Positions 1-64,000 of a stretch of 64,000 nt of DNA are shown here, piece by piece. Both the position numbers and the translations under genes were made by a program. Below the pieces are notes generated by a model. It saw only the letters and a program-made list of their open reading frames with translations, ran no database searches and was not told the DNA's origin. The stretch comes from Actinomycetes bacterium (lineage in GTDB: Bacteria > Actinomycetota > Thermoleophilia > RBG-16-64-13), in assembly GCA_024637095.1 (NCBI GenBank), contig JAGXFV010000048.1, forward strand, positions 2,629 through 66,628. Reading direction: 5' to 3'. How positions within the stretch are numbered: position 1 is the stretch's first letter; the number at the start of each line of letters is the position of its first letter.

Positions 1-519
1 GAGGCCGACCGTGGAGAAGAGTTCCACGCGGCCCCAGAGCTCCTGTATTAGGAGCACGAAGGCGAAGAAGCCCGCCGAGAAGAGGGCGATGTAAAGCAGA
101 AAGAGCTCGTTGTATGCGGTGCCGGTTGCGAGACTGACGTAGACGTAGAGCAAGTAGCAAAGGACGCCCAGAAGGACGAGGCCCCCGCGAACCGACCCCC
201 GGGAGTAGAACAGCGTCGAGACCAGCAGCGCGGGTACGGCGAGAGCGAGGATGAGGGCATCGGCTCCCTGGTTGCCCGCCCCCTTGAAGGCGGAGTCGTT
301 CCGGTAGATGCCCTCACCCAGAAGCTCGACTTCTTCCCCGTGTAACGAGGTGAAGGAGTACGCCGCCTCGCCGCCGGACCAGAAGAGTCCGGTGCCGGCC
401 GCCACCAGGGCGAGGACCGCGATCACGAGCGAAAGGGCGGTTATCCAGGGGGACGTGGTGGTTCGGGTGGGGGCCTGCCCATCAATTTTGGCGGAGACGG
501 GTTCTGCAATCATGCTCAT
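1..519 (-). CDS. Multi-pass membrane protein, hypothetical (3' end runs off window)
   Basis: Manually translated and absent from the ORF track: AGGAGA RBS then ATG at 519, MSMIAEPVSAK...WITALSLVIAVLALVAAGTGLFW...GIYRND...LLYVYVSLA; open to position 1 with several hydrophobic helices. Confidence 0.75.
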   Translation of the reverse strand, partial: MSMIAEPVSAKIDGQAPTRTTTSPWITALSLVIAVLALVAAGTGLFWSGGEAAYSFTSLHGEEVELLGEGIYRNDSAFKGAGNQGADALILALAVPALLVSTLFYSRGSVRGGLVLLGVLCYLLYVYVSLATGTAYNELFLLYIALFSAGFFAFVLLIQELWGRVELFSTVGL

Positions 520-778
520 GCTTTCTCCTAAAACACGGCGGTTGAGCTTGAGCATAGGTGTGGTGGGCACTTCGAGCGCCGTTCCGGGGCACAGTTTCAG
601 GCCTGGTCAACCGGCCAATTTCGAGGAGCGGCAGCCATGGGAATGGTTAACTGAGTGTAGGCATCGGCTTGCGCGGAGACGGGAACTAAAGTACCGGCCT
701 CGCGCGTCAGACTCTTTGTCGTCATGATCTTGCTCTCGAGCGCGAGGCTTCTCTCATTGCCGGCGCGAGGGTCCGCAT

Positions 779-1765
779 ATGTCGGAGGTGCATCTGACGA
801 ACGTTTCCCACAGTGGACAGCCCGGTGTTTTTGCGATCGCGCTGACTCTAACTCTTGCGGCCGCTCTGGCTCTCTGGGGTTGCGGCGGTGCGGCGGACGC
901 TCCCACAGGCGGTTCTGGTGAGAATGCGACGACATCCACCTCATCCACCGCCGGCGACGCCACCTCATCCACCTCCCCGGGCGCCGACGGCCAGGCGTTC
1001 GACTTTCCCAGCGGCGAGGACGAACTCGTGCTCCGGGTCGAGCAGGAGGGAGGATTCCTCCCAATTGAGGTCGCCCTGACCGAGCTGCCCCTGTTTTCTC
1101 TTTACGGAGGCGGGCGCATCTTCCAACCGGCGCCCACGATCGCCATCTTTCCGTCGCCTGCCCTGCGGGGCTACCAGGTGGCGGAGATCAACCGTGAAGC
1201 CATCGAGCGCATTCTGCGGGGAGCCGAGGAGGCGGGGCTTCTGGAGCAGCGGGGCTACGGTACTCTCCCCGTCGCGGACGCTCCCAATACCACCTTCATC
1301 TTCCATCTTGGCGGAGAAGAGACGCGGACGAGTATCTACGCTCTGGGCTTCGAGCCTCCCCTGGGGGATGGCGTGCAGGAAGGGCTGACGCCCGAGCAGC
1401 GGAAGGCCCGAGAGGACGCCCAGCAATACCTACAGAGCCTGATGAACGTCTCCGCCCACGAAGGCGAGGAGTTGGCCTGGGAGAGCTACGAGCCGGCTGA
1501 GGTCGCCGCCTACGTTCGTGAGGCTGATCCGGCTGCGTACGAGGGGGCGGAGGTCCAGCCCAACCGCCTCGAGTGGCCGCTGGGAGATCTGGCCGGGGTG
1601 GGCGAGGAGACGGCCCCGGGCCTCCGCCGTCTGGTCGTTTCCGGCGAGGAGTTGACCCAGTTACGCCCCCTTCTTCAGGAGGCGAGCGCCATCACTCTCT
1701 GGGAAAGCGGCAGCGAGTTCTATCAGATAGCCTTCCGCCCGCTGCTACCCGACGAGAACGAGTAG
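779..1765 (+). CDS. Putative lipoprotein, hypothetical
   Basis: Hydrophobic signal with lipobox-like LWGC, then a Thr/Ser-rich linker and an acidic globular domain. Confidence 0.7.
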   Translation: MSEVHLTNVSHSGQPGVFAIALTLTLAAALALWGCGGAADAPTGGSGENATTSTSSTAGDATSSTSPGADGQAFDFPSGEDELVLRVEQEGGFLPIEVALTELPLFSLYGGGRIFQPAPTIAIFPSPALRGYQVAEINREAIERILRGAEEAGLLEQRGYGTLPVADAPNTTFIFHLGGEETRTSIYALGFEPPLGDGVQEGLTPEQRKAREDAQQYLQSLMNVSAHEGEELAWESYEPAEVAAYVREADPAAYEGAEVQPNRLEWPLGDLAGVGEETAPGLRRLVVSGEELTQLRPLLQEASAITLWESGSEFYQIAFRPLLPDENE

Positions 1766-1796
1766 GGTCACCGGGCTTTTCGCCGTCTGTCCCGGA

Positions 1797-2105
1797 TCAG
1801 CGGCGACCTCGGCCGGCTCCGGCTCCGCCGCCTGCGCCTCCGCCGAGAATGAGACCAATGCCCAGAAGGAAGCCGAAGTTGTACCAGTTACCGTTGTTGT
1901 GGACTTCGTAGAAGTGCACGTCTTCGACGAAGAGCGAAACGACGAAGGTAACGGGCGCAATTACGCCGTGCCACAACCCCAGCCAAAAGCCGGCCACTTC
2001 GCCCTCCGGATTGGGTTCGTGGGCCAGTTCGTTGGGGCCGGCTGCGCAGGCGGTGAGGCCCAGCACGAGCACCACCAGCAGGACGGATAGGGCTATCTTC
2101 GACAT
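1797..2105 (-). CDS. Small membrane lipoprotein, conserved-hypothetical-like
   Basis: Start trimmed to ATG 2105 (MSKIALSVLL...GLTAC lipobox); GFWLGLWHG and HNNGNWYNFGFLLG hydrophobic segments; Gly-rich tail. Confidence 0.65.
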   Translation of the reverse strand: MSKIALSVLLVVLVLGLTACAAGPNELAHEPNPEGEVAGFWLGLWHGVIAPVTFVVSLFVEDVHFYEVHNNGNWYNFGFLLGIGLILGGGAGGGAGAGRGRR

Positions 2106-2316
2106 CTGCTTCTTCCTGCTCACATGCGCCGTTGCCAGGTTACCTTCGCTGGGCCCGATCACTTTGCCAGTACCTCCCAGTCTTCCCGGGAAACCGTGTC
2201 TCTGACCAAGGTCACGCGTCCACGGCCACCGCACGAGCCGGAATGCTCTTCGCGGACGAGCCATTGACTCTCGACCGGGTGAGTTCGCGCCGGCCACGAA
2301 CGGGTATTTCGGTGCT

Positions 2317-2823
2317 ATGGCTGTCAAATTCCGCTTCGCCTCCATGGCCGACCTCGAGTTGCTGCGCCGCTGGGACGAGCAACCCCACGTGATCGCGTCC
2401 GATCCCAACGACGACTGGGCCTGGGAGGAGGAGCTCCCGAAGAACCCCGATTGGCGCGAGCAGTTGATCGCCGAAATCGACGGCAGACCAATCGGCTACG
2501 TCGAAATCATCGATCCTGCGAGAGAGGAGAGCCATTATTGGGGCGCGGTGCCGGCCGATCTGCGGGCCATCGACATATGGATCGGCGAGGAGTCCGACCT
2601 CAACCGGGGCTACGGAACCCAGATGATGCGCCTTGCACTCGCTCGCTGTTTTGCCGACCCGGAAGTGGCCGCGGTTCTGGTCGACCCTCTGGCCGGCAAC
2701 ACCCGGGCTCACCGCTTCTACGAGCGCTTCGGCTTTCGCTTTGTCGAGCGGCGGCGCTTCGGGGAAGACGATTGTTTTGTCTACCGCCTGGAACGCAACG
2801 ATTACGAGCGAAACACGGGTTAG
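2317..2823 (+). CDS. GNAT N-acetyltransferase, AAC(6')-like/Acetyltransf_8 type
   Basis: GRPIGYVEIIDP, AIDIWIGE, acetyl-CoA motif NRGYGT, VLVDP..N.RA.RFYERFGF. Confidence 0.8.
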   Translation: MAVKFRFASMADLELLRRWDEQPHVIASDPNDDWAWEEELPKNPDWREQLIAEIDGRPIGYVEIIDPAREESHYWGAVPADLRAIDIWIGEESDLNRGYGTQMMRLALARCFADPEVAAVLVDPLAGNTRAHRFYERFGFRFVERRRFGEDDCFVYRLERNDYERNTG

Positions 2824-2889
2824 GCGGCCGGGGCTTCCGCCCCCCAAGGTTGAGATCGTGCCGGTTCTCAAGCGAACAACAGGGAGAGT

Positions 2890-3291
2890 GTGATGAAGGA
2901 CTTTCGCGAGTTCTTGCTACGCGGGAACATCGTCGATCTGGCTGTGGCGGTGGTTATCGGGGTGGCCTTCGGCGCTCTGACCGACTCCCTGGTCGCGGAC
3001 TTGCTCACCCCACTAATAGCCGCCATCGGCGGGCAGCAGGACTTCTCGGCGCTGACCTTCACGGTGAATGGTTCCATCTTCCGCTACGGTATGTTCCTGA
3101 ACGCGGTGTTCGCGTTCGTGCTGATCGCGGCGGTCATTTTCTTCCTGGTGGTCAAACCGGTTAACGCCCTGATGAACCGTAAACGCCCGGAGCCCCCGGT
3201 CGATGAACCCACCAAGGACTGTCCCGAGTGCTTGAGCTCCATCCCCGAGGCCGCGAAGCGCTGCGCCTTCTGCACCGCGGAATTGGTTTAG
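2890..3291 (+). CDS. mscL: Large-conductance mechanosensitive channel with C-terminal CxxC-x10-CxxC ribbon
   Basis: DFREFLLRGNIVDLAVAVVIGVAF signature; tail CPECLSSIPEAAKRCAFC. Confidence 0.93.
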   Translation: MMKDFREFLLRGNIVDLAVAVVIGVAFGALTDSLVADLLTPLIAAIGGQQDFSALTFTVNGSIFRYGMFLNAVFAFVLIAAVIFFLVVKPVNALMNRKRPEPPVDEPTKDCPECLSSIPEAAKRCAFCTAELV

Positions 3292-3469
3292 GCAGGGCCG
3301 CGGGCGAGGTTCCCGCTTGCCCAAATCGAGGGTGTTTGCCCGGGCGTGGCAAGAGCTGACTTGCCGAGAAAGTGTCGCCCTGATCTATGCGCAGTTCGAG
3401 GCGGACCGAGAGCTCGTTTCCGATTGTGCTTGACCAAGTCCGTCGATAGTGGTACCTGTAGAAAAGAGT

Positions 3470-3695
3470 AACCGTCAGGTGCCTCGCGAGGCGTCGGCAG
3501 AAGCCGGATGGGCACAGCCCGTGTCGCCAAGCGAGGAGAATAGGAAATCGGGTGAAAATCCCGAGCGGTCCCGCCGCTGTGAACGGGGAGCAAACCCGCA
3601 AGTAGGCCACTGTTTCACCGCCGATCGAAGGATCGGCAAGGGGAATGGGAAGGCGCGGGCAAGCCTTGATCCGTGAGCCAGCAGACCTGCCTGAG
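3470..3695 (+). ncRNA. Cobalamin riboswitch (long, AdoCbl/class I-like)
   Basis: Core AATAGGAAATCGGGTGAAAATCCCGAGCGGTCCCGCCGCTGTGA, GCCACTG, GGGAAGG and B12 box AGCCAGCAGACCTGCC; P1 CAGGT(3476-80)/ACCTG(3685-89). Confidence 0.93.
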
Positions 3696-3742
3696 TGGTG
3701 GTAGGCCCCCCGCGTGAAGGGGGCCCTGCTGGGGGATGATGG

Positions 3743-3779
3743 AAAAGTCTCCGGCCGATCGAGGCTGGGGGCTTTTTTT
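3743..3779 (+). terminator. Intrinsic terminator, riboswitch expression platform
   Basis: GTCTCCGGCC-GATCGA-GGCTGGGGGC 10-bp stem with GU pairs, followed by T7, between riboswitch and first ORF. Confidence 0.75.
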
Positions 3780-3830
3780 GTCCCCCGACCTCGATCACGT
3801 CATCGGAATCGGACGTGAAGGGGGCGAACA

Positions 3831-4466
3831 ATGGCAACTGAGCAAAGCGCAGTGAGACGGGGACGCGGACAGGCCGGAGTCGGGGCCGAAATGGGCGGCG
3901 TCGGTGCCGGGGGTGGCACGCTCGCATGGGGGACGAGGCCGGCGCGTTTCTGGCGCACGGACACCAGGGCACTGGTGGGGGCGGTTGTCCTCGGCGTCGC
4001 ATTCGTGCTCGTGCAGCAGGTGGCTCACCGCATCGACGCGGTTCTATGGCCGACCCTGATCATCATCGGTGGGATCACCTGGGCCACCTTCACCGGGCTG
4101 ATCACGCTTATCTACCGCCAGCCGGGCGGAATCATCATGGGCGAGACCCAGGCTTTGGTTGCGGTGGCCACCGGTTTGTCGCCCCTGGCCCTTTTCTTCA
4201 TCCCGGCGAACGGGTTCGGCTCGCTGGCCTACGGCGCGGTGGCCTGGCGGCTATCCATGGAGCGTTGGAGCCATCATTTCCTTGCCCAACTGGCCTGCAA
4301 CGTGGTGGGGAATGCCTGTATAGCGGTCGGCCTCTACGTGGTGCTCGGCCTGCCCACCCCGGTGGTGCTCGTGTCCTCGGCGGTCACCGCGGCGGCGGGC
4401 ACCGTGGGCAGCACCATACTCACCCGGCGTATCTACACGGCCGTTCGCAGCAGCGGTCTGGCTTAG
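3831..4466 (+). CDS. ECF transporter S-component-like membrane protein
   Basis: About 6 TM helices in 211 aa; TRALVGAVVLG N-terminal helix typical of S components; co-operonic with EcfA/EcfT. Confidence 0.65.
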   Translation: MATEQSAVRRGRGQAGVGAEMGGVGAGGGTLAWGTRPARFWRTDTRALVGAVVLGVAFVLVQQVAHRIDAVLWPTLIIIGGITWATFTGLITLIYRQPGGIIMGETQALVAVATGLSPLALFFIPANGFGSLAYGAVAWRLSMERWSHHFLAQLACNVVGNACIAVGLYVVLGLPTPVVLVSSAVTAAAGTVGSTILTRRIYTAVRSSGLA

Positions 4467-4473
4467 CCGGGGC

Positions 4474-5889
4474 GTGTCGATGGACCCGCAAACGAAGACG
4501 ACGGAAGTCGGAGGCGCCGGCCAGGACTGGCGCCCTCTGCTTCACGAACTCGAACGCGACGGCGAGGTGGTCCGCATCGCGACCCCGATCGCACGCGAGT
4601 ACGAGATCAGCGCGCTGATGATGGATTTGGAGAAGGCCAGGCGGTACCCCCTGGTGATATTCGAGAACGTGGGCGGCGGGGATGTTCCCGTTGTCACGAA
4701 CGCGCTAGCACCCAGGGAACGGCTCGCACGCGCTCTCGACGTCTCGCCCAGCGCGCTCAGCGAGGAGTTTGCGAAGCGCATCCAGACCCGGCCGGGGACG
4801 CGGCGGTTGAAGGAAGCCGCTTTCGAAGCGGTGAGCTACGTGGGCTCGGAGGCAGACCTCGGCCGCCTTCCTATCCTGACGCACTTCCCCATAGACGCCG
4901 GGCCGTACATCACCGGCGGCCTGGTCGTGGCCAGAGATCCGCAGAGCGGCGCGGAGACCCTCGGTTTTCATCGCATGCAATTGAAGGGGCGCGATAAGCT
5001 GGGCGTCAGCCTGCACTCGCGGCAGCGTCTGTGGGAATACCTGCGCCGCGCCGAGGCCAGGGGTCAGAACCTGGAAGCATCAGTGGTGATCGGTGTGCAT
5101 CCGGCGGTCGCGCTGGGTTCTATGGCTCTGATCCCCTATGAGGAAGGTAAGTTCAGCGCCATCGGCGGTCTCTTTGGCGAGCCGCTCGAGGTGGCTCAGT
5201 GCCGTACGGTCGATCTCGAGGTACCGGCCTGGTCGGAGATCGTGATCGAGGGGGAGATCCTAGCGGGCGTGCGGGAGGCGGAAGGACCATTCGCCGAATT
5301 CACCAACTACGCCTGTTTCCGCAGCACCGAGAACGTGTTCCGGGTGAAGGCAATACAGCATCGCGAAAAGCCCCTCTATCATGGGCTAACTCCCGGGATG
5401 AGTTCCGAGCACATCACTATCGTCGGCGTCCAGCGGGAAGGCGACGTGCTCGCCGCGCTCAATCGCACCCTGCCCAATGTGCGCGCGGTGCACGCGCCGT
5501 TCTCGGCCTGTGGTTTGTTCCACGTGTATGTGTCGCTGGAGAAGGTGGCCGAGGGGCAGGCTCAGCAAGCCATTTTCGGCGCCTTCGCCGTGGACCACAA
5601 CATCAAGCTGGTGGTGGTGGTCGACGCCGACGTCGATGTCTACGACGAGCGCGAGGTGCTCTGGGCGCTGGCCACGCGTCTGCAGGCGGATCGGGGGGTT
5701 ACCATCGTCCCGCAGCATTTGGGCATGGGTTGCACTCTGGACCCCTCGACGGACGAGCTCAGCCGTACGGCCAAGATGGGCATCGACGCCACGCGGCCCT
5801 TGAGCGGCTTCGCTCCCACCATCACCATCGACGACGATGTCCGCCAAGCGGTCCGGCGCTTCTGGCCGGATTTCGGGCTCCAGCACTGA
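4474..5889 (+). CDS. UbiD-family (prFMN-dependent) decarboxylase/carboxylase
   Basis: GFHRMQ, AWSEIVIEG, catalytic EGPFAEF, VVVDADVD, VLWALATR, LDPS, KMGIDAT motifs. Confidence 0.92.
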   Translation: MSMDPQTKTTEVGGAGQDWRPLLHELERDGEVVRIATPIAREYEISALMMDLEKARRYPLVIFENVGGGDVPVVTNALAPRERLARALDVSPSALSEEFAKRIQTRPGTRRLKEAAFEAVSYVGSEADLGRLPILTHFPIDAGPYITGGLVVARDPQSGAETLGFHRMQLKGRDKLGVSLHSRQRLWEYLRRAEARGQNLEASVVIGVHPAVALGSMALIPYEEGKFSAIGGLFGEPLEVAQCRTVDLEVPAWSEIVIEGEILAGVREAEGPFAEFTNYACFRSTENVFRVKAIQHREKPLYHGLTPGMSSEHITIVGVQREGDVLAALNRTLPNVRAVHAPFSACGLFHVYVSLEKVAEGQAQQAIFGAFAVDHNIKLVVVVDADVDVYDEREVLWALATRLQADRGVTIVPQHLGMGCTLDPSTDELSRTAKMGIDATRPLSGFAPTITIDDDVRQAVRRFWPDFGLQH

Positions 5890-5890
5890 G

Positions 5891-8017
5891 GTGCACGCCC
5901 TGAACGGCAGCGGTCTTCAACTGGCCGTGGATACCGGAGGGACCTTCACCGACGTGGTTGCGGCGCGGGCGGGACAGCCGGTATTCGTTTCGAAGGTGCC
6001 CACGGATGCCCGGAACCCGACGGGAAGCTTCATGGCCGGGATTGAGTCTGTGGCCGAGCATTGGGGACTGACGTTGCCGGCTCTCCTTGAGCGCACCGAC
6101 CGCATCATCCATGGGACCACGCTGGGAGTCAACGCGCTCCTGGAGGGCAGCCTCGCGCGCACGGCTCTGCTGACCACCGAGGGCTTTCGCGACGCTCTGG
6201 AGCTCAGGCGCTCCAGGCTCGAGGACCAGTGGGATCTTCGTTTCCGGCCTCCGGAACCGCTGGTCCCCCGTTATCTGCGTCTGGGCCTCCGCGAAAGGAT
6301 CGACTGGTCTGGGCGGGTGATCACTCCGCTCGACGAGCAACAGGTGCGGGAAGTGGCGGAGATCCTGCGCAGGCATCGGGTCGAGGCGGTAGCGCTGTGT
6401 TTTCTCTTCTCCTACCTCAATCCCACCCACGAACAGGCGGCGGCCGCCGTTTTGCGGTGCGAGCTTCCCGGGGTCTATGTCAGCCCTTCGTCCGAGGTGG
6501 CTCCCCGGATGGGTGAATACGAACGCACTTCCACGGTCGTGCTGAACGCAGCCCTTGGCCCGGTGTTCGATGACTATCTGACCGAACTCGAGCATGCCCT
6601 GAGCCGCCATGGCTCGAGGGGCCCGGTCCACTTGGTGCTCAACAGCGGAGTGCTCAACGATGCCGTCGGCGTTCTGGGCGCGCCCGTCAAAACCCTGTTC
6701 TCCGGCCCGGCGGGCGGCTCGCGAGGTGCCGAAGTCGTGGCGCGGCAGCGGGCCGAGGACTGTTTGATCGTCGCCGACATGGGCGGGACCAGCTTCGATA
6801 CCCACCTGGTGCTTGGCGGCCGCACACCCCTCGTTGCCGAATCGGCCGTTGCCGGACATCCTGTCGCTTTGCCTCTGGTCGACATCCACTCGATTGCTGC
6901 AGGCGGGGGGAGCGTGCTCTCGGTCGACGAAGCGGGAGGCGTAAGGGTGGGGCCGCGGTCCGCCGGTTCCCTCCCGGGTCCCGCCTGTTACGGCCGGGGA
7001 GGCGTGGAGGCGACGCTCACCGACGCCGCGCTCGTTCTTGGGCTGCTGGCCCCGGCGGGCCTGCTGGGCGGCCGCATGCCTCTTGATGCGGACTTGGCGT
7101 GGCAGGCATTAGACCTTGCTCTCGCTCAACCCCTGGGGCTCGAGGTGCCTGCGGCTGCGTTTGTCGCCTACCGGGTGGCGGCTGCTCGGATGGCGGACGC
7201 CGTCAGGTTGATAACCGTGCAGCGGGGGATCGATCCGGGAGAGTGTGCCCTGCTTGGGGCAGGTGGCGCATTTCCGCTGTTCGCCGCGGCGGTGGCCGAG
7301 GATTTGGCCATCAAGAAAGTTCTGCTGCCGGCAGTGGGCCCAGCCTGGTGCGCCTGGGGAATGCTCGCCGCCGGCTGCGGCCACGAGGCCGTCCAACCCT
7401 GCCTATTGCCGGGCGATCACTGGGATCAAGATGGCTTTGAGACTGCTTTGGCAAAGGCTTCGGCTGCGGGGCACGAAGAGCTTGCGCGGCTCGGCGTGGG
7501 CCCGGAGCAACTCGATGCCGCATTGGTCCTGGAGATGCGTTACGCGGATCAGCACCACGCCATCGACGTGCGTCCCCCCGTCGAGCTTGGGCCAGGGCGG
7601 CCTCCGGCCGCGCTTGCTCGCGAGTTCCATGCTCGTCACGAAACCCTGTTTGGTTACTGCGAGCCCAGCCAACCCTGGCAACTTCTTGCCATGCGTCTCA
7701 GTCTGCGTGAAAATCGCCCGGAACCGCCCGCCGGGAGGTACGGTCGTGGAGCGAGATCTGGAGCTGGAGCTGGAGCAGGAGCAGGAGCGGGAGCGGGAAC
7801 GGGAGCGGAGGGCTCGGCCTCTGTCGGGCTCAGACAGGTCACTCTGGACGAGGGTGGCCCGACTCCGGTCCCGGTTTGGGGTCAAGACTTCATTGGCGAG
7901 GTGCCGGGCCCCTGCCTGGTGGAGTTCAACTACACCACCGCGGTGGTTCCCCGGGGTTACGTGGCCCGGTTCGCCTCGGATGGCATCCTCGAGCTGCGAA
8001 GAAAGGAGGAAGCATGA
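5891..8017 (+). CDS. Hydantoinase/oxoprolinase family, A (ATP-binding) subunit
   Basis: DTGGTFTD, HGTT..NALLE, SGPAGG, DMGGTSFD, AGGGS, GPACYGRGG; GTG 5891 immediately after the UbiD stop. Confidence 0.92.
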   Translation: MHALNGSGLQLAVDTGGTFTDVVAARAGQPVFVSKVPTDARNPTGSFMAGIESVAEHWGLTLPALLERTDRIIHGTTLGVNALLEGSLARTALLTTEGFRDALELRRSRLEDQWDLRFRPPEPLVPRYLRLGLRERIDWSGRVITPLDEQQVREVAEILRRHRVEAVALCFLFSYLNPTHEQAAAAVLRCELPGVYVSPSSEVAPRMGEYERTSTVVLNAALGPVFDDYLTELEHALSRHGSRGPVHLVLNSGVLNDAVGVLGAPVKTLFSGPAGGSRGAEVVARQRAEDCLIVADMGGTSFDTHLVLGGRTPLVAESAVAGHPVALPLVDIHSIAAGGGSVLSVDEAGGVRVGPRSAGSLPGPACYGRGGVEATLTDAALVLGLLAPAGLLGGRMPLDADLAWQALDLALAQPLGLEVPAAAFVAYRVAAARMADAVRLITVQRGIDPGECALLGAGGAFPLFAAAVAEDLAIKKVLLPAVGPAWCAWGMLAAGCGHEAVQPCLLPGDHWDQDGFETALAKASAAGHEELARLGVGPEQLDAALVLEMRYADQHHAIDVRPPVELGPGRPPAALAREFHARHETLFGYCEPSQPWQLLAMRLSLRENRPEPPAGRYGRGARSGAGAGAGAGAGAGTGAEGSASVGLRQVTLDEGGPTPVPVWGQDFIGEVPGPCLVEFNYTTAVVPRGYVARFASDGILELRRKEEA
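7759..7810 (+). repeat. In-frame 6-bp GGAGCN tandem repeat encoding a Gly-Ala linker
   Basis: ggagctggagctggagcaggagcaggagcgggagcgggaacgggagcg encodes GAGAGAGAGAGTGA. Confidence 0.8.
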
Positions 8018-9774
8018 CGCCTTCCTTCCCGGCGGCGGCCACCCGTCGACCTCAAGGTGGGGCAGGCGAGGTAGGCGAGGCTGCCGGCGTGATGCGAAGA
8101 ACCGTGCTGGCGGGCCGTCTGGACGCGATTTGTCGGGAGATGGGTCTGGTGCTCGAGCGTTCCGCCCGTTCTCCCATCTTTGCGGAGGCCTGCGATTTCT
8201 CCTGCGGAGTGTGCGACGCGCACGGCGAACTCGTCTCCCAGCTAAGCGGCATCCCCATCCTTGCGGCGGCGGGCTCGGCCAGCGTGAATGCGGTGATCGG
8301 CCGGTACGGCGAGGCCATCGAGGATGGCGATTCGTTCATAGTCAACGACCCCTACTCCGGCGGGAACCACTTGCCGGATATCGGCATCGTAACGCCGGTG
8401 TTCGCGCAGGGCGAACTACTTTTCTTCTGTGTGAGCCGCGCGCACCACGGCGATGTGGGCGGCTCTTCACCCGGCAGCTACAACCCCAGGGCGACGGACG
8501 TGTTCCAGGAAGGGGTGCGGATCCCGCCAACCCGAATCGCTCGGGCGGGGGAAGCATTGGACGACGTTCTCGAGCTGATCGCCTACAACACCCGCAACCC
8601 CGCCATGCTGCGAAGCGATCTGCTCGCCCAACTGGGGGCGAACAAGGTGGGAGCCCGCCGGCTGCTGGAGTTTGTCGCGAGAGAGTCCGCCTCGGTTGTC
8701 CGAGAAGCCGTGGCCGACCTGCTGGATCGGGCGGAAGAGCTGACCCGGCGGCGCATCGCCTCACTTCCCGACGGGGTTTACCGCGCGACCGAAGAGGTGG
8801 ACGACGATGGCTTTCAACAGGAGCGGATACGGATTCGGACCACGATAGAGGTGCGGGGCGACCGTTTGCTGGTGGACTTCGAGGGCACCGATGCCCAGGT
8901 GCGCGGCTTTCTCAACTGCGCCTTGGCCACCACTCGGACGGCGGCGGCGATCGCTGTACTCTGGGTTCTGGGAGCGGACATTCCCCGGAACGGGGGGGCC
9001 TTCCGGGCGGTAGAGGTCAACGCTCCGCTCGGCACTTTGGTGAATCCCCGGCCTCCCGCGCCGGTGACGCTCAGCACGCTCACTCCCGCCGGCGAAATCA
9101 TCGCAGCGGTCTTCAAGGCTCTGTCCGCCACGGCGCCGTCCGCCCTTCCCGCCGGGTTCAGCCGGTTCTGTGGCCCTTCCTTCTTTGGCGTGGACCCGCG
9201 TAACGAACGATTCTATGTGGGCTTCGCCTTCTGCGCCCTGGGCGCGGGTGGGGCGATGAGAGGATTGGACGGAGCCGCCTACATGTCTCCCATCTCGAAT
9301 CACGGCGGAGTGCGCACCCCCAACATAGAGGCCAATGAAGTGCAGTACCCCCACCTCACCCTGCGCCACGAGATGGAGCCCGATACCGCCGGCGCCGGAC
9401 GCTGGCGAGGTGGGCCCGGGGTGAGATACGAGTTCCGGGTCTACGACCCCGAGCCCGGCATCGTCATGTTCGGTGACGGGATGAAGGTGGCGCCCTACGG
9501 CGTTGCCGGCGGCCACGAGGGCAGCCTCAACCGGGCCTATCTCACGACGGCCGAAGGGGAGGTCGTCACGCTTCGGAGCAAAGCCGCGGCTCGGGAACTG
9601 GCCCCCGGCGACAGCATCACCCTCATCTCTTCCGGGGGCGGTGGCTACGGCCCGCCCCGTGAGCGGGGCCGGGAGCGGGTCAGGTGCGACGTGCGGGACG
9701 GTCTGGTTTCGGTCGAGGCTGCGGCGTCGCTTTACGGGGTCGGCTCCGATGAGTTGCCGGCGGAGCCTGAATGA
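8014..9774 (+). CDS. Hydantoinase B/oxoprolinase family subunit
   Basis: ATGA overlap with subunit A; SPIF.E..DFSCG, NDPYSGGNHLPD, HHGDVGG, DTAGAGRWRGG, SSGGGGYGPP. Confidence 0.92.
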   Translation: MTPSFPAAATRRPQGGAGEVGEAAGVMRRTVLAGRLDAICREMGLVLERSARSPIFAEACDFSCGVCDAHGELVSQLSGIPILAAAGSASVNAVIGRYGEAIEDGDSFIVNDPYSGGNHLPDIGIVTPVFAQGELLFFCVSRAHHGDVGGSSPGSYNPRATDVFQEGVRIPPTRIARAGEALDDVLELIAYNTRNPAMLRSDLLAQLGANKVGARRLLEFVARESASVVREAVADLLDRAEELTRRRIASLPDGVYRATEEVDDDGFQQERIRIRTTIEVRGDRLLVDFEGTDAQVRGFLNCALATTRTAAAIAVLWVLGADIPRNGGAFRAVEVNAPLGTLVNPRPPAPVTLSTLTPAGEIIAAVFKALSATAPSALPAGFSRFCGPSFFGVDPRNERFYVGFAFCALGAGGAMRGLDGAAYMSPISNHGGVRTPNIEANEVQYPHLTLRHEMEPDTAGAGRWRGGPGVRYEFRVYDPEPGIVMFGDGMKVAPYGVAGGHEGSLNRAYLTTAEGEVVTLRSKAAARELAPGDSITLISSGGGGYGPPRERGRERVRCDVRDGLVSVEAAASLYGVGSDELPAEPE

Positions 9775-11237
9775 GCGCCGTACTCGAGGTTAGCCTGGAG
9801 ACAGTGACCTACGAAGGGTCCTCGGTGCCGGCTCTGAGCGGGGTGGAATTCTCCGTCGGCGAAGGCGAGTTCGTTGTCGTCTCCGGACGGGTGGGCGCGG
9901 GCAAGTCGACTCTCTGCCATTGTCTGGCCGGAGCGATTCCCTGCTACTACTCGGCCGAAGTCGACGGGAAGATTCGCGTGGCGGGCAGGGACCTGGGCGG
10001 CGCTCCTATTGGTGAACTCGCGGGGATCATTGGATACCTGGCCCAGGAATCCCAAGCCCAGATCGTGGAGGGCACTGTCGCGGAGGATGTGGCCTTCGGC
10101 CCCTGTAATCTTGGTCTGCCCAGGGGGGAGGTCCGTCGGCGGGTGGAGTCCTGTCTCGAATGGGTAGGGCTGTCCGGATTTGAAACGCGGGACCCCCAAA
10201 CCCTATCGGGAGGGGAAGCGCAGCGGGCGGTCCTGGCCGGGGTGATCGCCCTGCACCCTCGCCTTCTGATCCTCGATGAACCTCTGGCCGAGCTGGATCC
10301 ATCCGGGCGGCGGTTGGTGGCGCAGGGTCTGCGGGAGCTTTCTCGTCGCGGAACCTCGGTCCTGCTGGCCACCACGCGTCCCGATCAGGTACGGCCCTTT
10401 GCGGATCGGACGGTTTCATTGTCTCCCGGCGGTGAGTACCCAAGCGCGAATCCGTCCGGCGTGGGAGGAGTGGGCAAGAGCGGGGCCGCTACGCGCCTGG
10501 GGATCGGCTCCCGCAGTCCGGAGGGCCGGCCGGAAAAGCATGTTCCCGGCGAGCCCGGCGTACGCTTCGACCGCTGCACCCACGTATATCCGGGCGGCCG
10601 CGCCGGGTGCACCGATGTCGACCTATTTCTCGAGCCCGGCGGCATGGTTGCCCTGCTCGGCGTCAACGGCTCGGGCAAGACCACGCTCGGAAAGCATGTA
10701 AACGGTCTTCTCCGGGCCACCACGGGGAGCGTGCTGGTCGACGGGATCGACCCGGCGGGCAAAGCGCGAGGCCTGCTGCGCGCTCGAACCGGCTTCGTCT
10801 TTCAGAACCCGGACTACCAGTTGTTCGGGAACAGTGTGGAAGAAGAACTGGCCTTTGGTTTGCGCGTGCGCGGCACGGCCCGCGATGAGATCAAGCGTCG
10901 CGTGGACGATGCCGTGTCTCGCTTTGGCCTCGAACGCTGGCGCAGTGCCCATCCGCACCGCTTGAGCCGCGGCCAACGACAGTTGCTTGCAGTGGCCGGT
11001 GTCCTGGCAGCGGACCCCTCGGTGCTGGCGGCCGACGAACCGACCTCGGGATTGGACCCCGAAACGGCGCTCCACGTACTCAGAGAGCTCGGGAGCGTGG
11101 CCGCCCGCGGGGGCACCGTGTTGCTTATGACCCACGACGCCGAACTTGCCTCCACCGTGGTCGATCGTTTGGCCGTGATGGAAGCGGGCTTCCTTCGCTC
11201 GAGCATGCTACCGAGTCGGCAGCGGGTGGCGGGATGA
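9771..11237 (+). CDS. ECF transporter ATPase with two fused NBDs (EcfA-A')
   Basis: Walker A GRVGAGKST and GVNGSGKTT; signatures LSGGE and LSRGQ; FQNPDYQLF; EDVAFG/EELAFG. Confidence 0.9.
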   Translation: MSAVLEVSLETVTYEGSSVPALSGVEFSVGEGEFVVVSGRVGAGKSTLCHCLAGAIPCYYSAEVDGKIRVAGRDLGGAPIGELAGIIGYLAQESQAQIVEGTVAEDVAFGPCNLGLPRGEVRRRVESCLEWVGLSGFETRDPQTLSGGEAQRAVLAGVIALHPRLLILDEPLAELDPSGRRLVAQGLRELSRRGTSVLLATTRPDQVRPFADRTVSLSPGGEYPSANPSGVGGVGKSGAATRLGIGSRSPEGRPEKHVPGEPGVRFDRCTHVYPGGRAGCTDVDLFLEPGGMVALLGVNGSGKTTLGKHVNGLLRATTGSVLVDGIDPAGKARGLLRARTGFVFQNPDYQLFGNSVEEELAFGLRVRGTARDEIKRRVDDAVSRFGLERWRSAHPHRLSRGQRQLLAVAGVLAADPSVLAADEPTSGLDPETALHVLRELGSVAARGGTVLLMTHDAELASTVVDRLAVMEAGFLRSSMLPSRQRVAG

Positions 11238-11980
11238 CCGCGCGGGCGGAGTCCGGCCGAGGGAGAGTGGATCCGCGTCTGAGTTCATGCTGGCTGCTGC
11301 TGATTGCTGCCTGCGCTCTGGCGGTGGAATCGGGCGCACTGGTGGCGGGCGGAGTTGCGTGCCTGCTGGTGGTCTCCTTGCTCGTGGGATTGAAGCTCAG
11401 GTTGGTTGGGCACGGCCTGTTGGCTACGGCTTTGGTTGGTCTGCAGATCTTCGTTATGCGGTGGGTTTTTGGAGAGGAGGGCGTTCTGGCGGCCGGGATG
11501 GGGGCGGCTTTGGAGGGGGGCGTATTGGTGCCTATCTTGAGCGGCTCCGCCGAGACGGCGGCTCGCCTGGGAGCCCTCCTCCTGGCCGCTATGCAGTTCC
11601 ACCAACTCACGCGTCCCTCCGACCTCACGCAGCTCTTGACCCGCCGGGGCATTCCGCACCGCTGGGCGGCGCTCCCTGCCATCGCCTTGCGCTTCGTGCC
11701 CCTGATGCAGACGGAGTTGACCGCAGTATGGGAAAGCCAGGCTTCTCGGGGGCTGCCGACCGAGCGCGCGCGCGACAAGCTGAAGGCGCTCCTTCCTGTC
11801 GGGTTGCCTTTCGTCTACCGCTCGATGCGGCGCGCCAACGAACTCGCGCTGGCGATGGAGCTTCGCGGGTTTGGCGTCTTGGCCCGGCCTACTTTTCTGT
11901 CGGAGCTACGAATGAGCCCCGCGGAGCGGGCGGCATCCGCCGGTCTGTTGGTGGCTACGCTGGCAGTGCTGTTGGTCTGA
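11234..11980 (+). CDS. ecfT: ECF transporter transmembrane T component
   Basis: VDPR start, LRFVPLM, coupling motifs ASRG and ELRGF; ATGA overlap with the ATPase. Confidence 0.88.
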   Translation: MTARAESGRGRVDPRLSSCWLLLIAACALAVESGALVAGGVACLLVVSLLVGLKLRLVGHGLLATALVGLQIFVMRWVFGEEGVLAAGMGAALEGGVLVPILSGSAETAARLGALLLAAMQFHQLTRPSDLTQLLTRRGIPHRWAALPAIALRFVPLMQTELTAVWESQASRGLPTERARDKLKALLPVGLPFVYRSMRRANELALAMELRGFGVLARPTFLSELRMSPAERAASAGLLVATLAVLLV

Positions 11981-12014
11981 AATCGGCTCGGGCCGGCCGA
12001 AGAGATACTGCGCC

Positions 12015-13517
12015 TTAATCCACGGCGCCCGGCAGCGATCGCACTACCTCGCGGACCGATTCATGCACCCGGGCGACAGAGCGGTCTTCGGTTATGGCGG
12101 ATAGGGCCCCGTCGACCGCGGAGAGGGTCGCGCCCGTGCGAGTTCCCAGCTTTGGAGGAGGCCGGAACAGTGAAAGGACGTCCCGGGCGAGTAGCAGTTC
12201 GGTGGTGAGCAGGCTTTCGAGCAGGTCCAGGGCTTCGTCGGCCTTGCGCACACTGAGCGGGGCGGCGGTGGCGTGGTCTTCGACCTCCGTTTCCAGCGGC
12301 GGTACGTCGAGGGTGGCCGGAGCGGCCAGCTGCTTGAGTTCCGCGAGTTGAGCGGCCGCGGCATAGCGCAGGGAAAGCCCGAAAAACTCGGAGGTGGGGT
12401 TCGGCGGGGGAGAGTCCGGCGCCTCCGTGAGCCGGAAGAACTCCTGCCAGAGGTGTTCCATCCGCCGCTCGCTGAGCTGCCCTACATGGGCGAGGGCGAT
12501 CCTTAGAGCGTCGAAAGAGATGGCCGGCACGATGGGGTGGAAGTTGCCGTTGTGAATCATCCTCCCCTCGTCGACCGCGACCATGGGGTTGTCGCTCACC
12601 GAGTTGAGCTCCAGTTCGAGGGCGGCGCGCGCCGAGCCAAGGAACTCACGAAGCGCGCCGTGAACCTGGGGGACCACTCGGAACGAGAGGGGGTCCTGGA
12701 TGGAACGTGGCCCCGCCTGCTCAAGCAGGTAACTTCCCCGAAGGGCACTTTCGAGGGACCTCGCCGCCGCGATGTGGCCGGCGTAGGGCTTGGCCGCCGC
12801 CACAGCCGGGTGGAACACCGAGGGGTTGGCGCGGACCGCCTCCATTGAAAGCGCCGCCGCGAGGTCTGCGGCGGCGGCGACCCGCGCTGCCCGGAGCGCG
12901 ACCAGGGCGCCAAAACCCAGGGAGATCCCATTGGACGAGACCAGCGCGAGCGCGTCCTTGGGTTGAGCGACGGCCGGCGCTATCCCGGCGCGTCGCAGCG
13001 CCTCGGCGCCCGGGAGCAGTACGCCGCCGTACTCGGCCCGGCCTTCGCCGATGACCACGAGGGCGATGGCGGCCATCTGCCCCAGATCGGCCGCCCCTAC
13101 CGAACCGTGGCGGGGGACCACTGGGTGGACGCCGGCGTTGAGCATGGCGACCAGCACCTCGGCCACGCGCAGACTGGCTCCCGACCCGCCCTGGGCGAGA
13201 CCGTTCAGGCGAACTGCCATGGCACTGCGCACTACTTCGCGAGGTGCGGGCTCTCCCACCCCGCCCTCGTGCATGTGCAGCAGCGCCACCTGCATCTGGC
13301 AGATCATCTCGTCGGGGAGGCGCGTGTCCTTAAGGTGCCCAACCCCCGTGTTTAGCCCGTAAACGGGGAGTCCGCCGGCGAGTGCTTTGTCGACAACAGC
13401 CCTCGCGGAGCCGATACGCTCGACGGCGGAGTGGTGTAATTTAACAGGCGCTCCGGCGGCTACCCGCCCGAGTTCGTCTATCGTCAGGCTACGTCGGCCA
13501 ATTTGCACTACGTCCAT
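12015..13517 (-). CDS. Aromatic amino acid lyase family protein lacking the MIO tripeptide (HAL-like, ergothionase-type clade)
   Basis: VYGLNTGVG, QDPLSFRVVPQVHG, SDNP, GNFH, EDH motifs; MIO site reads GSVGAADL instead of GS(V/I)GASGDL; start trimmed to ATG 13517. Confidence 0.85.
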   Translation of the reverse strand: MDVVQIGRRSLTIDELGRVAAGAPVKLHHSAVERIGSARAVVDKALAGGLPVYGLNTGVGHLKDTRLPDEMICQMQVALLHMHEGGVGEPAPREVVRSAMAVRLNGLAQGGSGASLRVAEVLVAMLNAGVHPVVPRHGSVGAADLGQMAAIALVVIGEGRAEYGGVLLPGAEALRRAGIAPAVAQPKDALALVSSNGISLGFGALVALRAARVAAAADLAAALSMEAVRANPSVFHPAVAAAKPYAGHIAAARSLESALRGSYLLEQAGPRSIQDPLSFRVVPQVHGALREFLGSARAALELELNSVSDNPMVAVDEGRMIHNGNFHPIVPAISFDALRIALAHVGQLSERRMEHLWQEFFRLTEAPDSPPPNPTSEFFGLSLRYAAAAQLAELKQLAAPATLDVPPLETEVEDHATAAPLSVRKADEALDLLESLLTTELLLARDVLSLFRPPPKLGTRTGATLSAVDGALSAITEDRSVARVHESVREVVRSLPGAVD

Positions 13518-13704
13518 ATTCAATTTCTTCCCAAAGGGAACTACGGGCACACGCCGGGGCTCGGGGCGCAGAGGCGCTGCTGTGAGAGGAAGGGCCCCCG
13601 CTTTGTGAGAAGGGACGCCGGCGTCCTTCGGTGCTCTCGTGGGATTAAGCGGGCGGGCCGGGGTATGCTAAACAGGTCTCGCCAGCTGCCAAAGGAGACC
13701 GAGT

Positions 13705-14337
13705 ATGTCCGCGCCGCGACCGGACGAACTCCCGCTTTTCCCGCTCGGCCTGGTCTTGCTTCCCGGGGAGCTTCTTCCTCTGCACATTTTCGAGGAGCGC
13801 TACAAGCGGCTGATCCAGCACTGCCGCGACACGGGCGAGTTCTTTGGAATCGTGTGGCGCCAACGGGATGAGTTGGCGGAAGTTGCCTGCACAGCCAGGC
13901 TGTGGGCGGTGCTCCGCGAATACGACGACGGACGGCTGGACGTGGTCGTCCGCGGGGAAGAGCGCTTCCGCATCCTCGCGGCGATCGTGCCCGAGGAGAT
14001 CGAGCTCGAGCCCCTTCGCGCCGAGATCGAGATTTTGGAGGAGGAAGGCCCCGAGCCCGCTGAGGAGCTGAAGGCGGAAGCGGAGACGGCTTTTCGGGAG
14101 ATTGTGAAGCTCGGCGAGGCGGAAGGGGAGCCAGCACTGTCCGAAGACTACCCTCTCTCCTACGCTATTGCTCACGAGTTGGAACTGGAACCGGCGCTCA
14201 AGCTGCGTTTGCTCGCACTTGATGGGGAGGCCGAGCGGCTGACCCTTCTCGTCGACGTGCTTCGCACGGTGGTTGAAAGGCTGGAGCTCCTCAAGGAGCG
14301 CGAGGGTGCGATCCGGGGGAATGGTCACGCGCGCTGA
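13705..14337 (+). CDS. Stand-alone Lon N-terminal (substrate-binding) domain protein
   Basis: LPLFPL..VLLPGELLPLHIFEERYK, GRLDVVVRGEERFRI; no AAA+ or protease domain. Confidence 0.85.
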   Translation: MSAPRPDELPLFPLGLVLLPGELLPLHIFEERYKRLIQHCRDTGEFFGIVWRQRDELAEVACTARLWAVLREYDDGRLDVVVRGEERFRILAAIVPEEIELEPLRAEIEILEEEGPEPAEELKAEAETAFREIVKLGEAEGEPALSEDYPLSYAIAHELELEPALKLRLLALDGEAERLTLLVDVLRTVVERLELLKEREGAIRGNGHAR

Positions 14338-14370
14338 GCACGACCTCCAAGACTACCCCCGCGTCCGTGA

Positions 14371-14421
14371 AAGGGTCGAGGGACGTCGAGGGACGGCGCG
14401 GGCCGGCGCGGGACGTCGAGG
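14371..14421. repeat. Degenerate 10-bp tandem repeat (about 5 units)
   Basis: aagggtcgag/ggacgtcgag/ggacggcgcg/ggccggcgcg/ggacgtcgag between convergent genes. Confidence 0.6.
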
Positions 14422-14428
14422 CCGCCGG

Positions 14429-14617
14429 CTATTTCTTGCGGCGGTAGCCCGTCTGTATGAGGTAGATGCCGAGAAAAGCCACGACCACCCCACCCACCAG
14501 GGAAAGCGCCTCCTCCCGAAACAGACCCAGGTAAAGTCCAACCACGAGCAGCAGGATGCCCCCGAGAATCAGGGAAAAAGGGGACGTCAGCGGACTGCTC
14601 GGTCGGTTCTGTGCCAC
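14429..14617 (-). CDS. Small two-helix membrane protein
   Basis: AAAGGAGA RBS before GTG 14617; two hydrophobic segments and a basic RRKK tail. Confidence 0.6.
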   Translation of the reverse strand: MAQNRPSSPLTSPFSLILGGILLLVVGLYLGLFREEALSLVGGVVVAFLGIYLIQTGYRRKK

Positions 14618-14853
14618 GGGGTCTCCTTTCGGGGGAATTGACGGAGCCATTCTAACCGGCGGCGGACAGCGCGCCTAGCGGACCCCAGTCTCATGCGGTT
14701 TTCTCTTGGGGCGCGCATTGAATCGGCATATTCTTGGTATCCTTACGTTGTTATTGCACAGCGGCTCAGGCGGCCTTCACCGAGCCTCTCGAGGTCCATA
14801 TCGCGTACGGTCCGGCTCCCGCTGTCCAACCCAGCGCCTAATGGAGGGCAACG

Positions 14854-15192
<339 letters not shown>

Positions 15193-15215
15193 CTCAAGCC
15201 GAACGGCATATCTGC

Positions 15216-15248
15216 AAAGGGCCCCGGGAAACCGGGGCCCTTTCTTTC
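15216..15248. terminator. Intrinsic terminator, probably bidirectional
   Basis: AAAGGGCCCCGG-GAAA-CCGGGGCCCTTT followed by a T-rich run, between convergent genes. Confidence 0.85.
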
Positions 15249-15249
15249 T

Positions 15250-15948
15250 CTAGGCCTTCTTCACTGACTTATTGCCCAGTTCCCTATGCGCTTCGCTGCT
15301 CGGCCGCGCGAGGAGCCCTTCAGTCACCAACCCGATGAGCGCTGTGCTCATGGCGTCATCGTCGGCTGTCGCCGGGATCGGCCCACTCTGCCCGCCGAGC
15401 GTTCGGCTGAGAGCCACTGAACGTGCGGCCGCCAGCAAAAGGTATGCGGTCAGGTTGGGATCGTCCGTGGCGAAGGCACCTTCGCTGACCCCTTCTTGGA
15501 TAAGGCCGGCCAACATGCCCGCAACCCGGCTCTCGGATTCGGTGACCAAGGCGAAAAGTATGGGGTCGGAGAGTAGCGTGGGATCGCGCATGGTGATGCG
15601 CGCGGTTTCTCGCTCGCCCACCATGAACTCCATGTAGGAAGACAGCGCCCGCTCGAACCGAGAGAGAGCGTCCCCCTGGTGCTTCAAGCCGGCCTCGACC
15701 GACGCGGCCTTGCGCAGGCAGTGGTCCTCGGCGAGGGCGGTGAGCAGCGCGCGTTTGGAGTCGAAGTGGTAGTAGAGAGCGGGGACCGTGACCCCTACCG
15801 CTTCCGCGATCTGCCTCACCGACGTCGCGTCGAAACCCCGATTGGCGAAGAGGGACCGCGCGCAGGTTAGGATGCGGTCGCGCATGGACGCGGTCCCGGA
15901 CGCGCCCTGAGGCTCAGCGCAAGAGATTTGACGCTCGGCTGAACTCAT
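15250..15948 (-). CDS. TetR/AcrR family transcriptional regulator
   Basis: RDRILTCARSLFANRGFDATSVRQIAEAVGVTVPALYYHFDSK HTH; divergent from an MFS exporter. Confidence 0.92.
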   Translation of the reverse strand: MSSAERQISCAEPQGASGTASMRDRILTCARSLFANRGFDATSVRQIAEAVGVTVPALYYHFDSKRALLTALAEDHCLRKAASVEAGLKHQGDALSRFERALSSYMEFMVGERETARITMRDPTLLSDPILFALVTESESRVAGMLAGLIQEGVSEGAFATDDPNLTAYLLLAAARSVALSRTLGGQSGPIPATADDDAMSTALIGLVTEGLLARPSSEAHRELGNKSVKKA

Positions 15949-16089
15949 GCTTCAATACGCCTCGGCTTCGTTTAGCGAGTGTTAAGTAAGTTCGCGGGAA
16001 GAGAATAGCACGAGGATTTACGCGCTGGCACGAGGATTGACGTGCGGCCGTCCGAGATAAGCGCCGGCCGCGAGGAAAGTAGGATCGGA

Positions 16090-17763
16090 ATGACCGGATT
16101 GACCGGCCGAAGCCGGCTTCTCGTCATGATCGGGATCGGCATGGGCATGTTGCTGGCCGCGCTCGACCAGACCATTATCGCAACCGCAATGCCCAACGTG
16201 GTCGCCCACCTGGGCGGCTTCGACCTGTACGCTTGGGCCTTCACCTCATACATGCTGGTCTCCACGGCTTCCGTGCCGCTCTACGGCAAGCTCTCCGACC
16301 TGTACGGCCGCAAGATTTTCTTTCTGGCGGGGATGATCATCTTCATGCTGGGTTCCATCATGAGCGGCCAGGCTCAGACTATGCACCAGCTGATCGCCTT
16401 CCGCGGAATCCAGGGACTTGGAGCCGGCGCGCTGATGCCCGTGGCGCTGGCCGTCATCGGTGATCTCTTTCCTCCAGGCAAACGGGGCCAGGTACAGGGC
16501 CTGATGGGCACGGTTTTCGGCATCTCGAGCATTGTCGGTCCCACCCTGGGCGGTTACATCACCGACAATCTCAGCTGGCGCTGGGTCTTCTACGTCAATC
16601 TGCCTGTCGGACTGGCGGCCATAGCCGTGGTGCTCCTGACCATGCCCTGGGACCGCCGCGATCGCCACGCCCGCTCCATCGACTACCTGGGCGCAGCCGC
16701 GCTCGTGGCCGGGGTGGTCCCCTTGTTGCTCGGCTTTTCGCAGGCGGGCAGCGACTACGCCTGGACCTCCACCTACATCCTTTCGCTCTTTGCCGCCTCG
16801 GCGGTCATGCTGGGGGTCTTCGTCTTCGTCGAATCGCGGGCCAAAGAGCCCATCATCCCCCTGGACCTATTTCGCAACGGCATCTTCAGCGTCTCCGTGC
16901 TGGCCGTCTTCATCACCGCCATGGGCATGTTCGGGGCGATCATGTTCATCCCGCTCTTTGTGCAGGCCGTGGTCGGGGCCTCCGCGACCAACTCCGGGTA
17001 CGTCCTCACGCCAATGATGCTCAGCCTGATCGTGGGTTCGACCTTGTCGGGTCAGCTGATCCAGCGATGGGGCCGCTACCGGACCATCGGCGCCATAGGC
17101 TTGAGTGTCATGGTGCTGGGGATGTTCCTGCTCTCGCGGATGGGGGTGGAGACGACCAACGCCACGGTCATCCGCAACATGATCGTCACCGGCTTGGGCC
17201 TCGGCACCACCATGCCGCTTTACGTGATTGCCGTGCAGAACGCCTTTCCGCACGCCAGACTCGGCGTGGTCACCAGTTCCGTGCAGTTCTTCCGGAGCAT
17301 CGGCGGTACGATCGGCGTCGCCGTGCTCGGCAGCTTCATGAACGAGACATTCGCGCGCAGGTTGTCCGTGTACCTGGAGGAGGCCGACCTGCGGAACGTC
17401 CCGCCCGACGTGCTACAGGGCATCTCCAATCCTGAGGCGCTGCTGGAGCCTGGCGCGCAGGAGGAGCTCACCCGCAGTCTGGGCGCCGGGGGGGCGGAGG
17501 TGGCCGCGCGCCTCTTTGACGCCATCCGTTTGGCGTTGGCCGATGCCACCGCGCGCACCTTCCTGATCGGCACCGTGCTGGTGGCGGCTGCGTGGTTGGT
17601 CAACTGGTTCCTCAAGGAAATCCCGCTTCGCATGACCCACGAGGCCACCGAGGAGATGATCACCGCCGAGCCGGTGATCCCACTGCCCGAGCAGTCGTCG
17701 GCCTCCGTGGACGCAGCCGATCGTCACGTAGCTCCTACCCGACCCGCGCCAAACCAAAATTGA
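16090..17763 (+). CDS. DHA2 (EmrB/QacA) MFS drug-efflux transporter
   Basis: LLAALDQTII, GKLSDLYGRK motif A, FRGIQGLGAG, WRWVFYVNLPVG; start trimmed to ATG 16090. Confidence 0.92.
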   Translation: MTGLTGRSRLLVMIGIGMGMLLAALDQTIIATAMPNVVAHLGGFDLYAWAFTSYMLVSTASVPLYGKLSDLYGRKIFFLAGMIIFMLGSIMSGQAQTMHQLIAFRGIQGLGAGALMPVALAVIGDLFPPGKRGQVQGLMGTVFGISSIVGPTLGGYITDNLSWRWVFYVNLPVGLAAIAVVLLTMPWDRRDRHARSIDYLGAAALVAGVVPLLLGFSQAGSDYAWTSTYILSLFAASAVMLGVFVFVESRAKEPIIPLDLFRNGIFSVSVLAVFITAMGMFGAIMFIPLFVQAVVGASATNSGYVLTPMMLSLIVGSTLSGQLIQRWGRYRTIGAIGLSVMVLGMFLLSRMGVETTNATVIRNMIVTGLGLGTTMPLYVIAVQNAFPHARLGVVTSSVQFFRSIGGTIGVAVLGSFMNETFARRLSVYLEEADLRNVPPDVLQGISNPEALLEPGAQEELTRSLGAGGAEVAARLFDAIRLALADATARTFLIGTVLVAAAWLVNWFLKEIPLRMTHEATEEMITAEPVIPLPEQSSASVDAADRHVAPTRPAPNQN

Positions 17764-17808
17764 CTTATTGGGTGGAGCGCGTCCGCTGAGCTAGACTCGG
17801 TGGCGCTT

Positions 17809-19176
17809 ATGAGCTCCTCCCGACTAACTCACCGCACCGTCTATGCCGCCTGGTGGCCTCTGGCCGCCAGTTGGCTGCTGATGAGCGTGGAACTGCCCGC
17901 GATCAGTGCGGTAGTCTCCCGCCTGGCCGATCCTCAGGTGCATCTGGCGGCTTATGGCGGCGTGGTCTTTCCGCTGGCGCTTCTGGTGGAAGCCCCCATC
18001 ATCATGCTCTTGGCGGCCTCCGTTGCACTGAGCAAGGACCGCGCGGCCTACGACCGCTTGGCCCGCTTCACGCACGTTCTCTCCTTCGTTCTCACGCTGG
18101 CTCATGCCTTGGTGGCGCTCACTCCCCTCTACGATGTGGTCGTGGGGGGGCTGATCGACCCACCGGCCGCGGTGCTCGAAGAGGCAAGAATCGGGCTGAT
18201 TCTCATGCTGCCCTGGACCTGGGCGATCGCCTACCGGCGCTTCAATCAGGGCGTACTCATCCGCAGGGGCTATTCGCGGGTCGTGGGCGTGGGCACCGGC
18301 ATCCGGTTGATGGCGGACGGAACCGTGCTGGCGACCGGCTTTATGCTTGGCTCGGTCCCGGGGATCGTCGTGGCCACGCTCACCGTGATCGCCGGCGTGC
18401 TGGTCGAGGCCGCCTACGTCCGGTTCAAGGTGGCGCGGGTGGTGCGCGAGGAATTGCCGGCGCGCAGCGAATCTCCCCCACTGGGAGTCAGCACATTCCT
18501 TGCCTTTTACGTGCCTCTCTCTTTGACCTCGATCCTGTCGTTGATGACCCAGCCCTTGGGCAGCGCGGCCATGAGCCGGCTGAGTCTGCCGCTTGAGTCG
18601 CTTGCAGTGTGGCCGGTGGTGTCGGGAGTGGTGTTTCTGTTGCGCAGTTTCGGCTTCGCCTACAACGAGGTGGTCGTTGCGCTTCTAGAACGGCCGCGTT
18701 CGCTCGGGTCGCTGCGGAGGTTCACCCTCGTGTTGGCTGGGCTCACCTCGCTGGCCTATCTATTGCTCTTGGTGCCGGCGGTGGCAGTCTTTTGGCTGGA
18801 AGACGTCACCGGGTTATCACCGGAGCTGGCGACGCTGGCGCGGCGCTCGCTTTGGCTCGCCTTGCCCATGCCGGCTCTTAGCGTACTGATCAGCTGGTAT
18901 CAGGGGATCATCGTGCACAGCGGGCGCACCCGTGCGGTCAGCGAAGCCGTGGGTATCTCACTCACCGTAATCGTCGGGATATTGGCGGTCGCCGTCACGG
19001 TGGGGGCCACAACCGGGATCTATGCTGCGCTGGGCGCGATGGCGGTGGGCGAGACAGTGAGGACCGGATGGCTCTGGTTTCGCAGCCGCCGGATCCGCGC
19101 CTGCCTCGCGGGCGAGGAGAGTGGGACGGGCCCCCTCGCTGTTGCGGTGGGGCCGGGGAGCGAAGGGGCGATCTAG
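17809..19176 (+). CDS. MOP/MATE-superfamily membrane transporter (ANKH-like)
   Basis: About 12 TM in two repeats (WWPLAASWLLM...ISAVVSRL / YVPLSLTSILSL...GSAAMSRL). Confidence 0.6.
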   Translation: MSSSRLTHRTVYAAWWPLAASWLLMSVELPAISAVVSRLADPQVHLAAYGGVVFPLALLVEAPIIMLLAASVALSKDRAAYDRLARFTHVLSFVLTLAHALVALTPLYDVVVGGLIDPPAAVLEEARIGLILMLPWTWAIAYRRFNQGVLIRRGYSRVVGVGTGIRLMADGTVLATGFMLGSVPGIVVATLTVIAGVLVEAAYVRFKVARVVREELPARSESPPLGVSTFLAFYVPLSLTSILSLMTQPLGSAAMSRLSLPLESLAVWPVVSGVVFLLRSFGFAYNEVVVALLERPRSLGSLRRFTLVLAGLTSLAYLLLLVPAVAVFWLEDVTGLSPELATLARRSLWLALPMPALSVLISWYQGIIVHSGRTRAVSEAVGISLTVIVGILAVAVTVGATTGIYAALGAMAVGETVRTGWLWFRSRRIRACLAGEESGTGPLAVAVGPGSEGAI

Positions 19177-19460
19177 ACTCGCGGCGGCCCGCTACCGCCC
19201 CCTAAGTCCTCGCGTCGCTCTAAGAACTCCTCCCGATCGATCTCACCACGCGCGTATCGCTCCTCGAGCAACTCCAGCGCCGGGCGTCTTCCCTGCGCTG
19301 AAAATCCGGTTTCCTGCCCGTTGCGTTGAGCTGATTGTTGGCTGAGCGCTCGGACCACGAACACGATTCCCACGATCACCGCACCCCAGAAGAGCACCAT
19401 CATGATCAAGCCAACAAGGCCGAAACCCCATCCCATACCGCCGTCCCACCAGTCATTCAT
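19173..19460 (-). CDS. SHOCT-domain membrane protein
   Basis: GGMGWGF-TM followed by ALELLEERYARGEIDREEFLERREDL; GAGGAG RBS. Confidence 0.85.
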   Translation of the reverse strand: MNDWWDGGMGWGFGLVGLIMMVLFWGAVIVGIVFVVRALSQQSAQRNGQETGFSAQGRRPALELLEERYARGEIDREEFLERREDLGGGSGPPRV

Positions 19461-19579
19461 CACAATTCGCTCCTCGCTTCTGTCTTCCCGTGAGATAGAC
19501 ACAGACAAGCGCATCTGCCGGCCACGGCCGACTCTTTCTTGGTTTCCCCCGATGTGGTCGGGGGAACCCATTTAAGGCA

Positions 19580-19608
19580 TTGACACCTTAGCACTGTGTT
19601 GATAGGGT
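19580..19608 (+). promoter_or_regulatory. Sigma70-type promoter of hcp with an overlapping inverted repeat
   Basis: TTGACA-N17-TAGGGT; ACCTTAGCA-N6-TGATAGGGT imperfect palindrome at 19585-19608. Confidence 0.55.
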
Positions 19609-19683
19609 AAAGTCCTCTCCAGGGTGTGCGGGGGTAGGGCGGCCTGGGGGTATGGTGGAAACGCAAGCGATCAAGGAGAGCCT

Positions 19684-21375
19684 ATGAATCAGATGCAGGA
19701 CGCACAGGCAATCAAGGACGAACTGGCGATGTTCTGTCACCAGTGCGAGCAGCGGCGAGGAGAGGCTTGTACGACCGTAGGTGTTTGCGGCAAGACCGCC
19801 GAGGTGGCCGCTCTGCAGGACCTTCTGACCTACGCGCTTCGCGGCCTCTCTTACTACGCGGTCGAGGCGCGGAATCTGGGCTATGTGGACGACGAGGTCA
19901 ACCGATTTACCGTCCGCGCCCTATTCTCGACGCTTACCAACGTGAACTTCGACCCTGAGAGCTTCGAGGAATTGATCGCCCGAGCCTCGCATCTGCGGGA
20001 CATGCTCAAGGAGAAGGTGACGCAGAAAGGCGGCATGACCGAGTTCGACGACCCAGCCGCCGCTTTCAAGAAACCGGCGACGATCGACGAGATGATTGCG
20101 GCCGGGCAGAAGATGAAGCTCCCGATCGACTGGGACCGCGACGAGGATGTGCGCAGCCTGCAGGAAACCACTCTGTACGGAATGCGCGGCGTCGCCGCTT
20201 ACGCCGATCACGCGGGCATTATGGGCTTCGAGGACGACCGGGTCTACGCCTTCATTCATGAGGCGATGACCAAGCTCATGGACAAGAGTTTGGATCTGAA
20301 CGACTGGGTGGGGCTGACCCTGAAGACCGGTGAGATCAATCTAATCACCATGGAGTTGCTCGACACCGCCAATACCACGGGCTACGGGCACCCCACGCCG
20401 ACCGAGGTTCCCCTGGGGCACAAGAAGGGCAAGGCCATCCTGGTCTCGGGCCACGACCTCAAGGACCTGCATGACCTCTTGGAGCAAACCGAGGGCAAGG
20501 GCATCAACGTCTACACCCACGGCGAGATGCTGCCCACCCACGGGTATCCCGAGCTCAAGAAGTTCGCGCACTTCCACGGCCACTACGGGACCGCCTGGCA
20601 GAATCAGAAGCGGGAGTTCAAGGAGTTCCCCGGGGCCATCCTGATGACGACCAATTGCCTGATGGAGCCCCAGGACGAGTACATGGACCACCTCTTCACC
20701 ACCGGTCTGGTCGGTTGGCCGGGGGCGGACCACGTGACGAACGGAGAGTTCGGCCCGGTGATCGAGAAGGCCCTGGCAATGGAGGGCTTCGCCGAGGACC
20801 AGGACAAGGGCACGGTGTGGGTTGGCTTCGCCCACGAGGCCGTCCTAGGCCAAACTGAGATGGGCAGCGTGGCCGGAACGATCATCGATCATGTGAAGGC
20901 GGGCAAGATCCGTCACTTCTATCTGGTCGGCGGCTGTGACGGCGCGAAGCCGGGACGCAACTACTACACTGAGTTCGCCGAAAAAGCTCCGGACGACACG
21001 GTGATCCTCACCCTGGCATGCGGCAAATTCCGCTTCTTCGACAAGGACCTGGGCGCGATCGACGGGATTCCGCGCTTGGTGGATGTCGGGCAATGCAACG
21101 ACTCGTACTCCGCGGTCAAGATCGCGCTGGCTCTGGCCGACGCGTTCGAGGTCGGGGTAAACGACCTGCCGCTTTCAATGATCCTTTCCTGGTACGAGCA
21201 GAAGGCCGTCGCAATACTGCTGACGCTGCTCCACCTGGGAATCAAGGACATAAGGCTCGGTCCCACACTGCCGGCCTTCATTTCGCCCAACGTGCTGAAC
21301 GTGCTGGTCGAGAACTTCGACATCAAGGCGATCACCACTCCGGAAGAAGATCTGAAGGCGACTCTGGCGGCTTAG
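19684..21375 (+). CDS. hcp: Hybrid-cluster protein (hydroxylamine reductase)
   Basis: MFCHQCEQ..C..VGVCGK (Cx2Cx7Cx5C), SGHDL, HGEMLP, GGCDG, DVGQCND, SWYEQKA. Confidence 0.96.
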   Translation: MNQMQDAQAIKDELAMFCHQCEQRRGEACTTVGVCGKTAEVAALQDLLTYALRGLSYYAVEARNLGYVDDEVNRFTVRALFSTLTNVNFDPESFEELIARASHLRDMLKEKVTQKGGMTEFDDPAAAFKKPATIDEMIAAGQKMKLPIDWDRDEDVRSLQETTLYGMRGVAAYADHAGIMGFEDDRVYAFIHEAMTKLMDKSLDLNDWVGLTLKTGEINLITMELLDTANTTGYGHPTPTEVPLGHKKGKAILVSGHDLKDLHDLLEQTEGKGINVYTHGEMLPTHGYPELKKFAHFHGHYGTAWQNQKREFKEFPGAILMTTNCLMEPQDEYMDHLFTTGLVGWPGADHVTNGEFGPVIEKALAMEGFAEDQDKGTVWVGFAHEAVLGQTEMGSVAGTIIDHVKAGKIRHFYLVGGCDGAKPGRNYYTEFAEKAPDDTVILTLACGKFRFFDKDLGAIDGIPRLVDVGQCNDSYSAVKIALALADAFEVGVNDLPLSMILSWYEQKAVAILLTLLHLGIKDIRLGPTLPAFISPNVLNVLVENFDIKAITTPEEDLKATLAA

Positions 21376-21397
21376 GAGTCCCTCTTACCGCACGATG

Positions 21398-21435
21398 GCG
21401 GCGGCTTCGCGTTTGCGCGGAGCCGCCGCTTCTTC
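21398..21435. terminator. Hairpin terminator between hcp and the thiamine ATPase gene
   Basis: GCGGCGGCTTCGCG-TTTG-CGCGGAGCCGCCGC 14-bp stem followed by TTCTTCTT. Confidence 0.75.
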
Positions 21436-22590
<1,155 letters not shown>

Positions 22591-22596
22591 AGCTGC

Positions 22597-24273
22597 CTAG
22601 AACTCACCGGTGTTGCCCACCCGAAAACGCTCCACCAACAGGATGGCACCCGCCGTGACCACCATCAGCACGGTGCTCATGGCCATCGCTCGGCCGAAGT
22701 TGAGCGAGCCCGGCTGCCCGAGCAGACGGAAGATGGCTATCGGTAGGGTGGGCGTGTCGGGTCGGACGATGAAGGCGGTCGCTCCGAACTCCCCGAGGCT
22801 GATGGCGAGGGCGAAGGCAGCCCCGACCAGAGCGGAGCGGGTGACCAGCGGCAGGTCTATCTCACGCCAGACCCTTGCGGGCGTGGCTCCCAGCATGGCG
22901 GCGGACTCGCGCAGGGGCGCGCGAATGGAGCGCATCACCGGGGCCGTCGTGCGCACCACGAAGGGAATGGCCACCAGTGAGTGGGCCAGGGGTATGAGCA
23001 CCGGCGAGGTGCGCAGATCGACGGGGTAGTCGAAGGCCACCAGGAAACCGAACCCGATGGTGACCGCCGAGGTGCCCAGGGGGAGCATGAGCAGCATGTC
23101 GAAACCGCGGGCCAGCGGTCCGCGCCGGTAGCTCACCACGACGGCAGCCATGACGCCGATGAGCACCGCGACGAGCATGGCGCTCACGCCGAAGAGAAGA
23201 GAGTTGCGGAGTGCTTCCCCGGGCGGCACGAAGAGCGTGGTCCCGCCGGTTTCGCCTAACGAGCGATAGTAGGTGAGGGCGTAACCTTCGGCGGTGTTCA
23301 CCGACCGCTCGATCAGGACCAACAGCGGCCCCCCAAGGAAGACCGCAGCAAAGCCCAGATTGGCAGCCACGAATCCCCATTCCCTCGGCCCCCGGGGACG
23401 GCGCGAGTTCTGTTCGGCGGGTCGCAGGTGTTGCTGGCGGATCCCCCTCTCCTGATACCGCGCGTAGAGCAGCAGGATGAGACTCACCGCCGCGAGCTGA
23501 AGTACGGCCAGAGCGGCCGCCACCGACAGGTTGAGGTAGGAGACGGTTTGCCGGTAGATCTCCACCTCGATGGTGGCGTACCGCAATCCGCCCAGGATGA
23601 TGATCACGCCGAAAGAGGTAAAAGTGAAGAGGAACACGATTGCGGCCGCGGCGGCGATGGCCGGGCGCAGCCGGGGCAGGGTGACCTCCCAAAGTGTACG
23701 GAGCCGGCCGGCGCCAAGCACCCGGGCTGCCTCTTCCGCGCGCGGGTCTAGGTGGGCCCAGAGCCCTCCCACCGTGCGCACCACCACGGCGTAGTTGTAG
23801 AAGACGTGGGCGGCGAGGATGGCCCAGACCGAACGGCTGAGGTCTAAGGGGAGGGCGCCGGAGGGCCCCAGCAAGGCGAGAAAGGCCGACCCTACGACCA
23901 CGGTGGGCAGGACGAAGGGCACGGTGATCGCGGCCCGGGCCAGGCTTTTCCCCGGGAAATCGTAACGGGCGAACACGTAAGCCGCCGGCATTGCCGCGGC
24001 CAGGGTGAGCAGGGTGGAGAGCACCGCCTGCCACAAGGTGAACCACGCGGCCCCGCGGAGCGCGGGCCGCCGCAGGATGTCCGCGAAGGCACCGTAGTCG
24101 AAGTCGCCGCCGGGAAACAGGCTGACCGCCAGGATGCTGCCCAGGGGATAGAGAAACAGAAGGCCTAGAAACCCCGCGGGGATCAGGAAGAGCAGCGGCC
24201 GGAGAAGCGGCCGCAGAAAGCGACTGCTCCTCCCGGTTTCCGGGATCAGGCCTGAGGAGCCGGGGGTGCTCAA
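22597..24273 (-). CDS. thiP: Thiamine ABC transporter permease (two-repeat)
   Basis: Two EAA loops (EEAARVLGA, ESAAMLGA); TTG 24273 overlaps the thiB stop (TTGA). Confidence 0.82.
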   Translation of the reverse strand: MSTPGSSGLIPETGRSSRFLRPLLRPLLFLIPAGFLGLLFLYPLGSILAVSLFPGGDFDYGAFADILRRPALRGAAWFTLWQAVLSTLLTLAAAMPAAYVFARYDFPGKSLARAAITVPFVLPTVVVGSAFLALLGPSGALPLDLSRSVWAILAAHVFYNYAVVVRTVGGLWAHLDPRAEEAARVLGAGRLRTLWEVTLPRLRPAIAAAAAIVFLFTFTSFGVIIILGGLRYATIEVEIYRQTVSYLNLSVAAALAVLQLAAVSLILLLYARYQERGIRQQHLRPAEQNSRRPRGPREWGFVAANLGFAAVFLGGPLLVLIERSVNTAEGYALTYYRSLGETGGTTLFVPPGEALRNSLLFGVSAMLVAVLIGVMAAVVVSYRRGPLARGFDMLLMLPLGTSAVTIGFGFLVAFDYPVDLRTSPVLIPLAHSLVAIPFVVRTTAPVMRSIRAPLRESAAMLGATPARVWREIDLPLVTRSALVGAAFALAISLGEFGATAFIVRPDTPTLPIAIFRLLGQPGSLNFGRAMAMSTVLMVVTAGAILLVERFRVGNTGEF

Positions 24274-25514
24274 TCGAGGACGATTCCGGCCCACTCCTCG
24301 ATCCACTCCTCGCGGTTCGCCTCGATATCAACGATGTCGAGGGTCAGCGGCTCGGAAGGCAGTGCCGCGTATTGGACGAACTCCGGGGGCAGTTCGGCGT
24401 TTTCGTTGGCCGGAAACACGAACATGTTGAGCGGGATGTCTTCCTGGAACTCGAGGCTGAGCATGAAATCGATGAAATCGCGGGCGGCCTGCTCCTTTTC
24501 GGTCCCACTCAGGATCCCTGCAAACTCGATCTGACGGAAGGAACCGTCGGTTATCACCCCGGTGGGCGCCTCTTCCAGTTCCTCCTCTGCGAAGATGACC
24601 TCGGCCGCGGGCGACGAGGCGTAGGAGACCACCAGCGGGCGGTCGCCCCCTCCGGCGGCGGTGAAGTGGGAGTAGTAGGCCTCCTCCCAACCCCCGGCGA
24701 CGAGCACATCGTTCGCAACCAGTTCGGCCCAGTAATCCTGCCAGGTGTACTCGCCCTCCTCGCCGAACTCGGCGATGGTAGCGAGCAGGAAGGCCAGCCC
24801 CGGCGAGGATGTGGCGGGATTCTCCACCACCAGCATCCCCCGGTACTCCGGTGAGGTGAGTTCAGCGAGTTTCTCGGGCACGAGCGGCTGGCCCTGACCC
24901 CCCAGGGCGCTCTTGTCGTAGTTGAGGGAGACGTAGCCGAAGTCGATCGGGGTGACGCGATTTTCCGCGTCCAGCCTCAGGTCCTCCGGCACCGCGTCGA
25001 GCAGTTCTGACTCGTAGGGCACGAACAGGTCGGCTTCCAGGGCGCGCGAGAGGAAGGTGTTGTCGACGCCGAAGATGATGTCGGCCACCGGATTGTCCTT
25101 GGTCAAAATGGCCTGGTTGAGCATGGCCCCGGCGTCACCCGCCTGCAGAACCTGCACGTGAATGCCTGTTTGCTCTTCGAAGGAGGTGAGCGTGCCTTCG
25201 GACAGGGCGAAGGAGTCGTGTGTCATGAGGACCAGGCTATCGGGGGCCTCGTCGCCCGCCCCTCGGTCGGCAGCTTGGTCACCCTCCGCGGTGGGCTCAG
25301 TTTCCTCGATCCCGACCTCATCAGTCGCGGTGGCCGCGGCCTGGTCCTCGGTATCCCCCTCGCCGTCCCCGCAGGCGGCCGGCAAGGTCAGGGGGATGAG
25401 AAGCAACACGGAAATCAGCAGCAGGCCGGCTCGCCCGGCACGCGTCCGGGGTCCGCGACGGCGCTGGATTGCTCGAGGGGGTTGGATTTGGTCGGCGTTC
25501 TGGAAAATCGGCAT
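24270..25514 (-). CDS. thiB: Thiamine ABC transporter substrate-binding lipoprotein
   Basis: MTHDSF, GDAGAMLNQAIL, GVDNTF, TSSPGLAFL, GWEEAY, VSYASSP, FRQIEFAG; lipobox AAC. Confidence 0.9.
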   Translation of the reverse strand: MPIFQNADQIQPPRAIQRRRGPRTRAGRAGLLLISVLLLIPLTLPAACGDGEGDTEDQAAATATDEVGIEETEPTAEGDQAADRGAGDEAPDSLVLMTHDSFALSEGTLTSFEEQTGIHVQVLQAGDAGAMLNQAILTKDNPVADIIFGVDNTFLSRALEADLFVPYESELLDAVPEDLRLDAENRVTPIDFGYVSLNYDKSALGGQGQPLVPEKLAELTSPEYRGMLVVENPATSSPGLAFLLATIAEFGEEGEYTWQDYWAELVANDVLVAGGWEEAYYSHFTAAGGGDRPLVVSYASSPAAEVIFAEEELEEAPTGVITDGSFRQIEFAGILSGTEKEQAARDFIDFMLSLEFQEDIPLNMFVFPANENAELPPEFVQYAALPSEPLTLDIVDIEANREEWIEEWAGIVLD

Positions 25515-25597
25515 TCCTCAGCTCCTTTCGGGCAACACTACGCTTCAGGGCTGCTGAGGGGGCGTGAGGCGGCGCCGGAAGGCTTCGGCACCTTGCT

Positions 25598-25690
25598 GTC
25601 TTACTTCCCTTCGCCGGCATTACCCGGATCAGGTTCACAGGGTCTGCGGTCTGTGACCGCACTCTCAGCGTACTGCGCTCCCCTAGCACA
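25598..25690 (-). ncRNA. TPP riboswitch
   Basis: Minus strand GGGGAGC...GCTGAGAG...GACCCTGTGAACCTGATCCGGGTAATGCCGGCGAAGGGA, directly upstream of thiB. Confidence 0.93.
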
Positions 25691-25778
25691 TCCCGGTGTC
25701 GCGGCTCGGCGACACGGCGCGCAAAACTATAGCATGGCCCGCTCCGGCCTTCTGGTACCATCGCTGACCATGCCCCCC

Positions 25779-27347
25779 ATGCGCTACACCGACACACGCG
25801 GCCTGGCGAACGTATTCCGGGCCGATCGAAGCTTGGCCGGTGGTGCCCCGGCCCACGCAGCCCCGGCTTTTACCGACGTCCTGATCAAGGGCCTCGCTCC
25901 CGGGGGCGGTCTGTTCGTCCCGGAGTCGGTTCCGGCGCTTGCGCTCGAAGAGATTCTCACCCTCGCCGGCCTGCCTTACCCCACCCGGGCGGCACGCATC
26001 TTCGCCAAATGGAAGCTGGATCTGCCCCAGGAAACCGTAGAGCAGCTCTTGGCCGACGCCTACGGGGACAACTTTGACGTGCCCGCCGTGGCTCCCCTGC
26101 GCGAGGTGCGTCCGGGCATGCACGTGCTTGAGCTCTGGCACGGCCCCACTGCTGCTTTCAAAGACATGGCGCTTCAGGTGATGCCCCGGCTCTTCGGGGC
26201 GGCGCTCGAATCTCAAGCCGAACCCGGGGCGGCGATCCCCGACTATCTGGTGTTGGTGGCCACCTCGGGTGACACCGGCAAGGCTGCGCTCGAAGGTTTC
26301 GCCGGGCGGCCGCACACGAGGATCGCCGTCTTCTATCCGCGGGAAGGGGTTTCCGAGCTACAGCGCAGGCAGATGGTCACGCAGGAAGGCGGAAACGTCG
26401 CCGTCTTCGGGGTGGAGGGCAATTTCGACGATTGCCAGTCTGCGGTGAAGGCGGCTTTCAACGATCCGGATTTCAATGCTGAGTTGCGACGCAAGCACAA
26501 TGTGGAGCTGACCTCGGCCAACTCCATCAATTGGGGAAGGCTTTTGCCCCAGGTGATCTATTACGCGAGCGCCTACGCCGACCTCGCCGCCTCGGGTGCG
26601 GTTTCTGCCGGGGAAGCGGTGGACTTCTGCGTTCCCACCGGCAACTTTGGCAACATCCTGGCCGGCTACTACGCGAAGCGCATGGGCGTGCCCATCGCCC
26701 GCCTCCTGTGTGCCTCGAACGAGAATCGCGTGCTGGCTGACTTCTTGGAGACCGGGAGTTACGATCTGAGGGGCAGGGTCTTCGTGAACACGCCCTCCCC
26801 TTCGATGGACATCCTGATCTCGTCGAACCTGGAGCGGGCGCTGTTCGAGTTGGCGGGTGCAGCCTCGGTGCGCCACTGGATGGAGCAGCTGCGGCAGACG
26901 GGAAGATTCTCCGTCGACGCGGCGACCTTCGCCCGCTTGAGCGGGCTCTTCGCCGGAGGCTTCGTGTCCAATAGCGAGACTCTGCGGACCATCGCCCGGG
27001 TACACGGCGAGGAAGGCTACCTGCTGGATCCCCACAGCGCTGTAGCCTGGCTGCTGGCCGAGAGGATGCGGGAGGACCGGCCGGTGGTGGTCGTGGGCAC
27101 CGCTCACTGGGCCAAGTTTGGGGCGGACGTGCTTCGGGCCCTCGAGGGGCGACAACCGAGAGATCCGTTGCCCGCCTCGCTCTTGGAGCAACCGGAGAAG
27201 ATGCTTGCGAAGATTCTCGAGCTGGCGCCGGGACAGTCGGTTCCCCGCGCGCTCAGCGACCTAGAGGGCCGGCGGGTGCGTTTTAGCGAGACCATAGCCG
27301 GGACGGCGGAGGCGGTTGAGGCGGCGGTCATCCGGACTCTGGAGTGA
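25779..27347 (+). CDS. thrC: Threonine synthase
   Basis: MRYTDTRG, GLAPGGGLFVP, PLP lysine HGPTAAFKD, ATSGDTG, NSINWGR, PTGNFGN, DPHSA; the N-terminal 200 aa of the track ORF are spurious. Confidence 0.93.
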   Translation: MRYTDTRGLANVFRADRSLAGGAPAHAAPAFTDVLIKGLAPGGGLFVPESVPALALEEILTLAGLPYPTRAARIFAKWKLDLPQETVEQLLADAYGDNFDVPAVAPLREVRPGMHVLELWHGPTAAFKDMALQVMPRLFGAALESQAEPGAAIPDYLVLVATSGDTGKAALEGFAGRPHTRIAVFYPREGVSELQRRQMVTQEGGNVAVFGVEGNFDDCQSAVKAAFNDPDFNAELRRKHNVELTSANSINWGRLLPQVIYYASAYADLAASGAVSAGEAVDFCVPTGNFGNILAGYYAKRMGVPIARLLCASNENRVLADFLETGSYDLRGRVFVNTPSPSMDILISSNLERALFELAGAASVRHWMEQLRQTGRFSVDAATFARLSGLFAGGFVSNSETLRTIARVHGEEGYLLDPHSAVAWLLAERMREDRPVVVVGTAHWAKFGADVLRALEGRQPRDPLPASLLEQPEKMLAKILELAPGQSVPRALSDLEGRRVRFSETIAGTAEAVEAAVIRTLE

Positions 27348-27426
27348 GGACCGAGGCTGCCTGTTTGCCGCCCTGCCGTGCTGGCGAGAACGATGGGGCG
27401 AATTAGTCGGGACTGGAGGGAGCAAA

Positions 27427-28380
27427 GTGTCTGAGCGGGAGATTATCGATATGGCCGTTATCGGCGGCGGTCCCGCCGGCCTGACCGCGGCTCTCTACGG
27501 CGCCCGGGCCCGCGCCAAGACCGTGGTGTTCGAGAAGGGGCTTCCCGGCGGCCAGATCATCACCACCGAGTGGGTGGAGAATTACCCCGGCTTTCCCACA
27601 GGCATCGCGGGACCGGATCTGGGCCAACTGTTCCACGAGCAGGCGGAGAAGTTTGGCGCCGAGTTTCGCAACTTCTCCGAGGTGGAGAGCATCCGCGAGG
27701 AGGGTCTGGACTTCGTGGTGACCGTGGCGGGTGATGAACTGATGGCCCGCGCGGTCATTGTTTCCACCGGCGCGGTGCCCAAGAAGTTGGGTATTCCCGG
27801 CGAAGCCGAGTTCACCGGCCGGGGAGTTTCCTGGTGCGCCACCTGCGACGGCGCCCTCTACCGGGACAAGCGGGTCTGCGTGATCGGCGGGGGAGACGCC
27901 GCCCTGCAGGAAGCTCTGTTTCTGTCAAAGTTCGCCTCCGAGGTGCACCTGATTCACCGCCGCGACGAGTTCCGGGCGACGGAGTGCATCCAGGAGTACT
28001 GCCACGACGATAGCAAGATCCAGATGCACATGAGCCGGATCCCTACGGAGATCGCGGGCGAAGACGGCAAGGTGGCCGGTGTCCGCCTGATCTCGACAGA
28101 GGAGGCCAGGAGGGGCGAGGAGGAGTTACTGCCCCTGGACGGCGTCTTCATCTTCATCGGAGTCGATCCGGTCAACGAACTCATGCTCGACCTGGTGGAA
28201 CTCGACGACTGGGGCTTCGTGATAACCGACAACATCGGACGCACTTCGGTTCCCGGGCTCTACGCCGCAGGCGACCTGACCAATCGGGAGCCCAAGCAGG
28301 TGGTGACCGCGGCGGGGCAGGGCGCCGCCGCCGCCTTCGAAGCCCTCCGCTTCATCGACACCAAGGTGTGCGCCATCTGA
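27427..28380 (+). CDS. trxB: Thioredoxin-disulfide reductase
   Basis: GGGPAG, CATCDG, GGGDAALQE, HRRDEFRA, GLYAAGD; GTG 27427 after GGAGG. Confidence 0.94.
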   Translation: MSEREIIDMAVIGGGPAGLTAALYGARARAKTVVFEKGLPGGQIITTEWVENYPGFPTGIAGPDLGQLFHEQAEKFGAEFRNFSEVESIREEGLDFVVTVAGDELMARAVIVSTGAVPKKLGIPGEAEFTGRGVSWCATCDGALYRDKRVCVIGGGDAALQEALFLSKFASEVHLIHRRDEFRATECIQEYCHDDSKIQMHMSRIPTEIAGEDGKVAGVRLISTEEARRGEEELLPLDGVFIFIGVDPVNELMLDLVELDDWGFVITDNIGRTSVPGLYAAGDLTNREPKQVVTAAGQGAAAAFEALRFIDTKVCAI

Positions 28381-28403
28381 ATTAGGTGTGCGCCACCTGA
28401 ATT
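28364..28403 (+). repeat. 20-bp tandem duplication of the trxB 3' end
   Basis: aggtgtgcgccatctgaatt / aggtgtgcgccacctgaatt (1 mismatch). Confidence 0.85.
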
Positions 28404-28470
28404 GCGGCCCGCCCGGGCCGCGACCGCCGAGGCCGCGAGCTGAGACTGCGATCAGCCGAGGCCTCCCGGC

Positions 28471-29307
28471 CTATGGTCCGGTTAGCTCCAATTTGGACTC
28501 GACCACCGGCGAAGCGGGCTCCGAAGTTGCAAGCCGGGCCTGGGCGTCGTAGGTTCCCGGCTCGAGTCCATTTAGTTCGTCGCTGCGCACGATGGGGATC
28601 GATCTGTCCGGTTCCAGGATGACGTCCTCGATTGCCTGGACGAACGCGCGGCCCGCGCTCCAGCGATAGGCCTCCTCCTCGGTTCCTTCCTTGTAGAGCA
28701 CGACCTCTATGCGCTGGCCGCTCGAAAAATTGAGAGTCAGCGGTTCTGCCCCGACATTCGTCACCTCGAACACCCAATGAACGGTTTTGCCCAGGGCCGG
28801 CCGAGGGGGTGAAGCCATGAAACTCAACCGCATGGCCCCGTCACCGACCGCGACGGAACGAGGCGCCTCACTCACGGTGAACACCTCTCCGTCGAGTGAC
28901 CCCTCGAGGGCGATGGGGAAATCGGTCCAGGCCACGTCGCTATCGGGAGCGCGGGACAATCCCGTCACCCGATCCATCTCGAGGCCCTCGACACTCACCG
29001 AAGGGCCGCCGCACTGGGGCGGATACGATTCGGCCAGACCATCGCACAGCCGGATGCCGTCAGCGGTGGAGATCAGGAAGCCCATCAGGTTGTACCGGCC
29101 GGGCTTGTCTCGATCCAGAGCTTCGGCCACCGACCGAGGATAGGCACCGGCATCCACATCGGCGTCGATGGATTCGGTCGGCGGTTCTGCCGTGTCTTCG
29201 GCGCACCCCGCGAACAAGATCAAGCCGGCTATCAACAAGACGAGCCCGGCCAGGGTAGCGGGCAGACCTCTCCGCCCGGTCGCACGATAGGCACACCGCC
29301 TGCTCAT
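28471..29307 (-). CDS. Lipoprotein with C-terminal BsuPI (proteinase-inhibitor-like) domain
   Basis: Lipobox FAGC; C-terminal VTNVGAEPLTLNFSSGQRIEVVL...YRWSAGRAFVQA. Confidence 0.7.
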   Translation of the reverse strand: MSRRCAYRATGRRGLPATLAGLVLLIAGLILFAGCAEDTAEPPTESIDADVDAGAYPRSVAEALDRDKPGRYNLMGFLISTADGIRLCDGLAESYPPQCGGPSVSVEGLEMDRVTGLSRAPDSDVAWTDFPIALEGSLDGEVFTVSEAPRSVAVGDGAMRLSFMASPPRPALGKTVHWVFEVTNVGAEPLTLNFSSGQRIEVVLYKEGTEEEAYRWSAGRAFVQAIEDVILEPDRSIPIVRSDELNGLEPGTYDAQARLATSEPASPVVESKLELTGP

Positions 29308-29327
29308 TCGGACATTCTCCGAGTTCT

Positions 29328-29660
29328 CTAGAAAGGCATGCGCTCAGGGGGGCGGCGCTCGGGGATCGATTCAGAGGGAGCTTCCCTCTCGTTCCACTCT
29401 TGGCTGACGTAGAGACTGCAGAAGCAGGTGCCGTACTCCTCGACGTCCGGCGCACGGTACCAACAGGGGCAGATGATGTCGCGGTCGGCCTCCCGGTCGC
29501 CGGCAGCCAGGCGGCAGGGGCAGGCCATGTAGCCGTAGCGCTCCTTGTTCACCAGCAGCGCCTCCAGCAGGAAGTCGACCCGCCCCCGGTCGCGGTTGAA
29601 GTAGTAGCCCTTGGGCTCGTTCACCTTGCGCAGGCGTTCGTATAGCTCATCCAGGTTCAT
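29328..29660 (-). CDS. Ferredoxin:thioredoxin reductase catalytic-subunit-like protein
   Basis: YGYMACPCR, DIICPC, GTCFCSLYV; ATG 29660 overlaps the glutaredoxin stop. Confidence 0.9.
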   Translation of the reverse strand: MNLDELYERLRKVNEPKGYYFNRDRGRVDFLLEALLVNKERYGYMACPCRLAAGDREADRDIICPCWYRAPDVEEYGTCFCSLYVSQEWNEREAPSESIPERRPPERMPF

Positions 29661-29917
29661 TGCAGCTCCAGCGCCTCGCGGATCGCCTGCTCTTTGAATC
29701 CCACGATCACCACATCGCTGTCGATCACGATGGTGGGGAAGGAGAGGCTGGGATTGGCCTCGCGCACCTGTGCCACGATCCGGTCGCGTTCTTCGCCTTC
29801 GGTCAGATCGACCTCGACGCAATCGTATTGGACGCCGCTGTCGTCGAGCAGCTCTCTCGCGTTGCGGCAATGACTGCAGGTACTGAGTGCGTAGACCGTG
29901 ACTTGATGATCCGACAT
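29657..29917 (-). CDS. Glutaredoxin/NrdH-like redoxin
   Basis: YALSTCSHC, SFPTIVI, VGFK; GGAGGAG RBS before ATG 29917. Confidence 0.88.
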   Translation of the reverse strand: MSDHQVTVYALSTCSHCRNARELLDDSGVQYDCVEVDLTEGEERDRIVAQVREANPSLSFPTIVIDSDVVIVGFKEQAIREALELQ

Positions 29918-29952
29918 CGTGCTCCTCCCAGGTTCTCTGCGTCTGTTGGCTC

Positions 29953-30735
29953 TTACGGAAAGCGTACCCGGTTCTCCGGTTGGGCGAATTCGCCACCCTG
30001 GGCGTCGGGAGCCGAGTCCCTGAAGGTGTCGAAATCGAAGGGCCCTGCTCCGTAGTAGGCATCCCACTCAGCCGCCGCCGCCCAGGTGAACCCCCCGGAC
30101 AACTCGTCCAGCGAATCCAGGGGGAATTCGACAAGGAGCCGGTTCCCTTCAACCGTGGGCTGAGTGGCAAAGGTGAACTGTTCGCCCGTGCCCATCTCGA
30201 AGGCACCCACCGTGTAACCGTCCCCGCGGAGCGTGACCTCCAGCAGGTAGAGCGGCTCCTCGCCCTGCCAGGTCTGAATCTGCCACAACAGGGCGTTGGA
30301 AGCGCCGGCCTCTCCCTCTCCCGCATTGGTCGGTACCGCCTCGGCATGGTCGAAGGCGGCGAAGAGCGAGGTGCCGCCGGCGGGCCCAACAAGGCTGACC
30401 GCGGTGAGATCTGCCAGGGGCGCCTGTGCGGGACCCTGAGCCTCCGACAGAGGCAGGGCGTCTCCCGTTGGGTCTTCCACCGCGGCCCTCTCAGCGTCCT
30501 CGAGCTGTTCCAGATCCAGGGTGGTGGCGGTGTCGGCGGTGTCGGCGGTTCTCACGGCTTCCTCGCTCGCAGGCGTGGAGTTGGCGCCGGTTTCCTCGGT
30601 CATAAGTTGGATGCCGGTGGAAGCGGTCTCTTCTCCGCTGCGGGCGGCCGGGGCGGTTGCCGGCCCGGAGTCTCCGTCGCACCCGATGGTTGCCAGAGCG
30701 AGGAGAACCAACGCGGCCGCGACGAATGAGCGCAT
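29953..30735 (-). CDS. Putative lipoprotein, hypothetical
   Basis: MRSFVAAALVLLALATIGC lipobox, acidic linker, beta-rich C-terminal domain. Confidence 0.7.
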   Translation of the reverse strand: MRSFVAAALVLLALATIGCDGDSGPATAPAARSGEETASTGIQLMTEETGANSTPASEEAVRTADTADTATTLDLEQLEDAERAAVEDPTGDALPLSEAQGPAQAPLADLTAVSLVGPAGGTSLFAAFDHAEAVPTNAGEGEAGASNALLWQIQTWQGEEPLYLLEVTLRGDGYTVGAFEMGTGEQFTFATQPTVEGNRLLVEFPLDSLDELSGGFTWAAAAEWDAYYGAGPFDFDTFRDSAPDAQGGEFAQPENRVRFP

Positions 30736-30885
30736 TGAAAGTGACCGGCGAAACATCTTGAACGCCTTCCCTGCGGGCATCCTCGGCAAACGAGTCGGAG
30801 GCAGGAAAAGGGGCAGCCGCCCGAAAAAGTGACATACTGAAGCATCCTAGAGACAGCAAGTCGAAAGTTGGAGGGTCCGCTCCGG

Positions 30886-32793
30886 ATGAAACACGGCGAC
30901 GCGGGTGAACGCAGGCTCTGTGCGGGACTCGCGCCAAGTGGTTTGCGATCCATCGCCGTGGTTTTGCTCGCCCTTTCGGCTCTTGCCGTCCTCTTTTCCT
31001 CGGCCTCCGCAGCCGCGTCTCCGCCCGACCCGTCCGCCGTGGATCGCGCGAATCTGCCGGGTTCTTCGGATGTCGTTCTGCGGTTGGAACCGGGCACGCC
31101 GGCCGAGGCGGTCACCCGCATGGTTCCCGGAGCGCGGGTGGTGGACAGGATTCCTCAAATCAACGCCTACCGGGTGCGCCTGCCGGAGCAGTCTGACCCG
31201 TCGTTCCGACCCGAGGGATGGTCGTCCGAAAAGCTACCCGAGAACGCCCGGGGACTTGGTAGGCAAAAGGGGGTGCGCTCGGTGGAGACGCTCCACTCCT
31301 TTCGCACCAGCGAACCCGCCGCCGGCTATTATCCCGCAGAGGCCTACTATCCCGCGGACGCCGACTGGTGGGTGGGGGTGATCGGCGCGCCCGAGGTTTG
31401 GGGGCGTCCCGAAGCGGTGCTCGCCCCTATCGTAGCGGTGGTCGACACCGGATTCGACGTCGACCTGCTGGACTTTCGCGGAAGGATCACGGGTGCCCGA
31501 AATTTCACCAACGTCGGGGCGCGGACGGACGTCGACGATGTCGATCACCACGGCACCAGAGTGGCCGCGATCATCGCGGCCGAGGGCGGCAACAATTTCG
31601 GCATCGCCGGGGTCAACTGGCAGGTCCGTCTGATGCCCCTCAAAGCTGGCAGTAACGGCGCTCTTTACTCATTTGACGCGGCGAAGGCCATCGTCCACGC
31701 CGCGGATAGCGGAGCCCGGGTGATCAACCTGAGTTGGGGCTTCCATACCAGTCCGAGCCAGGTGCCGGAGGTGGCGGACGCCCTCTCTTATGCCCGAGCG
31801 GCGGGGGCTCTCGCGGTGGCCGCGGCGGGTAACATCGACAGCGCCGAGGGAGAGCTGGCTCAGACCGGAGTCATGTATCCGGCCAGCGACCCCAACGCCC
31901 TCGCGGTCGGCTCGGTGACGCGGCAACTGGTCCGCAGTTCCTTCTCCTGCTTCGGCCCCCAGATCGATCTGATGGCACCTGGGGGAGGGGATCCGCTGGA
32001 CGATTACATCGAGACGCTGGACGCCGGAGGTTTCTACCGCGCGGCGCGAGGGACTTCCTTCTCCACCCCAATGGTCAGCGGCGCGGCCTCTCTGCTCCTC
32101 TCGGCCCGTCCCGGCCTGACCCCTCAGCAACTCACCGAAATCCTGATGTCCACGGCCGTAGACCTGGGCCTCGAAGGCCGCGACAACGAGTACGGGGCCG
32201 GCTTGGTGGACGCCGGCGCAGCGTTTGAGGCGGCTCTGACTGTGACTCCCGAGTTCTCCGACGTCGGGCCGCACACCCTGTACGAGGAACAGATACTGGA
32301 GCTTGCCGAGGGGGGGATAGTGCAGGGTTTCCTGGATGGAAGCTTCCGCCCGGAAGAAAAGGTGATGCGTCAGCAGTTCGCCAAGATGGTCACTTTGACC
32401 CTGGGTGTGCACACCCCGGAGATCGATCTCCTGGGAGACCCGACCTTCGCCGACGTCGGCTACCACGGCGATCCTTATCCATATGACTTTGTCGAGGAGG
32501 CGGCCGAGGCCGGTATAGTCATTGGCTATACGGACGGCAGTTTCGGTCCTTACAATTCCGTGACCAGGGCGCAGCTGATCACCATGGTTGCCCGCGCGGC
32601 CAATTTGCCCCCCGCTCCCGCCGATTACCAGCCGCCATTTCCGGTATTCGACCAGGTGCATTACCCGTGGGCGAGGACGGCGACGGCTGCGGGCCTGCTC
32701 GAAGGGCTGGCCGGAGTGGGCGATGGTTATGACTTCTACGCTCCGGCCTCCCGGGGTGAGGTCTGTGCTCTTCTCTTCAACCTGCTCGAGTAG
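30886..32793 (+). CDS. Secreted S8 subtilisin-like protease with C-terminal SLH domains
   Basis: Catalytic triad VVDTG / HHGTRVA / GTSFSTP, oxyanion AAAGN; SLH repeats FSDV...GIVQGFLDGSFRPEE.V.RQQFA and VIGYTDGSFGP...TRAQ. Confidence 0.9.
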   Translation: MKHGDAGERRLCAGLAPSGLRSIAVVLLALSALAVLFSSASAAASPPDPSAVDRANLPGSSDVVLRLEPGTPAEAVTRMVPGARVVDRIPQINAYRVRLPEQSDPSFRPEGWSSEKLPENARGLGRQKGVRSVETLHSFRTSEPAAGYYPAEAYYPADADWWVGVIGAPEVWGRPEAVLAPIVAVVDTGFDVDLLDFRGRITGARNFTNVGARTDVDDVDHHGTRVAAIIAAEGGNNFGIAGVNWQVRLMPLKAGSNGALYSFDAAKAIVHAADSGARVINLSWGFHTSPSQVPEVADALSYARAAGALAVAAAGNIDSAEGELAQTGVMYPASDPNALAVGSVTRQLVRSSFSCFGPQIDLMAPGGGDPLDDYIETLDAGGFYRAARGTSFSTPMVSGAASLLLSARPGLTPQQLTEILMSTAVDLGLEGRDNEYGAGLVDAGAAFEAALTVTPEFSDVGPHTLYEEQILELAEGGIVQGFLDGSFRPEEKVMRQQFAKMVTLTLGVHTPEIDLLGDPTFADVGYHGDPYPYDFVEEAAEAGIVIGYTDGSFGPYNSVTRAQLITMVARAANLPPAPADYQPPFPVFDQVHYPWARTATAAGLLEGLAGVGDGYDFYAPASRGEVCALLFNLLE

Positions 32794-32847
32794 CCTGAGC
32801 GCGTGGCCACGGGCGGTGTCCCGGCGGCATTGGGCTAGTTCGCCCGC

Positions 32848-33606
32848 GTGAGAGTCTGGGACATAAGCCCGGGATACCTGAATCGGCAGAGCCTGCTGGG
32901 AGAGCATCGTGAGGTCCACGCTCTGTTGGTGATCCTGTCGGAAGGCCGTGCCGGTTACGCCAATCACCCAGAGACGCGCAGGTGGCGGGGACATCTTCCC
33001 GCGCTTATGGTTCGGCATACCTGGTTGGCCGAGGAGATGGGCCTTCGAGGCTATCGGGAGCGGAGTCCCGTGCCGGAGTCGGCGATTGCCGCAGAGGCGG
33101 ATCTCACCCCCGATCCGGCCCCCGATCCGGTGGATTTCCCCTCATACGTGACCCTGCCTGGAGAGCAGTTCGCTCTTCTGCGGGGCAAGTACGAAGGCCG
33201 CGAGGCCGGCCGCATTCCTCTGCCCGGCAGTGCACAGCAGCTTTGGGCGCAGCACAAGTACTCGGTGATGGCCCGGGACGTACAGCAGTATCGCGAGGTG
33301 GGCAGGGCTCTGGCCCGTCCTGATTCTCCACCGGATGTGGTCTTCGCCGACATGGTCGCGCGCCTGGTGGCAATCCTGCGTGAGCCGGCGACGCCGGGCG
33401 GGGTCCAAAACGCCTTGGAGCATCTCTGGGGCTACGTTGCTGACCATGTGCCGCCCGAACTGCGCGAGCGCCGGGCGGTCTTACTCCGGGACGAACCCCG
33501 CGTGCTGCTTGCCGCGATCTGGGCTGAGGCCGTGCGGCAGGAGATCGGCTACCTGCTGACCTCGACCGTGTTCAGCGACCTGTTGCTGCCGCAGAGGGGC
33601 GCGTAG
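32848..33606 (+). CDS. Pyrimidine-dimer DNA glycosylase (T4 EndoV-like) fused to DUF1722/YbgA-like domain
   Basis: MRVWD..P.YL.RQSLLGEHRE, NHPET.RW, EM..RGY; C-terminal WAQHKYSVMARD, NALEHLWGY, YLLTS. Confidence 0.75.
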   Translation: MRVWDISPGYLNRQSLLGEHREVHALLVILSEGRAGYANHPETRRWRGHLPALMVRHTWLAEEMGLRGYRERSPVPESAIAAEADLTPDPAPDPVDFPSYVTLPGEQFALLRGKYEGREAGRIPLPGSAQQLWAQHKYSVMARDVQQYREVGRALARPDSPPDVVFADMVARLVAILREPATPGGVQNALEHLWGYVADHVPPELRERRAVLLRDEPRVLLAAIWAEAVRQEIGYLLTSTVFSDLLLPQRGA

Positions 33607-33642
33607 CCGAAAGCCGCCACCTGGAGTGCGTGCCGCATGCCG

Positions 33643-35172
33643 TCACCAGTCGAGCAGGCGGCGGTTGCCTTCCAGACTGCGGGCCTCGGTCAGGTCCTGA
33701 ACGACCTCCAGCACTCCGCGATAGGCGCCCTCATCGTCTCGGATGGCGAAGTAGCGGATGTAGATGAACCGGCCCTCCAACTGAATCCAGAACTCGGCCA
33801 CGTTCTTGGTGCCGGCCTTGAATTCCTCGACGATCTGGCGGACAACGTGGACCGATTTGGGTGGATGGCAATTCTCCACGTTCCGGCCGATGATCGCGGG
33901 GCTGCGCGGGAAGACGCGCTCGCCCTCGGAGTAGTAGCGGACTTCGTCGTTTTCGTCCACGTAGGTGAGGTCGAAGGGCAGGTTGCGCAGCAGCAGGTCG
34001 ATGCGCTCGGCCGGGATCGCACCGGTGGTCAGAGGAAGCAGAGCGCCCTCGCCACCTTGCGCCCGTGAGGCCGGCCGCGCGGCCTCGGCCGCGGGTGCTT
34101 CTCCGCGTGGTTGGATCCAAGCGTAGCCTATGTGCTCTTCGCCGGCCCTCACCTGGGCCCACTCCTCGTCGCTGAGTTGCTCCAGGCTGACGGGGAAGAG
34201 GATCTTTTCCTCCTTGTAGGCCATGTCCTCGATCATGCTCAGGAGCTCGGGGAGCTCGGCGCGGACTCTGTCGACGTCGTCGGCGGCGAGCGCCTCCCCG
34301 GCCTGCTTCAGCCTAGTCCGGATGTCGTCGTGGATGCCCCACATGACCTGGGTCGGGCCGGAGACTCCGTGCCGCTCGAGCAGCGGGAAGAGTTGATTCT
34401 CTTTGCGAAGGTAATGTGTGTTCACCTCGCGCAGGCGCTCCAGATACTCGCTGATTTCCCGCAAGGTCTGATCGTTCGGGTCTCCGCCGGCAGCCATTCC
34501 GTCCAGACAGCAGCGCAGGGAGGAAGTGAGCTCGGCCACCACCTCGTTCTCGCGCCCGAAGGTGTCGATCGGATGTCCCGGCGGGAGTTCCTCGCCTTCA
34601 GGCAAGTTCTCCAGCGATTCCTTGAAAACGCTGACGTGGACGTCGCAAAGGCCCTGGATATCCTCGGCGGGCATGCCTTCGGCGATGAGGGCCTGCTCCA
34701 TGGCCGCGATCTCACCGGGCTCGACCTCCCGGATCAACTCGGCGAAGCGTGCCTTGAGCTGCTCTTGGTCGGCTCCCGCGTGGAGATCGCGAATGATCTC
34801 CTTGAGGACTTCCTGTCTGCGGGTGTCGCCCACGGGTTCTCCGGCTCCCGCGAATGCGGCGGCCCCGGCGGACGCTCCGCCCGCCATGTCGGCGAAGACG
34901 CCCTCGGACACCGGCGGATGGGGCGGGGCCTTCTGCTCTAACCCGCCCAGCTCGCGTCTTTCCACCTCGGCCTTGAGGTCGGAAACCAGTTTGGAGACAG
35001 GCACGTCGGCCATTTCGGCCGCGGCTTCCAGGCTGGCCACGCGGGTCAGGGTGGCGCGCAGCACGGGGTTCTTAAGCTTCTGAAACTCGGTATCGTACGC
35101 CACCAGGAAGTCGAGGAGGTAGGGATACTCCTCGAGCAGGCCGTGGATCTTCGTATCAGAAGTGATCTCCAT
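33643..35172 (-). CDS. DUF438 family protein (DUF1858-DUF438-hemerythrin-PAS_10)
   Basis: EIAAMEQALIAEG, LCDVH, PGHPIDTF.REN, HYLRKENQLFP, MWGIHD, KEEKILFP; PAS with LTYVDE.D.VRYYS and NCHPPKS. Confidence 0.88.
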   Translation of the reverse strand: MEITSDTKIHGLLEEYPYLLDFLVAYDTEFQKLKNPVLRATLTRVASLEAAAEMADVPVSKLVSDLKAEVERRELGGLEQKAPPHPPVSEGVFADMAGGASAGAAAFAGAGEPVGDTRRQEVLKEIIRDLHAGADQEQLKARFAELIREVEPGEIAAMEQALIAEGMPAEDIQGLCDVHVSVFKESLENLPEGEELPPGHPIDTFGRENEVVAELTSSLRCCLDGMAAGGDPNDQTLREISEYLERLREVNTHYLRKENQLFPLLERHGVSGPTQVMWGIHDDIRTRLKQAGEALAADDVDRVRAELPELLSMIEDMAYKEEKILFPVSLEQLSDEEWAQVRAGEEHIGYAWIQPRGEAPAAEAARPASRAQGGEGALLPLTTGAIPAERIDLLLRNLPFDLTYVDENDEVRYYSEGERVFPRSPAIIGRNVENCHPPKSVHVVRQIVEEFKAGTKNVAEFWIQLEGRFIYIRYFAIRDDEGAYRGVLEVVQDLTEARSLEGNRRLLDW

Positions 35173-35277
35173 CTGAGGGTTCCTTCCCTTCCGCTCCGGC
35201 GGGATTTCGTGGGTGCTGAATACCCGCTGGAGCGTTACCGTACTCGGCAGGCCCCCGACCGGGGCTCAGATCTAGCC

Positions 35278-37185
35278 TCATATGCAGTCGAAGGGGGTGG
35301 GCTTGGCAGAAGCTGCGGCCATGCACTCGGTACCCGCCCCTCCGAGGGGGAGAGTGACGGGAGCCGGGAGGGAGACGGGAGCCGTGGACACGGAGAAAGG
35401 CGCGCCCGGTGTCTGGCCGCGGAGGCGCTTGAAAAGCGGCTGCAGAAAGTCGCAATAGGGCGAGGGCGCACCGTAGCCGCCGGCCAGGCCGGCCGCGGTC
35501 GCCGCGTAGTGGGCCTGCACCCAACAGTCGCCCCCGCAGGAACCGGTCACCGGACAGGACGCACATGTCTCCCGGTCCGCCGCGTGGCTCTCGCGAAGAA
35601 GGCGCAGCCCGGCGGAACTCCTCCAGATCTCAGAGAGCGGCGCTTCGCGCACATCCCCCGCCGCGAACATCGGATCTCCGCAGGTTATGGGACAGGCATG
35701 CACTTGTCCGCCGGCATCGACCGCGAGCAGCGAGCATCCTGCGCCGCAAAGGTCGCGGCTTCCGTTGAGCCGGCTCTTCCAGGCGCTGAGATTGTCGATC
35801 TCGATGCCGGCGCCGGCGGCTGCCTCCATGGCGGCGTCAAGGGCGGCCAGGAGCTCGTTTGGCGCGGGTATCAGAGCGGGAGACGCGGTCAGCCTACCGC
35901 GTTCGTGCGGCAGGATCAGGTGAAGGCGCCGGATCTTCCCCCGGCCGAGGTCCCGGATCAGACGGGGCAGGCCGGAGAGGACAGGGGCGAGCATGACCGT
36001 GTTGACGCCGACCTGCATGCCGGCGGCCTGCATACGGCTCAGAGTCTCCAGACCATCACGATAAGTGCCCTCCCCGCGGATCTCGTCGTTGATCTCTTCG
36101 GGCCCGTCCAGGCTGAGCAGGCATAGCAGTTTGCCCTCGGCGGCATCGGCCAGGAGATCCACCTGTGCGGGCTCGAGATGGCGGGCGAAGAACAGCCGCA
36201 TGCGGGCCTTGGGGATCCGGGCAACCCGCCTGACGAGCGAGATGAGGTCGGTGCGGAGAAAGGGGTCTCCCCCGATGAAGCTGTAGGTGGTCGCACCCAG
36301 CTCTGCGGCCTGCTCGATGACGGACTCCCACTCGCGGGTGCCTAGCTCGGGCGCCCGCCTGCTTGCGCCAAGACGAGCATAGCAATGGGGGCAGTCCCGC
36401 GCGCAGCGGTCGGTCAGGTGCAGATAGGCCTCTTTCAAGGGGGCGCCCTCGTCGGCGCGTGGCCGTTCCAGCGAACTCCCGCCGAGGCGCTCAAAGAGCC
36501 GCAGGTCTCGTTCTTCGTCGACATCGACCCAACCGGGAAGAAGGTGAACCTCCAGCCCCGCCGCCGCCAGCCCCTCGAGCAGATGGTGACGCGCCAGCGG
36601 CCCGCCCATGGGGCTTGTTTCGAGGATTGCGCGCAACGAGGGGCCGTGGCGTCTGACGGTCTCGGCCGTCAGACCCAGCAAGTAGAAGCCGCCGTCGAAT
36701 GCGGGGCCGACGACCACCCCGGGTCTATTATGCCGAGCGGCCCGGTTGAGCTCCCTCACGGCCTCGGAGAGGAACTGTGAGGGAAGGTGGGGTGTATCGC
36801 CCGCGAGGGCGATGGCGGAGGAGTACCCGTTCTCGAGCAATCCGGTGAGCACCCCGTTCAGCCGCTGGCCCAGGTCCCGCCCCTGCTGCAGCAGGAGCTT
36901 TGTACCCTCCGGCGGCCGCCATTCCGGAGCCGGTTGCGGGAGGGCTTGGCTCAAGGCCAGGTACACGTCTTCGCCGGTGGTTCCTGCGGTCTCGAGGAGG
37001 TCATGGAGCAGAGCCTGGCTGATTTCGGCCGCCCGCCCGTCTCCCACTGAACGCGCCAGGCGCCGCTTCGAGAGTCCTGCGACCGGGGGCCGGGACATGA
37101 TGGCAATGGCACAGCCGGCTTCTGGCCGCCATTCCGGGGCCTTCGTTACGGCTTCGGCCGACGTTCGTCTCCCCTGCTGCTCCAC
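35278..37185 (-). CDS. TIGR04282/DUF2064-like transferase fused to radical SAM/SPASM domain
   Basis: N-terminal MSRPPVAGLSKRRL, QQGRDLGQRL, AGDTP, GPAFDGGFYLLG, WVDVD; CxxxCxxC (CARDCPHC), GGDP, SLDG; SPASM CGAGC..ACP..CASC..CGGDC..YC. Confidence 0.85.
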   Translation of the reverse strand: MEQQGRRTSAEAVTKAPEWRPEAGCAIAIMSRPPVAGLSKRRLARSVGDGRAAEISQALLHDLLETAGTTGEDVYLALSQALPQPAPEWRPPEGTKLLLQQGRDLGQRLNGVLTGLLENGYSSAIALAGDTPHLPSQFLSEAVRELNRAARHNRPGVVVGPAFDGGFYLLGLTAETVRRHGPSLRAILETSPMGGPLARHHLLEGLAAAGLEVHLLPGWVDVDEERDLRLFERLGGSSLERPRADEGAPLKEAYLHLTDRCARDCPHCYARLGASRRAPELGTREWESVIEQAAELGATTYSFIGGDPFLRTDLISLVRRVARIPKARMRLFFARHLEPAQVDLLADAAEGKLLCLLSLDGPEEINDEIRGEGTYRDGLETLSRMQAAGMQVGVNTVMLAPVLSGLPRLIRDLGRGKIRRLHLILPHERGRLTASPALIPAPNELLAALDAAMEAAAGAGIEIDNLSAWKSRLNGSRDLCGAGCSLLAVDAGGQVHACPITCGDPMFAAGDVREAPLSEIWRSSAGLRLLRESHAADRETCASCPVTGSCGGDCWVQAHYAATAAGLAGGYGAPSPYCDFLQPLFKRLRGQTPGAPFSVSTAPVSLPAPVTLPLGGAGTECMAAASAKPTPFDCI

Positions 37186-37281
37186 TCGCCCCTTCCCCTC
37201 ATGCGGTGCTCTTCATTAAGTTTCCCCCGTGCGATCGCCTCGTGCAGTATCGCATCGTGCGCGCGCGGGTAGAATCAATTC

Positions 37282-37308
37282 ATGTGCTGCCAACTACCCT
37301 CGGTCTAA
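37282..37308 (+). CDS. Candidate leaderless micro-ORF MCCQLPSV
   Basis: TAGAAT -10 box (37270-75), 6 nt, then ATG TGC TGC CAA CTA CCC TCG GTC TAA. Confidence 0.35.
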   Translation: MCCQLPSV

Positions 37309-37384
37309 GAACGGTTCGCCTGAGGCAGGGGCACGAGTCCGTTGACCTCGCTGCCCGGCATCCAGGAGGGCGGAAAGATCGAGG
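37298..37384 (+). ncRNA. Candidate structured leader RNA (three-helix junction) upstream of ligC
   Basis: Nested helices CCTCGGTC/GATCGAGG, AACGG/CCGTT and CTGCCC/GGGCGG; no known family recognised. Confidence 0.3.
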
Positions 37385-37421
37385 ACATGAGGGCGGCGGA
37401 GGACCGGACATAGGAGAAACC

Positions 37422-38453
37422 GTGGAGAGCTTCCCCTTCGATCCCCCCATCCTCCCCATGGAAGCGGTGGTGAAAGACGAGCTGCCCTCGCCGCCGGGCT
37501 GGGCCTACGAGCCGAAGTGGGACGGATTCAGGGTGGTGGCCTGGTCCGGGCCACCACCCCGGCTGGACAGCCGTAATGCCAAGCCCCTGCTACGGTACTT
37601 CCCCGAGATCCGGCCGTCGCTGGAGGGCCTGCCGGAGGGAACGGTCGTGGACGGGGAGGTGGTGGTCGTCCTGGAGGGCATGCAGAACTTCGACGCTCTG
37701 CAGAACCGGGTGCATCCCGCGGCCAGCCGCGTGGAGAGGCTTTCGCGGGAAACGCCGGCCCAACTCGTGGCTTTTGACCTTCTCGCCCTTCGCGGCCGGG
37801 ACCTACGTGGCTCGCCTTTCGGCGAGCGCCGAGCCGCCCTTGAAGAATTGGCGTCGGACCTGCCCGCGGGCTGGAGCCTCACACCCTCCACGCAGAATCT
37901 CGATACGGGGAAGCGCTGGTTCCATGAATTCGAATCGGCCGGATGCGACGGCATCGTCGCCAAGCGGTTGAACGGGCGCTACGTCGAGGGCAAGCGCGAC
38001 ATGGTCAAGGTGAAGCATCGGCGAAGCGTCGACGTGGTCGTGGGCGGCTACCGGCTGCACAAGCTGGGTGATCGGGTGGGCTCGCTGCTCCTCGGTCTAT
38101 ACGATTCTCGGGGGCAGCTGCACTTCATCGGCCACACTTCGGGTCTAAAGGAGGGCGAGGCGATCTCGTTGCTGTCGGAGCTCGAGGAGCTGCGGACCGA
38201 GGAGTCCTTCGGGCGCGAGGCGCGGCGGCCCGGAGGCGAGAGCCGCTGGGCTTCGGGCAAGGACCTGTCCTGGATTCCTGTGGCGCCGGAGTTGGTGGCT
38301 CAGATCAGCTACGACCAACTGACCGGCGAACGCTTCCGCCACGCCACCAGGCTGGAGCGCTGGCGACCCGACAAGGACCCCGAGGCATGCACCATGGATC
38401 AGCTGGAACGGCCCGAAGGACCTGAGTTCAGCCAGGTGGTCTTGGGCGGATAG
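37422..38453 (+). CDS. ligC: ATP-dependent DNA ligase, LigC-type (catalytic core only)
   Basis: YEPKWDGFR, DGEVV, AFDLL, DGIVAK, MVKVKH, FRH; GTG 37422 after AGGAGA. Confidence 0.85.
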   Translation: MESFPFDPPILPMEAVVKDELPSPPGWAYEPKWDGFRVVAWSGPPPRLDSRNAKPLLRYFPEIRPSLEGLPEGTVVDGEVVVVLEGMQNFDALQNRVHPAASRVERLSRETPAQLVAFDLLALRGRDLRGSPFGERRAALEELASDLPAGWSLTPSTQNLDTGKRWFHEFESAGCDGIVAKRLNGRYVEGKRDMVKVKHRRSVDVVVGGYRLHKLGDRVGSLLLGLYDSRGQLHFIGHTSGLKEGEAISLLSELEELRTEESFGREARRPGGESRWASGKDLSWIPVAPELVAQISYDQLTGERFRHATRLERWRPDKDPEACTMDQLERPEGPEFSQVVLGG

Positions 38454-38467
38454 CTGCCTCGGTAGTG

Positions 38468-39505
38468 TTACCGCCTTCGGCGTTTCGAGGGCTGCACCCG
38501 CGGAGGCTCGTCAGGTTGCTTGCGAAAGTGTGGCGGCCAGGGGGCATCCTCTTTTCCCGATTGAGCCTGCTCGTCATACAGCTCGAGGAGCCCGTCGAGC
38601 CGTCCCGACGCTTCGTCTATGCCCTCCGTCAGGTCACCCACGTCGGCGTAGCGGTCGGTGAATCCCTGCATGGGGAAGTCCTCGGGTTCCACTCCGGGCA
38701 CTTCTTCCCAGCGCAGCGGCGCGGAGACAAGGCCCGTCTGGCGGACGCTATAGGCGCTTGCCACCGTGCGGTCCCGGGCGTTCTGGTTGTAGTCGATGAA
38801 CACCCCACGGCGCTCTTCCTTCCACCAGGCGCTCGTGGCCAGATCGGGATGCCGGCGTTCGACTTCACGCGCCAGCGCCAGGGCAGCGCGGCGTACGTCA
38901 ACAAACTCCCACGCGGGTTCGATCCGCACCAGCAGGTGAATTCCTCGAGAACCAGAGGTCTTCGGCCAGGCAACCAGCCCTTTTTCGGCCAGCACTTCCC
39001 GGCAGGCGAGGGCGGCCTCCCGGACCGCCGCGAATCCCACTCCCTCCGAGGGATCCAGATCCACCCGCAATTCGTCGGGGCGATCGAGGTCTGGCACCCT
39101 CACCGGCCAAGGATTGAAGTCGATACAGTTCAACTGCACCATCCAGAGCAGGTCGGCTTCCTGACGGGGAACCAGCAGGTCGGCAGAGCGGCCCGAGGGG
39201 AACTGGATGGTGGCGAACTCGCGGGCCGGTTCCGGCGCCTGCCGACCGTCAGCGGTCTTGGCCTCGCCGCCCTGTTTGGGCGCCCGCTTCTGAAAGAACG
39301 GTTCGGCACCGGCTCCCCGCGGCCAGCGCTTGAGTACTGTGGGCCTCCCCTCTACGCCGCGCAGCGCGCCGTCGCTGCAGGCCACATAGTGGCGAGCCAA
39401 GTCGGCCTTGGTCCACCCTTGCCGGGGGAACATCAACTTGTCGGGGTGGGTTAGGCGGACGTTCCCGCCTTTGACCTCGAAGATCATCTCGTCGTTGCCT
39501 GCCAT
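38468..39505 (-). CDS. Stand-alone LigD-type primase-polymerase (Prim-PolC-like)
   Basis: LTHPDKLMFP, RWPRG, FFQK, DLDP, KTSGSRGIH, FIDYNQN, SAYSVR. Confidence 0.9.
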   Translation of the reverse strand: MAGNDEMIFEVKGGNVRLTHPDKLMFPRQGWTKADLARHYVACSDGALRGVEGRPTVLKRWPRGAGAEPFFQKRAPKQGGEAKTADGRQAPEPAREFATIQFPSGRSADLLVPRQEADLLWMVQLNCIDFNPWPVRVPDLDRPDELRVDLDPSEGVGFAAVREAALACREVLAEKGLVAWPKTSGSRGIHLLVRIEPAWEFVDVRRAALALAREVERRHPDLATSAWWKEERRGVFIDYNQNARDRTVASAYSVRQTGLVSAPLRWEEVPGVEPEDFPMQGFTDRYADVGDLTEGIDEASGRLDGLLELYDEQAQSGKEDAPWPPHFRKQPDEPPRVQPSKRRRR

Positions 39506-39656
39506 TTCGCTCCCAATCCTGGTTGGGGCTTGACCGGTGGAGAAGGTACCCTGTTGCGGGCCGGGAATACGCAGGTGAAAGGTCGCTGCGCCGTGGGTCC
39601 TGGCCGTGCAGCGGGGCGCAGTTGGTGCGAGTGGCGGCCCGCGGCCGGATGCAACC

Positions 39657-40868
39657 ATGCGGCATAAGCCGAGGAGTCAAGCCCGGGTGCATAGACTCAG
39701 TCAGATCTGGCATGTCATAGGGGAGGCGTTTTCCGATTGGCAGGAGGACGGCGCCTCCCGCCTTGCCGCCGCCCTCGCGTATTACGCCGTCTTCTCGCTG
39801 GCGCCGACCGTGATCATCGCGGTTTCCGTGGCCGGCTACATCTTGGGCCAAGGCCGGGCCGAGCAGGAAGTGCTCAGCCAGGTGGAGACCTGGCTTCAGA
39901 GCGAAGAGGCCAGCCGCCAGGTGGAGCGCATCCTGATCAACGCCAGACAGGCAGGAAGCACCGGCACGATCGTGGGAATCGGCGGGTTGGTCTTCGGCGC
40001 CACGGTCTTTTTCGCCAGCCTACAAGACGCCCTGAACATCATCTGGGAGGTCAAACCCAAGGGCCGCGGTCCTATCCTTGGCTTCCTCAAGAAACGGGCG
40101 ATCTCTTTCCTGATGATCATCGGCCTGGGCGCGCTGGTGATAGCTTCTCTGGTCTCGAGCACCGTGCTGACCGCCTTGGGCGGGTACTTCGAGGATGTCG
40201 TGCCCTTGCCCACCGGCTGGCTGCAACTGGCCAACCTGCTGGTCTCATTCGTGCTGATCACGGTGCTGTTCGGAGCGGTGTACAAGATCCTGCCCGACGC
40301 CCGTATTGCCTGGAGCGACATTTGGATCGGGGCGGGGATCACATCCTTCCTATTCGTCGTGGGCGCTTTTGGGTTGAGCGTGTACTTCGCCTTCAGCAGT
40401 GTGGGCTCGGCCTACGGGGCCGCCGGTACCCTTATCGTCATCATCGTGTGGATCTACTGGTCGTCTCAGATCATTCTGTTCGGGGCTGAAGTCACGCAGG
40501 TCTACGCCAACCGCTTTGGCCGCAGCATCGTGCCCGAGGAGGGTGCGGAGTACCGGCCTGGAGCCCACCGGTCTCGGCAGGTCAAACGCCGCCCCGAGTT
40601 GGCGGAAGGGGATACTCCCGACGAGCGGCGCGAAGCCGCGAAACGCGAGGCCCTGCATCGTGAGCATCAGAGCGGCCGCGAGCGCGAGGCCGTCCATGAG
40701 CCGGAGAACCGGCTGAAGAGTCGGCGGCAAGATCGCGTTCAGGTAGGCCGCAACAATCGTGCGGACCGATCGGCGGGGCGCCGAACCGGATCCGTTCTGT
40801 TGACCATGGCCGCAGGGGGACTGGTTGCCGAATTGGCCCGCCGCACCATCGTTCGAATGCGAAGATAG
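39657..40868 (+). CDS. YihY/virulence factor BrkB family membrane protein
   Basis: AAALAYYAVFSLAP, LNIIWEV, YKILPD, YGAAG, WIYWSSQI.LFGAE. Confidence 0.9.
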   Translation: MRHKPRSQARVHRLSQIWHVIGEAFSDWQEDGASRLAAALAYYAVFSLAPTVIIAVSVAGYILGQGRAEQEVLSQVETWLQSEEASRQVERILINARQAGSTGTIVGIGGLVFGATVFFASLQDALNIIWEVKPKGRGPILGFLKKRAISFLMIIGLGALVIASLVSSTVLTALGGYFEDVVPLPTGWLQLANLLVSFVLITVLFGAVYKILPDARIAWSDIWIGAGITSFLFVVGAFGLSVYFAFSSVGSAYGAAGTLIVIIVWIYWSSQIILFGAEVTQVYANRFGRSIVPEEGAEYRPGAHRSRQVKRRPELAEGDTPDERREAAKREALHREHQSGREREAVHEPENRLKSRRQDRVQVGRNNRADRSAGRRTGSVLLTMAAGGLVAELARRTIVRMRR

Positions 40869-40935
40869 GCGGCGCTGCGCGGGCGAAGTGGTCGCGCTTA
40901 GGAGAACCGGACGGCGGGCACGCGGGCCCGACGGT

Positions 40936-41751
40936 CTAGGGGAGGGAGGAGCTACTGCCCTCCGAATAGCCCTTGGCTACCTGCAGGTGCAGATGGCTTC
41001 CGGAATCATGAGTGTACTCGGCCAGTCGGGCTCCCAGATCGCCCTGGGCCTCCCGCACCTTGCCGAGTTGAGTCTTGCCGGCCGTCACAGTCTGGCCGAT
41101 CGTGACGGCCGGCTCGTCGATCAGCAGGAGCGATACCGTCAGATCTCCCAAGCCCTCGGGGCGGATGTCGATCTGCACGTCTTCGTACTTGCCGTAGAGC
41201 TGATAGGTCCTCACGCCGGTGATCTGGCCGGAGACGGGGCTGACCACCACGGCTCCGGGGGATGCCCCGATTTCCACCGCCCCGGTTTCCACATCCGAGC
41301 GCCCGCGCTCGCCCACCGTGTAGTAGCGGATGGAGGATTCTCCGGAAAACACCCTCTCGAGGCCCCGCGAGACGACGCTTGCGTTGACGCGGCTTCCCAA
41401 CGGGGTGAGCGGGACGGCTTTTTCGTCCGAGGTCGGAGAGTAAGCGATGATGGTGGCCTCCCCGGCGCTGACCGGCAGCACCAGGTTGCGGTCCTGGATC
41501 TTGGCGAAGACGGGATGGGTCTCCCCGGCGGTCGCCACCGGGCCCGAAGAGGGATCGTCCTCGACCAGAAGCTCCCCCGCGTTGACCTGAGAAGTGGAGC
41601 CCTCGGCGAGAGACATCACGGCATAAGCAGAGACAGAAAGCAGGAAAAGGGTCACCAAGGTGAGAAAGCGTAAACGGCGCCGTCGGATCTTGACGGCTCG
41701 CTGCTCCCGACGAAGTCGTTGGCGCAGATGTACTGAGGAGCCTTCTCCCAT
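40936..41751 (-). CDS. Membrane-anchored M23-peptidase-like protein, probably degenerate
   Basis: Basic N-terminus plus TM; GAVEIGASPGAVVVSPVSG and GSHLHLQV; HxxxD motif absent. Confidence 0.6.
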   Translation of the reverse strand: MGEGSSVHLRQRLRREQRAVKIRRRRLRFLTLVTLFLLSVSAYAVMSLAEGSTSQVNAGELLVEDDPSSGPVATAGETHPVFAKIQDRNLVLPVSAGEATIIAYSPTSDEKAVPLTPLGSRVNASVVSRGLERVFSGESSIRYYTVGERGRSDVETGAVEIGASPGAVVVSPVSGQITGVRTYQLYGKYEDVQIDIRPEGLGDLTVSLLLIDEPAVTIGQTVTAGKTQLGKVREAQGDLGARLAEYTHDSGSHLHLQVAKGYSEGSSSSLP

Positions 41752-41884
41752 TGGCCTTACATTAGCACTCGAGAACGGTAAGGGCCACGCGGAGACGCGC
41801 CCTGCGAAGGAGTGGAGGAGTATCATTGACCGCTGAGCCAAAGCCCTCGGACGCGCCGCGGGCCCCCGAGTCCTAGGAGAGAGC

Positions 41885-43141
41885 GTGCAGATCACCATCC
41901 CGCGTTGGGTGCAGTTGATTCTGATGCCGCTGGCGGTTTTGGCCGTCTTCTATCTGCTGCGCACGCTCAGCACGGCCGTCTTCGTCTTCCTGATGGCGGC
42001 GCTGCTGTCCCTGCTGCTCAATCCGCTGGTCCAATCGCTCTGCGCCCTGCGCATCCCCCGTTATCTCGCGGTTCCCATCGTTTATCTGAGCTTTGCCACG
42101 ATCCTGGTGCTCCTGGCGATCCTCGCCGTACCGCCCCTCGCGGCTCAGTTGAGAGCGCTGGGGGACAACGTACCGGAGTGGGCTTCTCAGGTTGAGTCCT
42201 GGCTTTCGGATCTGCAGACCTACCTGGCCGACCGGAATGTCGAGGTCAACCTGACCGCTTCGGTCGACCGCTTGGTGGTTTGGGTCGAGGATACAGCGCT
42301 GTCCACTGCGGGCACGGTATTCAACGTGACCTTCAACGTGCTCAGCTCGCTGGCCACGTTCCTCCTGATCGTCATTATCAGTTTCTATATGCTTTTCGAC
42401 GGCCGCCGCATCTTCAACTGGCTTCAACGCATCCTCCCCGGCGACGATGAGACCATGGCCGCCTACCTCTTCGGCCTGCAAGAGTCCTTCGTCCGCTACG
42501 TCAAAGGCCAGTTGCTTCTGGCCCTCGCCGTGGGACTCGCGGGAGGAATCGCCATCTGGAGCCTGGGCTGGGACGCGATCGACATCTGGCCGGAGGGAAG
42601 CCGGTACGCCCTGCTCTTTGGTGTGTGGGCGGGCGTCACGGAAGTGATCCCCTTTGTCGGCCCGTGGCTGGGCGCAACCCCGCCGGTGCTCTTGGCGCTG
42701 TTTCACGCTCCCGGCACCGCCCTCTGGGTCGCCTTCATCTACTTTGCCATTCAGCAGCTCGAGAACCACATCCTCGTGCCCAACATCATGGGCACCACGG
42801 TGGGGGTCCATCCTCTGGTGGTCATATTCGCCATCTTGGCTGGGGCCCAGGTGGGGGGCATCGTGGGCATGCTGGCCGTGCTGCCGCTACTTGCCATGGG
42901 CAAGCACACCATCAAGTTCTTTGATTTTCGCTTCTCTCGGGCGCCCTGGATCGCTGACGACGGCGTGTCCCTGAGGCTCGAGAGGCGTTCCCCCGGCGAA
43001 ACGGATGCGGTCCTCCCTGCGGTGACCGCAGAGCAGGAGCACAGCGGGATCCCGACCCAGGAGCAGGATCTGCCGGAGAAGCCGTCGGAAGAGCGCGGGC
43101 CTGAACGCCGCCCCGGTCCCGTCGAGCGACGGAGTTCCTGA
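41885..43141 (+). CDS. AI-2E family (PerM/UPF0118) transporter
   Basis: FYMLFDG, YVKGQ, EVIPFVGP, QQLENHILVP, VHPL..IFAIL.G. Confidence 0.9.
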   Translation: MQITIPRWVQLILMPLAVLAVFYLLRTLSTAVFVFLMAALLSLLLNPLVQSLCALRIPRYLAVPIVYLSFATILVLLAILAVPPLAAQLRALGDNVPEWASQVESWLSDLQTYLADRNVEVNLTASVDRLVVWVEDTALSTAGTVFNVTFNVLSSLATFLLIVIISFYMLFDGRRIFNWLQRILPGDDETMAAYLFGLQESFVRYVKGQLLLALAVGLAGGIAIWSLGWDAIDIWPEGSRYALLFGVWAGVTEVIPFVGPWLGATPPVLLALFHAPGTALWVAFIYFAIQQLENHILVPNIMGTTVGVHPLVVIFAILAGAQVGGIVGMLAVLPLLAMGKHTIKFFDFRFSRAPWIADDGVSLRLERRSPGETDAVLPAVTAEQEHSGIPTQEQDLPEKPSEERGPERRPGPVERRSS

Positions 43142-43192
43142 GCGACTACCATTCCTGGTAGAATCCGCGCCTGTACGTTCGAGGAGGAGCAG

Positions 43193-43798
43193 ATAGATAC
43201 CCTGCGGGATTTCTTTGGGTTTCGCCTTCGTCGGGCCTTCGAGCCCCTGATCCTAGGCCTTCAGAAACTCAACATCACCCCCAATCAGATCACAGTGACA
43301 GGAGCGCTGCTCAACCTCGCGGCGGCCGCGCTGGTCGTCGGCGACCGGTTGGTGCTGGCCGGGGTGGTTTTCGTGGTGGGCAGCCTGTTGGACATGCTCG
43401 ATGGGACCTTGGCTAGGCTGGCTCAGAAGGTATCGCCCTTCGGCGCATTCCTGGACTCGACTCTGGACCGGGCTTCGGAGGGGATCGTCTTGGCGGCTAT
43501 CGCCTACCGGATGGCGGAACAGGGCCGGCCCGTGGACGCGGCTCTGGTCGTGGTCGCACTGCTAGGTTCGCTTCTGGTGAGTTACACTCGTGCACGCGCC
43601 GAGGCGCTGGGGCTCGAGTGTAAAGTAGGCTTCATGAGCCGTCCCGAGAGGGTGGTGCTTCTCTCGATCGGCTTGTTCTTCGATCTCTTGCCCTACGTGG
43701 TCTACTTGCTCGTGGTGCTCACGACGGTGACCGTGGGGCAAAGAGTGGCGCATACGTACCGGCAACTCAGACCCGCCGAAGACGCGGCGGGAGAGTAA
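43193..43798 (+). CDS. pgsA: CDP-alcohol phosphatidyltransferase (phosphatidylinositol-phosphate synthase-like); probable ATA start
   Basis: [42 protein letters not shown]; ORF extends upstream of GTG 43295 to ATA 43193 after GAGGAGG. Confidence 0.8.
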
Positions 43799-43821
43799 GA
43801 AGATTATCTCTTAGGAGGCTT

Positions 43822-45036
43822 GTGGTGAGTGGAAAGGTGAGGGTCGCGATCATTGGTGTGGGCAACTGCGCCTCTTCGTTGGTCCAAGGAGTGGAGTTCT
43901 ACAAGAACGCGGCCGATGATGAATTCGTGCCCGGACTGATGCACGTGAATCTCGGGGGCTATCACATCTCCGATATCGAGTTCTCCGCGGCCTTTGACGT
44001 GGATAGGGAAAAGGTCGGCAAGGATCTCTCCCAGGCGATATTCAGCGGCATGAACAACACGGTGAAGTTCGCGGACGTACCCGAGATGGGCATCAAGGTG
44101 CATCGGGGAATGACGCATGACGGGTTGGGCAAGTACCTTTCGGAGGTGATCACCAAGGCCCCAGGACCCACGGACGACGTGGCCGGGATTTTGCGCGACA
44201 CCAAGACCGACGTGGTGATCAACTATCTGCCCGTGGGCAGCGAGGCTGCCACCAAGTGGTACGTGGAGCAGATTCTGGACGCCGGTTGCGCCCTGGTCAA
44301 CTGCATTCCCGTGTTCATCGGGCGCGAGGAGTACTGGCAGCAGCGCTTCGAGGAAAAGGACCTCCCGCTGATCGGCGACGACATCAAGTCGCAGGTAGGT
44401 GCCACCATCGTGCACCGGGTGCTCACCCGCCTGATGCGTGAGCGCGGGGTGCGGCTCGAGCGGACCAGCCAGCTGAACGTCGGCGGTAACACCGACTTCC
44501 TCAACATGCTGGAGCGCGAGCGGCTGGAGAGCAAGAAGATCTCCAAGACCAACGCGGTCACCTCTCAACTGGACTACGACCTGGGTGCCAAGAACGTCCA
44601 CATCGGCCCGTCGGATTACGTCGAGTGGCTGGACGACCGCAAGTGGGCCTACATCCGCATGGAAGGCCGCACTTTCGGCGACGTGCCCCTCAACGTGGAA
44701 CTCAAGCTGGAAGTGGTGGACTCCCCCAACTCTGCCGGCATCGTCATCGACGCCGTTCGTTGCGCCAAGCTGGCGCTCGACCGCGGTGAGTCGGGCGTGC
44801 TCTACGGCCCCTCCGCCTACTTCAAGAAGTCGCCGCCCATTCAGGTGCACGACGACATCGCCCGAGAGATGACCGAGGCCTTCATCCGCGGCGAAGCGCT
44901 TCCGGGCTATCCTTACGTTTCCGGGAAGGGTGGGGAGTCGGCTGGTTCCGTGGCGGCGAGTGAGGCTCCGATCGCTGCCGAGGAGCAGGCCCATCCGAAC
45001 GGGACCGGAGTGGTCGCCGGCGAGAAACAGGAATAG
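43822..45036 (+). CDS. ino1: Myo-inositol-1-phosphate synthase
   Basis: [61 protein letters not shown]. Confidence 0.96.
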
Positions 45037-45083
45037 GTATTCGTGGAGCCGGAGCGGAGGGAAGTCTGCCGCTCTGGTGAGGG

Positions 45084-47123
45084 ATGAGACAAAGGCAGCA
45101 TAGAGTCGCGCTGGTGACGCCCCTGGCCTGGGATGTCCCCAGCGCGATCAACTTTCACGTGGCCGAACTGGCACGGGAGCTTCTGCGGCTGGGCCATCTT
45201 CCGACGGTCATCGTTTCCTCGGACGACCCCGACGAGTTGCGGCGAATGCGGACCCTCTGCCGGCGCCGTTGCCGGGCCGCGCTCAAGCTTCTCCCCGAGT
45301 GGACCGCTTCCGCGGGCCAAGACTCAGAGCCGGAGGGGCCGATGGTCGGGCCCAATCCGGACCCGATGCTCCTGCCCACGCCGCGAACCGGGCCCATCGA
45401 GCCCAGCGAGGGCATTCCGGTACTGCCTCTGGGGCGCAGCTTCCATCTGCGCATCAACGGCTCGGTGGCGAACGTGGGCCTACCGGTGGATCTGCGCTCC
45501 CGGCTCGAGCGCCTGCTGGTCGGCGCAGGGTTTGACGTGGTGCACGCCCACGAGCCGGTCGCCCCCTCACTCAGTTTCACCGCCGTGCGCGAGTCGCGCA
45601 GCCCGGTGATCGCGACATTTCACATGTCGCCGGTGGGCATGGCCGGGCTGGAACTCGAGCACGGGCTGCTTGAACGTTTTTACCGGCGCCTGGACGCCCG
45701 GATCGTCACCTCTGAAGCGGGAGGCCGCGCGCTGGGGGAGCGCTTTTCGGGGGGGTTCGAGGTGATCCCGCCGGGGACGCGCCTCGGGGCCAAAGAGGCG
45801 GCCGGCTCGCCCCTAGTGGAGGAGGGCACCCTGCTCTACGTCTACCGGGGCGATGATCGCCGGGGCCTCAGGGCCTTTCTTCGAGCAATTGCCGACGAAC
45901 GGCCCCCGGGCCTCAATCGGCTGGTGGTAGCGGTGCATCGCCCTTCCGCCCTGGAGTGGCCGCCGCGTTCGGCGCCCCGGGGGCTTGCAGTGCCCGTGAC
46001 CTGGCACGAGTTCGAGGACATGACTGCGCTGGAGCCTCTCTACCGACAGGCGTCGGCTGTCGTCCTGCCTTATCTCGGCGGGGAGTGGCTGCAGCAGACC
46101 GGTCTGGAGGCGATCGCCACGGGGTGCGCGGTCGCTGCCCCCGACTTCCCACTATCCGCAGACATCCTGGAAGAAGCCCATGGACGGCTCTTCAGCCCTC
46201 GCAGCGAGCGGAGTCTCGCCCGGGCGCTGGCCGCGCTGCTCCCGCCCGAGCCCGCGGAGGGCGATGCCGCCTCGGCAGGGTCGAAGCCCGGCGCTTCGCC
46301 CACTGCGCATTCGCTCGAGGCCGTCACCCACAGAATTCTGAAGCTCTACGAGAAGACGCTTGATCGGGGTAAAGAGGAGGGCGAAGGCCGCGCTTATCCC
46401 ATCAAGACGGTCAAGTTCAGCCGCGCCGGAGTGCGCGACGACGGTCTGATCTACGCCGACCTGCACATCCACACCAACCATTCCAAAGACTCCACCAGCT
46501 CGGTCGCCGAGGTGCTCGAGGCGGCTTTCGAGGTGGGTCTCGGGGCTGTGGCCATAGCCGATCACGACACCATCGCCGGAGGGCTGGAGGCACGGGAGCT
46601 GGCCGGAGAGGACCTCGACGTCATCGTCGCCTCGGAGATCAAGACGTCGGTCGGGGAGGTAATCGGACTGTTTCTCGAGGAGGAGGTGCCCGGTGGGCTT
46701 TCCTTCGAGGAGACGCTAGGCCTGATCAAGGAGCAGGGGGGCCTGGTCTACATCCCCCATCCTTTCGACGGGCTCCGTTCCACCCCGTCTTACGAATCCA
46801 TGGTCGACAACCTCTATCGGATAGACGTCGTCGAGACCTACAACGCGCGGGTGGCGCTCTCCTCGTTCAACCTGAATGCCGAACGCTTCGCCAGCAAGTA
46901 CAACCTGGTGGCCGGAGCCGGCAGCGACGCCCACGTGCTTCCCGGGATCGGTACCGCGATGCTGAGAATGAGACCGTTCAGCGGCCCCGAGGAGTTCATG
47001 ACCGCACTGCGCGAGGCCGATATCGTCACCCACCGCAAGAACCTGCTCTACCTGCAATCACTGAAGTTTTTGCAGACCACCCTGGACCACGTCCTCCCCA
47101 CCGGGGCGGACACCGGACGGTGA
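45084..47123 (+). CDS. PimA-like GT4 glycosyltransferase fused to C-terminal PHP phosphoesterase
   Basis: HEPVAPS, ATFH, GGEW...LEA; PHP motifs DLHIHT, AIADHD, IPHP, GSDAH. Confidence 0.82.
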   Translation: MRQRQHRVALVTPLAWDVPSAINFHVAELARELLRLGHLPTVIVSSDDPDELRRMRTLCRRRCRAALKLLPEWTASAGQDSEPEGPMVGPNPDPMLLPTPRTGPIEPSEGIPVLPLGRSFHLRINGSVANVGLPVDLRSRLERLLVGAGFDVVHAHEPVAPSLSFTAVRESRSPVIATFHMSPVGMAGLELEHGLLERFYRRLDARIVTSEAGGRALGERFSGGFEVIPPGTRLGAKEAAGSPLVEEGTLLYVYRGDDRRGLRAFLRAIADERPPGLNRLVVAVHRPSALEWPPRSAPRGLAVPVTWHEFEDMTALEPLYRQASAVVLPYLGGEWLQQTGLEAIATGCAVAAPDFPLSADILEEAHGRLFSPRSERSLARALAALLPPEPAEGDAASAGSKPGASPTAHSLEAVTHRILKLYEKTLDRGKEEGEGRAYPIKTVKFSRAGVRDDGLIYADLHIHTNHSKDSTSSVAEVLEAAFEVGLGAVAIADHDTIAGGLEARELAGEDLDVIVASEIKTSVGEVIGLFLEEEVPGGLSFEETLGLIKEQGGLVYIPHPFDGLRSTPSYESMVDNLYRIDVVETYNARVALSSFNLNAERFASKYNLVAGAGSDAHVLPGIGTAMLRMRPFSGPEEFMTALREADIVTHRKNLLYLQSLKFLQTTLDHVLPTGADTGR

Positions 47124-47220
47124 AGGATTACCCGGCATCACCGCCAATATGTCACGTGCCCGCGCCCCACTGACCAGACTTCGGGATGGATGTGAGCAGC
47201 ATCAGAGACAGAAGAGCAGA

Positions 47221-47862
47221 ATGACCGGCAAACCTGGCGAGCAGCGCAAGCAGGCGCCCACACCCGAGCCCGCCGATCTTCGCAGCAGACTGGAAGAGCG
47301 GGCGATCGCGGAGAGCAACGAACTCAACCGCCGCATCGTGCACTGCCGCTCGTGCCGCCGCAGCGAGTACCTGCCCACCGTGGGCTCTGGGCATCCGCTG
47401 GCGGACATCGTCATGATCAAGTACCGCCCCCGCTACCTCGAGGTCAGCGAGGGAGTCTCCTTCTTCGGCCGGGCGGGAAGCGCCGTGCTCAAGAGTGCTG
47501 AACGCCTGGGCATCGATCCCCTGCTTCTCTACGGCACCAATGTGATCAAGTGCGGGGGGCTCGAGGAGGTTGACGGCGAGCGCGAGTGCGCCACGTTCTT
47601 GCTCGAGGAGTTGCGCATCGTGCAGCCGAAGATGATCGTGGTCATGGGGCGTCAGGTGCTGGAGGTATTGAACGCCAACCGGGTGGCCGGCACCCGGGAG
47701 TTGAGCTGGGATCCGGGCGTAATACAGGAGTACAGCCCTTTCTGTCAGGCGCTTGTCACTCCCGACGTGGACACTTCTCTCGACGATGCCGACGCGAAGG
47801 CCGAGTTCTGGAAGGCCTTCCGCGTGCTGGGCGACTGGCATCGGGACCAGCCACCCTACTGA
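47221..47862 (+). CDS. Uracil-DNA-glycosylase family-4-like fold protein, atypical active site
   Basis: CxxC, FFGRAG, TNVIKC...C, QPKMIVVMG; the GEAPG and HPS motifs are replaced. Confidence 0.55.
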   Translation: MTGKPGEQRKQAPTPEPADLRSRLEERAIAESNELNRRIVHCRSCRRSEYLPTVGSGHPLADIVMIKYRPRYLEVSEGVSFFGRAGSAVLKSAERLGIDPLLLYGTNVIKCGGLEEVDGERECATFLLEELRIVQPKMIVVMGRQVLEVLNANRVAGTRELSWDPGVIQEYSPFCQALVTPDVDTSLDDADAKAEFWKAFRVLGDWHRDQPPY

Positions 47863-47898
47863 TCACCTCTACGGCTCGGCTTTCCGCGTGGCGATAGG

Positions 47899-48636
47899 GT
47901 GAAGCAGGGAGTAGGCGGGCTGGGATCGCCGCCTGTGATCGGCGCCGCGGCCCTGACGCTGGTGGCCACGTATCCTCTCTCTGCCTGGTTTCCCGAACCG
48001 ACCGACGCCCGCTTGGCTGCGCTGCTCGGTTTCCTTTTCGCGCTGGTTCCCGCGGCGCTGTTCATGGCCGGCATCTTGCTGGCCCCGCTCCCGCCCCGCT
48101 CCCTGGGCCTGATCGTCGTCATTGGTCTCGCGTTGGGATTCCTGGCCGCGTACTTAGAGGTGCCTGCCCTTGCCGCGCCCCTCAAGATCGTGGCGGCTGC
48201 AGCGGCCGGCCGCCTCCTGGGCGTGCACGTGCCCGGGCCCCGCTGGCTCGCTTTCATGGCGGCACTCGTGCTGCTGATCGATGCCTGGAGTGTGTTCTTC
48301 GGCCCGACCAAAGCCATCGTCGAAGCCACTCCATCCCTGCTGGAATACCTGCTGGTGGTTTTTCCCTCTGTAGGCGGAGGAGTCGGGGCCGCGCTCGGGG
48401 TCACCGATTTCGTGTTTCTGGCATTCTTCACGGTGGGCTCGGCGATTACCGGTCTTCGCCATCGCTTGGGCTTCGTGTCGATGGCCGCGAGCTTCGCTGC
48501 GTCGCTGGGACTGGCCACGGGACTGGACCGGGGTCTCCCCGCCCTGCCGTTATTGGGCTTGGCCTTCCTGTTGGCGAACGCAGACCTGCTGGCTTCGCGC
48601 CGCGACACCCGGCGGAAACCGCCCACGGCGCCTTAG
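47899..48636 (+). CDS. Polytopic membrane protein with presenilin/SPP-like motifs
   Basis: LIDAWSVFFGPT, LGVTDFVF and GLPALP in A22-family order. Confidence 0.55.
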   Translation: MKQGVGGLGSPPVIGAAALTLVATYPLSAWFPEPTDARLAALLGFLFALVPAALFMAGILLAPLPPRSLGLIVVIGLALGFLAAYLEVPALAAPLKIVAAAAAGRLLGVHVPGPRWLAFMAALVLLIDAWSVFFGPTKAIVEATPSLLEYLLVVFPSVGGGVGAALGVTDFVFLAFFTVGSAITGLRHRLGFVSMAASFAASLGLATGLDRGLPALPLLGLAFLLANADLLASRRDTRRKPPTAP

Positions 48637-50015
48637 GCGGTAGGCTCCAACAGGCCTACCGCCTCGATGTGCGGCGTATGGGGAAACATGTCCACCGGAG
48701 TGACGCGAACCAGCCGATAGCCGTGCTCGGCGAAGTCCTTTAAATTGTCGGCCATCGTTGCGGGATTGCAGGAGACGTAGACGATCCGGGCCGGGCGGGC
48801 CGCCGCGGCCCTCATGATTACCTTCTTGGCGAGTCCCCCGCGGGGTGGGTCGAGCACCACGACGTCCGGGTTTTCCAGTCCGGGAGGGAGGGACGCCCTC
48901 CCCTCCAAAACCTCTTTGAGCACCACGCGCGCATTGCCCTCGAGGAAGGTGGCGTTGCCGATTCCGTTCAGACGGGCATTGTCCCGCGCGTCCTCGACCG
49001 CGGGGGCCACCACCTCGATGCCAAGCACGGCGCGGGCCCGGCAGGCCAGGTAGAGAGCGATCGAGCCGATCCCCGAGTAGAGATCCCACACCACTTCATC
49101 GCCGGTCAGACCCGCCTCCTCGCCCGCCCGAGCGTACAGTTTCTCGGCCATCTCGGTGTTCGTCTGAAAGAAGGCGTCGATAGAAACCTTGAAGCGCAGC
49201 CCGCCCAGCTCCTCGAAGAGAAAGGGGCGGCCGTGGAGTACACGGTAGGGGAGGGCGGTCGCCACCTCGGCCTGACCGTCGTTCTGAGCATGGAGGATGC
49301 CGACTATCTGGGGAAACTCGGGCAGAAGGGCCTCAGGAAGACCCGGCGGCAGCCCGCCGGGAGCGGTCGCCAGGCTTAGCAGCAACTCGTTGGTGCGGCG
49401 TCCCTCCCTCACGGTCAGTTGGCGGAAGTATCCGGTCTGCGAGCGGGGATCCCACCCCGGCCGCCCACTCTTTCTTATCCACTGCTCTACACGCGTTCGC
49501 ACGGCCTCCGTTGCGCGCGAGACCAGGTGGCATTCGCTCATGGGGAGAACCTGGTCCCATCTCCCCGGGGGATGAAAGCCCACGAGCGGGCCCTCAGGAC
49601 TCGGGCCGATGGAGAACTCCACCTTGTTGCGGTAGCGCCATGGTTCCTCCATGCCGATGACGGGCCGCACCTCGAAGTCGGTCAGGCCGCCCAAACGCTC
49701 GAGCGACTCCCGCACCTGCCTCTCCTTGTACTTCAGCTGCGTCGGATAGGCTAGGCTCTGCCAGCGGCAGCCGCCGCAGGACCCGTAGTGGCGGCACCCC
49801 GCGTCTATGCGGTCCGCCGAAGGCCGGAGGATGGATTCCAGGCGCGCCTCGGCATAGCGGCGCTTCACTTTGGTGACGACGGCACGCACCCGGTCGCCGG
49901 GGACGGCGCCGGCGACGAAGACCACGAAACCGTCCAGGCGGCTTACCCCCTGTCCGCCGAACGCCAGGTTGTCGATTTCCAGCTCGATTTGGGTGCCGCG
50001 ACGCGGGCGTTCCAC
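48633..50015 (-). CDS. rlmD: 23S rRNA m5U1939 methyltransferase with TRAM domain
   Basis: TRAM (NLAFGGQGV), C..Y..CGGC, FFQTN, DLYSGIG, DPPRGG, YVSCNP, DMFPHT.H.E. Confidence 0.92.
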   Translation of the reverse strand: MERPRRGTQIELEIDNLAFGGQGVSRLDGFVVFVAGAVPGDRVRAVVTKVKRRYAEARLESILRPSADRIDAGCRHYGSCGGCRWQSLAYPTQLKYKERQVRESLERLGGLTDFEVRPVIGMEEPWRYRNKVEFSIGPSPEGPLVGFHPPGRWDQVLPMSECHLVSRATEAVRTRVEQWIRKSGRPGWDPRSQTGYFRQLTVREGRRTNELLLSLATAPGGLPPGLPEALLPEFPQIVGILHAQNDGQAEVATALPYRVLHGRPFLFEELGGLRFKVSIDAFFQTNTEMAEKLYARAGEEAGLTGDEVVWDLYSGIGSIALYLACRARAVLGIEVVAPAVEDARDNARLNGIGNATFLEGNARVVLKEVLEGRASLPPGLENPDVVVLDPPRGGLAKKVIMRAAAARPARIVYVSCNPATMADNLKDFAEHGYRLVRVTPVDMFPHTPHIEAVGLLEPTA

Positions 50016-50077
50016 CGGTTCTCCTCGCCTTGGACTACTTCCTTCTGCCCCTGAGCAGCGTGCTACTATACGCCGCC

Positions 50078-51109
50078 TTGCCCGCCTTCAGACGACATCT
50101 GCCCGAGTTCCTGCTGATCGGCGTGACCATGGTCTGGGGCGCGACCTTCGTCTTGGTGAAGGACGCCGTGGCCGTCTACCCCACCCTGCCCTTCCTGGCC
50201 ATCCGCTTCAGCCTGGCCGCGTTCTTGATGGCGGCGCTGATCCCTCTGGTCCGCCGCTTCCCCTTGCGTTCGGCGCGCGCCACGGAGCCGGCGTCCTTCG
50301 GCGCAGCCTTGCCCCCGGCGCTGGCCGAAGAATTGGAGGCCGAGGCTCGGCCGAGGAGCCGTCGGGGCCTGCTATTCGCCGGAACCTTGATGGGCATCTT
50401 TCTGTCGGCGAGCTATGTGTTCCAGACGCTGGGGCTCGAAGTGACCACCGCCTCCAATGCAGGCTTCATCACCGGGATGTTCGTGGTGCTGGTGCCCCTG
50501 CTCGAGTTGTTGTTGTGGCGGCGTTGGGTCGGAGGGCGGGCGCTGATCGGCGCCGGCATCGCCTTCGGCGGTCTGGTGCTTCTCTCCGGAGGCGCAGGTG
50601 GCGGCGAGGTGGGCGGCGACCTGCTCGTCTTTCTCTGCGCCCTGGGTTTCGCCGCCCACATCCTGGCGACGGCCCGCTACGCCGCCAACCACGACCCTCT
50701 GACTCTGAACGCCCTGCAGTTGGGCATGGTCGCCCTGGTGACCACGGCGCTCACTCTCGGAGCCAGGGGCACGGGCTCCCTGACCGACTTGGGCTGGCCA
50801 CGGGAAGGCCAGGTCTGGTGGGCCCTCGGCATCACGGCGGTGTTCGCCTCGACCTTGGCTTTTTTGATCCAGACCTTCGCCCAACGCTACGCACCGCCGA
50901 CTCGTACCGCCCTGATCCTTACTCTCGAGCCGGTCTTTGCCGGAGCGTTCGGCTTCGCGCTCGCCGGTGAGCGTCTGAGCCTGGCCGGGTGGGCAGGGGC
51001 CATTTTGATCATGACCGGAATTCTGCTCGCCGAATTCCGCCGTGAGGGCGGCAGAAAGAAGAAGGCCCGAGACACGGGTCCCGGGCCTTTGCCCATCCGC
51101 GGCCCTTAG
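50078..51109 (+). CDS. DMT/EamA family transporter
   Basis: [28 protein letters not shown]...[17 protein letters not shown]; start uncertain (TTG 50030 or TTG 50078 just after a TGcTACTAT box). Confidence 0.85.
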
Positions 51110-53709
51110 ACCGGCGAGGGGCCGGCCGCCTGCTCGGCGGCCCGGAAGGTAAGGCCCTCCGGGCTGGAATCGACCACCACCCGTGACCCCTCGCGGAACT
51201 CGCCTTTAAGCAATCCCAGGGCCACCTGGTCTTGGATCTCCTTCTGGATCAGACGCTTGAGCGGCCGTGCTCCGTAGGCAGGGTCGTAACCCTGGGCGGC
51301 CAGGTAGGCTCGCGCGCCCTCGGTCAGTTCGAGTGCGATGTCGCGCTCCGCCAGACGGCGGCGCAGCAATTCCAGCTGGATCTCGACTATCTGCTTGATC
51401 TCTTGTCGGTTCAATCGGTGGAAGAGCACGATCTCGTCCACCCGGTTGAGGAACTCCGGCTTGAACTCCACCCGCATCACGTCCATCACCCGGTCGTGCA
51501 TCTGCTGATCGGTGAGATCGGGGTCGAGGATGTAGTGGCTGCCCAGGTTCGAGGTCATGATGATTACGGCGTTCTTGAAGTCCACGGTGCGTCCCTGCCC
51601 GTCGGTAAGACGACCGTCGTCCAGGATCTGGAGCAGCACGTTGAAGACGTCGTTGTGCGCCTTCTCGATCTCGTCCAAGAGCAGCACGCTGTAGGGGCGG
51701 CGGCGAACCGCTTCGGTCAGGTAGCCGCCCTCCTCGTAGCCGACGTAGCCGGGAGGGGCGCCGATAAGCCGGGCCACCGAGTGCTTCTCCATGAACTCGC
51801 TCATGTCTATGCGGATCATGGCCCGCTCGTCGTCGAAGAGATACTCAGCGAGCGCCCGGGCGAGCTCGGTCTTGCCCACGCCGGTGGGGCCGAGGAAGAT
51901 GAAGCTGCCGATCGGGCGGTTTGGGTCCTGCAGTCCGGCACGGGCCCGGCGGATGGCGTTGGATACTGCCTCCACCGCTTCTTCCTGGCCGATTAGGCGT
52001 CGGTGCAGGCGGTCCTCCATGTGCACCAGCTTCTCGACCTCGCTCTCGAGCAGCCGGCTCACCGGGATGCCGGTCCACTTGCCCACGACCTCCGCGATGT
52101 CTTCGTCGTCGACTTCTTCCTTGAGCATGCGTTGTTCGCGTTGCAGGTCCTCGAGGCGCTCGTTTTGCGTCGCCAGTTCCCTTTCCAGCTCGGGAATGCG
52201 GCCGTATCGCAGTTCGGCCGCCCGTTCGAGATCGGTTTCCCGCTCGGCACGCTCTGCTTCCGCGCGGGTTTGCTCGATCTCCTCTTTGAGCCCGCGGATC
52301 TCCTGGATGGACTCCTTCTCGGCCTGCCAGTGGGCCTTCATGGCGTCGGCCTTCTCCCGCAGCTCGGCAAGCTCCGCCTCGATGGCTTCCCGCCGGTCCA
52401 CCGAGGCCGGGTCGGTCTCCTTCTTCAGCGCCTGCCGTTCGATCTCCAGCTGTTTCATGCGCCGTTCGACCTCGTCGATCTCCGTGGGCATGGAATCGAT
52501 CTCGATGCGGAGGCGGCTGGCGGCCTCATCGACCAGGTCGATGGCCTTGTCGGGCAGAAAGCGGTCGGTGATATAGCGGTCGGAAAGTACCGCGGCCGCC
52601 AGCAGGGCAGCGTCTTGGATGCGCACGCCGTGATGCACCTCGTAGCGCTCCTTCAGCCCGCGCAGAATGGCGACCGTATCTTGAACCGAAGGCTCTCCCA
52701 CTACCACCGGCTGGAAGCGCCGCTCCAGCGCAGCGTCCTTCTCCACGTGCTTGCGGTACTCATCGAGCGTGGTGGCGCCCACCATGCGCAACTCGCCCCG
52801 GGCCAGCATGGGCTTAAGCATGTTGGAGGCGTCCATGGCGCCTTCGGCCGCGCCGGCGCCGATAACCGTGTGCATCTCGTCGATGAAGGTGATGACCTGC
52901 CCATCGGAGTCGGCGATCTCTTTGAGTACGGCCTTCAGCCGCTCTTCGAACTCGCCGCGGTACTTTGCCCCTGCGACCATCGCGCCCATGTCCAGGGCGA
53001 TCAGCCGCTTGTCCTTGAGCCCCTCGGGCACGTCGCCGGAAACAATCCTCTGGGCCAAGCCTTCAACTATGGCGGTCTTGCCCACCCCTGGTTCGCCGAT
53101 CAGGACGGGATTGTTCTTGGTCCTGCGGCTGAGAACCTGGATCACGCGCCGGATCTCGTCGTCCCGGCCGATCACGGGGTCCAATCGGCCCCGGCGGGCC
53201 TGTTCGGTCAGATCACGGCCAAACCGCTCGAGAGACTGGTACTTGTCTTCGGCATTGGGGTCTTCGGCGCGGTGGCTGCCGCGCAGGTCGCGCAGCACCT
53301 GACTGATGGCATCCTTGGTTACGCCGTGATCGCGCAGGACGCTTCCCGTCCAATCGTTCTCATCGGTCAAGGCCATGAGCACGTGCTCGCTCGAGACGTA
53401 TGCGTCTCCCATGCCCTGTGCGTCTGCCTGCGCCCGGTCGAGTGCCTGCCGAAGCCTCGTGCTGAAGGAAGGTTGGGCGCCGCCGGAAACGTGGGAGAGG
53501 CGTTCCAATTGTTGGGCGGCTTGAGCCCGTAGACCGGCATGGTTGACTCCGATCCGCTCCAAGATTGGGACGGTGAGGCCGCCTTCCTGGTCGAGCAGTG
53601 CTGCCAGCAGGTGCTCGGTCTCTATCTGCGGATTCGCAGCACTCTGCGCCAGTTGCTGCGCGCGGCCCAGTGCCTCCTGGGCCTTCACGGTGAATTTCTC
53701 CAACTGCAT
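51106..53709 (-). CDS. clpB: ATP-dependent chaperone ClpB
   Basis: Clp-N repeats, GEPGVGKT, long coiled-coil M domain, GPTGVGKT; start MQLEKFT. Confidence 0.97.
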
Positions 53710-53766
53710 CTCTCGCTCCCGACTGAAGGGCCTGCCCAAATATCGCTCTTGTGGCTTGTCAATAAA

Positions 53767-53795
53767 GTTTATAGCAGTGGACTCAGATATACAAA
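53767..53795 (-). promoter_or_regulatory. clpB promoter with HAIR-like (HspR) site
   Basis: Plus strand GTTTATA-N7-ACTCAGA (53767-87), similar to the dnaK boxes; minus strand TTGTAT-N17-TAAACT. Confidence 0.55.
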
Positions 53796-53887
53796 TGGAA
53801 GCTGGCCCATGTGACCCTCGCGGACAGCCGGGTTGCGGGAAGTGCCCCGGGTTTCCAAGACGCCCGGAGACCTTGCAGGGGCCGACT

Positions 53888-56026
53888 CTAGGGGGTGGCC
53901 GGGGCCTCGGTGATCGGGGGCGCCAAAGTCGCGGGCGGCTGCGTGGCGGGGGGCTGAGTTACCGGCGGCGCCAGGGTCGCCGGCGGCTGGGTGACGGGAG
54001 GGGCAAGCGTGGTTTCCGGGGCCAGGGTCGAAGACGTGCGCCTGGGCGGTCGCTCGTCTTCGGTGCTCTTCTTGCGTGCGTAAGTCGTCTCGACGTCTTT
54101 GTACTTGACGCGCGAGTCCGGCTCTGCGAAATCGGTGACCGAATAGTCCTTCATGATCCTGCCCATGAACTTGCCCCAGATAATGGCGGGGAAGCTGCCG
54201 CCGGTCACCCGCCGCCCGTGGACGTTCCGCATTTCGATTTGGGCCTCGGGATGCCCCATCCAGACCGACGTTGAAATCTGCGGAGTGTATCCGCTGAACC
54301 AGGCGTCGCGGAAGTTCTGCGCCGTGCCGGTCTTCCCTGCCGCGGGCCTGCCGATCTGGGCGTTGGTCCCGGTGCCCGCCTGGATGTTCTTGATCAGGAT
54401 CTCCGTGACCGCGTAGGCGACGCCCTCAGAGACAGCCTGCGTGGCTTTGCGCTCGGACTCGTAGATCACCCGATTGTTTGAATCCTTGATCTCGAGGATC
54501 ATCCGCGGCTCCACGTGCACGCCCTGGTTGGCGAGAGTGCCGTAGGCTGATGACATTTCGAGGGGGGAGACGCCGTAGGTGAGGCCGCCCAGGATGATCG
54601 CCGGGTTGGGGGAGAGCGGCGAGGTGATGCCCATTCGCTTGGCAACGTCGACGATGCGCTCCGGCGTTACGTCCATGGCCAGCTGCGCGTAGACCGAGTT
54701 GTCGCTTCGCAGGGTCGCCTGGACCAGGGTGGAGGCTCCGTAGTAGCTGTGCGAAAAGGTCTGGACTTTCCACGGCTTGCTACCTGGGATGTTGATTTCC
54801 ACCGGCTGAGAGTTGTAGATGGTGGTCGCCGGGTTCATCCCCATCTCGACCGCAGCGGTCAGGCCGAAGGTCTTGAAGGCCGAACCCGCCTGGCGCTTGG
54901 CCTGTGCTGCCAGGTTGAACTTGGAGCTGTCGTAGTCACTGCTGCCGACCATCGCGCGGATCAAACCGCTCTCGGGATCGACGGCCACCAATGCGGCGGA
55001 AGGGTCCCCTGTCTGGTTCAGGGTGTCCTTGATGGCCCACTCGCCGTGGCGCTGGTAGGCGGGGTTGATGCTGGTGCCTACGCTGAGGCCCCCCTCGAAC
55101 ACTCTGTCCACGCCGAACATCTCGATGAGCTGCTTCTTGACGTAGTCCACGACGTAGGGCTCGCGGACCTCTTCATATATCGAGGAAGGCGCCAGTTCGA
55201 GCGGGGCGGCCACGGCTCGCTGGTACTCCTCGATGGTGATGTACTCGTTGAACCACATCCGCTGGAGGACCGTGTTGCGTCGCTCCTTGGCGGCGTCCGG
55301 GTTGATCCTGGGGTTGTAGCGGCTGGGTGCCTGAGGCATTCCTGCAAGCAGGGCCGCTTCCTGGAGGGTAAGGTCGGCGGGGTACTTGTTGAAGTAGGTG
55401 CGAGAGGCCGCCTGAATGCCGTAGGCGTTCGCACCGAAGTACACCGTATTCAGATAGAGGTCCAGGATCTCGTCCTTGGACATCAGTTCCTCCATCTGCA
55501 GGGCCAGGGCCATCTCGTCGAGCTTTCGCTCGAGGGATTGGTCGGTGCGGTCCAGATAGAGCGTGCCGACCAACTGCATGGTCAGAGTGGAGAAGCCCTC
55601 GTTGATGCCTTCGGCCTGCACGTTGGCGATGAAGGCCCTGACCGCCGCTTCGGCGTCAACCCCCTGGTGCTCATAGAAGCGTTCATCCTCGATGGCCACG
55701 ATCGCATTCTTGGCAACCGCGGGGATGCGCTCGCCGCCGATGATTTCCCGGTTCTCCACGCCGTGGAGGTAGGCGAGGAGGGTGCCGTCGGCAGCGTATA
55801 TCCGAGTGGTCTGGGGCAGTTCGACCCTTCGCTGTTCCTCCAACTGAGGAATATCCTGGCTGACGGCCGACGCCATCTGCAGGCCCACGGTGACGGTGCC
55901 GACGGCCAGAAGCGCGACAAAGAACGGAGCAAAGACGAGCGCAACCAGGATGGCGCGGCTCAGGCCCCGCTTGGTCTTCGCGCGCCGTCTGCGGCGGGCG
56001 TGGAGGGTCGGATAGCGATGTGCCAT
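53888..56026 (-). CDS. Class A penicillin-binding protein (PBP1A family)
   Basis: [24 protein letters not shown]; SAFK, SDN, KTGT; Pro/Thr repeat tail. Confidence 0.93.
53900..54020 (-). repeat. Pro/Thr-rich coding repeats (TLAPP/TQPPA) in the PBP1A tail
   Basis: [38 protein letters not shown]. Confidence 0.7.
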
Positions 56027-56106
56027 GGCAAACACATTGTAGCGGACGGGCGCTGCGGCCGTTATCTTGGGCATCAGCGCGGGTAATAGCACTTTGCATT
56101 ATGAAC

Positions 56107-56171
56107 TTTGATAGCGTGCCGCTCAAGGTGCGCCGTCGGCAGTTGACAGTAACCGACTCAGATTTTATAAT
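56107..56171 (+). promoter_or_regulatory. dnaK promoter with two HAIR-like HspR operators
   Basis: TTGACA(56143)-N17-TATAAT(56166); TTTGATA-N7-GCTCAAG (56107-27) and GTTGACA-N7-ACTCAGA (56142-62). Confidence 0.8.
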
Positions 56172-56235
56172 GAACCAAGCTGAACGAACTACTTGAATCC
56201 GGCGGCAAGGGAACGAAGGGAACAGTGGAAGCGCT

Positions 56236-58140
56236 ATGGGCAGGATAATCGGCATCGACCTGGGAACTACTAACTCGGCCATGGGAGTACTCGAGGGTGG
56301 AGAGCCCACGATCATTCCTAACGCCGAGGGCGGACGGATCACACCATCTGTGGTCGCCTTCTCCAAGACCGGCGAGCGGCTGGTCGGGACCGTGGCCAAG
56401 CGGCAGGCGGTCACCAATCCACAGAACACCATCTTCTCCATCAAGCGCTTTATGGGGCGCAAGTATTCGCAGGTCTCCGAAGAGATGAAGATCGTGCCCT
56501 ACGAGGTCGAGCAGGGTCCTAATCAGGACGTGCGCGTCGACATTCAGGGCAAACAGTACAGCCCGCCGGAAATCTCCGCGATGATTCTGCAGAAGCTGAA
56601 GCGTGACGCCGAGGCCTATCTGGGCGAAGAGGTAACAGACGCGGTCGTCACCGTGCCCGCATACTTCGACGATGCGCAGCGGCAGGCCACCAAAGACGCC
56701 GGCCGCATCGCCGGGCTGAACTTGCGTCGTATCATCAACGAACCCACCGCTGCCTCCCTGGCCTACGGCATGGACAAGGAGACCGACCAGACCATCTTGG
56801 TGTTCGACCTGGGTGGGGGCACCTTTGACGTCTCCATCCTGGAGCTCGGCGAAGGCGTCTTCGAAGTCAAGGCGACCAACGGCGACACTCATCTAGGCGG
56901 CGACAACTTCGACAAGGCGATCGTCGACTGGATCGTGGCTGAGTTCAAGCGCGACAAGGGCATCGACCTGGCCAAGGACAAGGCTGCTCTGCAGCGGCTC
57001 TACGAGGCGGCCGAGAAGGCCAAGGTGGAGCTCTCCTCGGCGATGGAAACCAGCATCAACCTGCCCTTCATCACCATGGACCAGAGCGGACCGCTCCACA
57101 TGGAGATGACCTTGACTCGGGCGAAGCTGGAGGAGCTGACGCGCGAGTTGGTCGGGCGCACGGTGGGCCCGACCAAGCAGGCCATGCAGGACGCGGGCCT
57201 CTCTGCGGGGGACATCGACCAGGTGATCCTGGTAGGCGGGATGACCCGCATGCCCGCAGTACAGGAAAAAGTTCGCGAGGTCGCCGGCAAGGAACCCCAT
57301 AAGGGGATCAACCCGGACGAAGTCGTGGCCCTGGGCGCGGCCATCCAAGGCGGTGTGCTCGCCGGGGACGTCAAGGATGTGCTTCTCCTCGACGTAACTC
57401 CGCTCTCCCTGGGCATCGAAACCAAGGGTGGCGTCTTCACCCGGTTGATCGAGCGGAACACCACCATCCCCACCCGAAAGAGCGAGATCTTCTCGACCGC
57501 GGACGACAATCAGACCTCGGTGGAGATTCACGTACTTCAGGGCGAGCGGGAGATGGCCGCCTACAACAAGACGCTGGGCAAGTTCCAACTGATGGGCCTC
57601 CCGCCGGCACCACGGGGGATACCGCAAATCGAGGTGGCCTTCGACATCGACGCCAACGGTATCGTGCACGTCTCGGCCAAGGACATGGCCACCGGCAACG
57701 AGCAAAAGATCCAGATCCAAAGCTCGAGCGGCCTCAACGAATCCGAGATCGACCAGATGGTCAAGGACGCCGAATCGCACTCCGATGAAGACAGGCGGCG
57801 CCGCGAGGTGGTCGAAACCCGCAACCAAGCGGAGAATCTGGTCTACTCGACCCGCAAGTCCCTGAAGGATCTTGGCGACAAGGTGGACGAGGAGACCCGG
57901 AACTCGATCGACGCGGCTGCCAACGACCTGGAAGAGTCGATGAAGACGGATGACGTGGAGGCTATCCAGGCCAAGATGACCGCCTTGCAGGAGGCGGCCT
58001 ACAAGCTGAGTGAAGCCGCGTATCAGACCGCTTCGGAGCAGCAGGGGCCGGCCGGCGGGACGACGTCTGACGGCGGCGCCGGCGGCGCCGAGGAAGAGGT
58101 AGTCGAGGAAGCCGATTACGAGGTCATCGACGAGGAGTAG
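56236..58140 (+). CDS. dnaK: Chaperone DnaK
   Basis: [30 protein letters not shown]. Confidence 0.98.
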
Positions 58141-58203
58141 GCCGGGCATCTGGGCCCGGTTGCCGGGTTCACGGCGAATACGAAGCAGACAGGAGAACAT
58201 GAG

Positions 58204-58707
58204 ATGGCAATCGTGCGCTGGGATCCCTATCGTGACATGCTGGCGCTGCAGGACGAGGTGAACCGCTCGCTGCGCCGCTTCTCCGGAGGAGGTGAGGTGC
58301 AGCGCGAGAGCTGGATGCCTTCGATCGACGTCCTCGAAACCAAGGACGCGATCAAGCTCAAGGCGGAATTGGCCGGCATGGGCCCGGACGACATCAGCCT
58401 CGAGGTCCAGGATGACGTTCTGACTCTGAGCGGAGAGCGCCGCTTTGAGGAAGAGGTCGACGAGGATAAGTACTACCGCATCGAGCGGCGGTACGGCTCG
58501 TTCACCCGGTCGATGTCACTGCCCCATGGCGTCGATAGCGAGAAGATCGACGCTCACTACGAGAACGGCATTCTCGAGATCACCATCCCGAAGGCCGAGC
58601 AGGCGAGACCCAAGAAGATCTCGGTGGGCCGCGGTGATTCCGGATCCCGGACCGTGGAGACCGAGACTCATGGAGACTCGGCGGGCGAGTCCGGCGGCCG
58701 ACAATAG
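58204..58707 (+). CDS. Hsp20/alpha-crystallin small heat-shock protein
   Basis: WDPYR, ELAGM, LTLSGER, ERRYGSF.R, A.YENGILEITIPK. Confidence 0.94.
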   Translation: MAIVRWDPYRDMLALQDEVNRSLRRFSGGGEVQRESWMPSIDVLETKDAIKLKAELAGMGPDDISLEVQDDVLTLSGERRFEEEVDEDKYYRIERRYGSFTRSMSLPHGVDSEKIDAHYENGILEITIPKAEQARPKKISVGRGDSGSRTVETETHGDSAGESGGRQ

Positions 58708-58718
58708 TCTGAGCGACG

Positions 58719-58753
58719 GGCTGCCGCTACGCCCCCTGGGGCCGGCGGCAGCC
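58719..58753 (+). terminator. Intra-operon stem-loop between hsp20 and grpE
   Basis: GGCTGCCGC...GCCCC-CT-GGGGC...GCGGCAGCC; no U tract. Confidence 0.45.
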
Positions 58754-58781
58754 TTATCTGCAAGGAAGAGGAACCCACCAG

Positions 58782-59456
58782 ATGACCGAAGAACGCAAGA
58801 AACGAATTCCCATAAACGGAAACCATGCGGACGAGGGCAAGAACTCAGATCCCGATAGGGAGCCGGACCAGGCTTACGAGCCGATGTCCGACGAACGCGA
58901 GTTCGAGACTGCTCACACGGGACCCCACGTCGAAACCGGTCCCGGTCCGGGCAGCGCCCAGCCCGCCGGTGCTCCTCGCCCGGACGCGGAGGTGGAATCG
59001 GAGCTCGACGTCGAGCGGCTAAAGGCGGAGCGTGACAACTATCTAGACAATCTGTTGCGGCTAAAGGCCGAGTTCGAGAACTTCCGCAAGCGCTCGCGCC
59101 GCGACTTGGCTGAGTCGGAGTCCCGGGCAAAGGGTTCGCTGCTCACAGAGTTCTTGCCCGTCCTGGACAATCTGGAGCGGGCGCTCGACGCGGCCGAGGA
59201 ACATGAGGAAGCCAAGCTGGTAGACGGTGTGCGCATGACCTACGACCACTTCGCGCGGCTATTGAAGCATGAAGGCGTCGAGCGGATGGATCCGACGGGA
59301 CAACCCTTCGATCCCGAGCACCACGAGGCCGTATTCGCGCAGGCATCGGAAGAGGAAGAGGGTACCGTCATCCAAGTCCTGGAGCGAGGTTACCTGCTGG
59401 GCGAACGCGTTCTGCGGCCGGCCAAAGTAGTGGTTTCTGCGGGGGAGGGAGACTAG
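58782..59456 (+). CDS. grpE: Nucleotide exchange factor GrpE
   Basis: [43 protein letters not shown]. Confidence 0.95.
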
Positions 59457-59460
59457 GGCC

Positions 59461-60603
59461 ATGCCCGTCGCCGGCAAGGATTACTATCAGGTCCTGGAGG
59501 TCGACCGCAAAGCGGACCAGAAAGAGATCCGCAAGGCCTACCGCAAGCTGGCGCGCGAGAACCACCCGGACGCGAACCCCAACGACCCCAAGGCGGAGGA
59601 CCGCTTCAAGGAGATCTCCCAGGCGTACGAGGTGCTCTCCGACGCCGAAAAGCGCAAGCAGTACGATCAGGGGCCAAGCGCCTTGTTCGGCGAGGGGTTC
59701 GGACCAGGTTACGGGCAGGGCGGGGGACGGGCCTACGGTGGCGGATTCGGTCAGGGAGGCCAGGCCTTCAGCGGGGATTTCGCCGACATTTTCAGCAGCC
59801 TTTTCGGGGGGCGCGGCACAGCCGGCGCCCGGGCTCAACGCCAGCCCAGGGAGTCCCGAGGGCAGGACGTCACTGCTTCGGTAACTCTTTCTTTCGAGGA
59901 CGCCCTGAAGGGCGTCACCACCCGAATTCAGATTCCTCGCCACGTGGCCTGTCCCACCTGCAATGGTTCGGGGGCGGCCCCCGGGACGCAACCCCAGATC
60001 TGCCCGGTGTGTCAGGGCCGCGGAGTGGTCAGCCAGAGCCAGGGTGTCTTCGCGCTTTCTCAGCCCTGTCCCCGCTGTGGCGGCGACGGGATGGTCATCG
60101 AGGCGCCCTGCCCCACCTGCAGCGGCAGAGGCAGGGTGAGTAAGATGAAGACCTACAAGGTGCCGATCCCGGCCGGGGTCAAGGACAGCACCAAGATCAG
60201 ACTCAAGGGCAAGGGCGAAGCCTCCCCCAACGGGGGGCCTCCCGGAGATCTCTACGTGGTGACGCGAGTGGAAGACAGCGACCTGTATCAGCGCCGAGGG
60301 CAGGACTTGACCATAGAAGTGCCGGTCAGCATGACCGAGGCCGCGCTAGGAGCCCGGGTTCAGGTGCCCACTCCGGACGGCAAGGTCTCGCTCAAAGTGC
60401 CTGCGGGAATCAAGGACGGCACTCTGCTCCGCATCGGCGGCAAAGGCGCGCCTCTGTTGGGCGACAAGGGACGGGGCGACCTGCTGGCCCGTATCCGGGT
60501 GGAGACCCCGCGCGACCTGACCGAGGATCAGCAGGAACTTCTCGAACGGTTCGCGGAACTTCGCCGCGACAACCCCCGTTCTGGAAGGGCCGGCTGGGAG
60601 TGA
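59461..60603 (+). CDS. dnaJ: Chaperone DnaJ (class A)
   Basis: J domain HPD, G/F region, four CxxCxGxG repeats. Confidence 0.96.
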
Positions 60604-61013
60604 TGGCCGACAGCGACCGTGACCGCGCGCTTTTCATGATCTCGATCGCCGCGGAGCTGGCCGAACTCCACCCTCAGACCCTGCGCATGTACGAACGGCG
60701 GGGGCTGATCCGACCGCAGCGCTCCAACAAGAGAACGCGGCTCTACTCGATGGCCGACGTCGACCGACTCCGGCGCATCCAGGAGCTCACGTCGGAATTG
60801 GGGCTCAACCTGGCGGGAGTGGAACGGGTGCTGGAGCTCGAGGGCCAACTCGAACGCGCCCAATTGAGGGTGCGGGAACTGGAGGAGGCTCTGGTCGAGT
60901 TGAGTCTGCGGGCCGAGGAGGAGGCGGAACGGATCCACCGCTCCTACCGGCGCGAACTGGTTCCCGTCCCCCGCATGGAGGTCGTGCACATCGCCCGCCG
61001 ACGCCGTTCCTGA
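60600..61013 (+). CDS. hspR: Heat-shock repressor HspR (MerR family)
   Basis: [33 protein letters not shown]; overlaps the dnaJ stop. Confidence 0.92.
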
Positions 61014-61124
61014 GCACCCCGGCGGGCGCTCTTGCGACCTCCCACGGGCGCTCCTGGGCACCCCGGCGGGCGCCCCCGAGGACCCGGCAGACGCGGGGTG
61101 GCCCAAGCTGCTACCCTTTTCATC

Positions 61125-61685
61125 ATGGCTGAACCTGACCTAGAACGAGAAGATCTGGCTTACAACGAAACCTACTGCGCCAACCACCCCAAGCGGGAAA
61201 CCGGCGTGCGTTGCAGCTCCTGCGGCAAGCCCATCTGCCCGGACTGCATGGTCTTCTCCCCCGTGGGCGTCAAATGCCGCGAGTGCTCCCGGCTGCCCAA
61301 GTCGGCCCGGATCACCTTTGGCCCCGAAAAGGCGACCCGGGCGATTGGCGCGGCGTTGGCGGCGGGCACCCTGGCGGGCTTCATCTACTACTTCGTCCTC
61401 GCGGCTGCGGGATTCTTCTTCTTCGTCATCTTTGCGGCGGCGGCCATCGGATACGTCGTCGGCGAGGCCGTCCTGCGGGCGAGCCGTTACTACCACGGCA
61501 CCGAGACCGCGGTCATCGCCGTGGCCGGCACGATCTGGGCCTTTGTTTTCCCGCCGATGCTGGACATCTTCATGCGTTTCGGGGTCAGCTGGGACGGTTT
61601 CGTCTTCGGCCTTACCGGTAGAGGGGTGATGAACTGGATCATTATGTTCGTCGCCGGGTACTTCGCGTGGCAGCGGAACCGCTAA
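61125..61685 (+). CDS. B-box-type zinc finger membrane protein
   Basis: CANHPKRETGVRCSSCGKPICPDC...VGVKCREC followed by about 4 TM; no rhomboid GxSG. Confidence 0.75.
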   Translation: MAEPDLEREDLAYNETYCANHPKRETGVRCSSCGKPICPDCMVFSPVGVKCRECSRLPKSARITFGPEKATRAIGAALAAGTLAGFIYYFVLAAAGFFFFVIFAAAAIGYVVGEAVLRASRYYHGTETAVIAVAGTIWAFVFPPMLDIFMRFGVSWDGFVFGLTGRGVMNWIIMFVAGYFAWQRNR

Positions 61686-61699
61686 AGGGAGGCGGCCAA

Positions 61700-61879
61700 T
61701 TGGAACGCAGCAGGTTGAGGTCTTTTCTGTGGGGGAGCGTCTTCGGCTGGCTGCTCGGCCTGCTGGTCATCCCGCGGCGGGGAGCCCGGCTCTCACTCGA
61801 CCCAGCGCCGGCGCACCTGCGCGATGCGCAGGGCTTCACCACCGCTCCGTGCTACGTTCCGGACGATCGCTTCACCTGA
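61700..61879 (+). CDS. Small single-TM protein
   Basis: AGGGAGG RBS, TTG start, FLWGSVFGWLLGLLV TM; stop overlaps the next ATG. Confidence 0.5.
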   Translation: MERSRLRSFLWGSVFGWLLGLLVIPRRGARLSLDPAPAHLRDAQGFTTAPCYVPDDRFT

Positions 61880-62628
61880 TGCCAGGCGTCCCGCACATCG
61901 GAGACTCGGGCAGCACTACCCTCTTTCGCTGGGAGATCCTCATCCCTACCCAGCGCTACGTCTTCACGGTGAGCTCCGGCCGGTTGGAGGAATACAACCG
62001 CGAGGGCGAGCTCTCCTTTCACCGCTTTAGCCGCTATCAGAGTCTCAAGGCGGATCACCCGGTGCACGGCATGGTCGCCTGGCCGAACACGGTTCTGCTT
62101 AGCGGGCCGGCGACTGTGGTGGTGGACCCGGGTCTGGTGATGCAGGGAGAGCCTTTGCTGGCCGCGCTCGCCGAGCGGGGCCTCTCTGCGGGTGATGTGG
62201 ACCTGGTGGTCAATACCCATGCGCACATGGACCATGTTCAGGCCAACGTCTACTTCCCGGATACCCCGATAGTGATCCACGAGGCGGAATTCGGCGGAAG
62301 CCCGGCGCATGAGCGCTCCGGCTTTGACGGGCGTGCCCGGCTGCTCAGCGGTGATGAAGGGGAGATCGCTCCCGGCCTGCGCTTTCTGCGCACTCCCGGG
62401 CACAGTGAGGGTTCCATCTGCGTGGTGGCGGAGACCGCCGGCGGCCGCCTGGTGGTCGCGGGCGACACGGTGGGGCCGCTTCCCTCCTACTTCTCTTCAA
62501 TGGAACTGCCCGCGGGCTTCCCGGCGGCGGACCGGTTGCTCCGGTCGTGGGACCGCATCCGGGAGCTCAATCCAATTGTGGTCATCCCCGGGCACAATCC
62601 CCCGATGAGGGCAAGGATATCGGGCTGA
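61879..62628 (+). CDS. MBL-fold metallo-hydrolase
   Basis: VVDPG, NTHAHMDHV, TPGHSEG, AGD, IPGH. Confidence 0.88.
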   Translation: MPGVPHIGDSGSTTLFRWEILIPTQRYVFTVSSGRLEEYNREGELSFHRFSRYQSLKADHPVHGMVAWPNTVLLSGPATVVVDPGLVMQGEPLLAALAERGLSAGDVDLVVNTHAHMDHVQANVYFPDTPIVIHEAEFGGSPAHERSGFDGRARLLSGDEGEIAPGLRFLRTPGHSEGSICVVAETAGGRLVVAGDTVGPLPSYFSSMELPAGFPAADRLLRSWDRIRELNPIVVIPGHNPPMRARISG

Positions 62629-62630
62629 GG

Positions 62631-62657
62631 TTGGCACTCGAAGGGTAGGAGTGCCAA
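62631..62657. promoter_or_regulatory. CIRCE element (HrcA operator)
   Basis: Perfect inverted repeat TTGGCACTC-N9-GAGTGCCAA. Confidence 0.85.
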
Positions 62658-62738
62658 AGAGGCTTCCCGCCCTGCTCCCCGCGGGATGGGTTTTTCGCTA
62701 TACTTGATGCAGGTTTTGTTAGGCGAGGAGGTATTTGC

Positions 62739-63086
62739 GTGCCGACCTATGAGTACCGGTGCGATTCGTGCAGCCATCAGTTCGAGCGCTTTCAGCGGAT
62801 GTCAGACGACCCGGTGAAGGAGTGCGAGGCCTGCGGCGGCGAAGTGCAGCGTCTGCTTTTCCCCGTGGCTATTCACTTCAAAGGCTCTGGCTTCTACACT
62901 ACGGACTACGCCAAGAAGAAGTCCCTCAAAGGTGGCCCCTCGGAGGGTAACGGCAGCGGGTCGAACGGCTCTTCCGGCGAGAAAGCCTCGAGCGACAAAA
63001 GCGCCTCCGGCGAAAAGGCTTCGGGCGCGGACAAGAGTTCGGAGAGTAGCGCGGAGAGTAAAAAGGTCGGCACCGACAAGAAGTAG
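62739..63086 (+). CDS. FmdB-family zinc-ribbon protein with disordered C-terminus (Rv0991c/Ruc-like)
   Basis: MPTYEYRCDSC...CEACGG, FKGSGFY.TDY, Ser/Gly/Lys tail; AGGAGG RBS; CIRCE upstream. Confidence 0.88.
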   Translation: MPTYEYRCDSCSHQFERFQRMSDDPVKECEACGGEVQRLLFPVAIHFKGSGFYTTDYAKKKSLKGGPSEGNGSGSNGSSGEKASSDKSASGEKASGADKSSESSAESKKVGTDKK

Positions 63087-63134
63087 GGCGCCTGGCCCTC
63101 ACCTTAGGAAACGGGGAACGTCATAGACGAGGCT

Positions 63135-64000
63135 GTGGGCAGGGACCGAGCGCAAGGGCAAGCGGCCGCCGACGGGTCCGCGGCACCCCGAGTCGACACC
63201 GAAGCCCCTTCCCCCTGGGCCTCGCCGTTGGGCCGCTGGCTCCGCGGGCTGGTTCACGACGCTGCTTCCGAACTGCCGTCTTTGTCGGAGACCATCGCCG
63301 CGGTCCGCAACGAACTCGAACACACCTCCACGCTGGGAGTTCTCTTCGTTCGTCTCGAGCACTGGGGGCACCTGTCGCGCATGTATTCCTGGCGCGAACT
63401 CGAGGAGATCTACCGGGGGGCTTCGCAGGTAGCGCTGGGTTCCCTGGGCTCCGGCATAAGGGCAATGGATCTGCCCGCCGACGTCGGACTGCAGGGAGAA
63501 GGCTTTGCCGTGGTGCTTTCGGCGCCGCGCGAAGCGCTCGACCTCTCGTTTCCGATGGTCGATTCCGTGGCCGAGCGGTTGGAAGTGGCTATCAACGAAC
63601 ACCTAGCGCGATCGCTGGTGCCGCGGGTGCACGAGCGCCTGAGCATCACGGTCGGCGGTGCCGTGCTACATGCCCCCCGGGGTGAGCAAACCCTTGAGGA
63701 CCTGATCGTCTCCGCTCTGGTCGAGGCCGACGAAGCTGCGAGAAAAAAACAGTGGCGCGAGCGCGAGCAATTGGGTGAGCGGCTGGAAGAATTCCTCGAG
63801 CAGGGCGATCTCACCCTCCTGTTCCGCCCCCTGGTCCACCTGCGGCAGGGGAGGGTGGTGGGCTACCAGGTGGGGCTGCGCGGCCCGGCTTCCACCAAGA
63901 TGCGCTACGACGACGTGCTCTTTGACGTGGCCCGGCAGACCGGGTTGGAGCACCGAGTCCTCGACTCCTACCATGAAGCCATCCTCAGCCACGAGCACCT
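63135..64000 (+). CDS. Degenerate GGDEF-EAL-like protein (partial, runs off window)
   Basis: Manually translated frame starting at 63135: LGVLFVRL, QGEGFAVVL, LSITVGGA, then LFRPLVHL..GRVVGYQVGLRGP; open to window end. Confidence 0.6.
   Translation, partial: MGRDRAQGQAAADGSAAPRVDTEAPSPWASPLGRWLRGLVHDAASELPSLSETIAAVRNELEHTSTLGVLFVRLEHWGHLSRMYSWRELEEIYRGASQVALGSLGSGIRAMDLPADVGLQGEGFAVVLSAPREALDLSFPMVDSVAERLEVAINEHLARSLVPRVHERLSITVGGAVLHAPRGEQTLEDLIVSALVEADEAARKKQWREREQLGERLEEFLEQGDLTLLFRPLVHLRQGRVVGYQVGLRGPASTKMRYDDVLFDVARQTGLEHRVLDSYHEAILSHEH

Follow-up and report, generated by a model that had tools for sequence, protein, structure and literature searches.

Why a cobalamin riboswitch should precede genes for a transporter, a decarboxylase and a cyclic-amide hydrolase is the question raised by this locus, located within a window of 64,000 nucleotides (the whole stretch of DNA analyzed). 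In the leader, a cobalamin riboswitch aptamer (RF00174) was identified by cmscan at positions 3504–3708 of the forward strand, with a score of 98.8 bits (E 1.8e-23; Rfam gathering score 31.5) and a full-length match covering model positions 1–189 of 189. The complete B12 riboswitch of the original prediction was thereby recovered; its span, given as 3470–3695, was close but approximately 30 nt off at both ends. Downstream of the aptamer, an expression platform consisting of an intrinsic terminator hairpin and a U-tract occupies positions 3742–3784 (forward strand). The terminator, which had also been predicted, was seen by RNAfold as a 15-bp hairpin (approximately 3742–3777) with the run TTTTTTT at 3773–3779; a simple terminator scan did not flag it, and RNAfold recovered the same hairpin. 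The leader region folds with −61.2 kcal/mol (z = −4.5 versus shuffles). Moreover, a hairpin with a T-run was located 47–101 nt 3' of 67 of the 70 related riboswitch hits. The leader is therefore predicted to be a cobalamin riboswitch with an expression platform able to switch. In D. restrictus, five other cobalamin riboswitches respond to cyanocobalamin, the riboswitch of this operon being outside those five (PMC4285132).

Six tightly packed genes follow, all on the forward strand. They encode an S-like membrane protein representing a predicted ECF S-component (3831–4466), a UbiD-family prFMN-dependent decarboxylase of the HmfF-like branch (4474–5889), the HyuA-type ATP-binding subunit (5891–8017) and the HyuB-type catalytic subunit (8014–9774) of an ATP-dependent lactamase/hydantoinase, a fused EcfA-EcfA' ATPase (9771–11237) and the EcfT (CbiQ-family) transmembrane coupling subunit (11234–11980). 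Junctions read directly agree with the predicted layout of six same-strand genes with gaps of 7 and 1 nt and three ATGA overlaps: the 7-nt gap separates the S gene from ubiD, the 1-nt gap separates ubiD from hyuA if the latter starts at GTG 5891, and the ATGA overlaps are at 8014, 9771 and 11234. An alternative in-frame hyuA start, ATG 5837, would overlap ubiD by 53 nt. A GGGGG Shine-Dalgarno sequence is located 8 nt 5' of the S gene ATG at 3831. Further genes neighboring the operon in the window encode MscL, a GNAT protein, a HAL-like lyase, a Lon-domain protein, a TetR regulator and an MFS protein, and are unrelated to B12.

In order to survey the arrangement across genomes, a relative of the UbiD protein with 96% identity (P0001) was used, since the exact sequence from the window has no database record. 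Orthologues of UbiD (55–96% identity) are encoded together with S and ECF genes, and mostly also with HyuAB, in at least three bacterial phyla: they come from Actinomycetota, from many Bacillota and from MAGs of Desulfomonilaceae/"delta" members. The synteny of riboswitch, UbiD, HyuAB and ECF genes, whose recurrence the original prediction had put forward as a check, is thus seen repeatedly, with HyuAB usually present. Among 72 bacterial sources, a riboswitch lies directly 5' on the same strand in 65; of the remainder, six are loci truncated upstream and one is an outgroup at 55% identity. Metagenome loci likewise feature the riboswitch upstream, and Rfam confirmed riboswitches at a spread of orthologous loci. 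Furthermore, the riboswitch is kept through at least six gene orders. In split operons (L009, L071 and L022), one riboswitch precedes UbiD-HyuAB and another precedes EcfAA'-EcfT-S, which implies that each half was individually selected for B12 control. In several Desulfosporosinus loci, UbiD-HyuAB stands alone behind its own riboswitch. Operons of Desulfomonilaceae/delta members are composed of S-UbiD-EcfAA'-EcfT without HyuAB, which indicates that the ring-opening step is dispensable. In Archaea, the copies possess neither a riboswitch nor ECF genes.

These data bear on the view that an ordinary aromatic-lactam catabolic operon came to lie behind a riboswitch by chance in one genome. Neighboring genes in the window that have no relation to B12, as well as distant S relatives residing in protein-regulated, catabolic-looking clusters, would agree with it. 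However, the retention of the riboswitch across phyla and six gene orders, and its doubling in split operons, already contradict an accident, which is hardly credible. The original prediction had named orthologous operons usually lacking the riboswitch as the observation speaking for such an accident, and the opposite was found.

The UbiD protein features three UbiD Pfam domains (PF20695, PF01977 and PF20696) and matches TIGR00148 with 322 bits (cutoff 244.85). Its closest solved structure is HmfF (6h6v, 292 bits), and the comparison with AnInD yielded 176 bits. HmfF/HmfG and AnInD, acting on 2,5-furandicarboxylate and indole-3-carboxylate, respectively, represent the nearest characterized relatives, with the Arg/Glu/Glu residues kept: R167 (HRMQ) and E270/E275 (EGPFAE) do not vary among 12 UbiD orthologues and line up with the HmfF motif. 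His313, which corresponds to the specificity histidine of HmfF (H296 by alignment count, H297 in the paper), is likewise kept, and the position of HmfF Arg331 is occupied by Leu348 (Leu or Ile in orthologues). The protein is approximately 40–45% identical to HmfF (estimated by eye), as compared to 55–96% within the orthologous group. The designation FDCA decarboxylase, given to some orthologues by JGI, was rejected, since orthology with HmfF does not hold and Leu stands where HmfF has R331. Unlike HmfF, moreover, this UbiD is encoded in the context of a B12 riboswitch and an ECF importer and not of furan catabolism. The hydroxyarylic acid decarboxylases VdcBCD/LpdBCD share with relatives of the cluster the combination of UbiD with UbiX and an LpdD-type partner, but the VdcC model was matched with only 273 bits (cutoff 650), and homologues of UbiX (prFMN synthase), LpdD and DUF2284 were not found within the whole 64-kb window. 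In 27 related loci UbiX is encoded within the cluster, and in many loci UbiX, LpdD and DUF2284 come after it, which fits an active prFMN enzyme. LpdD is a prFMNH2 chaperone (PMC10865409).

For HyuA (PF05378 and PF01968), the best model was caprolactamase alpha with 483 bits, below the equivalog cutoff of 1000; together with HyuB (PF02538, 521 bits), the caprolactamase equivalogs were matched with 483 and 358 bits (cutoff 1000). The closest solved structures are 6yra_A for HyuA (389 bits) and caprolactamase 6yra_B for HyuB (299 bits), whereas HyuB reached 147 and 49 bits versus acetophenone and acetone carboxylases, respectively. Judged from these scores, HyuAB resembles lactamases, nearest to caprolactamase and N-methylhydantoinase, and not carboxylases. 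An assignment to the caprolactamase CapAB itself was rejected, as the best match stays far below the equivalog cutoff. Acetone or acetophenone carboxylase was rejected as the primary reading because hydrolases score higher and no gene for a gamma or extra subunit is present. CapAB, the 5-oxoprolinase OplAB and the N-methylhydantoinase HyuAB are two-subunit ATP-dependent cyclic-amide hydrolases and provide the best matches for both subunits, but no B12 regulation and no coupling to UbiD or an ECF importer is known for any of them.

Regarding the transporter, EcfA-A' contains two ABC_tran domains (PF00005) and matches TIGR04520 (ECF_ATPase_1) with 334 bits (cutoff 315), and EcfT matches PF02361 (CbiQ) with 74 bits (cutoff 25). 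Ala-Arg-Gly-type coupling motifs define ECF T components, and the coupling-helix motifs ASRG and ELRG are present in the EcfT sequence. Together with the S protein, these subunits are predicted to be a dedicated (group I) ECF importer. Genes for S, EcfAA' and EcfT occur together in 52–60 loci.

The S protein has no Pfam or NCBIfam match, and a 16-sequence profile retrieved no PDB match at E ≤ 10. At E ≤ 1e-3, a search of 1.84 billion proteins yielded only 48 representatives of its family. Membership in a known sequence family (CbrT, CbiM, BioY, RibU, ThiT or YkoE) was ruled out by the missing Pfam, NCBIfam and PDB profile matches, and S is accordingly regarded as a separate family. One distant relative weakly matched PF12822. 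ECF S-components are small proteins of about 180 aa with about six helices. The AF2 model (pLDDT 90) shows five long helical segments according to DSSP, one of them of 37 residues. The conserved core begins at approximately residue 40, and an AxxxA motif (ALVGA) in helix 1 is conserved. The top Foldseek matches of the model are the ECF S-components YkoE, BioY, HmpT, FolT, CbiM and RibU (probability 0.97–1.0, TM 0.5–0.6), with YkoE as the best structural match, and among the matches listed those with high probability are ECF S-components only. By its modeled fold, S is thus predicted to be an ECF S-component of a previously unclassified family.

Genomic context provides hints regarding its cargo. 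The S gene adjoins ubiD in nearly all loci. A homologue with 48% identity is encoded in a riboswitch-controlled EcfAA'-S-EcfT operon without enzymes, which adjoins a second riboswitch preceding cbtB-cbtA-cbiC. Distant S relatives are encoded in riboswitch-less clusters together with Amidohydro_1 and CN_hydrolase proteins (hydantoinase-/carbamoylase-type) or with HyuAB, suggesting that the S superfamily carries cyclic amides. These distant clusters are protein-regulated and catabolic-looking.

Cobalt is one cargo to be considered: the importer could take up a cobalt chelate, and the enzymes could destroy the organic ligand, thereby releasing the metal. Like CbiMNQO, which is commonly under B12 riboswitches, the operon has a CbiQ-family T component and CbiO-like ATPases, EcfT and EcfA being closest to CbiQ/CbiO-type models, and CbiM is among the structural matches of S. 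In addition, FeoAB genes come after the cluster in some Peptococcaceae, and in Acetobacterium it is followed by MoxR/CobS-like and CobT_C/VWA genes. Nevertheless, the operon lacks CbiM and CbiN, S does not resemble CbiM or NikM in sequence, the S-type ECF operon of locus L078 adjoins the separate cobalt transporter genes cbtAB, and no such cobalt chelator is known. Cobalt acquisition is therefore considered very improbable.

Corrinoids represent another conceivable cargo, as imported by ECF-CbrT; HyuAB and UbiD would then repair or remodel the corrinoid or a released lower ligand. B12-riboswitch-controlled ECF/ABC systems commonly import corrinoids, the S-only operon adjoins cobalamin genes, and HyuAB-type enzymes hydrolyze unactivated amides, of which corrinoids bear many. 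ECF-CbrT of Lactobacillus delbrueckii and BtuM also share with S the small S-component-type protein, the B12-related purpose and the logic of the B12 regulon. However, the S profile found no PDB match at the threshold given above, although the CbrT and BtuM structures were included, and neither protein is present among the 50 Foldseek matches listed for the S model. Furthermore, corrinoids possess no sp2-carbon carboxyl group for UbiD, the enzymes linked to the distant S relatives hydrolyze small cyclic amides, and several Desulfosporosinus loci encode UbiD-HyuAB alone under its own riboswitch. In further contrast to CbrT and BtuM, S lacks a Pfam family, its gene is closely joined to one for a decarboxylase, and a fused A-A' protein and a T component of its own complete the transporter. 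A corrinoid substrate is accordingly doubtful, and this explanation appears rather improbable.

Taken together, B12-repressed import, ring opening and decarboxylation, most probably toward a cobamide precursor, is the function proposed for the operon, a reading that we regard as having an even chance of being correct. When AdoCbl is plentiful, it would bind the leader aptamer, the terminator hairpin would form and transcription would end upstream of the S gene; under B12 scarcity, it would read through, and the ECF importer, UbiD and HyuAB would be made. The S-component would capture a scarce heterocyclic micronutrient bearing a (hetero)aromatic carboxylate, a cyclic amide or both, HyuAB would open the amide ring at the expense of ATP, and UbiD would remove the ring-attached carboxyl group. 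In the simplest chemistry, the carboxylate removed by UbiD would be the one exposed on ring opening; in operons without HyuAB, the imported compound would already bear it. The product would be a compound needed only at low B12, most probably a precursor for cobamide synthesis, e.g., a lower-ligand base, an aminoimidazole or benzimidazole precursor or a tetrapyrrole precursor. The riboswitch, the terminator, the identities of the genes, the S-component fold and the conserved linkage are shown; we infer in which direction and sequence the enzymes act, which class of substrate is used and that the product serves cobamide synthesis. UbiD enzymes are reversible. In favor of this reading, all hosts are strict anaerobes with a heavy dependence on corrinoids, namely acetogens, organohalide respirers and methyl-reducing methanogens. 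The self-contained pathway of import, ring opening and decarboxylation envisaged originally is supported by the fold of S, its hydrolase-linked relatives and the lactamase-like HyuAB; the absence of UbiX from the window speaks against its being self-contained.

A B12-sparing bypass is the main alternative in which nothing would be fed into cobamide: from the imported compound, HyuAB and UbiD would make a metabolite or cofactor that otherwise comes from a B12-dependent enzyme or that makes such an enzyme dispensable, by the same logic as for metE and nrdDG under B12 riboswitches. Such riboswitches do control B12-independent isozymes. The cluster hosts carry many B12-dependent enzymes, and the cluster occurs in cobamide producers, seemingly without need for precursor import. 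Moreover, the genes conserved next to the cluster in the surveyed loci do not include cob, cbi, bza or cobT. On the other hand, no B12-dependent reaction is known whose product would result from lactam hydrolysis and aromatic decarboxylation, and ECF importers are micronutrient systems of low capacity. Further arguments against a bypass, which we consider unlikely, are the S-only operon next to riboswitch-cbtBA-cbiC and the MoxR/CobS-like and CobT_C/VWA genes of Acetobacterium.

Within the favored cobamide-precursor reading, an unrecognised salvage branch is possible, if somewhat less likely than not, in which the new S family would import an environmental heterocyclic lactam or carboxylate to be converted by HyuAB and UbiD to a cobamide building block, e.g., an aminoimidazole-/benzimidazole-type lower-ligand precursor or a pyrrole precursor. 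Such a branch would span acetogens, organohalide respirers, sulfate reducers and gut methanogens, the last without the riboswitch. Lower ligands differ by host, being DMB in Acetobacterium, purine in Desulfitobacterium and Dehalobacter, and 5-hydroxybenzimidazole in Methanobacteriales, so that a single lower-ligand product is unlikely. Cyclic amides and aromatic carboxylates are not known among the precursors of cobamides. Also weighing against the cobamide-precursor reading are the lack of conserved cobamide genes next to the cluster, the operons without HyuAB and the archaeal copies with neither riboswitch nor ECF genes. Substrates considered, none of which is endorsed here, include 4-hydroxybenzoate (yielding phenol), oxopurines (yielding aminoimidazole via aminoimidazole carboxylate), lumichrome or pterin carboxylates, 6-hydroxynicotinate and porphobilinogen lactam.

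Among known systems, YkoEDC (HMP) and CblT/CblS (alpha-ribazole) also combine import of a cofactor fragment by a dedicated or shared ECF system with riboswitch repression by the finished cofactor. However, they import a ready-made fragment followed by a kinase at most, whereas here an ATP-dependent lactamase and a prFMN decarboxylase are predicted to process the cargo. Full-text searches of the literature on cobalamin riboswitches or cobamides combined with UbiD/UbiX/prFMN, hydantoinase/oxoprolinase or ECF retrieved no description of the operon. They likewise showed no membership of UbiD or HyuAB in the B12 regulon, in line with the original statement that neither is a standard member. The study on corrinoid starvation in D. 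restrictus covers the five other riboswitch operons only (PMC4285132).

B12 riboswitch regulons belong to the best-mined regulons, and their members repeatedly revealed new cobamide transporters and enzymes. The module described here couples a sequence-orphan S-component with two enzyme families without a recorded B12 link, and its recurrence suggests that a step of B12-related metabolism has so far escaped description. That cobalamin control persists in at least three bacterial phyla despite repeated rearrangement implies a compound of anoxic habitats (sediment, groundwater, gut) that matters at low B12. Its identification would either add a step of cobamide biosynthesis or salvage in anaerobes of environmental and medical relevance (dechlorinators, acetogens, gut methanogens) or reveal a B12-sparing strategy, and would also provide physiological substrates for an HmfF-like UbiD and a caprolactamase-like HyuAB. 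If true, the salvage branch would represent the first role of prFMN chemistry in B12 metabolism. The question is directly testable in the cultivable hosts Acetobacterium, Desulfitobacterium, Desulfosporosinus and Dehalobacter. In Desulfosporosinus, the cluster is neighbored by polyamine and acetolactate genes.

The operon leader contains a cobalamin riboswitch (RF00174) at positions 3504–3708 of the window's forward strand, which was matched by Rfam over the whole model with 98.8 bits (gathering score: 31.5; E-value: 1.8e-23), confirming the riboswitch call of the original prediction. Downstream of the aptamer and ahead of the first gene, RNA folding placed a terminator hairpin of 15 bp at about 3742–3777 (+) running into TTTTTTT, and the fold of the leader region is much more stable than that of shuffled controls (z = -4.5). 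As read from these sequence features, the operon is gated by a cobalamin riboswitch and a terminator. Moreover, since a stable hairpin plus T-run was located within about 50–100 nt downstream of 67 of the 70 riboswitch matches in related loci, transcription attenuation is considered to be the general mechanism.

Downstream of the leader, six genes are encoded on the forward strand, namely those for an S-component-like membrane protein of 211 aa (S; 3831–4466), UbiD (4474–5889), HyuA (5891–8017; an alternative start, ATG at 5837, would overlap the UbiD gene), HyuB (8014–9774), a fused double ABC ATPase (EcfA-A'; 9771–11237) and a T subunit of the CbiQ family (EcfT; 11234–11980). Their junctions were found in the sequence as predicted: 7 and 1 nt separate S from UbiD and UbiD from HyuA, and the other three are ATGA overlaps. 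Near its C-terminal part (window about 7780–7840), HyuA contains a low-complexity insert of Gly and Ala, GAGAGAGAGAGTGAEG, for which the DNA consists of GGA/GCG repeats. The window has a G+C content of 65%; its closest relatives, with 95–99% identity, are a MAG of the Actinomycetota from the Soudan mine and several contigs from metagenomes. HyuB is intact in the window and is represented by two ORFs in three relatives of 95–96% identity (L003, 13553–14536 and 14568–15305; likewise L004 and L005), due to either a frameshift or an assembly error.

UbiD orthologues sharing 59–81% identity were detected in distant anaerobes. Scanning one genome per GTDB species yielded 73 loci, onto which the six proteins of the window and the accessory genes of Dehalobacter were mapped by tblastn, followed by clustering of all ORFs; although ORF calling was crude, all key loci were verified with tblastn, Pfam or Rfam. 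Hosts were Thermincola, Peptococcaceae, Desulfosporosinus, Desulfitobacterium, Dehalobacter, Acetobacterium, Alkalibaculum, Geosporobacter, Anaerosolibacter and Candidatus Formimonas, and further hosts comprised Desulfomonilaceae and "delta" MAGs as well as Methanosphaera and other Methanobacteriaceae. UbiD was present in 71 loci, EcfA-A' in 60, HyuA in 58, S in 54, and EcfT and HyuB in 52 each, while the accessory genes encoding UbiX, LpdD and DUF2284 were found in 27, 26 and 12 loci, respectively (DUF2284 in three archaeal ones in addition).

In 65 of 72 bacterial sources, an nhmmer profile built from four Rfam-confirmed riboswitches revealed a same-strand match immediately before the first gene of the cluster, and a range of these matches was confirmed by Rfam itself. 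Six of the seven remaining sources are truncated on the upstream side, and the last one (L064) encodes a UbiD of 55% identity with UbiX as its sole neighbour from the cluster. Metagenome contigs retrieved via the S protein showed the same riboswitch behaviour. Furthermore, the riboswitch is kept through at least six gene arrangements: S-UbiD-HyuAB-EcfAA'T as in the window, EcfAA'T-S-UbiD-HyuAB(-UbiX-LpdD), HyuAB-S-UbiD-EcfAA'T, S-UbiD-EcfAA'T-HyuAB, S-UbiD-EcfAA'T devoid of HyuAB, and UbiD-HyuAB alone. In L009, L071 and L022, in which the enzyme genes lie apart from the transporter genes, each half possesses its own riboswitch. The expectation that orthologous operons would usually lack the riboswitch, named in the original prediction as the outcome speaking against it, is contradicted by these counts. 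The genes are kept together under B12 control by selection, and accidental juxtaposition of riboswitch and operon is effectively excluded by the number of sources and arrangements in which the link is held.

UbiD-HyuA-HyuB(-LpdD) copies were also observed in six Methanobacteriaceae loci (L013, L025, L028, L035, L038, L075), where their neighbour is either an MFS transporter or a DUF2284 gene in divergent orientation; riboswitch and ECF genes are absent from these archaeal copies. Their identity of 63–66% to the bacterial sequences suggests horizontal transfer.

Regarding the importer, EcfA-A' scores above the cutoff of the curated ECF ATPase model, while EcfT belongs to the CbiQ family. The S protein obtained no match in Pfam, NCBIfam or PDB, profile search included, and among 1.84 billion representative proteins searched exhaustively with HMMER, only 48 relatives were returned at E ≤ 1e-3. 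A confident AlphaFold model based on 31 homologues reached a pLDDT of 90, and all structures matched by it with high probability are ECF S-components (YkoE, BioY, HmpT, FolT, CbiM and RibU; TM 0.5–0.6). Because of this fold, the AxxxA motif kept in helix 1 and the missing match to any sequence family, S is, as modelled, assigned to the S-components as a new sequence family. L085 and L073 each carry two S-component copies. Three distant relatives (profile E-values of 1e-13 to 1e-10) are encoded in riboswitch-less ECF clusters together with small-cyclic-amide hydrolases, two of them with Amidohydro_1 and CN_hydrolase (one also with an NCS1 permease) and the third with HyuA-HyuB, which suggests that the wider S family imports small cyclic amides. 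Such riboswitch-less clusters (L109, L111–L113, L114) also encode GntR or AsnC regulators and, in the Amidohydro_1/CN_hydrolase type, either an NCS1 permease or luciferase-like oxidoreductases; they look like modules for uptake and hydrolysis of cyclic amides.

The window UbiD passes its family model and has retained Arg, Glu and Glu as catalytic residues (R167, E270, E275). Its nearest solved relative is the 2,5-furandicarboxylate (FDCA) decarboxylase HmfF (292 bits), followed by indole-3-carboxylate decarboxylase, UbiD, VdcC and AroY. His313 of the window UbiD occupies the HmfF His position, which corresponds to Asn318 of pyrrole-2-carboxylate decarboxylase (PMC7976604), and the position of HmfF Arg331 is Leu or Ile in the window UbiD group. 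These residues would fit a heteroaromatic acid other than FDCA. For HyuA and HyuB, the Pseudomonas caprolactamase 6yra scored best (389 and 299 bits), followed by N-methylhydantoinase; since acetophenone and acetone carboxylases scored below these hydrolases, ATP-driven lactam or hydantoin hydrolysis is the likelier activity.

In many Bacillota the cluster is accompanied by UbiX and LpdD, and in some loci by DUF2284. UbiX is the prFMN synthase, and LpdD is a prFMNH2 chaperone (PMC10865409). UbiX and LpdD are read as cofactor-maturation helpers, a role that is speculation for DUF2284. Thermincola-type operons encode an aldehyde:ferredoxin oxidoreductase and a ferredoxin within the riboswitch-controlled operon; the oxidoreductase gene lies between S and UbiD (L065, 7739–9984; L085, 5412–7928), preceded in L085 by a gene for a small 4Fe-4S protein. 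In seven Acetobacterium-type loci, UbiX-LpdD is followed by MoxR/CobS-like AAA_5 and VWA/CobT_C genes (e.g., L051, 16294–19044, and L042, 11451–16304, both from Acetobacterium), and FeoA-FeoB instead follows the cluster in three Peptococcaceae-type loci. In Anaerosolibacter carboniphilus (L054), an azaaromatic (yjdF) riboswitch (14543–14644; 85 bits) is located immediately downstream of the cluster. A second cobalamin riboswitch was recorded a few kb past the cluster in Dehalobacter (L001, 19720–19920; L030, 19759–19897), preceding genes of the Zn-alcohol dehydrogenase family and for a TrpD-like (PF02885/PF00591) phosphoribosyltransferase, which look like another uncharacterised B12-regulated pair.

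In the most likely mode of action, a scarce heterocyclic compound would be imported under low B12, HyuAB would open a cyclic amide and UbiD would strip a ring-attached carboxyl group. In a chemically economical version, the lactam would share a bond with an aromatic ring as a fused system, and opening it would expose the carboxylate on which UbiD then acts; in hosts missing HyuAB, such as Desulfomonilaceae, the acid itself may be imported. Supply of a precursor for cobamide synthesis, whatever the product, is the leading explanation, at about even odds. ECF systems are micronutrient carriers, and all hosts depend heavily on corrinoids. Moreover, one locus (L078, 377–3970) harbors a riboswitch-EcfAA'-S-EcfT operon devoid of UbiD and HyuAB, with an S protein 48% identical to that of the window, so that the transporter alone is a member of the B12 regulon. 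Immediately after this operon come a further cobalamin riboswitch and cbtB-cbtA-cbiC (4092–6409), and the adjoining cobalt and cobalamin genes favor precursor supply; import of a cobalt chelate is regarded as very improbable. Against precursor supply, however, the conserved neighbours of the cluster in the surveyed loci include no cob, cbi or bza gene, the hosts are known to use different lower ligands, and no cobamide precursor is known to have such chemistry. A bypass sparing B12 is an unlikely alternative.

In its logic, the operon resembles riboswitch-controlled ECF salvage systems, for example YkoEDC (HMP), CblT (alpha-ribazole), CbrT (corrinoids) and CbiMNQO (cobalt); import of corrinoids followed by remodelling is judged improbable here. 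Unlike in all four, the S protein belongs to no known sequence family, its gene is closely tied to that of UbiD, and a prFMN enzyme together with an ATP-dependent lactamase is predicted to act on the imported compound. A literature search found no published link of UbiD/prFMN or HyuAB families to cobalamin riboswitches or cobamides, and the Dehalobacter riboswitch study (PMC4285132) does not cover this locus. The operon is rated as a vitamin-riboswitch salvage or uptake operon with probably new biochemical content.

Within the 64-kb window, no homologues of UbiX, LpdD or DUF2284 were detected, and none of the neighbouring genes (MscL, GNAT acetyltransferase, HAL-like lyase, Lon-domain protein, TetR, MFS transporter, hybrid-cluster protein) has an evident B12 link. 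The aromatic-amino-acid-lyase homologue (PF00221; 12015–13550, reverse strand) scored 356 bits, under the hutH cutoff of 539, and the 95% relative (L003/L005) has no such gene at the equivalent position. HAL and PAL enzymes carry the sequence GSVGASGDL, in which the Ala-Ser-Gly triad forms the MIO cofactor; the homologue reads GSVGAADLG, and the triad thus appears to be missing. Elsewhere in the window, a TPP riboswitch (25589–25694, reverse strand; 71.3 bits) precedes a thiamine-type ABC importer on the same strand, consisting of a binding protein passing TIGR01254 with 260 bits (24270–25517), a fused double permease (22597–24327) and an ATPase with a TOBE domain (21436–22596).

Follow-up and report, generated by a model that had tools for sequence, protein, structure and literature searches.

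Among the described systems with which this locus can be compared are two radical SAM enzymes of arsenic metabolism: ArsS, which adenosylates DMAs(III), and ArsL, of which the C-terminal RCCLKC motif binds As(III) (PMC13598754). Literature searches on DUF2064, PF09837, TIGR04283 or 'selenodomain' found nothing, those on TIGR04282 and TIGR04167 gave passing mentions only (in unrelated or survey papers), and biochemical data for DUF2064 or TIGR04282 proteins were not found in the literature. The label that NCBI gives to TIGR04282, 'arsenosugar biosynthesis glycosyltransferase', is that of a hypothetical equivalog. In the window (i.e. the whole stretch of 64,000 nucleotides that was analysed, from an uncultured Thermoleophilia bacterium), one gene on the minus strand joins a domain of this type to a radical SAM enzyme, and its product seems, as far as can be judged from sequence, to be an unrecognised selenoprotein related to the enzymes of arsenic-sugar biosynthesis.

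As the earlier note had claimed, the gene is a single uninterrupted ORF (35278..37185). It lies on the minus strand, with a GTG start and 635 codons up to a TGA. A DUF2064 domain, a CxxxCxxC motif and the SPASM cysteines do occur together in one protein, which was borne out by Pfam and by the invariance of the residues concerned in 29 homologues. The DUF2064/TIGR04282-like domain (aa 27-228; 36502..37107, minus strand, as are all features below) has a CofC/MobA-like nucleotide-binding fold with the motifs SKRRL, GDTP, DGGFY and WVDVD; Pfam places DUF2064 at aa 66-174 (E 1e-20), and across the 29 homologues D130-x-P132, D164-G-G and D221-x-D223 are invariant and K40 and R42 nearly so. In the radical SAM core (aa 251-470; 35776..36435), the motif C261-x3-C265-x2-C268 (nt 36405-36382) is likewise invariant, and together with the match to PF04055 (aa 257-399, E 4e-15, 56.9 bits against a gathering cut-off of 29.5) it places the protein in the radical SAM superfamily. 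The SPASM domain (aa 480-590; 35416..35748) scores above the cut-offs of both PF13186 (aa 480-545, E 1e-7, 32.6 > 21.5) and TIGR04085 (45.2 > 27), and its conserved cysteine set completes the assignment to the SPASM subgroup; its fold matches are PqqE, anSME, SkfB and CteB, and the eight cysteines invariant across the homologues (C480, C484, C498, C541, C544, C550, C554 and C578) would be enough for two auxiliary 4Fe-4S clusters. A linker of variable length (aa 591-626; 35308..35415), rich in Ala, Pro and Gly and predicted to be disordered (pLDDT below 50), leads to the conserved C-terminal tail K-P-T-P-F-D-C-I-U-G (35275..35307), which contains the proposed Cys-x-Sec motif. Values of dN/dS (0.2-0.26 in the DUF2064 and radical SAM-SPASM parts, 0.4-0.6 in the linker) point to purifying selection on the two enzymatic parts, and AlphaFold predicts one confident model across both domains (pLDDT 86.9, pTM 0.86), in which pLDDT is ~31-37 in the linker and rises modestly to 52-63 in the tail, in models with and without the DUF2064 domain.

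The joining of a nucleotide-binding transferase domain to an iron-sulfur radical enzyme in this gene is genuine and conserved. DUF2064, radical SAM and SPASM are all present in 31 protein clusters (at 90% identity), of which ~8 full-length clusters are left at 50% identity, and the architecture occurs in 15 GTDB species genomes, belonging throughout to Actinomycetota and for the most part to Thermoleophilia. An assembly artefact, a possibility that the earlier note had raised, was rejected, since the same architecture is found in many independent assemblies. One relative (P0020) is a triple fusion, GT87-DUF2064-rSAM-SPASM. The architecture also appears to be as uncharacterised as had been supposed, with all of the best 25 NCBIfam family matches below cut-off and DUF2064 absent from the literature searched. 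The natural fusion of DUF2064 to its radical SAM partner argues strongly that both activities act on one pathway intermediate, and a two-activity enzyme tied to the radical SAM/TIGR04282 theme, as first proposed, is still the best reading, of which we infer the chemistry.

At the C-terminus the initial description has to be revised. The Cys-bearing tail that it had reported (TECM...PFDCI) does exist, although its conserved part is limited to PF(D/E)C(I/T), the cysteine of 'TECM' being specific to the window; moreover, rather than merely bearing a cysteine, the tail most likely carries a Cys-x-Sec motif, which is lost in gene calling. The in-frame TGA at 35280-35278, directly preceded by the rare Ile codon ATA (8.6% of Ile codons in the window), is most likely a selenocysteine codon, so that the full CDS (35272..37185) would have 637 codons, end in ..FDCIUG and be closed by a TAG at 35274-35272. 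This reading is favoured because the residues past the TGA are conserved, their codons vary synonymously, the stop that follows is variable, a hairpin downstream covaries and Cys homologues align. In all 18 family loci one or two sense codons separate TGC-AT(A/C)-TGA from a genuine stop; Gly is encoded directly past the TGA in 16 of the 18, and of the 15 loci with a further sense codon, 13 have Tyr or Phe there. Synonymous codons are used for Gly and for Tyr, the closing stop may be TGA, TAG or TAA, and the conservation of these residues spans phyla and GC contents. Standalone relatives end in ..ECT-U-G-Y* and ..QCC-U-G-Y*, the latter from a lower-GC sequence with different DNA. A Cys form at the TGA position was found in the sister clade only (none within the fusion family), where FHCA-U-VLTA of P0083 aligns with FHCA-C-VLT of P0071, P0085 and P0084, in which the frame continues. 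Of what is expected from a bacterial selenoprotein, a conserved in-frame UGA with protein conservation downstream is thus present in 18/18 family and 3 sister loci, and Cys homologues at the UGA position are present in the sister clade. Within the window, TGA ends 31% of the 39 likely genes, against 18/18 family loci at the tail position, and a further stop at +2 or +3 codons is a feature of this gene alone.

A candidate bacterial SECIS element, the hairpin GCCCC-GGUCG-GGGGC (35251..35265), begins 15 nt past the U of the UGA, and in all 21 loci the onset of the hairpin lies 13-16 nt past the UGA. In an alignment of 10 sequences (a subset, used because MAFFT mis-registered the hairpins on all 17 post-UGA regions), 95.7% of the cells pair and 5 of the 7 pairs change on both sides, values that none of 500 shuffles matched. 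The hairpin of the window carries a GGUC-containing loop, and its energy lies at the 11th percentile, i.e. 11% of the window TGA contexts fold equally well. The covariance model R1, made from the main clade, finds the main-clade loci that had been set aside and gives a weak match to L089, but the hairpin of the window clade was not found with it at E <= 1. Rfam gave no match over 33-39 kb, and a tRNA-Sec was found neither in the 64-kb window nor in 26 related loci.

The closest radical SAM-SPASM sequences form a sister clade, with 210-413 bits on the family profile compared to 79 for PqqE, and the best matches to that profile from outside the family are tail-bearing SPASM enzymes, several of them fused to ArsM-like methyltransferases. 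Proteins of this uncharacterised clade (e.g. P0071, P0083 and the L025 ORF) have a Cys-x-Cys/Sec tail, and some also carry ArsM or PqqD domains. At L094 the gene order is TIGR04283 (235 > 182), a SPASM radical SAM gene and TIGR04282 (195 > 134); at L025 a radical SAM-SPASM-ArsM fusion adjoins TIGR04283 (226) and TIGR04282 (197), and the arrangement at L030, L061 and L067 is similar. ArsS itself (TIGR04167, cut-off 300 bits) is absent among the best 25 NCBIfam matches of the window protein, and the L025 protein reaches 65 bits on that model. The earlier view that TIGR04282 proteins go with a radical SAM partner of the ArsS type holds for ArsS as one such partner, but a SPASM-type clade also partners TIGR04282 and TIGR04283. 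Because its nearest radical SAM relatives share the Cys-x-Sec/Cys tail and adjoin TIGR04282 and TIGR04283 genes, the gene product is, on sequence grounds, a fused variant of the "arsenosugar-type" cassette (radical SAM plus TIGR04282).

On the DUF2064 side, the TIGR04282 model is covered as a whole (1-189 of 189) over aa 27-228, with a score (116.1) below the cut-off of 134, a value that the scores of relatives straddle (139.1 for P0020, 130.4 for P0012 and 108.7 for P0023). The neighbourhood expected of TIGR04282 is not reproduced, as the window has no TIGR04283-like gene and the radical SAM partner is part of the same protein; the adjacent GT2 of relatives reaches only 27-34 bits on TIGR04283 (cut-off 182).

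The comparison of gene neighbourhoods suggested in the earlier note gave one result for the window clade, where GT2, GT87 and DoxX are absent, and another elsewhere, where DoxX, GT2 and GT87-like genes form a conserved cassette that flanks the fusion at 14 of the 15 GTDB loci and at all 6 metagenome loci. The neighbouring GT2 of the relatives is most like AglJ, Dol-P-hexose and PpgS synthases (i.e. of the polyprenyl-phosphate type). The GT2 and GT87-like partners are not adjacent to the gene in the window clade. With tblastn in the 64-kb window, GT2, GT87, DoxX, DUF4350, DUF2284, ArsM, MTAP, MtnA, MtaA and molybdopterin-enzyme queries matched nothing beyond the gene itself, which confirms, within the window, the reported absence of arsM and TIGR04283. 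An ArsM gene was found beside fusion-family members at none of the loci, so arsenic may not be the substrate; a link to arsenic respiration was dropped, the molybdopterin oxidoreductase near two relatives being Fdh/Phs-like and not ArrA. The absence of a precursor peptide, too, stood up to the Pfam and neighbourhood checks, which gave no conserved small gene near the homologues and, for the fusion family, no PqqD domain. On the same strand, 105 nt downstream, lies a gene for a DUF1858-DUF438-hemerythrin-PAS_10 protein (33643..35172), the gap being free of terminator-like sites; it is syntenic in the window clade only, and a functional link to the fusion gene is uncertain. Promoter-like sites, and terminator-like sites on the strand of the gene, were not found in 33.4-37.5 kb.

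Taken as a whole, these data are tentatively explained, with a likelihood that falls somewhat short of even, by a three-part enzyme with a Cys-Sec arm that couples a radical step to a DUF2064 nucleotide step and, in most members, hands its product to glycosyltransferases. The parts are strongly supported: a CofC-fold DUF2064 transferase domain, a radical SAM core with SPASM, a disordered linker of ~40 residues and an F-(D/E)-C-x-U-G-(Y/F) tail. The flexible arm would bring the Cys-Sec pair into the radical SAM active site, where the pair may grip a substrate with a soft heteroatom (compare As(III) and the C-terminal cysteines of ArsL) or, alternatively, may give a hydrogen atom or electrons to resolve a radical. 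5'-Deoxyadenosyl-radical chemistry would make or alter a (deoxy)pentose or sugar-type intermediate (compare the adenosylation of dimethylarsenite by ArsS), and the DUF2064 domain would spend a nucleotide to activate or transfer it. In most family members the product could then pass to the polyprenyl-phosphate-type GT2 and on to the GT87-like GT-C enzyme, to become a cell-envelope glycoconjugate. Several points count against this explanation: the GT partners are absent from the window clade within 64 kb; ArsM is beside none of the fusion-family members, and the arsenosugar name of TIGR04282 is that of a hypothetical equivalog; the hairpin of the window is not exceptional in stability and escapes the main-clade model; no tRNA-Sec was found in the window or the related loci; docking of the tail is suggested solely by the modest rise in pLDDT from linker to tail; and a pair of auxiliary clusters is usual in oxidative SPASM chemistry and unnecessary for adenosyl addition.

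The same two clusters, being suited to redox chemistry, fit an alternative that dispenses with metalloids and that we regard as unlikely, although deserving of serious consideration, namely that the protein is a tailoring enzyme in which DUF2064 makes an NDP-sugar (or related activated sugar) and the SPASM radical SAM part oxidises, epimerises or decarboxylates it, as do BlsE, BtrN and NeoN. The Sec/Cys arm would then be a hydrogen-atom donor or redox relay, with the GT2 transferring the sugar to polyprenyl phosphate and the GT87-like enzyme to the envelope. The solved structures and sequences nearest to the protein include BlsE (cytosylglucuronate decarboxylase), a Dpm/AglJ-like GT2 and a GT87-like GT-C gene are conserved beside the fusion, the triple fusion exists, and ArsM genes are missing near every family member. 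However, the radical SAM proteins closest to it are fused to ArsM and occur with TIGR04282 and TIGR04283 rather than being known sugar-tailoring enzymes, and the window clade retains the gene without a GT neighbour. We also know of no sugar-modifying radical SAM enzyme with a Sec tail, which counts against tailoring.

It is improbable that the radical SAM-SPASM domain instead modifies its own tethered tail (by a cross-link or heterocycle in Cys-Ile-Sec, compare MftC on MftA and SbtM on a Sec-containing peptide) to yield a built-in or released seleno-cofactor. The idea draws on NCBIfam, in which the radical SAM part best matches peptide maturases (MftC with 98 bits, GDL-trio, StsB and PqqE, with SbtM matching weakly at 45.6 bits), but all of these lie far under their cut-offs (98 < 265 for MftC, 86.6 < 381 for PqqE). 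An N-terminal PqqD/RRE peptide-binding domain occurs in several sister-clade proteins, whereas the fusion family lacks it, and although the invariant short motif that ends the disordered linker resembles a tethered core peptide, sister proteins carry the motif internally, followed by more sequence or a methyltransferase, which means that a free C-terminus is not needed. Moreover, one 637-residue selenoprotein would be consumed per product molecule, which is costly, and the idea does not account for the link to DUF2064 and GT genes.

Finally, that the TGA is an ordinary stop, with a protein ending in ..FDCI, its lone tail cysteine serving as a catalytic thiol or in cluster ligation, and what is conserved downstream, hairpin included, being a transcription terminator or regulatory element, is likewise improbable: all gene callers do terminate the protein there, and the window hairpin is a GC-rich structure of unremarkable stability in a 3' region, but no T-run follows it and that strand has no terminator-like site, Gly and then Tyr/Phe are kept past the TGA with synonymous codons and a varying second stop across phyla and GC contents, homologues with Cys run on in frame with the same VLT, and 18/18 TGA contrasts with 31% of window stops.

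Should the Sec tail be real, the entries for the fusion family and the sister clade in databases would lack the last one or two residues, and sister-clade entries such as P0083 more than two; the missing part would include the likely catalytic selenocysteine, and recombinant expression of the annotated ORF would give a crippled enzyme. DUF2064/TIGR04282 proteins are widespread yet without experimental characterisation, for which the natural fusion offers a single polypeptide for reconstitution. The clusters of SPASM, ArsM, TIGR04282 and TIGR04283 suggest that arsenosugar-like chemistry has a second type of enzyme, while the GT2/GT87 cassette points to a new-to-science envelope glycoconjugate in Thermoleophilia, a poorly studied, abundant soil class. 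The most specific version of the main explanation, which we consider rather unlikely, would be a new selenoprotein family in which a swinging Cys-x-Sec arm of a SPASM radical SAM enzyme offers the 5'-deoxyadenosyl radical a soft heteroatom (As, Se or S species), the fused nucleotide-dependent transferase processes the product, and the polyprenyl-phosphate/GT-C pathway of Thermoleophilia places a heteroatom-bearing deoxypentose on the envelope. If true, this version would add a class to the known envelope glycoconjugates and, beside ArsS, a second way of forming carbon-metalloid bonds.

With regard to known systems, large thioredoxin reductases have a flexible C-terminal arm, -Gly-Cys-Sec-Gly, with a Cys/Sec redox pair and Sec next to the C-terminus; the likeness to the -Cys-Ile-Sec-Gly tail of the window is functional only, as that enzyme is a flavoprotein and its motif CU rather than CxU. 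The SPASM maturases and anSME (MftC, PqqE, SkfB, CteB, SuiB and anSMEcpe) have the same fold and a like arrangement of cluster-binding cysteines and are the top Foldseek/PDB sequence matches, but none has a DUF2064 domain or Sec tail, and the window has neither a precursor peptide gene nor an RRE. The DUF2064 domain can be compared with CofC/FbiD and with PDB 3cgx: it aligns end to end with 3cgx (E 1.4e-17, target-relative TM 0.79) and has an invariant acidic D-x-D near its end, and TIGR04282 proteins also match the CofC model; unlike CofC/FbiD, which are 2-phospho-L-lactate/PEP guanylyltransferases, it falls short of that model and has no F420 genes nearby.

In ArsL, the arsinothricin radical SAM enzyme, a C-terminal Cys motif likewise holds the As(III) substrate and a C-As bond is formed, but SAM is cleaved non-canonically to an ACP radical and the motif has three Cys and no Sec; the likeness is one by description, the source describing neither a SPASM type nor a DUF2064 link (PMC13598754). 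Compared to the ArsS (TIGR04167) cassette, the radical SAM part of the window is SPASM-type with two auxiliary-cluster sites and does not have the ArsS fold, its DUF2064 domain is fused and below the TIGR04282 cut-off (116 < 134), ArsM or TIGR04283 genes are not adjacent, and the GT2 beside relatives is Dpm/AglJ-like and accompanied by a GT87-like GT-C gene. In both, however, a radical SAM enzyme is paired with a DUF2064/TIGR04282 protein and a GT2; the DUF2064 domain of the window spans the whole TIGR04282 model, ArsS is also a (seleno)protein with Sec or Cys near the C-terminus, and an ArsS-ArsM fusion (L043) parallels the SPASM-ArsM fusions. The sister clade differs in that DUF2064 is encoded on its own (in L094, downstream of the gene for the radical SAM enzyme), in that many of its proteins bear an ArsM-like methyltransferase or RRE domain, and in membrane partners that are DedA-like and flippase-like instead of GT87 and DoxX, but it has the same tail motif with Sec or Cys at the same position.

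The open reading frame that the earlier note had read at 35278..37185 is real and lies on the minus strand (GTG start, 635 codons), with Pfam placing DUF2064 (aa 66-174, E 1e-20), Radical_SAM (aa 257-399, E 4e-15) and SPASM (aa 480-545, E 1e-7) in a single protein. The NCBIfam model TIGR04282 is spanned in its entirety over aa 27-228, at a score (116.1) below its cut-off of 134, and the radical SAM part matches the NCBIfam models of MftC, GDL-trio, StsB and PqqE, all far under their cut-offs. Among 29 aligned full-length homologues, the CxxxCxxC cysteines (C261, C265, C268), eight cysteines of the SPASM region and the acidic and glycine residues of the DUF2064 motifs (D130-x-P, DGG(Y/F)Y and D221-x-D223) are invariant. 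AlphaFold2 yields a single confident model (pLDDT 86.9, pTM 0.86), in which aa 595-627 form a disordered stretch; Foldseek matches the N-terminal domain to 3cgx and the C-terminal part to SkfB, CteB, SuiB, PqqE, BlsE and anSME, in agreement with a PDB sequence search. The three-part architecture, with intact catalytic motifs in both domains and a disordered linker, is strongly supported. The peptide APEWRP occurs twice, in the unconserved N-terminal leader (aa 16-21, nt ~37140-37123) and in a variable DUF2064 loop (aa 86-91, nt ~36930-36913).

Although genuine, the fusion is rare. Among 5.8 billion proteins searched, 31 clusters have all three domains (40-84% identity), on many independent contigs, the named members being labelled 'DUF2064 domain-containing protein'; a profile run against 1.84 billion representatives gave only ~8 full-length 50%-identity clusters, plus fragments. 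The fusion is present in 15 GTDB species genomes, each an Actinomycetota MAG whose label is Thermoleophilia, 'Actinomycetes' or Coriobacteriia. In several MFD-series MAG contigs among the GTDB loci (L019, L020, L021, L023 and L024) the gene seems frameshifted, possibly through an error of sequencing or assembly. The window DnaK is nearest to Thermoleophilia MAG proteins (83-87% identity), and the window is therefore placed in Thermoleophilia. Within the window clade, i.e. the three syntenic relatives formed by the window, L001/L002 and L091/L092, dN/dS is 0.2-0.26 in both domains (purifying selection) and 0.4-0.6 in the linker (relaxed), with a conserved tail.

In the fusion family, DoxX, a small divergent GT2 and a GT87/MptA_B-like membrane protein directly flank the fusion in 6 of 6 metagenome and 14 of 15 GTDB loci. 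This GT2 is most like AglJ, Dol-P-hexose transferase and PpgS (polyprenyl/dolichyl-phosphate sugar synthases), all below cut-off, and reaches only 27-34 bits on TIGR04283; one homologue, P0020, is an in-frame GT87-DUF2064-rSAM-SPASM protein ending in DLTPFDCI. DUF2284 genes lie near the fusion in several relatives (L003 9980-10489; the locus ends of L005 and L009), and a double selenoprotein model also joins DUF2284 to ArsM. Nearby genes at L005 and L009 encode an Fdh/Phs-like molybdopterin oxidoreductase, MarR and an MtaA/CmuA-family methyltransferase.

The window clade differs from the main clade in lacking the GT cassette, of which no gene (DoxX, GT2 or GT87-like) was found across the 64-kb window; its neighbours are a DUF1858-DUF438-hemerythrin-PAS_10 gene and LigD genes. 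The former (33643-35172, minus strand, 509 aa) lies 105 nt downstream of the fusion on the same strand, directly downstream in all three window-clade genomes, with no terminator-like site found in between; its product has no NCBIfam match and might sense O2/NO or act in Fe-S repair. Upstream, the LigD functions (37206-39658) are split into an ATP-dependent ligase (plus) and a primase-polymerase (minus), the latter further split into two ORFs in L091; the window ligase ORF (415 aa, versus 346 aa in relatives) is probably over-extended at its 5' end. A plus-strand cluster at 43142-47123 (CDP-alcohol phosphatidyltransferase, inositol-1-phosphate synthase and a GT4-PHP fusion) resembles a lipid pathway of the phosphatidylinositol/mannoside type; its domain calls come from L001 and L091, which are syntenic with the window.

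The Cys-bearing tail described earlier is borne out, in that the linker of the fusion protein, of variable length, is followed by the invariant motif PF(D/E)C(I/T), but the called C-terminus is probably not the true one, since the apparent stop TGA is most likely a selenocysteine codon. Read past the called stop, all 18 family loci showed TGC-AT(A/C)-TGA, then one or two sense codons and then the true stop. The first post-TGA codon is Gly (GGA, GGC or GGG) in 16 of the 18, the second (15 loci, all from outside the window clade) is Tyr or Phe (TAC, TAT, TTC) in 13, and the final stop differs (TGA, TAG, TAA). Because the amino acid is kept while codons vary synonymously, translation most likely runs past the TGA. 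ATA, a rare codon in the window (only 8.6% of those for Ile), precedes the UGA in 17 of 18 loci. The window itself reads TGC ATA TGA GGC TAG, with the real stop at 35274-35272 under the selenocysteine reading, and its product would most likely end FDCIUG.

A hairpin starts 13-16 nt past the UGA in 21 of 21 loci. Covariation was computed on a 10-sequence alignment, in which 95.7% of cells pair and five of seven pairs show changes on both sides, values matched in 0 of 500 shuffles; pairing drops to 19-56% once the 3' partner is slid by 1-3 columns. The window hairpin, GCCCC-GGUCG-GGGGC (35265-35251, minus strand), is a candidate SECIS of unexceptional stability (11% of TGA contexts in the window fold as well), and a main-clade covariance model recovered held-out main-clade loci and missed the window clade. 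A conserved end of the fusion family, most likely Cys-x-Sec, is strongly supported.

The best non-family profile matches are of two kinds: standalone SPASM enzymes that share the tail (P0053, 413 bits; P0054, 370 bits), and a large set of SPASM enzymes with the tail motif, many of them fused to an ArsM-like methyltransferase. PqqE, the best solved structure on the family profile, scores only 79 bits. Past their called stops, P0053 continues as ECT-U-G-Y-stop and P0054 as QCC-U-G-Y-stop, the latter in different codons and lower-GC sequence. Methyltransferase-fused P0083 runs on as FHCA-TGA-VLTASRSSAAK-stop, where P0071, P0085, P0084, P0073 and P0081 have FHCA-C-VLT or similar, which makes the classical Cys/Sec pairing. 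The genes in question, at L093 (8001-10118 and downstream), L089 (1008-2141) and L090 (248-1384), are each cut off at an in-frame TGA, with a hairpin after the UGA. Database proteins of this sister clade probably lack their true C-termini. The P0053 gene starts 10 nt after MtnA (417 > 279), next to MTAP (355 > 306) and a phosphoribosyltransferase (L089 2-3653). Enzymes of this kind process 5'-substituted adenosines, and this single locus is only suggestive of a methylthioadenosine/5'-deoxyadenosine salvage context.

Mechanistically, the Cys-Sec arm would swing into the radical SAM site; modelled without the DUF2064 domain, the tail has a pLDDT of 52-57 versus 34-37 for the linker (~63 for the tail in the full model), which lends weak support. 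The arm might serve to bind a substrate with a soft heteroatom, much as the C-terminal cysteines of ArsL hold As(III) (PMC13598754), or alternatively provide a hydrogen atom or electrons. ArsS is a precedent showing that a 5'-deoxyadenosyl group can be added to an arsenic species compatible with thiols (PMC13598754; PMC12159101). In the next step the CofC-like DUF2064 domain would employ a nucleotide for activation or transfer of the product, which in most members would reach polyprenyl phosphate and then the envelope through the GT2 and the GT87-like enzyme. As a rather doubtful alternative, the protein would be a sugar-nucleotide tailoring enzyme without metalloid chemistry; in favour of this, no adjacent ArsM gene was found at the 6 metagenome and 15 GTDB fusion loci, and against it, the relatives above are often ArsM-fused. 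RiPP-like self-modification of the tail by the fusion enzyme seems distinctly unlikely, although some SPASM relatives with the tail motif carry an N-terminal PqqD/RRE domain. Least probable of all is that the TGA is an ordinary stop codon: only 12 of the 39 likely window genes end in TGA, and none but the fusion gene has a second in-frame stop at +2 or +3 codons.

The earlier note linked TIGR04282 to the non-SPASM enzyme ArsS, which is not its only radical SAM partner, as SPASM relatives share their cassettes with genuine TIGR04283 and TIGR04282 genes. At L094 the order is TIGR04283 (235 > 182), SPASM radical SAM gene, TIGR04282 (195 > 134); L093 has TIGR04283 (250) and then a methyltransferase-rSAM-SPASM fusion; L025 combines a radical SAM-SPASM-ArsM fusion with an OlsE-like hydroxylase, TIGR04283 (226) and TIGR04282 (197); and L030, L061 and L067 are similarly arranged. 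Upstream at L094 (5104-7192), and conserved at L093 (4668-6716), is a trio of a DedA/VTT-domain protein (weakly UptA-like), a flippase-like LPG_synthase_TM protein and a C-GCAxxG-C-C (seleno)protein, which suggests a lipid-linked product. By sequence inspection, many other TIGR04282 loci have an ArsS-like radical SAM gene instead, fused to ArsM at L043. According to tblastn and sequence inspection, that fusion (5784-7778) parallels ~1,000-residue proteins at L030 (7713-10814), L067 (2565-5738) and L061 (3759-6827), composed of an N-terminal extension, rSAM, SPASM, ArsM and a further Cys-rich C-terminal domain; both kinds adjoin TIGR04282-like DUF2064 genes.

The two-step enzyme proposed earlier (activation or transfer plus radical chemistry) is supported in part; the probable Sec tail, the tail-bearing sister clade and the GT cassette make it more precise. 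No NCBIfam model covering the fusion family and its relatives was found, nor, in the resources searched, a specific family model or paper for the fusion or the tail-bearing SPASM clade, and the only radical SAM selenoproteins in a 2026 review of the prokaryotic selenoproteome are TIGR04167 and TrsS (PMC13188914). The finding probably reveals a misannotated selenoprotein family, and the fusion is a tractable handle on DUF2064 function. Given the SPASM and ArsS-like genes at TIGR04282 loci, the SPASM type seems to stand in for ArsS within one kind of cassette, and the window protein is therefore two cassette components fused. Its kinship with the SPASM/TIGR04282/TIGR04283 cassettes is strongly supported, and the fusion is a variant of the radical SAM/TIGR04282/GT2 cassette.

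Follow-up and report, generated by a model that had tools for sequence, protein, structure and literature searches.

The window, by which we mean the whole 64,000-nucleotide stretch of DNA that was analysed, carries on its forward strand consecutive genes for a phosphatidylinositol-phosphate (PIP) synthase, for the inositol-phosphate synthase Ino1, and for a protein that joins a GT4 glycosyltransferase to a PHP-type phosphoesterase (Table 1). A gene of the UDG superfamily follows, and the four are separated by 23, 47, and 25 nt. An earlier note on this DNA had read the gene after pgsA and ino1 as a PimA-like GT4 joined to a PHP domain, and both Pfam and PDB matches agree. The motifs it quoted could all be read in the fusion protein: HEPVAPS at residues 156-162, ATFH at 177-180, YVYRGDDRRG at 252-261, and EWLQQTGLEA at 334-343 in the GT half, and DLHIH at 459-463, DH at 493-494, PHPFD at 558-562, and GSDAH at 613-617 in the PHP half. 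It had also reported that PatA is absent, and our Pfam scan of 46 further window ORFs (six short ORFs left out) likewise found no PatA-type acyltransferase, no second GT4, and no HAD, IMPase, PAP2, or PgpA phosphatase. A PgpA domain is also absent from the fusion protein.

Table 1. Features of the inositol-lipid locus, with positions in the window
Feature	Position	Strand	Details
Shine-Dalgarno-like GAGGAGGAG before PIP synthase gene	43181..43189	+	Direct sequence reading; 3 nt 5' of ATA 43193
PIP synthase (inositol-phosphate-using CDP-alcohol phosphatidyltransferase)	43193..43798	+	201 aa if ATA 43193 is the start
ino1, myo-inositol-1-phosphate (inositol-3-phosphate) synthase	43822..45036	+	404 aa; PF01658 E 3.8e-37; TIGR03450 542 bits
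GT4-PHP fusion gene	45084..47123	+	679 aa; Glyco_transf_4, Glyco_trans_1_4, PHP, PHP_C (Pfam)
PimA-like GT4 N-terminal (acceptor-side) Rossmann domain, aa 1-235	45084..45788	+	PF13439, PF13579
Arg-rich amphipathic helices in N-domain insertion, aa 49-75	45228..45308	+	Predicted helices 49-58, 60-75
GT4 C-terminal (nucleotide-sugar) domain, aa 246-430	45819..46373	+	PF13692, PF00534
PHP + PHP_C metal-dependent phosphoesterase domain, proposed PIP phosphatase, aa 455-650	46446..47033	+	PF02811, PF13263
Conserved C-terminal helix, aa 651-672, RKNLLYLQSLKFLQTTLDHVLP	47034..47099	+	Predicted helical, low confidence
UDG-superfamily (family-4-like) gene	47149..47862	+	PF03167 E 1.2e-7; directly 3' of fusion gene

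The PIP synthase matched PF01066 in Pfam (E 7.9e-19), and its three best NCBIfam models were those for archaetidylinositol-phosphate synthase (archin_ph_syn, 163.6 bits against a cut-off of 180), the BT1523-type PIP synthase (PIPSynBT1523, 138 against 350), and PIP synthase (PIPSynth, 129.7 against 170). By sequence it is a divergent member of the family, since these same models score best though all below their equivalog cut-offs. Its PDB matches were M. tuberculosis PgsA1 (6h53, 3.7e-22) and R. salmoninarum PIPS (5d92). Aligned to 6h53, the catalytic signature D-x2-D-G-x2-A-R...G-x3-D-x3-D is complete (D67, D70, G71, A74, R75, G84, D88, and D92). In PgsA1, the phosphate of inositol phosphate is bound by S132, R152, R155, and R195, plus R94, K135, and R137 (PMC6506517). 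This pocket is kept in the same alignment, where S130, R133, R135, R150, R153, and R93 stand for S132, K135, R137, R152, R155, and R94, and the counterpart of R195 is probably the R of "GQRV", as seen in the 5d92 alignment only. With both signature and pocket retained, the product should be PIP, and a phosphatase would therefore be obligatory.

The annotated start of this gene is ATA, and ATG, GTG, and TTG are absent in frame from the upstream stop to GTG 43295. Starting at that first canonical codon would cut off conserved N-terminal sequence, and a putative 5' end at 43193 is plausible. In Ino1, the TIGR03450 match (NCBIfam) covers residues 6-355, and the C-terminal tail of about 45 residues is of low complexity.

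The fusion protein was matched by Glyco_transf_4 (E 2.9e-17), Glyco_trans_1_4 (4.7e-9), PHP (4.5e-7), and PHP_C (3.3e-11). Its best solved relative was PimA, at 3e-24 with the single sequence and 4e-44 with a family profile. In the PDB profile search the GT half scored 154 bits with PimA, 53 with the next GT4, and 36-37 with MshA (3c4q, 3c48), and the PimA structures 4n9w and 2gej headed its Foldseek list. With PimA (GDP-mannose:phosphatidylinositol alpha-mannosyltransferase; M. smegmatis 2GEJ/4N9W, M. tuberculosis Rv2610c) it shares the GT-B fold, the HEP motif, and the residues R196, E274, and E282, as well as a genomic setting in which a PIP synthase gene adjoins, as in the mycobacterial pgsA1-patA-pimA operon. 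It differs in having about 22% identity, a C-terminal PHP domain, no patA nearby, and a 67-residue insertion with an Arg-rich helix (residues 46-112; the aligned PimA stretches are residues 1-40 and then 55 onward). Within the insertion, residues 53-70 (RRMRTLCRRRCRAALKLL) have a hydrophobic moment (muH) of 0.61 and a net charge of +8, and the Arg-rich amphipathic helices are likely a membrane-binding element. The whole protein has no transmembrane segment.

The donor and catalytic residues of PimA, R196, K202, E274, E282 (EX7E), and H118, correspond to R255, R260, E334, E342, and H156, with only K202 changed, to Arg. The PimA Gly-rich loop G15-G16, a donor phosphate contact, has no counterpart, as the window protein has S20-A21 there, and "ESFG" is replaced by "EWLQ"; 55 of 168 relatives carry Glu at the position of G16. 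On the acceptor side, P13, N23, H154, and H156-E157-P158 are conserved in 157-168 of the 168 relatives. The donor site fares differently across the family: of 80 related genomes, about 60 no longer have equivalents of R196, K202, E274, and E282, while the GT N-domain and PHP persist there. The earlier suggestion of a degenerate GT thus suits this largest related clade, whereas in the window protein the divergence of the donor motifs is limited to flanking residues. Similarly, the idea of a phosphatase carried by a degenerate lipid-binding GT fold survives as a family-wide core but fails for the window GT itself, and nothing that we found pointed to a glycolipid other than PIM, which had also been suggested.

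In the PHP half, the metal ligands H461, H463, D469, H494, E518, H559, D615, and H617 are in place, and the seventh of the nine positions has two candidates, the invariant E584 and N587. The ligands had been described as intact, and this holds for the eight that could be placed; D459, H461, H463, D469, H494, E518, H559, D562, E584, N587, D615, and H617 are each conserved in 166-168 of 168 relatives. An AF2 model of the domain (pLDDT 84.7, pTM 0.81) has the PHP barrel fold. Its Foldseek matches included TM0559 (2anu, 7.5e-12), RNase AM (7ug9, 1e-11), and 2yb1 (1.2e-7), and the nearest solved structures belong to proteins that either are uncharacterised or cleave phosphoesters in nucleotides and nucleic acids (TM0559, RNase AM, Cv1693, and EndoQ). 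The TrpH/YciV-type PHPs (RNase AM 7UG9/9ETK, Cv1693 2YB1, BAD_1165 3E0F) and TM0559 (2ANU), the best structural neighbours, share the barrel and the ligands HxH, D, H, E, H, and DxH with the window domain but are 17-26% identical, have nucleotide, RNA, or unknown substrates, and lack a GT fusion. We know of no PHP enzyme that acts on a lipid.

The fusion is found across Thermoleophilia, an actinomycetotal class from soils and springs, with at least 571 matches in species-level genomes. We examined the best 80 Thermoleophilia loci, and in all 70 with enough upstream DNA the order was PIP synthase, ino1, fusion; the synteny check named in advance by the earlier note thus came out in favour of a tight link to pgsA and ino1. 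The gene upstream of the fusion was 62-87% identical to the window ino1 in 77 of the 80, and the end of the ino1 match lay less than 400 nt from the fusion start in 56 of those 77. The gene order was identical even around a fusion member of 45% identity. Conserved order spans about 10 genes within this one class, including rumA, eamA, and clpB, so that the fusion may adjoin ino1 and PIP synthase in part through common descent and not through function. The PHP domain is the best-conserved part (54-68% identity to the window, 82% within clade C, against 25-40% for the GT C-domain). Across the 168 relatives, near-invariant PHP ligands set against the frequent loss of the GT donor site suggest that selection has acted on the phosphatase. 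Contig L092, where a standalone PHP gene occupies the corresponding place between ino1 and a UDG-like gene, points the same way.

We propose that the three genes act together as a module for making phosphatidylinositol (PI) de novo. Ino1 would convert glucose-6-phosphate to 1L-myo-inositol-1-phosphate (= D-inositol-3-phosphate), the CDP-alcohol phosphatidyltransferase would join inositol phosphate to CDP-diacylglycerol to give PIP, and the PHP domain, a multinuclear metal phosphoesterase, would remove the ring phosphate of PIP to give PI. The conserved acceptor-side domain and the Arg-rich amphipathic helix would be the means by which the fusion protein acts. In the window clade, where the donor site is intact, the same polypeptide probably also adds a sugar to PI to form PIM1, by homology most likely mannose from GDP-mannose. 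The PHP domain is the best candidate in the locus for the PIP-to-PI step, and its PimA-like partner supports this role because PI, the substrate of PimA, is the product of PIP dephosphorylation. We lean modestly towards this combined reading, in which the PHP domain makes PI and the window GT probably also makes PIM1. Its products exist in cultured Thermoleophilia, a further point in its favour: PI is the main polar lipid in Conexibacter woesei (PMC3035278), and both PI and PIM were detected in a Solirubrobacter strain (PMC10722151).

The earlier statement that the PIP phosphatase of Actinomycetota has no assigned enzyme stands: it was still termed unidentified in July 2026, with EphE a proposed candidate only (bioRxiv 10.64898/2026.07.15.738315). 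Among other bacteria, one is already known. In the inositol lipid cluster of Bacteroides thetaiotaomicron, the gene for the PIP phosphatase BT_1525 (PIPPh) adjoins those for MIPS and PIP synthase, and its loss causes PIP to accumulate (PMC9246714). BT_1525 shares the role proposed for our PHP domain but is a membrane protein of the PgpA family without a GT fusion; the fusion protein may work like it, yet is not a member of that family. Mycobacterial EphE is predicted to sit in a PimA-ML0451c-EphE complex (bioRxiv 10.64898/2026.07.15.738315), an independent precedent for pairing a PIP phosphatase with PimA. The logic of physical coupling to PimA at the membrane is shared, whereas there the candidate is an alpha/beta-hydrolase held by a LemA/Nudix scaffold, and here a covalently joined PHP metalloenzyme. 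If our reading is right, the PHP domain would add a third solution, unrelated by homology to the Bacteroides PgpA type and the proposed EphE.

Alternatively, the PHP domain could belong to a soluble head-group pathway, either as an inositol-monophosphate phosphatase that releases free inositol or within an MshA/MshA2-like pair that turns inositol phosphate into glycosyl-inositol. The MshA/MshA2 system resembles the locus in its GT4, which takes an inositol-phosphate head group, its subsequent phosphatase, and its dependence on ino1, and to our knowledge no enzyme is assigned to the MshA2 phosphatase of mycothiol synthesis. The position of ino1 directly upstream in 77 of the 80 loci fits, as does contig L092 (a single contig of 1.3 kb), where a standalone PHP, 54% identical and with all ligands, lies 7 nt after ino1 and before a UDG-like gene; an inositol-monophosphatase would account for both equally well. 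We nonetheless consider this reading unlikely. The GT half is much nearer PimA than MshA (154 versus 36 bits), no MshA NCBIfam model was among the matches at E 0.01, and the donor site is gone in most of the family. The locus is tied to a lipid synthase whose substrate is inositol phosphate itself; PI synthesis can therefore do without free inositol, and an inositol monophosphatase would compete with it. Finally, the protein carries an Arg-rich amphipathic helix, and no soluble-pathway partner accompanies it.

The structural neighbours raise a different explanation, in which the PHP domain is a nucleic-acid or nucleotide phosphoesterase (RNase AM or pAp-phosphatase-like, or PolX/EndoQ-like), partnering the UDG-like gene or clearing nucleotide by-products such as CMP and GDP, with a merely historical link to inositol lipids. 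RNase AM, Cv1693, and EndoQ are indeed among the nearest solved folds, and standalone Chloroflexota homologues lie near dprA, topA, and xerC. The UDG-like gene is found 3' of the fusion in 77 of the 80 loci, adjoins the standalone PHP of L092, and occurs in the L085 and P0091 contexts too. However, the UDG-like protein scored 53.9 bits with Arch_udg (NCBIfam cut-off 250) and, on direct reading, lacks the family-4 catalytic motifs, and no UDG adjoins the Chloroflexota homologues. The models for RNase AM (RNase RNM) and nucleoside-bisphosphate phosphatase were missed by a wide margin (NF047791, 28.2 bits against 375; NF041577, 27.7 against 400), with only the first ~65 residues matching, and a class-wide covalent fusion to a PimA-like lipid GT fold would make no sense for nucleic-acid metabolism. 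We regard this explanation as improbable.

The order of the two activities could also be reversed, with the GT first glycosylating PIP and the PHP domain dephosphorylating the resulting glycosyl-PIP. Glycosylation precedes dephosphorylation in the synthase/phosphatase pairs for trehalose-phosphate, sucrose-phosphate, and mannosyl-3-phosphoglycerate, and fusions for compatible solutes (sucrose-phosphate synthase with an SPP-like domain, TPS-TPP, and MgsD) place the GT before the phosphatase and pass through a phosphorylated intermediate. The domain order here matches theirs, and both the window clade and clade B retain the donor-site residues. Those fusions, however, have HAD phosphatases, soluble substrates, and a GT that acts first, whereas here we see a PHP domain, probably a lipid substrate, and probably a phosphatase that acts first. 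Since about 60 of the 80 related genomes lack a plausible donor site but still have an invariant PHP domain, and L092 lacks a GT altogether, the phosphatase cannot need the product of its own GT family-wide. PI itself is moreover the chief lipid of Conexibacter (PMC3035278), and we judge this order very unlikely.

A general head-group phosphatase, acting on PGP besides or instead of PIP with the PimA-like module as a mere membrane anchor, would fit the promiscuity of several Pgp enzymes, the action of the PgpA-family BT_1525 on PIP, and the occurrence of standalone homologues, their C-terminal tails basic, in phyla from which PI is not known. We take it to be highly improbable, given that the conserved acceptor-side domain is more than a membrane helix and that the gene is linked to PIP synthase and ino1, not to a PG synthase.

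Returning to the PIP phosphatase reading, we tentatively extend it, at somewhat less than even confidence, to the whole family. PHP+PHP_C enzymes would then include an unrecognised phospholipid head-group phosphatase, in Thermoleophilia a PIP phosphatase guided to PIP by a module derived from PimA. As part of the same joint reading, that module would still transfer mannose in some clades, and in most it would be a catalytically dead pseudo-glycosyltransferase that binds the substrate. A further, less likely extension would make the standalone homologues of about 220 residues, which occur in Chloroflexota and elsewhere, the missing phosphatases for PGP or PIP as well. Among standalone PHP+PHP_C proteins, the nearest share about 39-44% identity and come from MAGs, those labelled being Dehalococcoidia/Chloroflexota; their neighbourhood, without inositol genes, runs topA-xerC-pepP-(efp)-PHP-formyltransferase. 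Alignment A1 shows no variation at Y656, S659, L660, K661, L667, and D668, which lie in the C-terminal helix that follows the PHP domain of the fusion.

The window, with a G+C content of 61-67%, belongs to an uncultured bacterium of the Thermoleophilia, a class within the Actinomycetota. The sequence is matched letter for letter by contigs from two cold-spring metagenome runs, and its nearest genomic relatives are Thermoleophilia and Actinomycetota MAGs. On the forward strand, genes for a phosphatidylinositol phosphate (PIP) synthase, Ino1, and a fusion of a PimA-like GT4 glycosyltransferase (GT) to a PHP phosphoesterase domain (GT::PHP) lie head to tail across 43193-47123, separated by gaps of 23 and 47 nt. 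An earlier note on this DNA had drawn attention to these three genes, and all of them, with every motif that it quoted, are present in the sequence. A promoter and terminator scan of 41500-50200 returned counts no higher than chance. RNA data were uninformative on the operon: the source-study metatranscriptome held no contigs matching the locus, and a soil RNA run held just scattered ino1 fragments of relatives.

Positions and domain matches of the genes discussed
Feature	Position (strand)	Domains and matches
PIP synthase	43193-43798 (+)	CDP-alcohol phosphatidyltransferase, PF01066 (E 7.9e-19)
ino1	43822-45036 (+)	PF01658 (E 3.8e-37); TIGR03450 (542 bits)
GT::PHP fusion, 679 aa	45084-47123 (+)	Glyco_transf_4 and Glyco_trans_1_4 in first ~430 residues; PHP and PHP_C at ~455-650 (Pfam)
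UDG-like gene	47149-47862 (+)	
Predicted membrane protein, 245 aa	47899-48636	no Pfam or NCBIfam match
ORF, 635 aa	35278-37185 (-)	DUF2064 (glycosyltransferase-like), Radical_SAM, SPASM
ATP-dependent DNA ligase (+) and LigD-type primase-polymerase (-)	37206-39658	

Bacteria and archaea synthesize phosphatidylinositol (PI) via PIP, and the Actinomycetota are the phylum of the mycobacteria, makers of PIM, LM, and LAM. To our knowledge, a PIP-dephosphorylating enzyme is known from Bacteroides only. That enzyme, BT_1525, is a PgpA-family protein (PMC9246714). A July 2026 preprint describes the PIP phosphatase of Actinomycetota as "as-yet unidentified" and proposes as a candidate EphE, an alpha/beta-hydrolase predicted to form a complex with PimA (bioRxiv 10.64898/2026.07.15.738315). 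Other lipid head-group phosphatases in the literature examined are of the PAP2, HAD (PgpC, PgpP), or PTP type. No PHP-family lipid head-group phosphatase was found there, and no paper in the library searched combines "PHP domain," phosphatidylinositol, and mannosyltransferase. Members of the class do contain the pathway's products: in Conexibacter woesei, PI is the chief polar lipid (PMC3035278), and PI and PIM were reported by TLC for a Solirubrobacter strain (PMC10722151).

The window synthase is predicted to make PIP, not PI, because it retains both the catalytic signature and the inositol-phosphate pocket. In an alignment to Mycobacterium tuberculosis PgsA1 (6h53; E 3.7e-22), the signature D67xxD70G71xxA74R75...G84xxxD88xxxD92 is kept, and S130, R133, R135, R150, R153, and R93 correspond to Mt S132, K135, R137, R152, R155, and R94. 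According to the PgsA1 structure paper (PMC6506517), these PgsA1 residues form the pocket that receives the phosphate group of D-inositol-3-phosphate, and R94 is characteristic of enzymes that use inositol phosphate. The top three NCBIfam models, each scoring under its curated cut-off, are archaetidylinositol-phosphate synthase, the BT1523-type PIP synthase of Bacteroides, and PIP synthase, all of which use inositol phosphate. A cell with such a synthase would therefore require a PIP phosphatase. Among 52 window ORFs scanned with Pfam, the 51 other than the fusion included no HAD, IMPase, PAP2, or PgpA phosphatase and no second GT4; nor was there a PatA-type acyltransferase among the ORFs scanned, as the earlier note had said.

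The 5′ end of the synthase gene (43142-43295) has no in-frame ATG, GTG, or TTG before the GTG at 43295, and protein conservation extends back ahead of that GTG, to about 43193. The codon at 43193 is ATA, 3 nt downstream of GAGGAGGAG. Four related loci (L002, L004-L006) have ATG at the equivalent position; two others (L012, L003) have ATA as in the window and, 5-7 codons further upstream, a TTG in frame; the window reads TTC there. Assembly error was ruled out, as two independent assemblies are identical and a related strain has the same codons. The synthase likely uses a near-cognate start codon.

The GT half of the fusion is closest to PimA. Against solved structures, the family profile scored 154 bits for PimA (E 4e-44), 53 bits for the next GT4 (sucrose-phosphate synthase), and 36-37 bits for MshA, and PimA was the top Foldseek match of the full-length model (pLDDT 80.4, pTM 0.65). 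In the PimA alignment, R255, R260, E334, E342, and H156 of the window protein correspond to R196, K202, E274, E282, and H118. The window GT differs from PimA in having S20-A21 instead of the G15-G16 loop, "EWLQ" instead of "ESFG," and a 67-residue insertion. Within the insertion lies an amphipathic helix (aa 53-70; muH 0.61, net charge +8); no transmembrane segment was found in the fusion protein, which would most naturally be read as a peripheral, interfacial enzyme. The donor motifs had been called divergent, but in the window protein the divergence is confined to the surroundings of key residues that are themselves retained, and this GT is probably still active.

We aligned 168 family members. 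In the PHP domain, D459, H461, H463, D469, H494, E518, H559, D562, E584, N587, D615, and H617 are kept in 166-168 of the 168, with overall identity to the window of 54-68%, and of 82% inside the largest clade. The GT N-domain, on the acceptor side, keeps P13, N23, H154, and H156-E157-P158 in 157-168 members. The donor-side C-domain is 25-40% identical to the window, and only two small clades, A and B, retain its catalytic residues. In clade A (the window and L001-L007) the sequence reads "YVYRGDDRRG...LGGEWL....EA," and clade B (L008, L009, L017, L019, L023) has the canonical "RRKGL...GPE(S/T).......LEAMA." Clade C, which covers about 60 of 80 genomes (Thermoleophilaceae, Solirubrobacterales, and relatives), has "EERAAL" for "EPRKGM" and "EG.R..P..L(R/H/K)A" for EX7E, with Glu frequent at the G16 position. 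All four donor-binding residues are lost in clade C, and the C-domain is still 53% identical inside the clade; we read it as a putative folded pseudo-glycosyltransferase. Almost every lineage has the predicted PHP phosphoesterase, usually together with the acceptor-side half of PimA.

The whole GT::PHP architecture is common to about 90 protein clusters, and at least 571 encoding stretches turned up when genomes, one for each species, were scanned. Those ranked in the top 80 are labeled as Thermoleophilia or its families (Thermoleophilaceae, Solirubrobacteraceae, Paraconexibacteraceae, and Baekduia are named), or just as Actinomycetota, Actinomycetes, or "uncultured bacterium." Among these 80 loci, ino1 lies upstream on the same strand in 77, the remaining three having no upstream DNA, and both the synthase and ino1 are upstream in all 70 with enough upstream DNA. 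The conservation of fusion and synteny that the earlier note wanted checked is thus class-wide. The end of the ino1 match is less than 400 nt from the fusion start in 56 of the 77; in the other 21, 0.4-6.4 kb of lineage-specific DNA intervenes, with heterogeneous ORFs, mainly secreted-looking or spurious high-GC, and no recurring pathway gene. A fusion member only 45% identical has the identical gene order, with synthase and ino1 overlapping by 4 nt. Gene order alone within one class is weak functional evidence, because the conserved block spans about 10 genes, including rumA, eamA, and clpB.

We infer all substrate assignments for the fusion. For the PHP domain, the function with the most support is conversion of PIP to PI, an assignment we consider somewhat likelier to be right than wrong. 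At the membrane, the PimA-derived partner would recognize the inositol-phosphate head group for the PHP phosphatase, and in clades A and B, the window included, the GT would still carry out the next step, PI to PIM1. As far as alignments and gene order indicate, the fusion joins an invariant PHP phosphoesterase to a conserved carrier derived from PimA, and it lies in the PIP-making operon of Thermoleophilia. The earlier proposal of a bifunctional enzyme, or of a phosphatase targeted by a degenerate GT, stands in part: the conserved PHP domain in this operon favors it, but the GT of the window protein is not degenerate.

The PHP domain may instead act on nucleic acids, for the UDG-like gene, downstream of the fusion in 77 of the 80 loci, is as faithful a neighbor as ino1. 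Solved structures nearest the domain are TM0559 (uncharacterised), RNase AM, BVU_3505, PsfC, BAD_1165, and the pAp phosphatase Cv1693, with EndoQ more distant; RNase AM, Cv1693, and EndoQ suit such a role, which offers no reason for the fusion to PimA. Phosphatases of pAp and of inositol phosphates are sister activities within the IMPase superfamily, and by analogy a comparable substrate shift within TrpH-like PHP enzymes would be chemically reasonable. A soluble inositol-phosphate phosphatase would fit the adjacency of ino1, but phosphatase and synthase would then be competitors for one substrate, and the fusion to a lipid enzyme would go unexplained. Glycosylation of PIP before dephosphorylation, and a soluble pathway like that of MshA/MshA2, are both argued against family-wide: nearly every lineage has the PHP domain, and the donor residues of the clade C GT are gone, so the phosphatase cannot depend on the product of its own GT.

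Two natural variants round off the series. One relative's locus (L092; JGI 3300086455, Ga0683358_0171830, 1-1304) has a standalone PHP gene (P0262; 226 aa, 54% identical, all metal ligands) that begins 7 nt beyond the stop codon of ino1, with the UDG-like gene next in line; this one short contig appears to carry a natural version of the locus without the glycosyltransferase domain. A distant 607-aa fusion (P0091; JGI 3300056388, 17-kb contig) has decayed PHP ligands (DLRVR in place of DLHxH, GSAASGA in place of GAGSDAH) and is flanked by a CDP-alcohol phosphatidyltransferase on one side and the UDG-like gene on the other; ino1 is not adjacent. Two short proteins with PHP alone (P0147, P0149), encoded on long contigs, were treated as frameshift artefacts rather than natural splits, because their neighbors are fragmented on long-read assemblies and a GT ORF abuts the PHP ORF. 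The GT portion of L012 is likewise out of frame as extracted.

A PHP profile search returned 1,095 representatives at E <=1e-30, among them numerous standalone proteins of ~220 aa that have all the motifs. Relatives of one of these, P0295, come from MAGs, the labeled ones from Dehalococcoidia/Chloroflexota. Four Chloroflexota loci (L087-L090, gene at 5001-5648/5660) encode standalone ~215-aa PHP+PHP_C proteins, 39-44% identical to the window domain. Their tails are basic and in part hydrophobic, and the genes belong to a conserved dprA-topA-xerC-pepP-(efp)-PHP-Formyl_trans_N block. We rejected such homologs as independent support: this housekeeping context, in which (from topA onward) the P0295 relatives also lie, has no synthase, ino1, or UDG-like gene nearby, so the PHP subfamily overall is not tied to inositol lipids, and the four loci count against the generality of a lipid role. 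Also rejected, as an analogous phosphatase-PimA fusion, was P0093 (L081-L084), a 631-aa protein joining an N-terminal PAP2_3 membrane phosphatase/transferase domain to a PimA-like GT4 and named phosphatidylinositol alpha-mannosyltransferase by its sources; around it lie an LPG_synthase_TM gene and genes of a two-component system, with no PIP synthase. P0092 and P0094 are GT4::LPG_synthase_TM fusions.

Neither the reaction nor either fold is new; the novelty lies in the proposed assignment, together with the architecture and the pseudo-GT trend. Because a class-wide fusion couples a phosphoesterase to the very enzyme that uses PI, within a PIP-making operon, it is a concrete candidate. If the assignment is right, the PHP superfamily would join the families that dephosphorylate lipid head groups, and a glycosyltransferase fold would have been reused as a substrate-binding module once catalysis was lost. 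It would also support a PIP phosphatase and PimA acting as one unit, as proposed independently for mycobacteria, and would correct the annotation, at present "glycosyltransferase" or "TrpH," that the gene carries in over 500 genomes of Thermoleophilia.

Besides the best loci, the UDG-like gene lies next to the fusion or PHP gene in L085, L092, and the P0091 context. In the window, its product has four Cys like those of the family-4 UDG Fe-S cluster but KYRPR in place of the family-4 GEAPG; it lacks the motif-B His and scores far under NCBIfam cut-offs. L007, L008, L012, and L085 have a weakly conserved version of the predicted membrane protein at the corresponding position downstream. Past the TIGR03450 match, Ino1 ends in ~45 low-complexity residues rich in Ala, Gly, and Glu (aa ~360-404), and Ino1 of relatives likewise runs beyond the conserved core. 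Elsewhere in the window, the 635-aa ORF has an unusual architecture, and the ligase and primase-polymerase, separate genes placed tail to tail, look like an ordinary split NHEJ LigD arrangement.
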